This document shows, piece by piece, positions 1 through 11,792 of a stretch of 11,792 nucleotides of DNA. This DNA comes from a virus (lineage: Duplodnaviria > Heunggongvirae > Uroviricota > Caudoviricetes). The notes beneath the pieces were generated by a model, which searched no databases, was not told where the DNA came from, and saw only the letters and a list, made by a program, of their open reading frames with translations. Position 1 is the stretch's first letter, and each line of letters starts with the position of its first letter. The stretch is taken from the IMG/VR virus record IMGVR_UViG_2713896777_000002; one strand, given 5' to 3'. Both the position numbers and the translations under genes were made by a program.

Positions 1-1338
1 ATCCTTTTTCGCCGCCGCCATCAGCGTGTTGTAATCCGCCTGCAGGATTTTCCCGTCTTTCAGTGCCTTGTTCAGTTCTTCCTGACGGGCGGTATATTTC
101 TCCAGCGGCGTCTGCAGCCGTTCGTAAGCCTTCTGCGCCTCTTCGGTATATTTCAGCCGTGACGCTTCGGTATCGCTCTGCTGCTGCGCATTTTTGTCCT
201 GTTGAGTCTGCTGCTCAGCCTTCTTTCGGGCGGCTTCAAGCGCAAGACGGGCCTTTTCACGATCATCCCAGTAACGCGCCCGCGCTTCATCGTTAACAAA
301 ATAATCATCCTTGCGCAGATTCCAGATGTCGTCTGCTTTCTTAAACGCAGCCTCTGCCTTAATCAGCATCTCCTGCGCGGTATCAGGACGACCAATATCC
401 AGCACCGCATCCCACATGGATTTGAAGGCCCGCGCAGTCCTGTCTGCCCAGGTCTCCAGCGTGCCCATGTTCTCTTTCAGGCGGCGGGTCTGGTCATCAA
501 ACCCTTTCGTTGCGGCCTCGTTCGCCGCCTGCAATGCCCCGGCTTCATCGCCGGAACGCTGCAACTGAGCAACATACGCAATCTGCTCCGCCGTCACGTT
601 ATGGAACTGGCGTGCCATCGCCGTCAGCCCCGACGTCGGGTCTGTGGTCAGCTTCCCGAAGGCTTCAGCGACCTTGTCCACCTCCACGCCGGATGCAGAG
701 GAGAAACGCGCCACACTCTGGCTGATGGACGCAATCTGAGCCTCACCGCTTACCCCCGCCTTAACCAGTGCGCTGAGTGACTCGCTGGTCTGGTTAAACG
801 TCAGCCCTGCCGCCTGCCCGGCTCTGGACAGGACCAGCATACGATCTGCCGTCAGTCCCGCCTGATTGCCGGAAAGGACCAGCGTTTTGTTGAAATCGGA
901 CAGGGTTGAGTTGCCCTGATACCAGGCATACGCCAGCGCACCGGTCGCCACCGCCAGCGAGGTGGCCCCCACCATCGGCAGGGTGATCGCACCGGCAAGC
1001 CCCCTGAACATGGGGATCATCCCGCCGAAGGAGTCCTTCACCTGCCCCCCCTGTTGCAGCAGGATCAGCCACGGACTTTGCCCGCCTGCAAGCTGCGTGG
1101 CCACGTCGGTGAACTGTGCAGGCAGCATACGCATGGCGGCTTTATACTGCCCGACGGAAATCCCCGCTTTCTGTGCAGCCAGCGCCTGTCGGCTCAGCGA
1201 CTGTTCAACGACTGCCGCTGTTTTTTTCGCATCACTTTCCGTACCGGAAAAATGACGCCTGACTCTGGCCATCTGCTCGTCAAATCTGGCCGCATCCAGA
1301 CTTAAATCAACGACCAGATCGCCTACCGGTTCAGCCAT
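1..1338 (-). CDS. H: Tail tape measure protein gpH, N-terminal 446 codons; the gene continues beyond the left edge of the window
   Basis: Minus-strand ATG at 1336-1338 sits 2 nt after the T stop (1331-1333). Translation begins MAEPVGD... and the reverse complement of 1-63 reads LKDGKILQADYNTLMAAAKKD, in frame with codon 1-3. Both match lambda gpH as I recall it. No stop before the window edge, so it is absent from the ORF track. Confidence 0.9.
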   Translation of the reverse strand, partial: MAEPVGDLVVDLSLDAARFDEQMARVRRHFSGTESDAKKTAAVVEQSLSRQALAAQKAGISVGQYKAAMRMLPAQFTDVATQLAGGQSPWLILLQQGGQVKDSFGGMIPMFRGLAGAITLPMVGATSLAVATGALAYAWYQGNSTLSDFNKTLVLSGNQAGLTADRMLVLSRAGQAAGLTFNQTSESLSALVKAGVSGEAQIASISQSVARFSSASGVEVDKVAEAFGKLTTDPTSGLTAMARQFHNVTAEQIAYVAQLQRSGDEAGALQAANEAATKGFDDQTRRLKENMGTLETWADRTARAFKSMWDAVLDIGRPDTAQEMLIKAEAAFKKADDIWNLRKDDYFVNDEARARYWDDREKARLALEAARKKAEQQTQQDKNAQQQSDTEASRLKYTEEAQKAYERLQTPLEKYTARQEELNKALKDGKILQADYNTLMAAAKKD

Positions 1339-2169
1339 ACCGGACTCCTCCTGCGATCCCTTCTGATACTGTCATCAGCATTACGTCATCCTCCGTCATG
1401 TCCGCCACATCCGGGGAAGCGGGGATAACTTCATTCCCGTCCGGGCCAAAGCGGACGCCTCCGGCAAGCCCTGCCGCTTTCTGCATCAGCACATCATCTT
1501 CAGGCTCTTCGTCAGCCTCACGCCGGTTCAGCAGACTGAAATCCAGCGGATGCATATCCGGATCGCTGAAAAACAGGCTGAGCACGGTGTACGTCAGCCC
1601 GGAAAAGTGCATATCCAGCAGAACATCATGAAAATAATGGGTACTGTAAAAGCGGTGCCAGTCGGCATACTCCGTGGATGACATCCCGGCAAGCATGGCA
1701 CGCCAGTCGGGTCGCCCCATCTCGCGCGCCAGTTTCAGGGCAAAACTCAGCTCACCGTCGAACACTTTCCCGCAGAAACAGGCTCTGCAGGCCCGGCGTC
1801 CTCTGCCTGTTCAGGGGCATCATTCACCACAAACTCATACATACCGGACAGCCGGTACACCACGTTTTCAGCATGAGAAATTGCCTCTGTGGGCCAGGTG
1901 GTAAGCACTTCCTGCTCAATCTGTTTAACGGCTTCATTCATGGAAGGCTGCTTTGTCTTCTGCGGATGGTTATGCCACAGGGACATCGCCACCACAAAAG
2001 CACCGGTTCTGATGGCGTCTTCCACTGTAAACTTCCGGTTGCTGTCTGACTCCGCCTGTTCTGCCTGCCGTTTCATCAGGGCGAGATGCTCAATACGCTG
2101 CAGGGCTGAAAGTTCAGAAAGCGTGACGGTCACGCCGTTATGTTCAAATGATTCGGTTTTCAGGAACAT
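1331..2169 (-). CDS. T: Tail assembly chaperone gpG-T, made by programmed -1 ribosomal frameshift from G into the T frame at the slippery site near 1765-1771
   Basis: The T-frame ORF (1331-1765, MFDGELSFALKLAREMGRPDWRAML...) overlaps the 3' end of G in the -1 frame and has no ribosome-binding context of its own. The heptamer GGGAAAG is present on the minus strand at 1765-1771, six codons before the G stop. This is the established lambda G/G-T arrangement. Confidence 0.85.
1747..2169 (-). CDS. G: Tail assembly chaperone gpG (140 aa)
   Basis: ORF-track translation MFLKTESFEHNGVTVTLSELSALQRIEHLALMKRQ... matches lambda gpG. ATG at 2167-2169, stop at 1747-1749. Position between V and T fits lambda order. 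Confidence 0.93.
   Translation of the reverse strand: MFLKTESFEHNGVTVTLSELSALQRIEHLALMKRQAEQAESDSNRKFTVEDAIRTGAFVVAMSLWHNHPQKTKQPSMNEAVKQIEQEVLTTWPTEAISHAENVVYRLSGMYEFVVNDAPEQAEDAGPAEPVSAGKCSTVS
1765..1771 (-). other. -1 programmed frameshift slippery heptamer G GGA AAG (G to G-T)
   Basis: Plus strand reads ctttccc at 1765-1771, which is GGGAAAG on the minus strand, inside the G/T overlap. Confidence 0.8.
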
Positions 2170-2184
2170 CGCTGACTCTCCGGA

Positions 2185-2925
2185 TTAACTGTCGGTGACA
2201 GTGATTTCTGCAACCGCAGCAAGTTCACCATTACCGGATACGACCGGAATGTTGACCTTGCCTGCAGCAACACCTTTCACGGTGATGGTCATACCACTGA
2301 CCGACACGGTGGCTTTTGTTTTATCCGCAGACACCGCACGGAAGCTCTTGTCGGTTGCGCCTTCCGGCTGGAATGCCACGGTCAGCGTGGTGCTCTGCCC
2401 TTTCACCACCGAGGTGCTGGCAGGCGTCACGGTCATGCCGGTTGCCGCTGTGACCGTGCTGCGATCTTCTGCCATCGACGGGCGTCCCACATTGGTGACC
2501 TTCACCGTGCGGGTGATCACTTCCTTCGCCGTCACCGCTTTACCGATACTGCTGACCCAGCCACGGAACACATCGACCGTGCCGTTCGGGAAGCGGATTT
2601 TATAGGCACGGGTATCACCTTCATTAAACCACGCCAGCAGCGCCTGCTGCCCCTGCTCTCCGGGCATCCACGCCAGCGTGAAGCTGGTATCTCCGGCTGA
2701 TTTCTGCCCCTGCCCGGTCGCAGTCCAGTCCGCATCTTCATCATCGAGATAGCTGTCGTCATAGGACTCAGCGGTCAGTTCGCCGGGCGTCAGGTCTTTA
2801 ACTTTTGCCAGACGCGACCAGTCAACGTCTGAAAGCGGATTCGCATAAGGGTCACCGCTCCCCTTATAAACCCACAGGGTGGTCCCGGCACCTTTCACCG
2901 GCATTACAGGATTTGGTACAGGCAT
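2185..2925 (-). CDS. V: Major tail tube protein gpV (246 aa)
   Basis: Translation from the ATG at 2923-2925 is [31 protein letters not shown]..., matching lambda gpV. A GAGGA Shine-Dalgarno lies upstream. The ORF-track start at 2955 is an upstream in-frame extension overlapping U and is unlikely to be used. Confidence 0.92.
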
Positions 2926-2932
2926 AGCGTCC

Positions 2933-3328
2933 TCACATTTCATAGGTAATGACATAAGTCAGATCGGCTGAACTCCACAGGCCCGCATCATCGTCGCGTC
3001 GGTAGTCATAGCCACTGGCCACCATACTGGTGATCAACTCTGACAGTGCCGGGATATCGCTCATCACCGGATAAATCCGGGACTCCATCCACGCATCCAG
3101 CTCTGAATCCGGCACCTGAGCAGGCAGGAAAACTTCNATATGCAGCTCCGCCTGCCAGGTATCGCTGTCCAGCTCTTCGCCCGTGTATTCAGCGCCGGTG
3201 AGATAAACGGCAACTGCCGGAAAATCCGCCTCATCAAAAACAGCGGGGCGACCATCAAAAAACGTCGCCCCGGTGTCATGCTTCTCCAGTGCATCCAGTA
3301 CGGCTGCACGGAGTTCAGTATGTTTCAT
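2933..3328 (-). CDS. U: Tail terminator protein gpU (131 aa)
   Basis: Translation [33 protein letters not shown]... matches lambda gpU. ATG at 3326-3328 overlaps the Z stop in an ATGA arrangement. One codon is X because of the ambiguous base at 3137. Confidence 0.92.
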
Positions 3329-3781
3329 CGCTTTATTACCATCCTCAGTTGATGCTGCAGCGCATAGCCCAGCTCTTTCGGAAGACGTTCACGCCGTATC
3401 CGCTCAATATTTTGTTTAAACGCCGTGGTCAGCGGCACCGCCATCGGGATTTTCACCACATCAATGGGGTAACGGTTTTTCCCGGCCACACGCTGCATNA
3501 CATGCCACCGNCCATTTTTCAGTTGCTGAATAAACGCGCCGGGAATACGACGGTTNCCCACCACAAGCACGCTGCCGCCACCTTTCAGGGATGAACGCTG
3601 CCCCTTTTTACGACGCCTGCGTCGGGACAGGACAACCCGCGCATTCCCCAGCTTGATTACGGGCAAATCCCCCCGGTTAACCTTGATTCTGGCCTGCGGA
3701 TTTTTAACCGTGGCCCTTTTCAGCCTGGCCCTTTCCTTTACCAGTTTCCGGCGTACCTTTGTCTCACGGGCAACCTGTGAC
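3325..3781 (-). CDS. Z: Tail completion protein gpZ, C-terminal portion only; the 5' end is lost in the N gap
   Basis: Translation immediately after the gap reads SQVARETKVRRKLVKERARLKRATVKNPQARIKVNRGDLPVIKLGNARVV...LRMVIKR, matching about residues 42-192 of lambda gpZ. Stop at 3325-3327. Three X residues come from ambiguous bases at 3499, 3511 and 3556. Confidence 0.88.
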
Positions 3782-3847
3782 NNNNNNNNNNNNNNNNNNN
3801 NNNNNNNNNNNNNNNNNNNNNNNNNNNNNNNNNNNNNNNNNNNNNNN
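3782..3847. other. Assembly gap: run of 66 N
   Basis: Directly visible as 66 consecutive n characters. Flanked by FII sequence on the high-coordinate side and Z sequence on the low-coordinate side. Confidence 1.
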
Positions 3848-4167
3848 CGCCCAAGCCAGAGATGACAGCTTCCGCCATCATCCGGCGAAATCCGGTCTAT
3901 CCAGAAGTTTTCCTCACCGATGGTCAGCGTGTCTCCACGCCGCAGCTGCCGCACATCATCAGTCCGGACAAACAGGGACGGGCTGGAGCCTTCAACGCGC
4001 ACGCCCTGTCCGGCATAGCTGATATTTTCAGGGTCATCAAAAACACCACGTATCACAGCACCGGACTGCTCACCGGATGTCATGGTGGCTGACGTTCCCA
4101 TGTACCCGCGTATCGTTTCATCGGCGCAGGCAATGGCAGCATCGAACAGGTTATCGAAATCAGCCAC
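3848..4167 (-). CDS. FII: Head-tail connector protein gpFII, N-terminal about 106 codons; the 3' end is lost in the N gap
   Basis: Translation MADFDNLFDAAIACADETIRGYMGTSATMTSGEQSGAVIRGVFDDPENISYAGQGVRVEGSS...SCHLWLG matches lambda gpFII. The start codon is GTG (plus strand cac at 4165-4167), preceded by GGGAGG. Confidence 0.88.
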
Positions 4168-4178
4168 AGCGCCTCCCG

Positions 4179-4574
4179 TTATTGCATTCTGGCCAGGCCA
4201 CGTTCTGTCATTTCGGCTGCCACACCGGCAGAGACACGAAACGCCGTTCCCGGCAGCACAAATGCCACAGGTTCATCCCGCGTGGCGTGAAGTGCATCGG
4301 TATGCAGCGTCACCAGTGCCACAACCGTGACCAGAGCAGCCGTATCAGTCACGGTATCCGTCTGTGCTGATACCACCTCATTTTCATGTCCGGTCAGCGC
4401 ATTTTCCGGGCTGACAGACGTGTCCTGACCGGCTGCGTCATCCGTGTCATCAAGCTCCTCTTCCAGCTCTGCCACACGGAGCGCCAGTTCTTCTTTCGTC
4501 CCCGTCAGGCTGACATCACGGTTCAGTTGTTCACCCAGCGAGCGGAGACGGGCAATCAGTTCATCTTTCGTCAT
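4179..4574 (-). CDS. FI: DNA packaging / head completion protein gpFI (131 aa here)
   Basis: Translation from the ATG at 4572-4574 is MTKDELIARLRSLGEQLNRDVSLTGTKEELALRVAEL..., with C-terminus ...HATRDEPVAFVLPGTAFRVSAGVAAEMTERGLARMQ, matching lambda gpFI. The ORF-track start at 4613 is an upstream extension. The central acidic segment looks divergent and one codon shorter than I recall for lambda. Confidence 0.88.
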   Translation of the reverse strand: MTKDELIARLRSLGEQLNRDVSLTGTKEELALRVAELEEELDDTDDAAGQDTSVSPENALTGHENEVVSAQTDTVTDTAALVTVVALVTLHTDALHATRDEPVAFVLPGTAFRVSAGVAAEMTERGLARMQ

Positions 4575-4615
4575 GGACTCATCCACAGAGAAACAATGGC
4601 CCCGAAGGGCCATGA

Positions 4616-5641
4616 TTACGCCAGTTGTACAGACACGAACTCATCAGGGTCAGCCAGCAGCATCAGCGGTGCTGACTGAATCATGGTGAACTCTCGCGCC
4701 GGATCGCCGGTAGTCACCCAGTTTTTCGGGTAACGGGCAGAGGCGTTAATGCCTTCGCGCTGTGCGTCCGCATCCTGAATACAGCCATAGGTACGCAGAC
4801 CGCGTGCCTGAGTGTTCCCCAGCACCATCGTGTTGTCCGGCAGGAAGTTCTTTTTGACGCCGTTTTCCACGTACTGTCCGGAATACACGACGATGGCCAC
4901 ATCGCCATACATTCCCTTATAAGACACCGCTTTGCCCAGGTCTTTTACCGCTGTCTCCAGCTCGGAATGAGAGCCGCGACGGGTATCCAGCTTATCCCTG
5001 ACGGCTTTGAAGGAACGGAACAGCGCCCATCCTTTCGGATCAAACACGATGATATTCACCACGCCGCTGGCGTTCAGCGCGTAGGCTTCGATATCGTCGG
5101 TCGGGTCATACGTGGACTTGTCACGCTTGCTCCACTCCGTGCCACCGGACTGTGTGATGTTGTTTGCCGCACTGCGGCCCATATCCACCTCAACCGGATC
5201 AAAGGCTTCACCGGTCATGGTGTATTTGCCCTTAAGCACGGCAGAAACTGCCTGCATCTCTTCGACCTGAGCAATGGCCAGCTCTTCGTCTCGCATGTTC
5301 TGCAGGATGATGCGACGGCGGCGGTAAGCCGGGTCCGCCAGATTCTGTGGATCTTCATCCGGCAGGCGACGCAGGGTCATCTGCGGATTCACTTCATGCT
5401 TGGGTTTGACATATCCCGGCGTAAATTCAGAGGTGGAGCCGCCACGGGAGCGGATAACCTCACCGGAAACAATCGGCGAAACGTACAGCGCCATGTTTAC
5501 CAGTCCCGGAATTTGTGAGAGATAGACTTTCTCCGTGGTGAAGGGATAGCTCTCACGGAAAAAGAGACGCAGAAACAGCGGATCAAACTTAAATTTCTGC
5601 TCATTTGCCGCCAGCAGCTGGGCGGTTGTGTACATCGACAT
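4616..5641 (-). CDS. E: Major capsid protein gpE (341 aa)
   Basis: Translation from the ATG at 5639-5641 is MSMYTTAQLLAANEQKFKFDPLFLRLFFRESYPFTTEKVYLSQIPGLVNMALYVSPIVSG..., matching lambda gpE. The 9-codon upstream extension in the ORF track runs into the intergenic hairpin and is unlikely to be real. Confidence 0.93.
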   Translation of the reverse strand: MSMYTTAQLLAANEQKFKFDPLFLRLFFRESYPFTTEKVYLSQIPGLVNMALYVSPIVSGEVIRSRGGSTSEFTPGYVKPKHEVNPQMTLRRLPDEDPQNLADPAYRRRRIILQNMRDEELAIAQVEEMQAVSAVLKGKYTMTGEAFDPVEVDMGRSAANNITQSGGTEWSKRDKSTYDPTDDIEAYALNASGVVNIIVFDPKGWALFRSFKAVRDKLDTRRGSHSELETAVKDLGKAVSYKGMYGDVAIVVYSGQYVENGVKKNFLPDNTMVLGNTQARGLRTYGCIQDADAQREGINASARYPKNWVTTGDPAREFTMIQSAPLMLLADPDEFVSVQLA

Positions 5642-5654
5642 AAAAAAATCCCGT

Positions 5655-5676
5655 AAAAAAAGCCGCACAGGCGGCC
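5655..5676 (-). terminator. Stem-loop (GCCGC-CTGT-GCGGC) followed by a T7 run on the coding strand, between the D stop and the E start; possible partial intrinsic terminator or RNA structure
   Basis: Plus strand 5655-5675 is aaaaaaa gccgc acag gcggc. On the minus-strand transcript this gives GCCGCCUGUGCGGC followed by UUUUUUU, then ACGGGAUUUUUUU and the E start codon. Confidence 0.4.
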
Positions 5677-5696
5677 TTTAGTGATGAAGGGTAAGG

Positions 5697-6029
5697 TTAA
5701 ACGATGCTGATTGCCGTTCCGGCAAACGCGGTCCGTTTTTTCGTCTCATCGCTGGCAGCCTCCGGCCAGAGCACATCCTCATAACGGAACGTGCCGGACT
5801 TGTAGAACGTCAGCGTGGTGCTGGTCTGGTCAGCAGCAACCGCCAGAATGCCAACGGCAGCACCGTCGGTGGTGCCATCCCACGCAACCAGCTTACGGGT
5901 GGCGGTGTCCAGCATCAGCGGGGTCATTGCAGACGCTTTCGCACTCAATCCGCCGGGCGCGGTTGCGGTATGAGCCGGGTCACTGTTGCCCAGCGGCTGG
6001 TAATGGGTAAAGGTTTCTTTGCTCGTCAT
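5697..6029 (-). CDS. D: Capsid decoration protein gpD (110 aa)
   Basis: Translation from the ATG at 6027-6029 is [110 protein letters not shown], matching lambda gpD apart from about four positions as I recall the reference. An AAGGGA Shine-Dalgarno is at suitable spacing. Confidence 0.93.
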
Positions 6030-6038
6030 AAACATCCC

Positions 6039-6644
6039 TTACACTGGTGTGTTCAGCAAATCGTTAACGGCATCAGATGCCGGGTTACCTGCAGCCAGCG
6101 GTGCCGGTGCCCCCTGCATCAGACGATCCAGCGCAGTATCACTGCGCGCCTGTGCACTCTGTGGTGCTGCGGCCAGAATGCGGCGGGCCGTTTCCACGGT
6201 CATACCGGGGGTTTCTGCCAGCACGCGTGCCTGTTCTTCGCGTCCGTGAGCCTCCTCACAGTTGAGGATCCCCATAATGCGGCTGTTTTCTGCCGCAACC
6301 GCTGCGGTGATCTGCGCGTTCACGTCCGGCTGCGCCGCGCTGGCGTTTTCGCCCTCCGTCGCTGGCACCACGTCAGTAACGTCAGCCTGCGAAGCAGTGG
6401 CTGAAACAGTTGTTGATTGAGTCTCTTTGGTCATTCGCCCTCCTGAGAGACGGGATTTACGTGCATCCAGTGCATCACGCATGACGGTGATCGCATCGGT
6501 GCTGTTAACAAGTTCATCAGCCAGTCCGGCATCAATGGCCTCCTGACCGCTGTACACTGCAGCCTCGGTATCCAGCACAGCCTGCACGGACAGGCCGGTA
6601 TATGCCGACACCTTCTGCGCAAACATCCGGCGGGTTGCATCCAT
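6039..6644 (-). CDS. Nu3: Capsid scaffolding protein Nu3 (201 aa), encoded in frame within the 3' part of C
   Basis: Internal ATG at 6642-6644 is in the C reading frame. Translation MDATRRMFAQKVSAYTGLSVQAVLDTEAAVYSGQEAIDAGLADELVNSTDAITVMRDALDARKSRLSGGRMTKETQ...DLLNTPV is 201 aa and shares the C stop at 6039-6041. This matches the lambda C/Nu3 nesting. Confidence 0.85.
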   Translation of the reverse strand: MDATRRMFAQKVSAYTGLSVQAVLDTEAAVYSGQEAIDAGLADELVNSTDAITVMRDALDARKSRLSGGRMTKETQSTTVSATASQADVTDVVPATEGENASAAQPDVNAQITAAVAAENSRIMGILNCEEAHGREEQARVLAETPGMTVETARRILAAAPQSAQARSDTALDRLMQGAPAPLAAGNPASDAVNDLLNTPV

Positions 6645-7338
6645 CCGGGACTGCAGTGTTTCCCGGACATCACCCGGTAGATGGCTGTAGGGGTTGCCAT
6701 CCACCTTATGGCTGCCGCTGTAAATCAGCGTGATTTCCACGCCCTGTTTCTCCAGGGCAGCACCGTAATTACTGTGAGCCATCATGACGCCGATGGAGCC
6801 TGTCCGGGCGGTCTGCGTGACCAGACGCCGGGAGGCGGCGCTGGCAAGCAGCTGACCTGCACTGCAGTTCATGTCGTTGGCCAGCGCCCATACCGGTTTT
6901 ATGTCACGCACACGGGCGATGATGTCAGCACAGTCAAATGCTCCCGCCACCATTCCGCCCGGTGTGTCCATATCGAGCAGAATGCCGTCCACCATCGGGT
7001 CGCTGGCAGCCTGTTGCAGACGGGCGATAATGCCGTTGTAACCGGTCATCCCCGAATACGGCTGCAGCGCCCGCGTCCGGCTGACCAGCGTACCGGACAC
7101 CGGCAGCACGGCGATGCCGTTCATGACCTGATAACTCCGGGCCTGTCGTGGTCCGTCATCATCACCGGATAACGCCAGCGCCGCGGGTGCCTCTCCGGCA
7201 GTCAGGCTGTCGCCGGATACTGCATCCGTCAGGCGGCTGATCCCAAGCTGGCCTGCAAGCGCACAAAAGAAAACCCGCGCATAGGCGGGTTCAAGCATCA
7301 GCGGCTCATTAAAAGCCATGCTGGCAATATGCGGGAGA

Positions 7339-7358
<20 letters not shown>
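6039..7358 (-). CDS. C: Capsid assembly protease / minor capsid protein gpC (439 aa), ClpP/SppA-like serine peptidase fold
   Basis: Translation (V/M)TAELRNLPHIASMAFNEPLMLEPAYARVFFCALAGQLGIS... matches lambda gpC. GTG start at 7356-7358, preceded by AGGAGG at suitable spacing. The start overlaps the B 3' end by 20 nt. The ORF-track 484-aa version is an in-frame upstream extension. Confidence 0.9.
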
Positions 7359-11039
<3,681 letters not shown>

Positions 11040-11065
<26 letters not shown>

Positions 11066-11585
11066 TCAGCAACCCCGGTATCAGTTCATCCAGCGCGGCT
11101 GCTTTGTTCATGGCTTTGATGATATCCCGTTTCAGGAAATCAACATGTCGGTTTTCCAGTTCCGGAAAACGCCGCTGCACCGACAGGGGGATCCCGTCGA
11201 GAATACTGGCAATTTCACCTGCGATCCGCGACAGCACGAAAGTACAGAATGCGGTTTCCACCACTTCAGCGGAGTCTCTGGCATTTTTCAGCTCCTGTGC
11301 GTCGGCCTGCGCACGCGTAAGTCGATGGCGTTCGTACTCAATAGTCCCTGGCTGGAGATCTGTCTCGCTGGCCTGCCGCAGTTCTTCAACTTCCCGGCGC
11401 AGCTTTTCGTTCTCAATTTCAGCATCCCTTTCGGCATACCATTTTATGACGGCGGCAGAGTCATAAAGCACCTCATTACCCTTGCCACCGCCTCGCAGAA
11501 CGGGCATTCCCTGTTCCTGCCAGTTCTGAATGGTACGGATACTCGCACCGAAAATGTCAGCCAGCTGCTTTTTGTTGACTTCCAT
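11040..11585 (-). CDS. Nu1: Terminase small subunit gpNu1 (181 aa)
   Basis: Translation MEVNKKQLADIFGASIRTIQNWQEQGMPVLRGGGKGNEVLYDSAAVIKWYAERDAEIENEKLRREVEELRQASE... matches lambda gpNu1, which has an N-terminal winged-HTH DNA-binding domain. ATG at 11583-11585, stop at 11040-11042. Confidence 0.95.
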
Positions 11586-11611
11586 TGTTCATTCCACGGA
11601 CAAAAACAGAG

Positions 11612-11726
11612 AAAGGAAACGACAGAGGCCAAAAAGCTCGTTTTCAGCACCTGTCGTTTCCTTTCTTTTCAGAGGGTGTTTTAAATAAAAACATTAAGTT
11701 ACGACGAAGAAGAACGGAAACGCCTT
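11612..11726. promoter_or_regulatory. cosB terminase-binding region: three R elements (R1 11615-11625, R2 11651-11661, R3 11715-11724) and an AT-rich presumptive IHF site (about 11676-11705)
   Basis: R1 (ggaaacgacag) and R2 (ctgtcgtttcc) are perfect 11-bp inverted repeats. R3 (cggaaacgcc) shares the CGTTTCC core in R1 orientation. An AT-rich stretch (ttaaataaaaacattaagtt) lies between R3 and R2. Order and orientation relative to Nu1 and cosN match lambda cosB. Confidence 0.8.
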
Positions 11727-11762
11727 AAACCGGAAAATTTTCATAAATAGCGAAAACCCGCG

Positions 11763-11774
11763 AGGTCGCCGCCC
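11763..11774. other. cosN: the 12-bp cohesive-end sequence (reverse complement of GGGCGGCGACCT), present here in joined form
   Basis: Plus strand 11763-11774 is aggtcgccgccc. The reverse complement of 11751-11792 reads gcgatccgacaggttacg|gggcggcgacctcgcgggttttcg, i.e. lambda right end joined to lambda left end as I recall them. Confidence 0.85.
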
Positions 11775-11792
11775 CGTAACCTGTCGGATCGC

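Follow-up and report, generated by a model that had tools for sequence, protein, structure and literature searches.

The DNA analyzed here, a stretch of 11,792 nucleotides that we refer to as the window, carries a lambda-type late operon from Nu1 to the start of H and spans cos. Nu1, A, W, B, C, D, E, FI, U, V, G, T and the start of H are all readable at full length, and over its whole length the window shares 97.9% identity with lambda-like phages and as much as 99.2% with E. coli prophages. The FII/Z junction is interrupted by a run of 66 Ns (3782-3847), and an ORF joining FII to Z (3325..4167, 280 amino acids), which looked like a disabling deletion, turned out to be an artefact of these Ns. 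The genes considered in this work follow one another in the order V (2925..2185), G (2169..1747), T (1765..1331) and H (from 1338), with Pfam matches to TTP_12, TAC_2, tail_T and TMP_2, respectively, and the features of this part are as follows:

2185..2925, minus strand: gene V, major tail tube protein, directly upstream of G (PF16461, E = 1.6e-70, plus Big_2)
2178..2181, minus strand: Shine-Dalgarno-like GGAG, 8 nt before the G start codon (upstream sequence GTTAATCCGGAGAGTCAGCG ATG)
1747..2169, minus strand: gene G, tail assembly chaperone, 140 codons, ATG at 2169 and TGA at 1749..1747 (ORF list and translation)
1765..1771, minus strand: slippery heptamer G_GGA_AAG, predicted -1 shift site (from its sequence and register, the same site in lambda and its retention in ~136 relatives)
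1331..1765, minus strand: T segment in the -1 frame, 144 codons, from GTG at 1765 to TGA at 1333..1331 (translation)
1687..1757, minus strand: predicted RNA structure, possible frameshift stimulator, starting 7 nt 3' of the heptamer (MFE -47.7 kcal/mol, z = -2.05)
1..1338, minus strand: 5' part of gene H, tape measure protein, cut by the window edge (PF06791 TMP_2, E = 2e-70)

The identity of the two central genes is well supported by profile searches. G matched PF06894 (E = 5e-59) and the TIGR01674 equivalog (215 bits, with a cut-off of 74), while T matched PF06223 (E = 2e-14) and the TIGR01715 equivalog (189 bits, well above the cut-off). The family phrog_32165, which represents fused GT proteins, was matched by G over its positions 1-142 and by T over positions 140-285, and a search of PDB sequences with the GT fusion returned 0 matches at E <= 1. 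Translation of both frames bore out the overlap of T with G in the -1 frame that an earlier note on this DNA had described; the T frame is -1 relative to G, is open from about 1810 and, counted from its GTG, overlaps the 3' end of G by 19 nt. On one side of this pair, V corresponds to lambda 8955-9695 and matches lambda V at 242 of the 247 positions aligned, which comprise 246 residues and the stop. A longer V ORF of 256 amino acids (2955..2185) was rejected because its upstream in-frame ATG has no Shine-Dalgarno sequence, and the start at 2925 is the one found in lambda. On the other side, the ATG of H at 1338 overlaps the T stop (ATGGCTGA), and 444 of the 446 H residues available are identical to those of lambda.

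The earlier note had placed a GGGAAAG heptamer at 1765-1771 on the minus strand, six codons before the G stop, and both the sequence and the reading frame confirmed this position. The motif is read on the minus strand as 1771..1765, and the G-frame codons around it are GCG GGA AAG TGT TCG ACG GTG AGC TGA, so the X_XXY_YYZ register is G_GGA_AAG, with five sense codons between the heptamer and TGA as the sixth codon. Mutation of the heptamer had been named as a ground for abandoning the claim, and the actual sequence carries GGGAAAG unaltered and in register. Across the site, the -1 frame reads GGG AAA GTG TTC; upstream of the heptamer it meets a stop 13 codons away, at about 1813, and downstream it stays open for 146 codons up to TGA 1333..1331, a count that includes GGG and AAA from the heptamer.

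The heptamer alone does not exceed chance frequency, as 2 copies of bare GGGAAAG were counted on both strands of the window and 1.7 +/- 1.2 in shuffled sequences. The second copy, at 7818-7824 on the plus strand, was discarded as a chance match that lies antisense to gene B. Specificity comes from the context of the heptamer and not from chance: among the five in-frame X_XXY_YYZ heptamers in minus-strand genes of the window, only the G site has a -1 frame that runs past the stop of its own gene, by 413 nt, and this site is flanked by the tail tube gene V on one side and the tape measure gene H on the other. No GGAGG-like run was found in GGGCCTGCAGAGCCTGTTTCTGC, the sequence inspected for a Shine-Dalgarno-like element 6-17 nt upstream of the heptamer, and Sharma et al. 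scored the gpG cluster without such an element (PMC4066793).

The same arrangement is present in lambda G / G-T (lambda 9711-10549), which shares the heptamer, its register and its distance to the G stop, along with the length of the G ORF (140 amino acids), the length of the T segment (144 codons) and the neighbors V and H. Alignment to lambda, proposed in the earlier note as a check, recovered the same genes with 97.6% DNA identity over G-T (20 point differences in 839 nt), and none of the differences falls in the overlap between the heptamer and the G stop. G differs from lambda G at 5 amino acids, and T is 100% identical in amino-acid sequence; its 3 DNA differences each affect the third base of a T-frame codon and are hence synonymous, which indicates purifying selection. 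The closest match to G-T was 2B8/ev207, at 99.4%. The programmed -1 frameshift of lambda G / G-T was reportedly described by Levin, Hendrix & Casjens in 1993, and the conserved arrangement of the lambda-type G/GT frameshift is said to have been set out by Xu, Hendrix & Duda in 2004.

We conclude, with a probability of about 0.95, that this element is an intact copy of the programmed -1 ribosomal frameshift of lambda G/GT, carried by a lambda-like prophage or phage of E. coli. The Pfam and NCBIfam matches, the placement between V and H and the documented shift site of lambda agree with the description of this locus as a classical tail assembly chaperone recoding site, and we found no evidence in the window sequence against the frameshift reading. 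What this work shows directly is the layout of the sequence, its homology and gene order, how well the site is conserved, and that T lacks a start of its own; that the shift takes place here, how often it does so and what the proteins do would follow by analogy with lambda.

In the mechanism we propose, the majority of ribosomes would translate G from ATG 2169 to TGA 1749..1747, releasing the 140-amino-acid chaperone gpG, and a few percent would slip at the heptamer while the P site holds tRNA-Gly paired to GGA and the A site holds tRNA-Lys paired to AAG. The two tRNAs would move back by one base and re-pair with GGG and AAA, after which the T frame would be read from GTG 1765 to 1331. The product would be a 279-amino-acid fusion of G residues 1-135 and the 144 T residues, and the T segment would be made only as the C-terminal part of this G-T fusion. 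If the proteins behave as they do in lambda, gpG would coat the tape measure protein gpH together with the G portion of gpGT, whose T portion would recruit the tube protein gpV.

For lambda, PMC5009743 describes the G/GT -1 frameshift, the roles of the proteins and a G:GT ratio of about 30:1; the shift frequency determines this ratio, and tails assemble correctly only if it is kept. In PMC5009743 and PMC3296357, G and GT are both reported to be required for tail assembly and to be absent from the virion. The lambda shift site is given as GGGAAAG in Table 1 of PMC3296357 and in passages of PMC7618472, and the same two sources put the share of translation that remains in the 0 frame at about 96% and state that the shift rate depends on mnm5s2U34 of tRNA-Lys. 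G_GGA_AAG is considered highly shift-prone in E. coli (PMC4066793; PMC6924986). Bare GGGAAAG tested by Sharma et al. in a reporter without a stimulator gave 0.28% frameshifting (PMC4066793), and because this value is so low, the rate of ~4% in lambda probably needs more context. The G/GT frameshift itself is already known, and what we describe is a textbook recoding in a near-copy of lambda; as a discovery it carries little weight, being real but ordinary and found in most E. coli genomes.

The question of whether T has its own start is central to this reading. T could be a separate gene, started at GTG 1765 or at an internal ATG, with the heptamer merely incidental. A GTG located exactly at 1765 does open a 144-codon ORF, T is annotated from this GTG in the lambda RefSeq record, in 2B8 and by PGAP, and an internal Met start is given in the records of PhiR12_1, VT1-Sakai, mEp213 and 1720a-02, which are examples of the pipeline miscall that the earlier note had predicted. 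However, this GTG is formed by the final base of the heptamer and the TG that comes after it, and its sole Shine-Dalgarno-like match is the GGGA of the heptamer, which ends 1 nt before the GTG and is not usable as such. Pairing with the anti-Shine-Dalgarno sequence was -4.3 kcal/mol at GTG 1765, compared with -6.6 at the G start (background -2.9 +/- 2.2) and -10.3 at the H start, where a strong AGGAGG is present, and the internal ATGs of T were at background level, at about -2 kcal/mol. The GTG is also not conserved, as relatives have GTC, GCA or GCC in its place. In these relatives, the first start codon of the T frame falls at codon 10-24, and the T residues ahead of it are conserved (x-x-x-x-E-L-x-F-x-L-x-L-A-R-E-F/M-G-R-P-D-W-R); in mEp213, LLS and Kp4865-4, the first start is at T codon 24 and codons 1-23 are conserved as protein. 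In addition, the slippery heptamer is retained at this place through sequence variants, and the products found in published work on lambda are G and GT (PMC5009743, PMC3296357). We consider a separate T gene very improbable. The claim that T lacks a start context of its own thus stands in essence, with no usable Shine-Dalgarno sequence and an unconserved GTG, and requires the nuance that a GTG is present at 1765. Judged from its sequence, T appears to have no credible independent start, which points to the programmed -1 frameshift of lambda as the mechanism.

Conservation of the site was as claimed, with a heptamer at the same aligned position in about 136 related loci. A shift-prone heptamer was present there in all 133 related loci that were scored (GGGAAAG in 105, GGAAAAG in 24, AAAAAAG in 3 and GGGAAAA in 1), and GGAAAAG was read by eye at that place in 3 more loci from Kluyvera. 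In 132/133 loci, 0-5 sense codons separate the heptamer from the G stop, the exception being a decayed Shigella locus (L032) with stops in T, and in all 133 the -1 frame is open for merely 2-22 codons upstream of the heptamer.

A minority of -1 frame products would also result if the frame were changed at the level of transcription, by RNA polymerase slipping on the A run, and not by the ribosome. For transcriptional slippage to be productive, the run has to be about 7 bases long or longer, and we reject this route, whose probability we regard as negligible, because the A run here has just 3 bases. Even though transcriptional slippage is employed by some length-control systems (PMC5009743), the variants G_GAA_AAG and G_GGA_AAG preserve the logic of tRNA re-pairing and not a long homopolymer, and the lambda rate is described in the tRNA-Lys passages of PMC3296357 as responding to anticodon modification, which is a ribosomal effect.

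The site could be a relic in a defective prophage with a silent late operon, its recoding signal preserved in sequence but out of use. The crossing of cos fits an integrated, circularised or concatemeric copy, and lambda-like late regions were found in 4919 of 5426 complete E. coli genomes, at a median of 2 places per genome, many of them likely cryptic; decayed copies are known, such as L032 of Shigella with its stops in T. In the window, however, all readable ORFs are full length, V, G, T and the start of H share 96-100% of their residues with lambda, and 3/3 of the T substitutions are synonymous, which indicates purifying selection. A relic is therefore unlikely in our view, and it bears on the use of the site and not on the identity of the element. 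Since the window is a draft with Ns, possibly from a defective prophage, the site may never be used. For the integrity of the tail assembly module, the earlier note went too far in taking the heptamer as proof, given that only the 5' part of H falls within the window, that M, L, K, I and J are beyond its edge and that a gap of 66 Ns interrupts FII/Z.

It is possible, though doubtful, that the lambda-type shift is aided by an RNA structure of ~70 nt located 5-7 nt downstream, with a strength tuned to the heptamer. As modeled, this structure may consist of an outer stem and a long GC-rich hairpin within the conserved LAREMGRPDWRAMLAG part of T. In the window, the predicted outer stem has 8 bp (1757-1750 with 1694-1687) and encloses a predicted hairpin of 13-14 bp (about 1731-1716 with 1711-1696). 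Independent folds gave the same architecture in 7/12 lineages, and when the structure was placed on 33 sequences, 89.9% of cells were paired, compared with 23-42% when the partners were slid; compensatory changes were seen at pairs 16-84 and 42-75. Both the outer stem and the z score differed by heptamer, with 10 bp and about -3.5 for G_GAA_AAG and 8 bp and about -2.1 for G_GGA_AAG.

Other results were negative. Double changes were found at 4 pairs, no better than the 3.2 of shuffled data, RNAalifold on the 33-sequence broad alignment recovered only fragments (-7.2 kcal/mol) and not the structure, and synonymous diversity was not suppressed (0.39-0.40 inside the structure vs 0.43 downstream); because of these three results, we keep the structure as a possibility only. 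It is also absent from Klebsiella and Providencia relatives. Levin et al. reportedly saw no required secondary structure, which we do not use as evidence. In the analysis of Sharma et al., no more than 51% of the gpG cluster had a hairpin, and the ddG was 0.02 (PMC4066793). If the structure is real, such a stimulator would explain the ~4% of lambda vs the ~0.3% of bare GGGAAAG in the reporter, and a structure that sets the shift rate would refine a classic model system, leaving the overall picture the same.

Comparison with related systems places the site within a broader family. N15 gene 14/15 and enterobacterial prophage relatives encode homologous G and T, with the shift at the same aligned position and usually 5 codons before the G stop, as here. 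However, the N15-type heptamer is G_GAA_AAG and not G_GGA_AAG, T is shorter (113-117 codons), and the stem predicted downstream has 2 more base pairs and a spacer of 5 nt; G_GAA_AAG has been termed "less slippery" in vitro (PMC6924986). Stx-converting phages of the VT1-Sakai type also have homologous G and T with the site at the same position, but their heptamer is A_AAA_AAG and G is only about 50% identical. The A_AAA_AAG type was assigned by Sharma et al. to a true tail-assembly-chaperone frameshift cluster (PMC4066793). The signals of dnaX (tau/gamma) and IS911/IS3 likewise rely on tandem slippage on X_XXA_AAG and on the single tRNA-Lys of E. coli (PMC4066793, PMC5009743). Unlike the site described here, those signals shift at high rates and have proven stimulators, which may be a Shine-Dalgarno-like element upstream, a hairpin or pseudoknot on the 3' side, or both, and while the dnaX product is shortened, the G-T product would be an extension made at a low rate.

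The practical value of these findings lies in annotation. The correct model is G together with a joined G-T CDS, join(2169..1765, 1765..1331) on the minus strand, and a free-standing T gene, which is still found in the RefSeq record of lambda, in PGAP output and in several GenBank records, is the wrong one. Among the records examined, the frameshift is marked, as a joined CDS or a shift-site feature, only in 434, LLS and N15, and the record of HK630 lists a "tail assembly protein GT."

The shift site is already known: it is the G/GT recoding site of lambda, carried here by a near-identical relative. Read directly from the sequence, GGGAAAG lies at 1771..1765 on the minus strand, inside the 140-codon G ORF (2169..1747(-)), and because the G-frame codons run GCG GGA AAG TGT TCG ACG GTG AGC TGA, its register is G_GGA_AAG with five sense codons left before the G stop, as the earlier note had correctly placed and described it. 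The -1 frame has a stop 13 codons upstream of the heptamer and then stays open over 146 codons until a TGA at 1333..1331, which overlaps the H ATG (ATGGCTGA). The bare motif is not above chance (2 matches on both strands of the window against 1.7 expected). Unlike the heptamer alone, its context is more than chance, as only one of the five in-frame X_XXY_YYZ heptamers in minus-strand genes of the window, this one, has a -1 frame that passes its own gene's stop, by 413 nt.

For the G ORF, the Pfam match was PF06894 at E 5e-59 and the NCBIfam match was the equivalog TIGR01674, 'phage tail assembly chaperone G', at 215 bits over a cut-off of 74. For the T segment they were PF06223 (E 2e-14) and, with 189 bits over a cut-off of 77, TIGR01715 'phage tail assembly protein T'. 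PHROG 32165, a family of fused GT proteins with 290 positions, is matched by G at 1-142 and by T at 140-285. Alignment to lambda G/T, a check proposed in the earlier note, gave 20 differing positions in 839 nt, with five amino-acid changes in G and none in T, where the three DNA changes all fall at T-frame third positions, the pattern that translation of this frame would leave. Both neighbours are lambda-like as well: V (PF16461) is identical to lambda V at 242/247 aligned positions and H (PF06791) to lambda H at 444/446. Together with the conserved site and a T that lacks a start of its own, these family matches and neighbours support the frameshift interpretation.

Few heptamers slip as readily in E. 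coli as G_GGA_AAG (PMC4066793; PMC6924986). In lambda, established work (PMC5009743; PMC3296357; PMC4493119; PMC7618472) has shown that a -1 shift at this heptamer yields gpG and gpGT in a ratio of about 30:1; ~96% of translation keeps the zero frame. Of the gpGT fusion, the G part binds the tape measure gpH, as gpG itself does, and the T part binds the tube protein gpV. Neither protein stays in the finished tail, and their ratio is important for assembly. The lambda rate is also sensitive to mnm5s2U34 modification of tRNA-Lys (PMC3296357). By analogy, a -1 shift at 1771..1765 would produce a G-T fusion besides G, with a predicted length of 279 aa and the junction ...PVSAGK|VFDGEL...

Annotation suggests instead that T starts independently at the GTG at 1765, which is present in the window and is the start used in lambda RefSeq, phage 2B8 and PGAP. 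In RefSeq lambda NC_001416 (10115-10549), T is a CDS of its own, 144 aa long and starting at this GTG, and no ribosomal-slippage join is given; E. coli genomes annotated by PGAP do the same (e.g. NZ_CP114128, locus L138 10129-10563). However, its sole anti-SD match is the GGGA of the heptamer (-4.3 kcal/mol), ending one base 5' of the GTG, compared with -6.6 for G and -10.3 kcal/mol for H; internal T ATGs, at about -2, are at background (-2.9 +/- 2.2). At the equivalent codon PhiR12_1 has GTC, Stx phages have GCA and the N15 group has GCC. In mEp213, LLS and Kp4865-4 the first T-frame start codon is codon 24, yet the 23 residues before it are still conserved (ALASELxFVLxLAREFGRPDWRA). The weak SD, the unconserved GTG and these conserved residues argue against an independent start and, at the level of sequence, for the view that translation must enter T from G. 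The earlier remark that pipelines miscall T held among the records examined: four start T from an internal Met, at positions that differ between records, and three from the GTG, and only 434, LLS and N15 mark the frameshift by a joined CDS or shift-site feature. The HK630 record names its product 'tail assembly protein GT'.

Among relatives drawn from GenBank phages, one genome per bacterial species and IMG/VR, a shift-prone heptamer occupies the same aligned position in all 133 scorable loci (GGGAAAG 105, GGAAAAG 24, AAAAAAG 3, GGGAAAA 1). Its sequence changes across clades, and its position and A_AAG/A_AAA end are kept (alignment A3 of related loci, columns 1-7):

G_GGA_AAG: lambda group, PhiR12_1
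A_AAA_AAG: Stx phages
G_GAA_AAG: N15, mEp213, LLS, Enterobacter, Citrobacter, Kluyvera, Klebsiella, Sodalis, two Providencia prophages
G_GGA_AAA: one Providencia locus

Three Kluyvera loci outside the motif-scored set also have GGAAAAG there. The -1 frame opens just 2-22 codons upstream of the heptamer in 133/133 loci, and the G stop follows within 0-5 sense codons in 132, the exception being a decayed Shigella copy. In Providencia the stop is directly 3' of the heptamer. The decayed copy (L032, Shigella flexneri CP182557) still carries GGGAAAG, with G and T both broken by stop codons; of two other decayed loci, L057 has its G interrupted 19 codons before the heptamer and L059 loses the T frame after codon 61. 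Near-identical lambda G-T (96-100%) also occurs in loci L013-L030, on low-coverage contigs, several of ~48.5 kb, in assemblies labeled Neobacillus, Pseudomonas, Shewanella, Kitasatospora, Chromatium, Paenibacillus, Enterococcus and others; these are most likely laboratory lambda DNA carry-over instead of real prophages.

Bare GGGAAAG gives 0.277% frameshifting; adding the IS911 stimulators raises this to 3.8%, and adding the IS3 pseudoknot to 43% (Sharma et al. supplement, PMC4066793). Against 0.277%, the lambda rate of ~4% suggests some help from context. A fold of the 115 nt after the heptamer gave one candidate:

1687-1757, minus strand: predicted RNA structure starting 7 nt 3' of the heptamer

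An 8-bp outer stem (1757-1750 with 1694-1687) surrounds a 13-14 bp GC-rich hairpin (MFE -47.7 kcal/mol, z = -2.05). The same architecture was predicted in 7 of 12 lineages folded independently (z -1.8 to -3.6), recurring in lambda, in Stx-phage and N15-type relatives and in several related enterobacterial prophages, and was absent from the Klebsiella and Providencia folds. N15-type lineages have a predicted 10-bp outer stem and 5-nt spacer, the outer stem being longer where the heptamer is the weaker G_GAA_AAG. Across 33 distinct sequences 89.9% of cells pair, compared with 23-42% with slid partners; outer-stem pair 16-84 alternates between G-C (12) and A-U (16), and pair 42-75 is U-A in Providencia. 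RNAalifold did not recover the structure from the broad alignment, the count of covarying pairs was no better than in shuffles, and synonymous diversity was not lowered (0.39-0.40 within the structure vs 0.43 downstream). A hairpin with a 7-nt spacer had been noted earlier in 51% of the gpG cluster of Sharma et al. (PMC4066793); its excess stability was negligible, and synonymous sites gave no signal. The predicted structure is rated as no more than a possible stimulator.

The long minus-strand ORFs follow the lambda late operon: Nu1, A, W, B, C/Nu3, D, E, FI, (FII, Z), U, V, G, T and the start of H, of which the first 446 codons precede the window edge. Whole-window identity is 97.9% to lambda and lambda-like phages and up to 99.2% to prophages in complete E. 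coli genomes, 4919/5426 of which contain a related region; in region 1..3781, window position x corresponds to lambda 11880 - x. The earlier claim that the site shows an intact tail assembly module does not follow, because H is truncated by the window edge, M through J lie outside the window and a 66-N gap interrupts the FII/Z junction. This run (3782-3847) takes the place of ~167 nt that in lambda span the end of FII and the start of Z. With single Ns at 3137, 3499, 3511 and 3556 it makes the window a draft or masked sequence, unsuited to a judgement of FII and Z. A 280-aa 'FII-Z fusion' ORF (3325..4167(-)) was rejected as a product of the 66-N run. We also rejected V as 256 aa from the ATG at 2955 (ORF list 2185-2955(-), overlapping U), an ATG that lacks an SD (-2.2 kcal/mol). 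Started at 2925, as in lambda, V has 246 aa and an SD of -5.9 kcal/mol.

In gene H, seven Gs at 1045-1051(-) read G_GGG_GGG in frame at codon 96, followed by a -1 frame open for 85 codons. The run is identical in lambda (10827-10833), is not known to have a function, and may be just a homopolymer liable to slippage or to misreading in sequencing. The lambda cohesive-end sequence GGGCGGCGACCT lies at 11763-11774(-), and a further 18 nt, to 11792, match the lambda right end (...CGACAGGTTACG), which points to a circularised, integrated or concatemeric copy as the source of the window and not to a linear virion end.

Follow-up and report, generated by a model that had tools for sequence, protein, structure and literature searches.

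The 280-aa open reading frame that joins genes FII and Z in the DNA analysed here is confirmed to be present in the sequence and is judged an artefact of assembly with no real protein behind it; the 66 N within it very probably mark a paired-end scaffold gap over an unresolved repeat bubble, written with an underestimated distance. The stretch under study (11,792 nt at its full length, hereafter the window) corresponds, as its reverse complement, to the whole 11,792-bp contig LDYO01000071.1 in assembly GCA_001309565.1 of Escherichia coli O26:H11 PARC448. This source was identified through an exact match of the portal protein; a private 95-mer from the terminase gene had no match in genome_contigs and occurred in 6 viral contigs and 1 gut-metagenome contig, all at 97.9-99.2% identity and none of them the source. 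Illumina HiSeq2000 reads of the PARC448 genome (LDYO00000000), taken as 100-bp pairs from inserts of 300 bp, had been put together by ABySS 1.3.4 into 240 contigs at ~489x coverage (PMC4563881). The N run belongs to this draft, short-read ABySS record, and the 66 positions that it occupies disagree with the 167 nt conserved at the same place in relatives.

Results

The fused frame and its two halves

All genes in the window lie on the minus strand (Table 1). A count of N over the whole window returned one multi-base run, of exactly 66, and four isolated single N. The original prediction of a single 280-aa frame running over 66 N agrees with this count, with the mechanical ORF list, which gives the frame a GTG start, and with the translation, which opens VADFDNLFDAAIACADETIRGYMG...CHLWLG, continues through 23 X, resumes as SQVARETKVRRKLV... 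and ends at a stop. These 23 X are made up of the split codon CGN, 21 all-N codons and the split codon NNG; the junction thus consists of the 66 N, with N in 23 of the 280 codons, and does not contain a continuous, determined in-frame FII–Z sequence. The region 3782-4167, to which the prediction had been attached, takes in the gap and the FII part, and the full frame is 3325-4167. As the fused frame is a property of the deposited sequence, no chance statistic applies to it, and the relevant yardstick is the spacing of the two flanks, 66 versus 167.

Both halves pass the thresholds of their expected protein families. The FII part scores 70.7 bits against Pfam PF05354 (Phage_attach; cut-off 26) over profile positions 4-96 of 99 and matches residues 1-106 of 117 in PDB 1K0H and other lambda gpFII structures (E = 9e-67); it sits between FI and Z on the same strand, in the order seen in annotated relatives. 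The Z part scores 200.1 bits against Pfam PF06763 (Minor_tail_Z; cut-off 23.9) over profile positions 41-190 of 190, and a PDB search with this fragment as query returned no solved relative by sequence. With the halves corresponding to gpFII 1-106 and gpZ 42-192, the gap indeed hides what had been proposed, namely the 3' end of FII, the FII–Z intergenic region and the 5' end of Z. More precisely, the N run covers the final 11 codons of FII (18 in the TGG variant described below) and its stop, together with the start and first 40 codons of Z, both of which can be seen in each of the five relatives that were read closely.

Table 1. Features in and around the FII–Z gap (positions in the window)
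Feature	Position	Strand	Basis
U gene (tail terminator), intact, downstream of Z	2933..3328	-	Pfam PF06141; gene call; 4-nt overlap with Z stop
Single N	3137		Haplotype difference: G in L131 type, A in L139 type
Z gene, 3' part (tail completion protein)	3325..3781	-	Last base of codon 41, codons 42-192 and stop; aligned to full Z
Artefactual 280-aa ORF: FII(1-106) + 23 X + Z(42-192)	3325..4167	-	ORF list and translation; split in stored gene calls
Three single N	3499, 3511, 3556		Haplotype differences, where the window switches from L131 type to L139 type
N run, 66 (scaffold gap, very probably)	3782..3847		N count; 101 nt below the 167 nt of relatives
FII gene, 5' part (head-tail joining protein)	3848..4167	-	Codons 1-106 and two bases of codon 107 (CGN = Arg), read from a GTG start at 4167
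FI gene (DNA-packaging protein), intact, upstream of FII	4179..4574	-	Pfam PF14000; gene call of 131 aa; relatives

Length of the hidden stretch in relatives

The original prediction expected about 167 bp in the gap and proposed aligning its flanks to lambda. When the 100 nt bordering the gap on either side were placed on five references (a lambda record, phage PhiR68_2 and E. coli 25-07338, PE164 and UTME-2), the flank-to-flank distance was 167 nt in all five, and both flanks had 0 mismatches in E. coli 25-07338. In lambda (L003, minus strand) the hidden stretch resolves exactly into the predicted parts: 34 nt of FII end including the TGA stop (GGGCGTACCGCCTGCCGTTAACCGTCGCCGCTGA), an 11-nt FII–Z spacer (AAGGGGGATGT) and 122 nt of Z, or 40 codons plus 2 nt (ATGGCCATAAAAGG...).

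Wider searches returned the same figure. The span in the record equalled the query plus 101 nt in the 25 best phage matches and the 40 best E. coli matches, and likewise in 48 of 51 two-piece E. coli matches, sampled at even steps among 3,657 ranked E. coli records, with a 1-nt difference in the remaining 3; spacing in the sampled relatives was in every case 166-168 nt. A spacing of 167 nt was also found at 126 of 126 loci, most of which were chosen by that very spacing. Exact flanks 167 nt apart occur in at least 120 viral contigs, whereas exact flanks 66 nt apart gave no match in either viral_contigs or genome_contigs, in searches in which targets that themselves carry N were possibly left unmatched. 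Judged from these relatives, the real distance between the flanks in PARC448 is almost certainly 167 nt.

The predicted 34/11/122 split of that distance holds in lambda but not in PE164 and UTME-2, the two closest relatives over the whole window. There TGG stands in place of the FII stop TGA, and the annotated FII (3894-4268 in both L130 and L131) is 124 aa long, with a 7-residue extension, and shares 10 nt with the start of Z. The 167-nt total is identical in the TGA and TGG forms and so stands under either. Among the 126 loci the codon at this place is TGA in 123 and TGG in 3; a Cys-14 variant of FII is common to the window, PE164 and UTME-2, and TGG is found in 2 of the 22 loci with Cys-14. 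For PARC448, TGA is the better guess, with the 34/11/122 split uncertain.

Frame arithmetic and gene calls

From FII start to Z start is 365 nt in relatives (354 nt of FII plus the 11-nt spacer), which is 2 mod 3, as is the 101-nt shortfall of the placeholder; the loss of these 101 nt therefore brings FII and Z into one frame. The earlier argument that a length error other than a multiple of 3 had aligned the two frames is therefore correct, and the shared frame is visible in the translation. We caution that the open frame across the gap is uninformative on the real sequence, because an N run cannot hold a stop.

It had also been anticipated that automated annotation would likely call a chimeric gene here. 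This did not happen: the gene calls stored for the contig comprise a pair of partial genes, each stopping at an edge of the gap, one of 107 residues (3848-4167) and one of 151 residues (3325-3781). The FII–Z fusion is produced only by a naive (six-frame) ORF scan.

A second copy of the head module and the placement of N

The same assembly contains a second contig, LDYO01000222.1, that is identical to the window over 4,571 nt from the cos end and then departs from it, first by 17 SNPs and then by an IS66-family element inside gene C. The presence of this near-identical contig means that the PARC448 genome holds at least two copies of the head module. Its IS66 arrangement matches that of UTME-2 and several O111/O26 genomes, and the region is multi-copy in E. 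coli, where a genome has it in 2 places at the median and O26:H11 str. 11368 has it in 8.

Two haplotypes, both from related strains, were compared across the region: L131 (UTME-2, with the IS66 insertion) and L139 (a prophage of O26:H11 str. 11368). They differ at all four positions at which the window has an isolated N, and these four (4/4) all lie on sites that are biallelic among ~120 relatives, against a background of 27 of 658 nearby positions (4.1%). We interpret the isolated N as, probably, ambiguous calls from collapsed co-resident prophage copies. The gap itself shows a similar relation to haplotype differences. Among the 167 hidden positions the two haplotypes differ at 9, first and last included, and the determined sequence ends one base before the first of these differences and restarts one base after the last. 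Polymorphic columns among relatives are also denser in the hidden stretch (24/167, 14.4%) than in the flank (4.1%). A second copy is thus present and haplotypes differ inside the gap, the haplotypes in question being those of related strains and not the FII–Z region of LDYO01000222.1. Along the window the haplotype changes in patches, being of L131 type to 3430, N at 3499-3556, of 11368 type at 3622-3937, of L131 type at 4054-4128 and again of 11368 type at 4200-4365.

A proposed origin of the gap

The gap may be accounted for as follows. PARC448 would carry at least two closely related lambda-type prophages with many close-set differences across the FII–Z junction, and these co-resident copies would have collapsed in the assembly graph, some bubbles being reduced to one branch and others to ambiguous bases. 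The single-N step presumes that ABySS handles ambiguity codes in this way; a literature search on its treatment of ambiguous consensus returned nothing. The longest compound bubble, that at FII–Z, would have been left open and bridged by read pairs, and the distance estimated from them written as 66, while the hidden DNA would be a normal FII 3' end, followed by a short junction and by 122 nt from the beginning of Z. That 66 stands where 167 is expected would be an estimation error, since few pairs of a 300-bp insert would span 167 nt and repeat copies would add noise. A naive ORF scan would then read the placeholder-joined FII and Z as a 280-aa protein. An error of 101 nt is large for a distance estimate at ~489x coverage and counts against this explanation, in which we nonetheless place high confidence.

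Alternative interpretations

One proposal refines the bubble explanation and is compatible with it: the two sides of the gap, and the patches around it, could come from different co-resident prophages, making the consensus chimeric. The alternation of L131-type and O26-11368-type patches points in this direction, as do the second module copy in the PARC448 assembly and a shift in identity to L130/L131 from 99.7% left of the gap to 98.7-99.0% right of it. However, mosaicism is natural in lambdoid prophages, and shifts of identity at the FII–Z junction occur in natural contigs too, such that the window could represent a natural mosaic prophage instead of a collapsed consensus; we hold the refinement tentatively, as having somewhat less than an even chance of being right.

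A second alternative is that the 66-nt distance is accurate and reflects a real 101-bp deletion that created an in-frame FII–Z fusion in a defective PARC448 prophage. If this were true, the prophage would encode a covalent head–tail hybrid protein (FII + Z). The frame is open across the gap, coverage of 489x normally gives a fairly accurate distance estimate and defective prophages are common in E. coli, but we consider a deletion very unlikely because the N run guarantees an open frame once the two frames coincide, because the 66-nt spacing was absent from both collections searched and the sampled relatives kept close to 167 nt, and because the gap edges fall exactly on haplotype differences, which is expected of a graph bubble and not of a deletion. 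In lambda, moreover, FII is established as acting on the head, whereas Z acts on the tail, and a covalent fusion of the two would be non-functional.

Less likely still is that real sequence was later masked in place by those who prepared the window or the collection. The genome_contigs collection does have a few stretches masked as N runs, but an in-place mask would have preserved the length of 167, the position of the single N on haplotype differences points to the assembler, and a copy of the NCBI contig from an independent collection matches the window in full, N included. Since the N run is present in this NCBI-derived draft contig, it is part of the draft record, and post-hoc masking was rejected. 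Rejected as equally improbable was an intrinsic difficulty in sequencing the hidden stretch, through a strong hairpin or extreme composition: its fold and GC gave no supporting evidence (z = +0.88 for the 167 nt of the closest relative, with 158 of 200 shuffles folding at least as well; GC of 0.55-0.63, like the surroundings), and it has been sequenced in thousands of genomes.

Comparison with lambda and other prophages

The window has the lambda gene order, Nu1-A-W-B-C/Nu3-D-E-FI-FII-Z-U-V-G-T-H, and ~98% nucleotide identity to lambda and phages closely related to it over its whole length. Lambda gpFII is 117 aa long, of which the window retains 1-106, and gpZ is 192 aa long; the difference from lambda at this point is that 66 N replace 167 nt, which makes unreadable the C-terminus of FII (11 aa in lambda), the 40 codons that open Z and, between them, the spacer that bears the ribosome-binding site (RBS). 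Prophages of non-O157 Shiga-toxin-type E. coli (O26:H11 str. 11368, UTME-2 and PE164) have the same layout at 99.0-99.2% identity to the window, but their genomes are closed and, unlike the window record, have FII and Z as separate genes. The IS66 (ISCro1-family) element that interrupts gene C in UTME-2 is likewise inserted in one of the co-resident PARC448 copies.

Short-read drafts of prophage-rich E. coli likewise have N runs of estimated length, ambiguous bases at differences between copies and duplicate contigs. Compared with other scaffold gaps, the only unusual aspect of this one is the coincidence that a 101-nt error put two adjacent genes in one frame.

Among lambdoid phages, the FII–Z junction seems to form a natural boundary of mosaic segments. 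Identity in a gut-metagenome contig (L132) is 92% to the left, on the Z side, and 98.9% to the right, on the FII side. Some E. coli prophages (H158-H165) match the query on the Z side only or on the FII side only; L005 is also cited in this connection.

Other sites in the window

The 12-nt lambda cohesive-end sequence GGGCGGCGACCT lies at 11763-11774 on the minus strand. From there the contig runs on for another 18 nt and stops, at the point where its sister contig LDYO01000222.1 starts. The 18 nt that precede cos on the minus strand (to 11792) appear to match what we take to be the right end of lambda; if so, cos would be joined, as in a prophage or a circular form. At the other side of the window, the heptamer GGGAAAG, presumably the lambda G-T frameshift signal, is found at 1765-1771 on the minus strand, where gene G (1747-2169) comes to its end and overlaps T (1331-1765).

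Discussion

The fused frame is an ordinary artefact of assembly, located in a lambda-like prophage from a draft genome of STEC type, and brings no new biology. Its value is in quality control, as a naive ORF caller could put a 280-aa FII–Z protein into protein databases or cause a fusion or pseudogene to be counted here. Because the contig probably mixes co-resident prophages in one consensus, its SNPs are unfit for prophage typing. The biology involved is that of the standard lambda head–tail genes only.

Follow-up and report, generated by a model that had tools for sequence, protein, structure and literature searches.

The 11,792-nt stretch of DNA that we analyzed (hereafter, the window; IMG/VR record IMGVR_UViG_2713896777_000002) is very probably the late-gene module (packaging, head and proximal tail) of a lambda-type prophage from the chromosome of Escherichia coli O26:H11 PARC448, with patchy divergence from lambda and a gpFI centre evolving at a nearly neutral rate. 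The window differs by ~2% from laboratory lambda and by ~1% from the nearest sequenced prophages, and it belongs to a very common natural population of E. coli modules. A first-pass annotation made from the sequence alone had proposed that apparent amino-acid differences in gpD and gpFI point to a natural lambdoid prophage rather than to contamination by a lambda cloning vector. This proposal agrees with the identity to lambda (97.9%), with the existence of closer natural relatives, with the joined form of the cos site and with the E. coli origin of the source contig.

A Lambda-Type Structural Module Adjoining cos

Pairwise alignment of the window to lambda NC_001416 yielded 241 substitutions (2.1%) over 11,704 comparable bases, and the indels detected across the whole window are the loss of one codon in FI and of 1 nt in cosB. 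In a megablast search against phage records, lambda 1–11879 matched window 1–11774 in reversed orientation, again at 97.9% identity. The gene order, the gene overlaps, cosN and the slippery site between G and T are the same as in lambda, and the encoded proteins are 89–100% identical to their lambda counterparts. We obtained gene coordinates by transferring the annotation of NC_001416 (J02459) through the pairwise alignment. The long genes are all encoded on the minus strand and form a lambda-type structural module, collinear in the order Nu1-A-W-B-C/Nu3-D-E-FI-FII-Z-U-V-G-T-H, which adjoins cos; the Pfam families of the source contig agree with this layout.

Next to the cos region (cosB, cosN and right-end sequence; 11586–11792, also on the minus strand) stand Nu1, the terminase small subunit (11040–11585; two amino-acid differences relative to lambda), and A, the terminase large subunit (9140–11065). 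They are followed by W, the head-tail adaptor (8937–9143), whose DNA is identical to that of lambda, by B, the portal protein (7339–8940), and by C, the S49 protease/scaffold (6039–7358), which is intact, as is Nu3, nested within it at 6039–6644. The stretch 4179–6029 is exactly the gene block FI, E, D: the head decoration protein D (5697–6029), the major capsid protein E (4616–5641; six amino-acid differences; Pfam Phage_cap_E) and the DNA packaging chaperone FI (4179–4574), present as a 131-aa allele and placed by mapping from lambda.

The two following genes are interrupted by a run of 66 Ns (3782–3847), a scaffold gap to which no strand applies. The 5′ portion of FII, the head-tail joining gene, is located at 3848–4167 and its 3′ end is missing in the gap, as is the 5′ end of Z, whose 3′ portion spans 3325–3781 with single Ns at 3499, 3511 and 3556. 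In every relative, the gap stands for 167 nt that comprise the start of Z, a spacer and the end of FII. A 280-aa ORF at 3325–4167 in a mechanical ORF list is an artefact in which Z and FII are fused through the N-run. The N-run was also considered as the site of an insertion sequence, which we rejected: the relatives' ISCro1 element lies in gene C, at about window positions 6897–6904, and C is intact in the window.

Further along the module are the tail terminator U (2933–3328; one N at 3137), the major tail protein V (2185–2925; 246 aa, five differences), the tail assembly chaperone G (1747–2169; 140 aa, five differences) and T, the tail assembly protein that is a frameshift extension of G (1331–1765; 144 aa, no difference). 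The G-T slippery heptamer GGGAAAG (1765–1771) is conserved with lambda. The last gene is H, the tape measure protein, of which the 5′ part (1–1338) is present and which runs past the end of the window (Pfam TMP_2 on the source contig).

The assembled sequence continues across cos (...GCGATCCGACAGGTTACG|GGGCGGCGACCT...), with the 18 nt of the right end of the genome (11775–11792) joined to the 12-nt cohesive-end sequence of cosN (11763–11774); cosB presents three substitutions relative to lambda in addition to its 1-nt deletion. Because 18 nt of right-end sequence are found beyond cosN, cos is in its joined form. This form is expected of an integrated prophage or of circular or concatemeric DNA, not of the end of a virion genome or of a vector arm. 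No phage-host junction (attL/attR) is contained in the window, and integration is therefore deduced from the bacterial assembly that is the source of the sequence. The prophage status would follow from this origin together with the joined cos, which fits circular or concatemeric phage DNA as well.

The species Lambdavirus lambda is defined by the ICTV at a nucleotide identity of at least 95% over the whole genome. The window is 97.9% identical to lambda over the 11.8-kb structural arm, with the early, immunity and lysis regions located outside of it. In two related prophages that possess the exact gpA allele of the window (L016 and L018), the Pfam families of the early region are PerC, Dam, a LexA-like DNA-binding domain, RusA, KilA-N, DUF968 and antiterminator Q. 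This early region is presumably unlike that of lambda.

Relatives and Source of the Module

We observed that this module is widespread in E. coli. Among 5426 complete genomes, 2944 present a place that covers at least 80% of the window, and the D-E-FI block (at least 80% covered) was found in 3080, with 169 records at an identity of at least 99%. The best matches over the whole window are chromosomal prophages with 99.0–99.2% identity, including those of UTME-2, 94_0962, PE164 and many O26:H11 and O111:H11 strains, versus 97.9% for any lambda record. These prophages are thus the closest relatives in the E. coli genome comparison that the first-pass annotation had proposed. No record was 100% identical across the whole window in the collections searched, where the best match reached 99.2%. 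Prophages such as those of UTME-2 and PE164 differ from the window by 93–110 substitutions and by three to five residues in gpFI; the gpD of UTME-2 is identical. The tail part of the window (1–3781) presents 99.7% identity to UTME-2 and PE164, and the module itself is thus a mosaic whose parts meet near the Z-FII gap.

A different pattern was observed for Stx1a-converting phages (LC645428–LC645437). Their D-E-FI block is 99.2–99.4% identical to that of the window, their gpD and gpFI proteins are the same and their head genes present 98.75% identity. In contrast, the tail genes that lie left of FII in these phages are of another type, with an identity of ~85% over 2090–3781 and no match further left. 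All six of the long proteins that we tested (gpA, gpB, gpC, gpD, gpE and gpFI) occur exactly in a public protein collection. The exact gpD and the exact gpFI were each found on at least 1000 contigs, and the exact gpC, gpE, gpB and gpA on 736, 21, 21 and 12 contigs, respectively. In a set of 13 related loci, the lambda-type FI (132 aa) and lambda-like gpD motifs were also found in natural isolates, for example L017, and both haplotypes therefore circulate.

Once reverse-complemented, contig LDYO01000071.1 (assembly GCA_001309565.1) is identical to the window over its full length of 11,792 bp. The corresponding accession, LDYO00000000, is E. coli O26:H11 PARC448, a strain of phylogroup B1 that is eae-positive and for which no stx is listed (Table 2, PMC4563881); its assembly contains 240 contigs built with ABySS from Illumina reads at ~489-fold coverage (PMC4563881). 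Another contig of this assembly, LDYO01000222.1 (locus L007), is 99.65% identical to the window over positions 6897–11792. This copy spans Nu1-A-W-B and continues into gene C, which is interrupted by an IS66-family element. UTME-2 and many O26 and O111 strains likewise carry ISCro1, an IS66-family element, in gene C, unlike the contig of the window. The two near-identical contigs indicate that the PARC448 genome possesses at least two lambda-type head modules.

With these two copies in one genome, the contig could combine reads from two or more co-resident lambda-like prophages of PARC448 into a chimeric consensus, in which case the alleles would be real and their combination would exist in no single phage. 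We consider this unlikely. Apart from the overlapping second contig, it is favored by the 66-N gap in place of 167 nt and by the single Ns at 3137, 3499, 3511 and 3556, all four of which fall on positions that are polymorphic among the relatives (5–6% of sites are polymorphic; chance ~1e-5). This suggests that reads of two co-resident prophages were merged around the region of the single Ns. In the best-matching records listed, each related complete genome also contains 3 to 11 matching places, and sub-regions of the window match different relatives better than the 99.2% of the best whole-window match. However, natural mosaicism yields the same patchwork, and the assembler kept the second copy apart over 4.9 kb. 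Moreover, each of the six tested long proteins exists exactly elsewhere, and several other assemblies, like the Stx1a phages, contain gpD and gpFI as a pair.

With at least two near-identical copies in the genome and Ns at polymorphic sites, the exact haplotype of the window could be partly a consensus. This leaves the results on gpD and gpFI intact, because other assemblies and the Stx1a phages contain both alleles together in exact form.

Amino-Acid Differences in gpD and gpFI

The first-pass annotation had cited three motifs of lambda gpD that read differently in the window, and all three were cited correctly: YQPQGN is replaced by YQPLGN (Q13L), AKAPAM by AKASAM (P33S) and DTSSRK by DTATRK (S43A and S44T). 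The protein is 110 aa long in both the window and lambda, and 106 of the 110 residues are identical. It matches the Pfam profile HDPD (PF02924) with 77.8 bits relative to a curated cut-off of 29.1, and a PDB 7VII chain with E = 3e-66.

The central acidic segment of gpFI had likewise been described as altered and one codon shorter, and the alignment to lambda bears this out (131 vs 132 aa). A total of 14 positions differ: 13 are substitutions (K38E, E46D, T47A, P53S, L54V, R56P, V59A, G68V, P72T, L77T, S80A, E81A and K90T) and I76 is absent owing to a 3-nt deletion of lambda 7430–7432. All these changes are located within residues 38–90, and residues 1–37 and 91–132 present the amino-acid sequence of lambda. 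The protein matches the Pfam profile PF14000 (Packaging_FI) with 174.1 bits relative to a cut-off of 27 (E = 2.4e-51).

The sole solved structure of gpFI is PDB 2LSM, a C-terminal construct of 61 residues, which aligns to residues 74–131 of the gpFI of the window. Almost all the gpFI changes are located in the central stretch, where constraint is weak, and in the first residues of this construct. The gpFI protein is reported to have a long flexible linker between its N-terminal part and a C-terminal domain whose target is the prohead. From this organization and the extent of the 2LSM construct, the central stretch is probably a disordered linker. The variant proteins would act as they do in lambda, where trimers of gpD cement the capsid and gpFI is the chaperone that brings terminase-DNA complexes to proheads.

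As the first-pass annotation had also indicated, gpA and gpB are nearly identical to the lambda proteins, with differences at three of 641 and seven of 533 residues, respectively. Their genes nonetheless contain 36 (A) and 35 (B) DNA substitutions, and the proteins are little changed because these differences are mostly synonymous. In the D-E-FI block, 57 of the 1851 bases differ from lambda; complete identity, the outcome under which the noted differences would not have been real, was not observed. The idea that the differences in gpD and gpFI mark a lambdoid relative stands, with one correction: the divergence is not specific to these genes and extends across the whole window, and it is the amino-acid changes alone that are concentrated in gpFI and gpD.

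Sequence Divergence and Constraint

We then compared the divergence of the genes of the window from lambda with the Nei-Gojobori method. The dN/dS ratio is low in A (0.025), E (0.076), B (0.085), U (0.10), C (0.118), V (0.12), G (0.15) and Nu1 (0.15). For D it is 0.65, on four nonsynonymous and two synonymous changes alone, and for the central stretch of FI (residues 38–90) it is 0.94 (dN 0.138, dS 0.147; 14.7 nonsynonymous and 5.3 synonymous changes), two ratios that are based on few changes, on which relaxed constraint and diversifying selection are not separable. The ratio is 0.62 for the whole FI gene, and residues 1–37 and 91–132 present zero nonsynonymous changes. The changes of most genes are largely synonymous because of purifying selection, and amino-acid change is concentrated in gpFI because the segment concerned, which sits between two conserved ends, looks nearly unconstrained. 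This explains why a reading at the protein level recovered differences in FI and D and found A and B essentially identical: the amino-acid changes fall in a weakly constrained stretch.

The differences between the window and lambda are also unevenly distributed, their number per 500 nt ranging from 2 to 24 (chi-square = 83.5; 23 degrees of freedom; p = 8e-9), and dS is higher in the central stretch of FI than elsewhere (0.147 vs about 0.08). Together, the uneven divergence and the raised dS of FI are typical of the mosaics that recombination creates in lambdoid phages. Such patchy divergence is expected when co-circulating lambdoid phages undergo homologous recombination. The acidic central stretch of gpFI, between the conserved N-terminal part and the C-terminal domain, evolves at a nearly neutral rate, and the four gpD changes are conservative and represent a standard allele of the prophages of enterohaemorrhagic E. 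coli (EHEC).

Relaxed constraint is the most likely reason for the near-neutral dN/dS in the centre of gpFI. It is quite improbable, in our view, that the changes of this stretch and of gpD are adaptive, through diversifying selection or through co-adaptation with a partner (such as terminase, prohead or an environmental factor), and not the product of drift at weakly constrained positions. The ratios of 0.94 and 0.65 do lie far above those of the other genes, and across 13 loci the central stretch of FI forms two main haplotypes (the 132-aa lambda type and the 131-aa type of the window) with few intermediates. Yet neither ratio exceeds 1, the counts behind them are small, and the raised dS points to the recombinational import of an older, more diverged patch. 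In addition, the functional domains that flank the stretch are unchanged and the gpD changes are conservative (S/A, S/T and P/S). A more specific version, in which FI residues 38–90 and perhaps a few gpD positions are under diversifying or partner-matching selection and the 132-aa lambda and 131-aa EHEC haplotypes of FI are functionally distinct, for example tuned to variants of the terminase or the prohead, appears if anything slightly less probable still.

Discussion

Laboratory lambda or a lambda cloning vector would be expected to present ~100% identity to NC_001416 or J02459, and such DNA contaminating the sample, with the differences introduced by sequencing or assembly error, can be dismissed: the lambda gene order and cos and the many lambda records matching at 97.9% are compatible with it, but the alignment and the natural prophages, which are nearer than lambda, rule out the contaminant, the recurrence of the exact gpD and gpFI alleles across thousands of independent contigs and the mostly synonymous nature of the 241 substitutions, which are structured by codon position in an assembly of ~489-fold coverage, rule out error, and the window contains no vector sequence and a joined cos.

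The main value of this result is one of quality control: the lambda-like sequence in the dataset is genuine prophage DNA of a natural E. coli O26:H11 isolate and not cloning-vector contamination. Since the alleles, the module and its distribution across E. coli are all present in public databases, they were already known and constitute no new biology. More generally, these results illustrate that a modest nucleotide divergence shows at the protein level only in weakly constrained segments, of which the centre of gpFI is an example.

Mosaic structure and divergence from lambda

The window presents a mosaic junction near its 66-N gap, between a tail part (positions 1-3781) and a head part (3848-11792). 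Over the tail part, identity is 99.7% to the chromosomal prophages of E. coli strains UTME-2 and PE164 but only ~85% to the Stx1a-converting phages (LC645428-LC645437), where these have the region at all. The head part presents 98.7-99.0% identity to the UTME-2 and PE164 prophages and to the Stx1a phages alike. The run of 66 N itself (3782-3847) is a scaffold gap whose length is arbitrary; it takes the place of 167 nt that are present in all relatives and comprise the 3' end of FII, the 5' end of Z and the spacer between them. The 280-aa ORF at 3325-4167 in the mechanical ORF list reads through this run and was rejected as an artefact.

Relative to reference lambda (NC_001416), the divergence of the window per 500 nt ranges from 0.4% (region of genes H and T) to 4.8% (FI). 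In both gpB (gene B, 7339-8940, minus strand) and gpV (gene V, 2185-2925, minus strand), the amino-acid changes are clustered. Those of gpB form the groups S160R/S161P and Q301N/E305D/R306K/T308A, and four of the five changes in gpV (V190A, N217K, F235L and A245D) fall in its C-terminal part, which probably corresponds to the Ig-like Big_2 domain. The cos region (11586-11792) is in the joined form and includes 18 nt of right-end sequence. Its cosN is identical to that of lambda; cosB differs by three substitutions and lacks 1 nt (lambda position 139). The 18-nt right end presumably carries one further difference, GCGATCC against GTGATCC in the lambda right end.

A second Nu1-A-W-B copy and related prophages

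A second Nu1-A-W-B copy was found within the same genome (E. coli O26:H11 PARC448, GCA_001309565.1) on contig LDYO01000222.1, which aligns to window positions 6897-11792 with 99.65% identity (17 mismatches over 4896 nt). Gene C of this copy is interrupted by an IS66-family element encoding TnpA, TnpB and a transposase; the ISCro1 insertion in gene C is common to this contig, strain UTME-2 and many complete O26:H11 and O111:H11 genomes. The window also contains four isolated Ns (3137, 3499, 3511 and 3556), all of which lie on sites that are polymorphic among related prophages (probability by chance ~1e-5). This suggests that the assembler merged reads of two co-resident lambda-like prophages around these sites.

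Finally, in two contigs of related prophages encoding the exact gpA allele of the window (L016 and L018), the stretch upstream of Nu1 contains bor/iss, an OmpC/NmpC-like porin, a DUF1398 gene and an early region encoding PerC, Dam, a LexA-like DNA-binding domain, RusA, KilA-N, DUF968 and antiterminator Q. We read these prophages as lambda-type structural genes joined to an early region that is presumably unlike that of lambda.

Follow-up and report, generated by a model that had tools for sequence, protein, structure and literature searches.

What does a structure with the shape of an intrinsic transcription terminator do in the middle of a phage late operon, between the gene for the head decoration protein (D) and the gene for the major capsid protein (E)? 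The question was raised by a stretch of 11,792 nucleotides from a virus of the Caudoviricetes (IMG/VR record IMGVR_UViG_2713896777_000002), referred to here as the window. Terminators within the late operon are common in lambdoid phages and their roles have been described as unknown, with the stopping of spurious, non-antiterminated transcription and partial termination as the two suggestions made for them (phage L analysis, bioRxiv 10.1101/2020.10.05.325894). The D-E site provides a convenient and genetically tractable case in which to distinguish insulation, partial termination, and mRNA stabilisation; full-text literature searches returned no paper directly discussing the D-E spacer.

The explanation that we favour, drawn from the sequence and from established knowledge of lambda and held at a probability of roughly 0.6, is that the element belongs to the lambda late operon as an intrinsic terminator-type hairpin, after which E starts in the ordinary way from a short Shine-Dalgarno (SD) sequence. 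RNA polymerase lacking the late antiterminator Q would be stopped at the hairpin, Q-modified polymerase would read through it, and the hairpin would persist in the mRNA.

Genomic context of the D-E spacer

All long open reading frames (ORFs) of the window were located on the minus strand and matched lambda late head and tail genes; the genes matched were Nu1, A, W, B, C/Nu3, D, E, FI, and FII, onward to the start of H. The reverse complement of the window aligned to positions 1-7928 and 8099-11879 of lambda (J02459) at about 98% identity, the best phage records, which are of the lambda type, were 97.9% identical to the whole window, and the D-E region was 98.5% identical to lambda 5826-6370. 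Records of Stx1a-converting phages matched this region at 99.5%. Gene D (5697..6029, minus strand; 110 aa) was identified as the head decoration protein by its match to the Pfam family HDPD (E = 1e-21) and by the lambda annotation. Its start context equals that of lambda D at 5747 in 30/30 bases, and its TAA stop codon occupies positions 5699-5697 on the minus strand. Gene E (4616..5641, minus strand; 341 aa), the major capsid protein, matched the Pfam family Phage_cap_E (E = 2e-70) and begins with an ATG at 5641 on the same strand. The D-E intercistronic spacer comprises the 55 nt between them (5642..5696, minus strand) and, read on the minus strand from 5696 to 5642, is CCTTACCCTTCATCACTAAAGGCCGCCTGTGCGGCTTTTTTTACGGGATTTTTTT; the sequence matches exactly the one given in the preliminary description of this locus, and all of the sub-coordinates given below were verified.

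A promoter scan of the whole window returned no sigma-70 promoter-like site on the sense (minus) strand, an absence that, as far as sequence can tell, is consistent with a late operon served by a single promoter. Such sites were scarce overall: one was found on both strands together, as compared to 5.2 ± 2.5 expected from shuffles, and that single site was on the other strand.

Some features of the window concern its assembly. A run of 66 N at 3782-3847 stands in for about 167 nt of lambda in which FII ends and, beyond the FII-Z spacer, Z begins, and an apparent FII-Z fusion ORF at 3325-4167 (280 aa) was rejected as an artefact of this run. Single N were present at 3137, 3499, 3511, and 3556, which suggests low-quality sequence nearby. 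Lambda position 1, the left cohesive end, aligned 18 bases inside the window (about 11774-11792), so that the sequence is continuous across cos; such continuity would be as expected for a prophage or for a circular or concatemeric form, and not for the linear virion genome.

Structure of the D-E hairpin

On the transcript, the spacer presents in order GCCGC-CUGU-GCGGC, U7, ACGGGA, U7, and the AUG of E. The GC-rich 5-bp stem with its 4-nt loop, the U7 run behind it, and the second U7 run at the E start codon were thus all present as previously described. The core stem consists of five G-C pairs, GCCGC with GCGGC (5' arm 5675-5671, 3' arm 5666-5662), closed by the loop CUGU (5670-5667). Folding with RNAfold, which had been proposed as a check, also predicted the hairpin and added one G.U and three A-U pairs to its stem, for a total of 9 bp. 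The resulting terminator-type RNA hairpin, AAAGGCCGC-CUGU-GCGGCUUUU, occupies 5658..5679 on the minus strand, and its assignment draws on this fold, on covariation, and on the annotation of homologous sites. The first U7 run (5655..5661, minus strand), which would serve as the terminator U-tract, adjoins the stem and follows the last G-C pair with no base in between; the first four of these U are, in addition, able to pair with the AAAG located 5' of the stem. On the opposite strand, the stem is followed only by CCUUUAGU.

The core alone had a predicted folding energy of -9.3 kcal/mol, and the extended 27-nt element one of -12.2 kcal/mol (z = -3.2; 2/200 shuffles as good); for the 55-nt spacer as a whole, RNAfold gave -14.5 kcal/mol (z = -2.0; 8/200 shuffles as good). 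The hairpin was still predicted within a context of 139 nt. Because that context was itself no more structured than its shuffles (z = +0.4), the hairpin is a local element.

Three features are expected of an intrinsic terminator, and each was found here: a stable GC-rich stem of about 5-14 bp with a loop of 3-8 nt, a U-run immediately 3' of the stem, and a position clear of ribosomes. With respect to the last, the stop codon of D is 18 nt ahead of the extended stem and 22 nt ahead of the core, a distance at which the hairpin could presumably fold behind a terminating ribosome.

A simple terminator scan of the window did not list the D-E hairpin. Maximal extension of the stem uses four of the seven U and leaves three T in the next 8 bases, under the cut-off of the tool, which is the likely reason for the omission; the miss is a quirk of the tool and no evidence against the feature. 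The top-scoring terminator-like element of the scan was a hairpin inside gene C, at 7271-7292 on the minus strand, with the sequence GAACCCGC-CUAUGC-GCGGGUUU followed by UCUUUUGUGC. It has eight pairs, five of them G-C, and lies about 66 nt into the C coding sequence, just past the B/C overlap.

Nothing in positions 5400-5950 reached an Rfam gathering threshold. The best scores were those of Leu_leader, Afu_514, and isrK (21.2, 19.9, and 16.5 bits, against cut-offs of 50, 39, and 50), and these sub-threshold matches are driven by the terminator hairpin. The weak Leu_leader and isrK matches, both to RNAs that contain terminators, could be taken to mean that the terminator forms the 3' end of a discrete small RNA or of a 3'UTR-type fragment, for example an Hfq-binding one, released from the end of D in lysogens or in late infection. 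A hairpin followed by a U-run is the standard Hfq-binding 3' module, and in EHEC, regulatory RNAs such as StxS arise from terminated transcripts of the late region of lambdoid prophages (PMC7547250). Against such an RNA stand the failure to reach any Rfam gathering score, the lack of a sense-strand promoter-like site in the window, and the sequence 5' of the hairpin, which is not conserved between clades; we consider it very improbable.

Conservation among close relatives of lambda

The same site has been annotated before. In phage 434 (OL657226.1, 6100-6120) and in HK629 (NC_019711.1, 5911-5931) the homologous 21 nt are labelled as a rho-independent terminator, and HK629 has no other annotated terminator in the first 24 kb of its record, the part that holds the structural genes. 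Both labels appear to be sequence-based. Lambda itself has the homologous hairpin, flanked by the same genes and placed about 15-35 nt ahead of the E start at 6135. Nothing substantial differs between the window and lambda there; the differences lie near the start of the spacer, at -54 and -52 from the AUG, and both positions are polymorphic among close relatives.

Among 5426 complete E. coli genomes, 3200 contained the D-E junction, at 4532 places in all. Across 68 distinct close relatives the hairpin, both U-runs, and the GGGA were invariant or nearly so, variation in the stem and U-runs being restricted to rare variants and to changes of one base in U-run length. The spacer as a whole is no less variable in this set than synonymous sites are (24% variable columns against 23-28%), although divergence is too low for the two to be told apart. 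The D-E hairpin is a known and very common element of the lambda family, conserved and not new, and the present analysis has accordingly little discovery value: the element is in the lambda reference, is an annotated terminator, and is carried by prophages in over half of the complete E. coli genomes. The addition is a modest one, namely that a terminator-shaped hairpin ahead of the capsid gene shows compensatory upkeep from E. coli to Pseudomonas prophages and that a second hairpin follows.

Lambda-identical capsid genes (95-100% identity) were also encountered on short contigs in assemblies of unrelated organisms, among them Chromatium, Kitasatospora, Bradyrhizobium, Paenibacillus, Prevotella, and Akkermansia (L007-L022, L039, L041-L054, L056-L059, L062-L063, L065-L067, L071-L072, L075-L077). 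Several of these contigs have names that show about 1x coverage. Their presence is almost certainly due to contamination with lambda DNA.

Covariation beyond lambda

Capsid-gene homologues were collected from species-representative genomes and, with distant homologues as queries, from viral contigs, of which a first scan had given only relatives that were 97-100% identical and useless for covariation. An element was counted under a strict definition (at least five G-C pairs, a loop of 3-6 nt, and T at five or more of the 8 positions that follow the last G-C pair); a looser criterion of at least 5 bp with at least four G-C was dropped for its background rate of 40%.

Under the strict definition, 26 of the 38 distinct loci had a hairpin with an adjoining T-run no more than 100 nt upstream of the capsid gene, against a background of 26 in 1901 sense tiles (1.4%) and of 0.5% in antisense. 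The loci with the element belong to Kluyvera, Enterobacter, Citrobacter, Klebsiella, Trabulsiella, and Erwinia, to marine gammaproteobacterial MAGs, and to a large group of Pseudomonas-type prophages, reaching down to about 40% identity in E. The loci that retain the T-run include high-GC Pseudomonas-type prophages. The hairpin with T-run was missing from 12 of the 38 loci, and in a marine-type clade (L176, L179-L192) the D-like stop codon adjoins the capsid SD with no D-E spacer at all; the element is therefore dispensable for the capsid gene pair.

In an alignment of 30 distinct hairpins, 92.6% of cells were paired as compared to 31-67% in slid controls, a percentage that is inflated because the hairpins aligned had been picked for having a hairpin. 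Loops varied freely (CUGU, CAUC, AGAC, AAAA, UUAU, AACA, UCUA, and others) while stems were kept. Changes on both sides occurred in six of the nine pairs, none of 500 shuffles reached the observed covariation score, and compensatory examples include GGCCAC/GUGGCC (L043) and GGACCGC/GCGGUCC (L172); within this set, preselected for hairpins, pairs were kept by compensatory substitution, as is expected of a structured RNA. The alignment also held 23 G.U or U.G cells. On the complementary strand these would be A.C mismatches, from which it follows that the structure acts in the sense-strand RNA; a role of the inverted repeat at the DNA level or on the antisense strand was ruled out, G.U pairs being tolerated only in sense RNA. 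At the level of comparative sequence, these substitutions demonstrate that the hairpin structure is under selection in the sense-strand RNA. Conservation of the stem among related phages had been named beforehand as a check on the terminator-like reading, with an absence of conservation to count against it. The stem is kept, with covariation, and the geometry is that of a full intrinsic terminator, so the reading as terminator-like stands as a description.

Spacing on the two sides of the hairpin was also compared. Between the last G-C pair and the AUG of the capsid gene there were 17-28 nt (median 20, sd 2.5), with values that include 18, 20, 23, and 24, and every Enterobacterales locus but L043 (18 nt) had exactly 20 nt. 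Between the D-like stop and the hairpin the distance was 2-42 nt (sd 8.2), with a median of 23 nt in the relatives. Since hairpin-to-AUG distances in relatives differ by non-multiples of three, the reading frame is not kept and the spacer is non-coding. For the same reason, a 350-aa version of E started by GTG (4616-5668) was rejected as a mechanical extension of the ORF; the in-frame GTG, at 5668, lies inside the hairpin.

Translation initiation of E

The preliminary description saw no canonical SD before E and suggested that the structure might take part in unusual translation initiation. Closer inspection supported neither claim. The motif ACGGGA (5654-5649, minus strand) lies between the two U7 runs, and its GGGA (5652-5649) is placed 7 nt from the AUG, within the 5-10 nt upstream of the E start in which complementarity to the 3' end of 16S rRNA is expected of an SD. 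Its predicted anti-SD duplex, at -4.1 kcal/mol, is no weaker than those of B (-4.1), nu1 (-3.3), and FI (-3.1); it is also close to the AAGGGA of D, which is predicted to pair at -5.3 kcal/mol. The motif is conserved: Enterobacterales have GGGA or AGGA, and distant relatives have GGAG, GGGAG, or AGGAGA, with predicted anti-SD pairing of the capsid gene in the distant relatives that reaches -7.8 kcal/mol. In the record of phage 434, a 3-nt ribosome-binding site is annotated 8-10 nt before the start of E; by homology, these three bases are the GGA of GGGA. The presence of a leader and of a conserved short SD is at odds with SD-independent or leaderless initiation of E.

The second U7 run (5642..5648, minus strand) is best described as an A/U-rich spacer between SD and AUG, with no conserved U-run. 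In close relatives its length is polymorphic (U6 or U8), and in Kluyvera, Enterobacter, Citrobacter, and related prophages (L024-L036) it is replaced by AAAAATCT. What persists at the E start is A/U-richness and not a U-run.

These observations bear on the possibility that the locus is a translation device for E, in which the U-runs would act as S1-binding enhancers in place of an SD and the hairpin would keep them single-stranded, allowing high-level initiation independent of an SD. U-rich leaders are reportedly enhancers of translation (Boni et al. 1991; Zhang and Deutscher 1992), no other among the 15 late-gene starts compared is as A/U-rich as that of E (0.72), and the distance from hairpin to AUG is tightly kept. 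Yet a short SD is present, well spaced, and conserved up to AGGAGA in distant relatives, the AUG-proximal U7 is lost in many relatives, and the predicted accessibility of the E start (0.54) is unexceptional among late genes. We judge a device of this kind to be improbable. E instead appears, from its sequence, to use ordinary SD-dependent initiation, with a short SD placed in a leader that is open and A/U-rich.

The SD of the next gene, FI (4575-4590 in the window), varies among close relatives, reading GGATGAG here, GGAGGAG in lambda, and GGAGAAG in one close relative (L005).

Proposed termination and read-through in the late operon

Polymerase started at pR' and modified by Q reads through intrinsic terminators over the whole of the late operon, a read-through of terminators that reportedly depends on Q (Roberts and colleagues; Yin, Kaelber and Ebright 2019). 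Placed in this setting, the terminator reading that we favour would run as follows. Polymerase unmodified by Q would terminate at the D-E hairpin, and the capsid gene and everything downstream would be expressed only from Q-modified complexes started at pR'. During lytic growth, Q-modified polymerase would read through the hairpin, in which case the element would not set the D:E ratio transcriptionally. The hairpin would then persist in the finished late mRNA, since it begins 18 nt past the D stop and so is clear of terminating ribosomes. Once there, it would probably block 3'-to-5' exonucleases, shielding the upstream segment that contains D, and would mark the 5' edge of the unstructured, U-rich ribosome-binding site of E, where initiation would depend on the GGGA with help from the open A/U-rich leader. 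We thus infer three roles for the hairpin: termination, read-through, and mRNA stabilisation. A point against an insulator acting on Q-less polymerase is that the window contains no upstream sense-strand promoter-like site to make spurious transcripts.

The element resembles the canonical intrinsic terminators of E. coli that act under Q, such as lambda tR' and those of the downstream late operon, in its GC-rich stem of 5-9 bp, its 4-nt loop, and its U7; it also resembles terminators read through under Q in the A-rich tract 5' of its stem and in its place inside a Q-controlled operon. It differs from canonical terminators in its position, which is not at the end of a transcription unit: it separates two essential genes that are expressed together and lies 20 nt ahead of the start of the most highly expressed one. 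In the P22-like phages (L and P22) there is likewise a predicted Rho-independent terminator near the capsid genes of an antiterminated late operon with a single promoter. The capsid genes there are of another family, and the terminator follows the procapsid module instead of separating decoration and capsid genes.

A terminator at this position could also be leaky for the late complex itself, such that a fixed fraction of transcripts ends after D and the dosage of Nu1 through D is graded against that of E, FI, and the tail genes. The full terminator geometry with its retained U-tract would allow this, and partial termination is among the two roles that specialists suggest for such sites (bioRxiv 10.1101/2020.10.05.325894). 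The stoichiometry of the head points the other way: the head requires no fewer copies of E than of D, and far more of E than of Nu1 through C, so that attenuation before E would be counterproductive. The capsid needs the two in nearly equal number, about 420 copies of D and about 415 of E. For this reason a partial terminator setting the D:E ratio, one of the roles proposed in the preliminary description, is a priori unlikely. It is established, moreover, that Q-modified polymerase resists intrinsic terminators, and relative expression of the lambda late genes is reported to be set by translation initiation and not by mRNA level (Sampson et al. 1988 PNAS). On balance we regard a leaky terminator as unlikely.

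The companion hairpin after E

A second hairpin was found in the E-FI spacer by the terminator scan, at 4596..4613 on the minus strand. It reads AUGGCCC-UUCG-GGGCCAU, is followed by a weak U-rich tail, and folds at a predicted -13.2 kcal/mol (z = -3.5). The E-FI (41 nt) and D-E (55 nt) spacers are the only sizeable ones in this part of the operon, and each contains a stable hairpin. In the distant comparison, 34 of the 38 distinct loci had a GC-rich hairpin behind the capsid gene, as compared to a background of 17.5%.

The two hairpins are not alike in what follows them. A T-run accompanied the post-capsid hairpin in 10 of the 38 loci, that is, in 10 of the 34 that bear a hairpin, whereas an adjoining T-run was found in 26 of the 29 loci that bear a D-E hairpin. 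The D-E element thus appears, from sequence, to be specifically terminator-shaped, and the element after E to be often a plain hairpin.

Intercistronic hairpins that act as decay terminators are known from the stem-loop of the Rhodobacter puf operon and from the REP hairpins in malE-malF. The D-E hairpin shares with these its stability and its position directly 3' of a highly expressed cistron in a polycistronic mRNA, as well as the presence of a second hairpin 3' of the next abundant cistron; unlike the D-E hairpin, puf and REP hairpins have no obligatory U-tract and are not terminators. By this analogy, the D-E hairpin might act purely post-transcriptionally, causing no termination and, together with the hairpin after E, bracketing the two most-needed head genes and prolonging the life of their mRNA. 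The occurrence of a stable hairpin in each of the two sizeable spacers is in keeping with such a role, as is the frequency of the post-capsid hairpin, and several loci without a D-E hairpin have a post-capsid hairpin with a T-rich tail in its stead. The E leader, GGGAUUUUUUU, would in addition fit the preference of RNase E for AU-rich single-stranded RNA, and cleavage there would leave the hairpin at the new 3' end. A barrier to decay needs no U-tract, however, and the difference in T-runs between the two positions points to selection either on termination geometry or on a U-rich E leader. We consider a purely post-transcriptional hairpin possible, at a probability well short of even. The position of hairpins 3' of D and of E would fit a decay-barrier role, which the terminator reading favoured above already includes as a secondary one; the two readings are not exclusive.

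A more speculative extension, which we put forward with considerable doubt, is that the D-E terminator and the hairpin after E form a selected pair of RNA elements bracketing the capsid gene. The terminator would be a checkpoint for Q-dependence that keeps capsid protein strictly off in lysogens, and also a processing or decay boundary that gives the D-ending and E-containing segments separate half-lives; the stoichiometry of D, E, and FI would be set after transcription. If true, this would supply a function for terminators within the late operon, whose roles specialists call unknown.

The placement of terminator-like elements around the capsid gene varied among the distant loci. In L179, L180, L185, L176, and L177 the post-capsid hairpin bears a clear T-run, and several of these loci are without a D-E hairpin. 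In several loci of the latter kind, the terminator-like element follows the decoration and capsid genes as a unit. In L177, a terminator-like hairpin is present at both positions.
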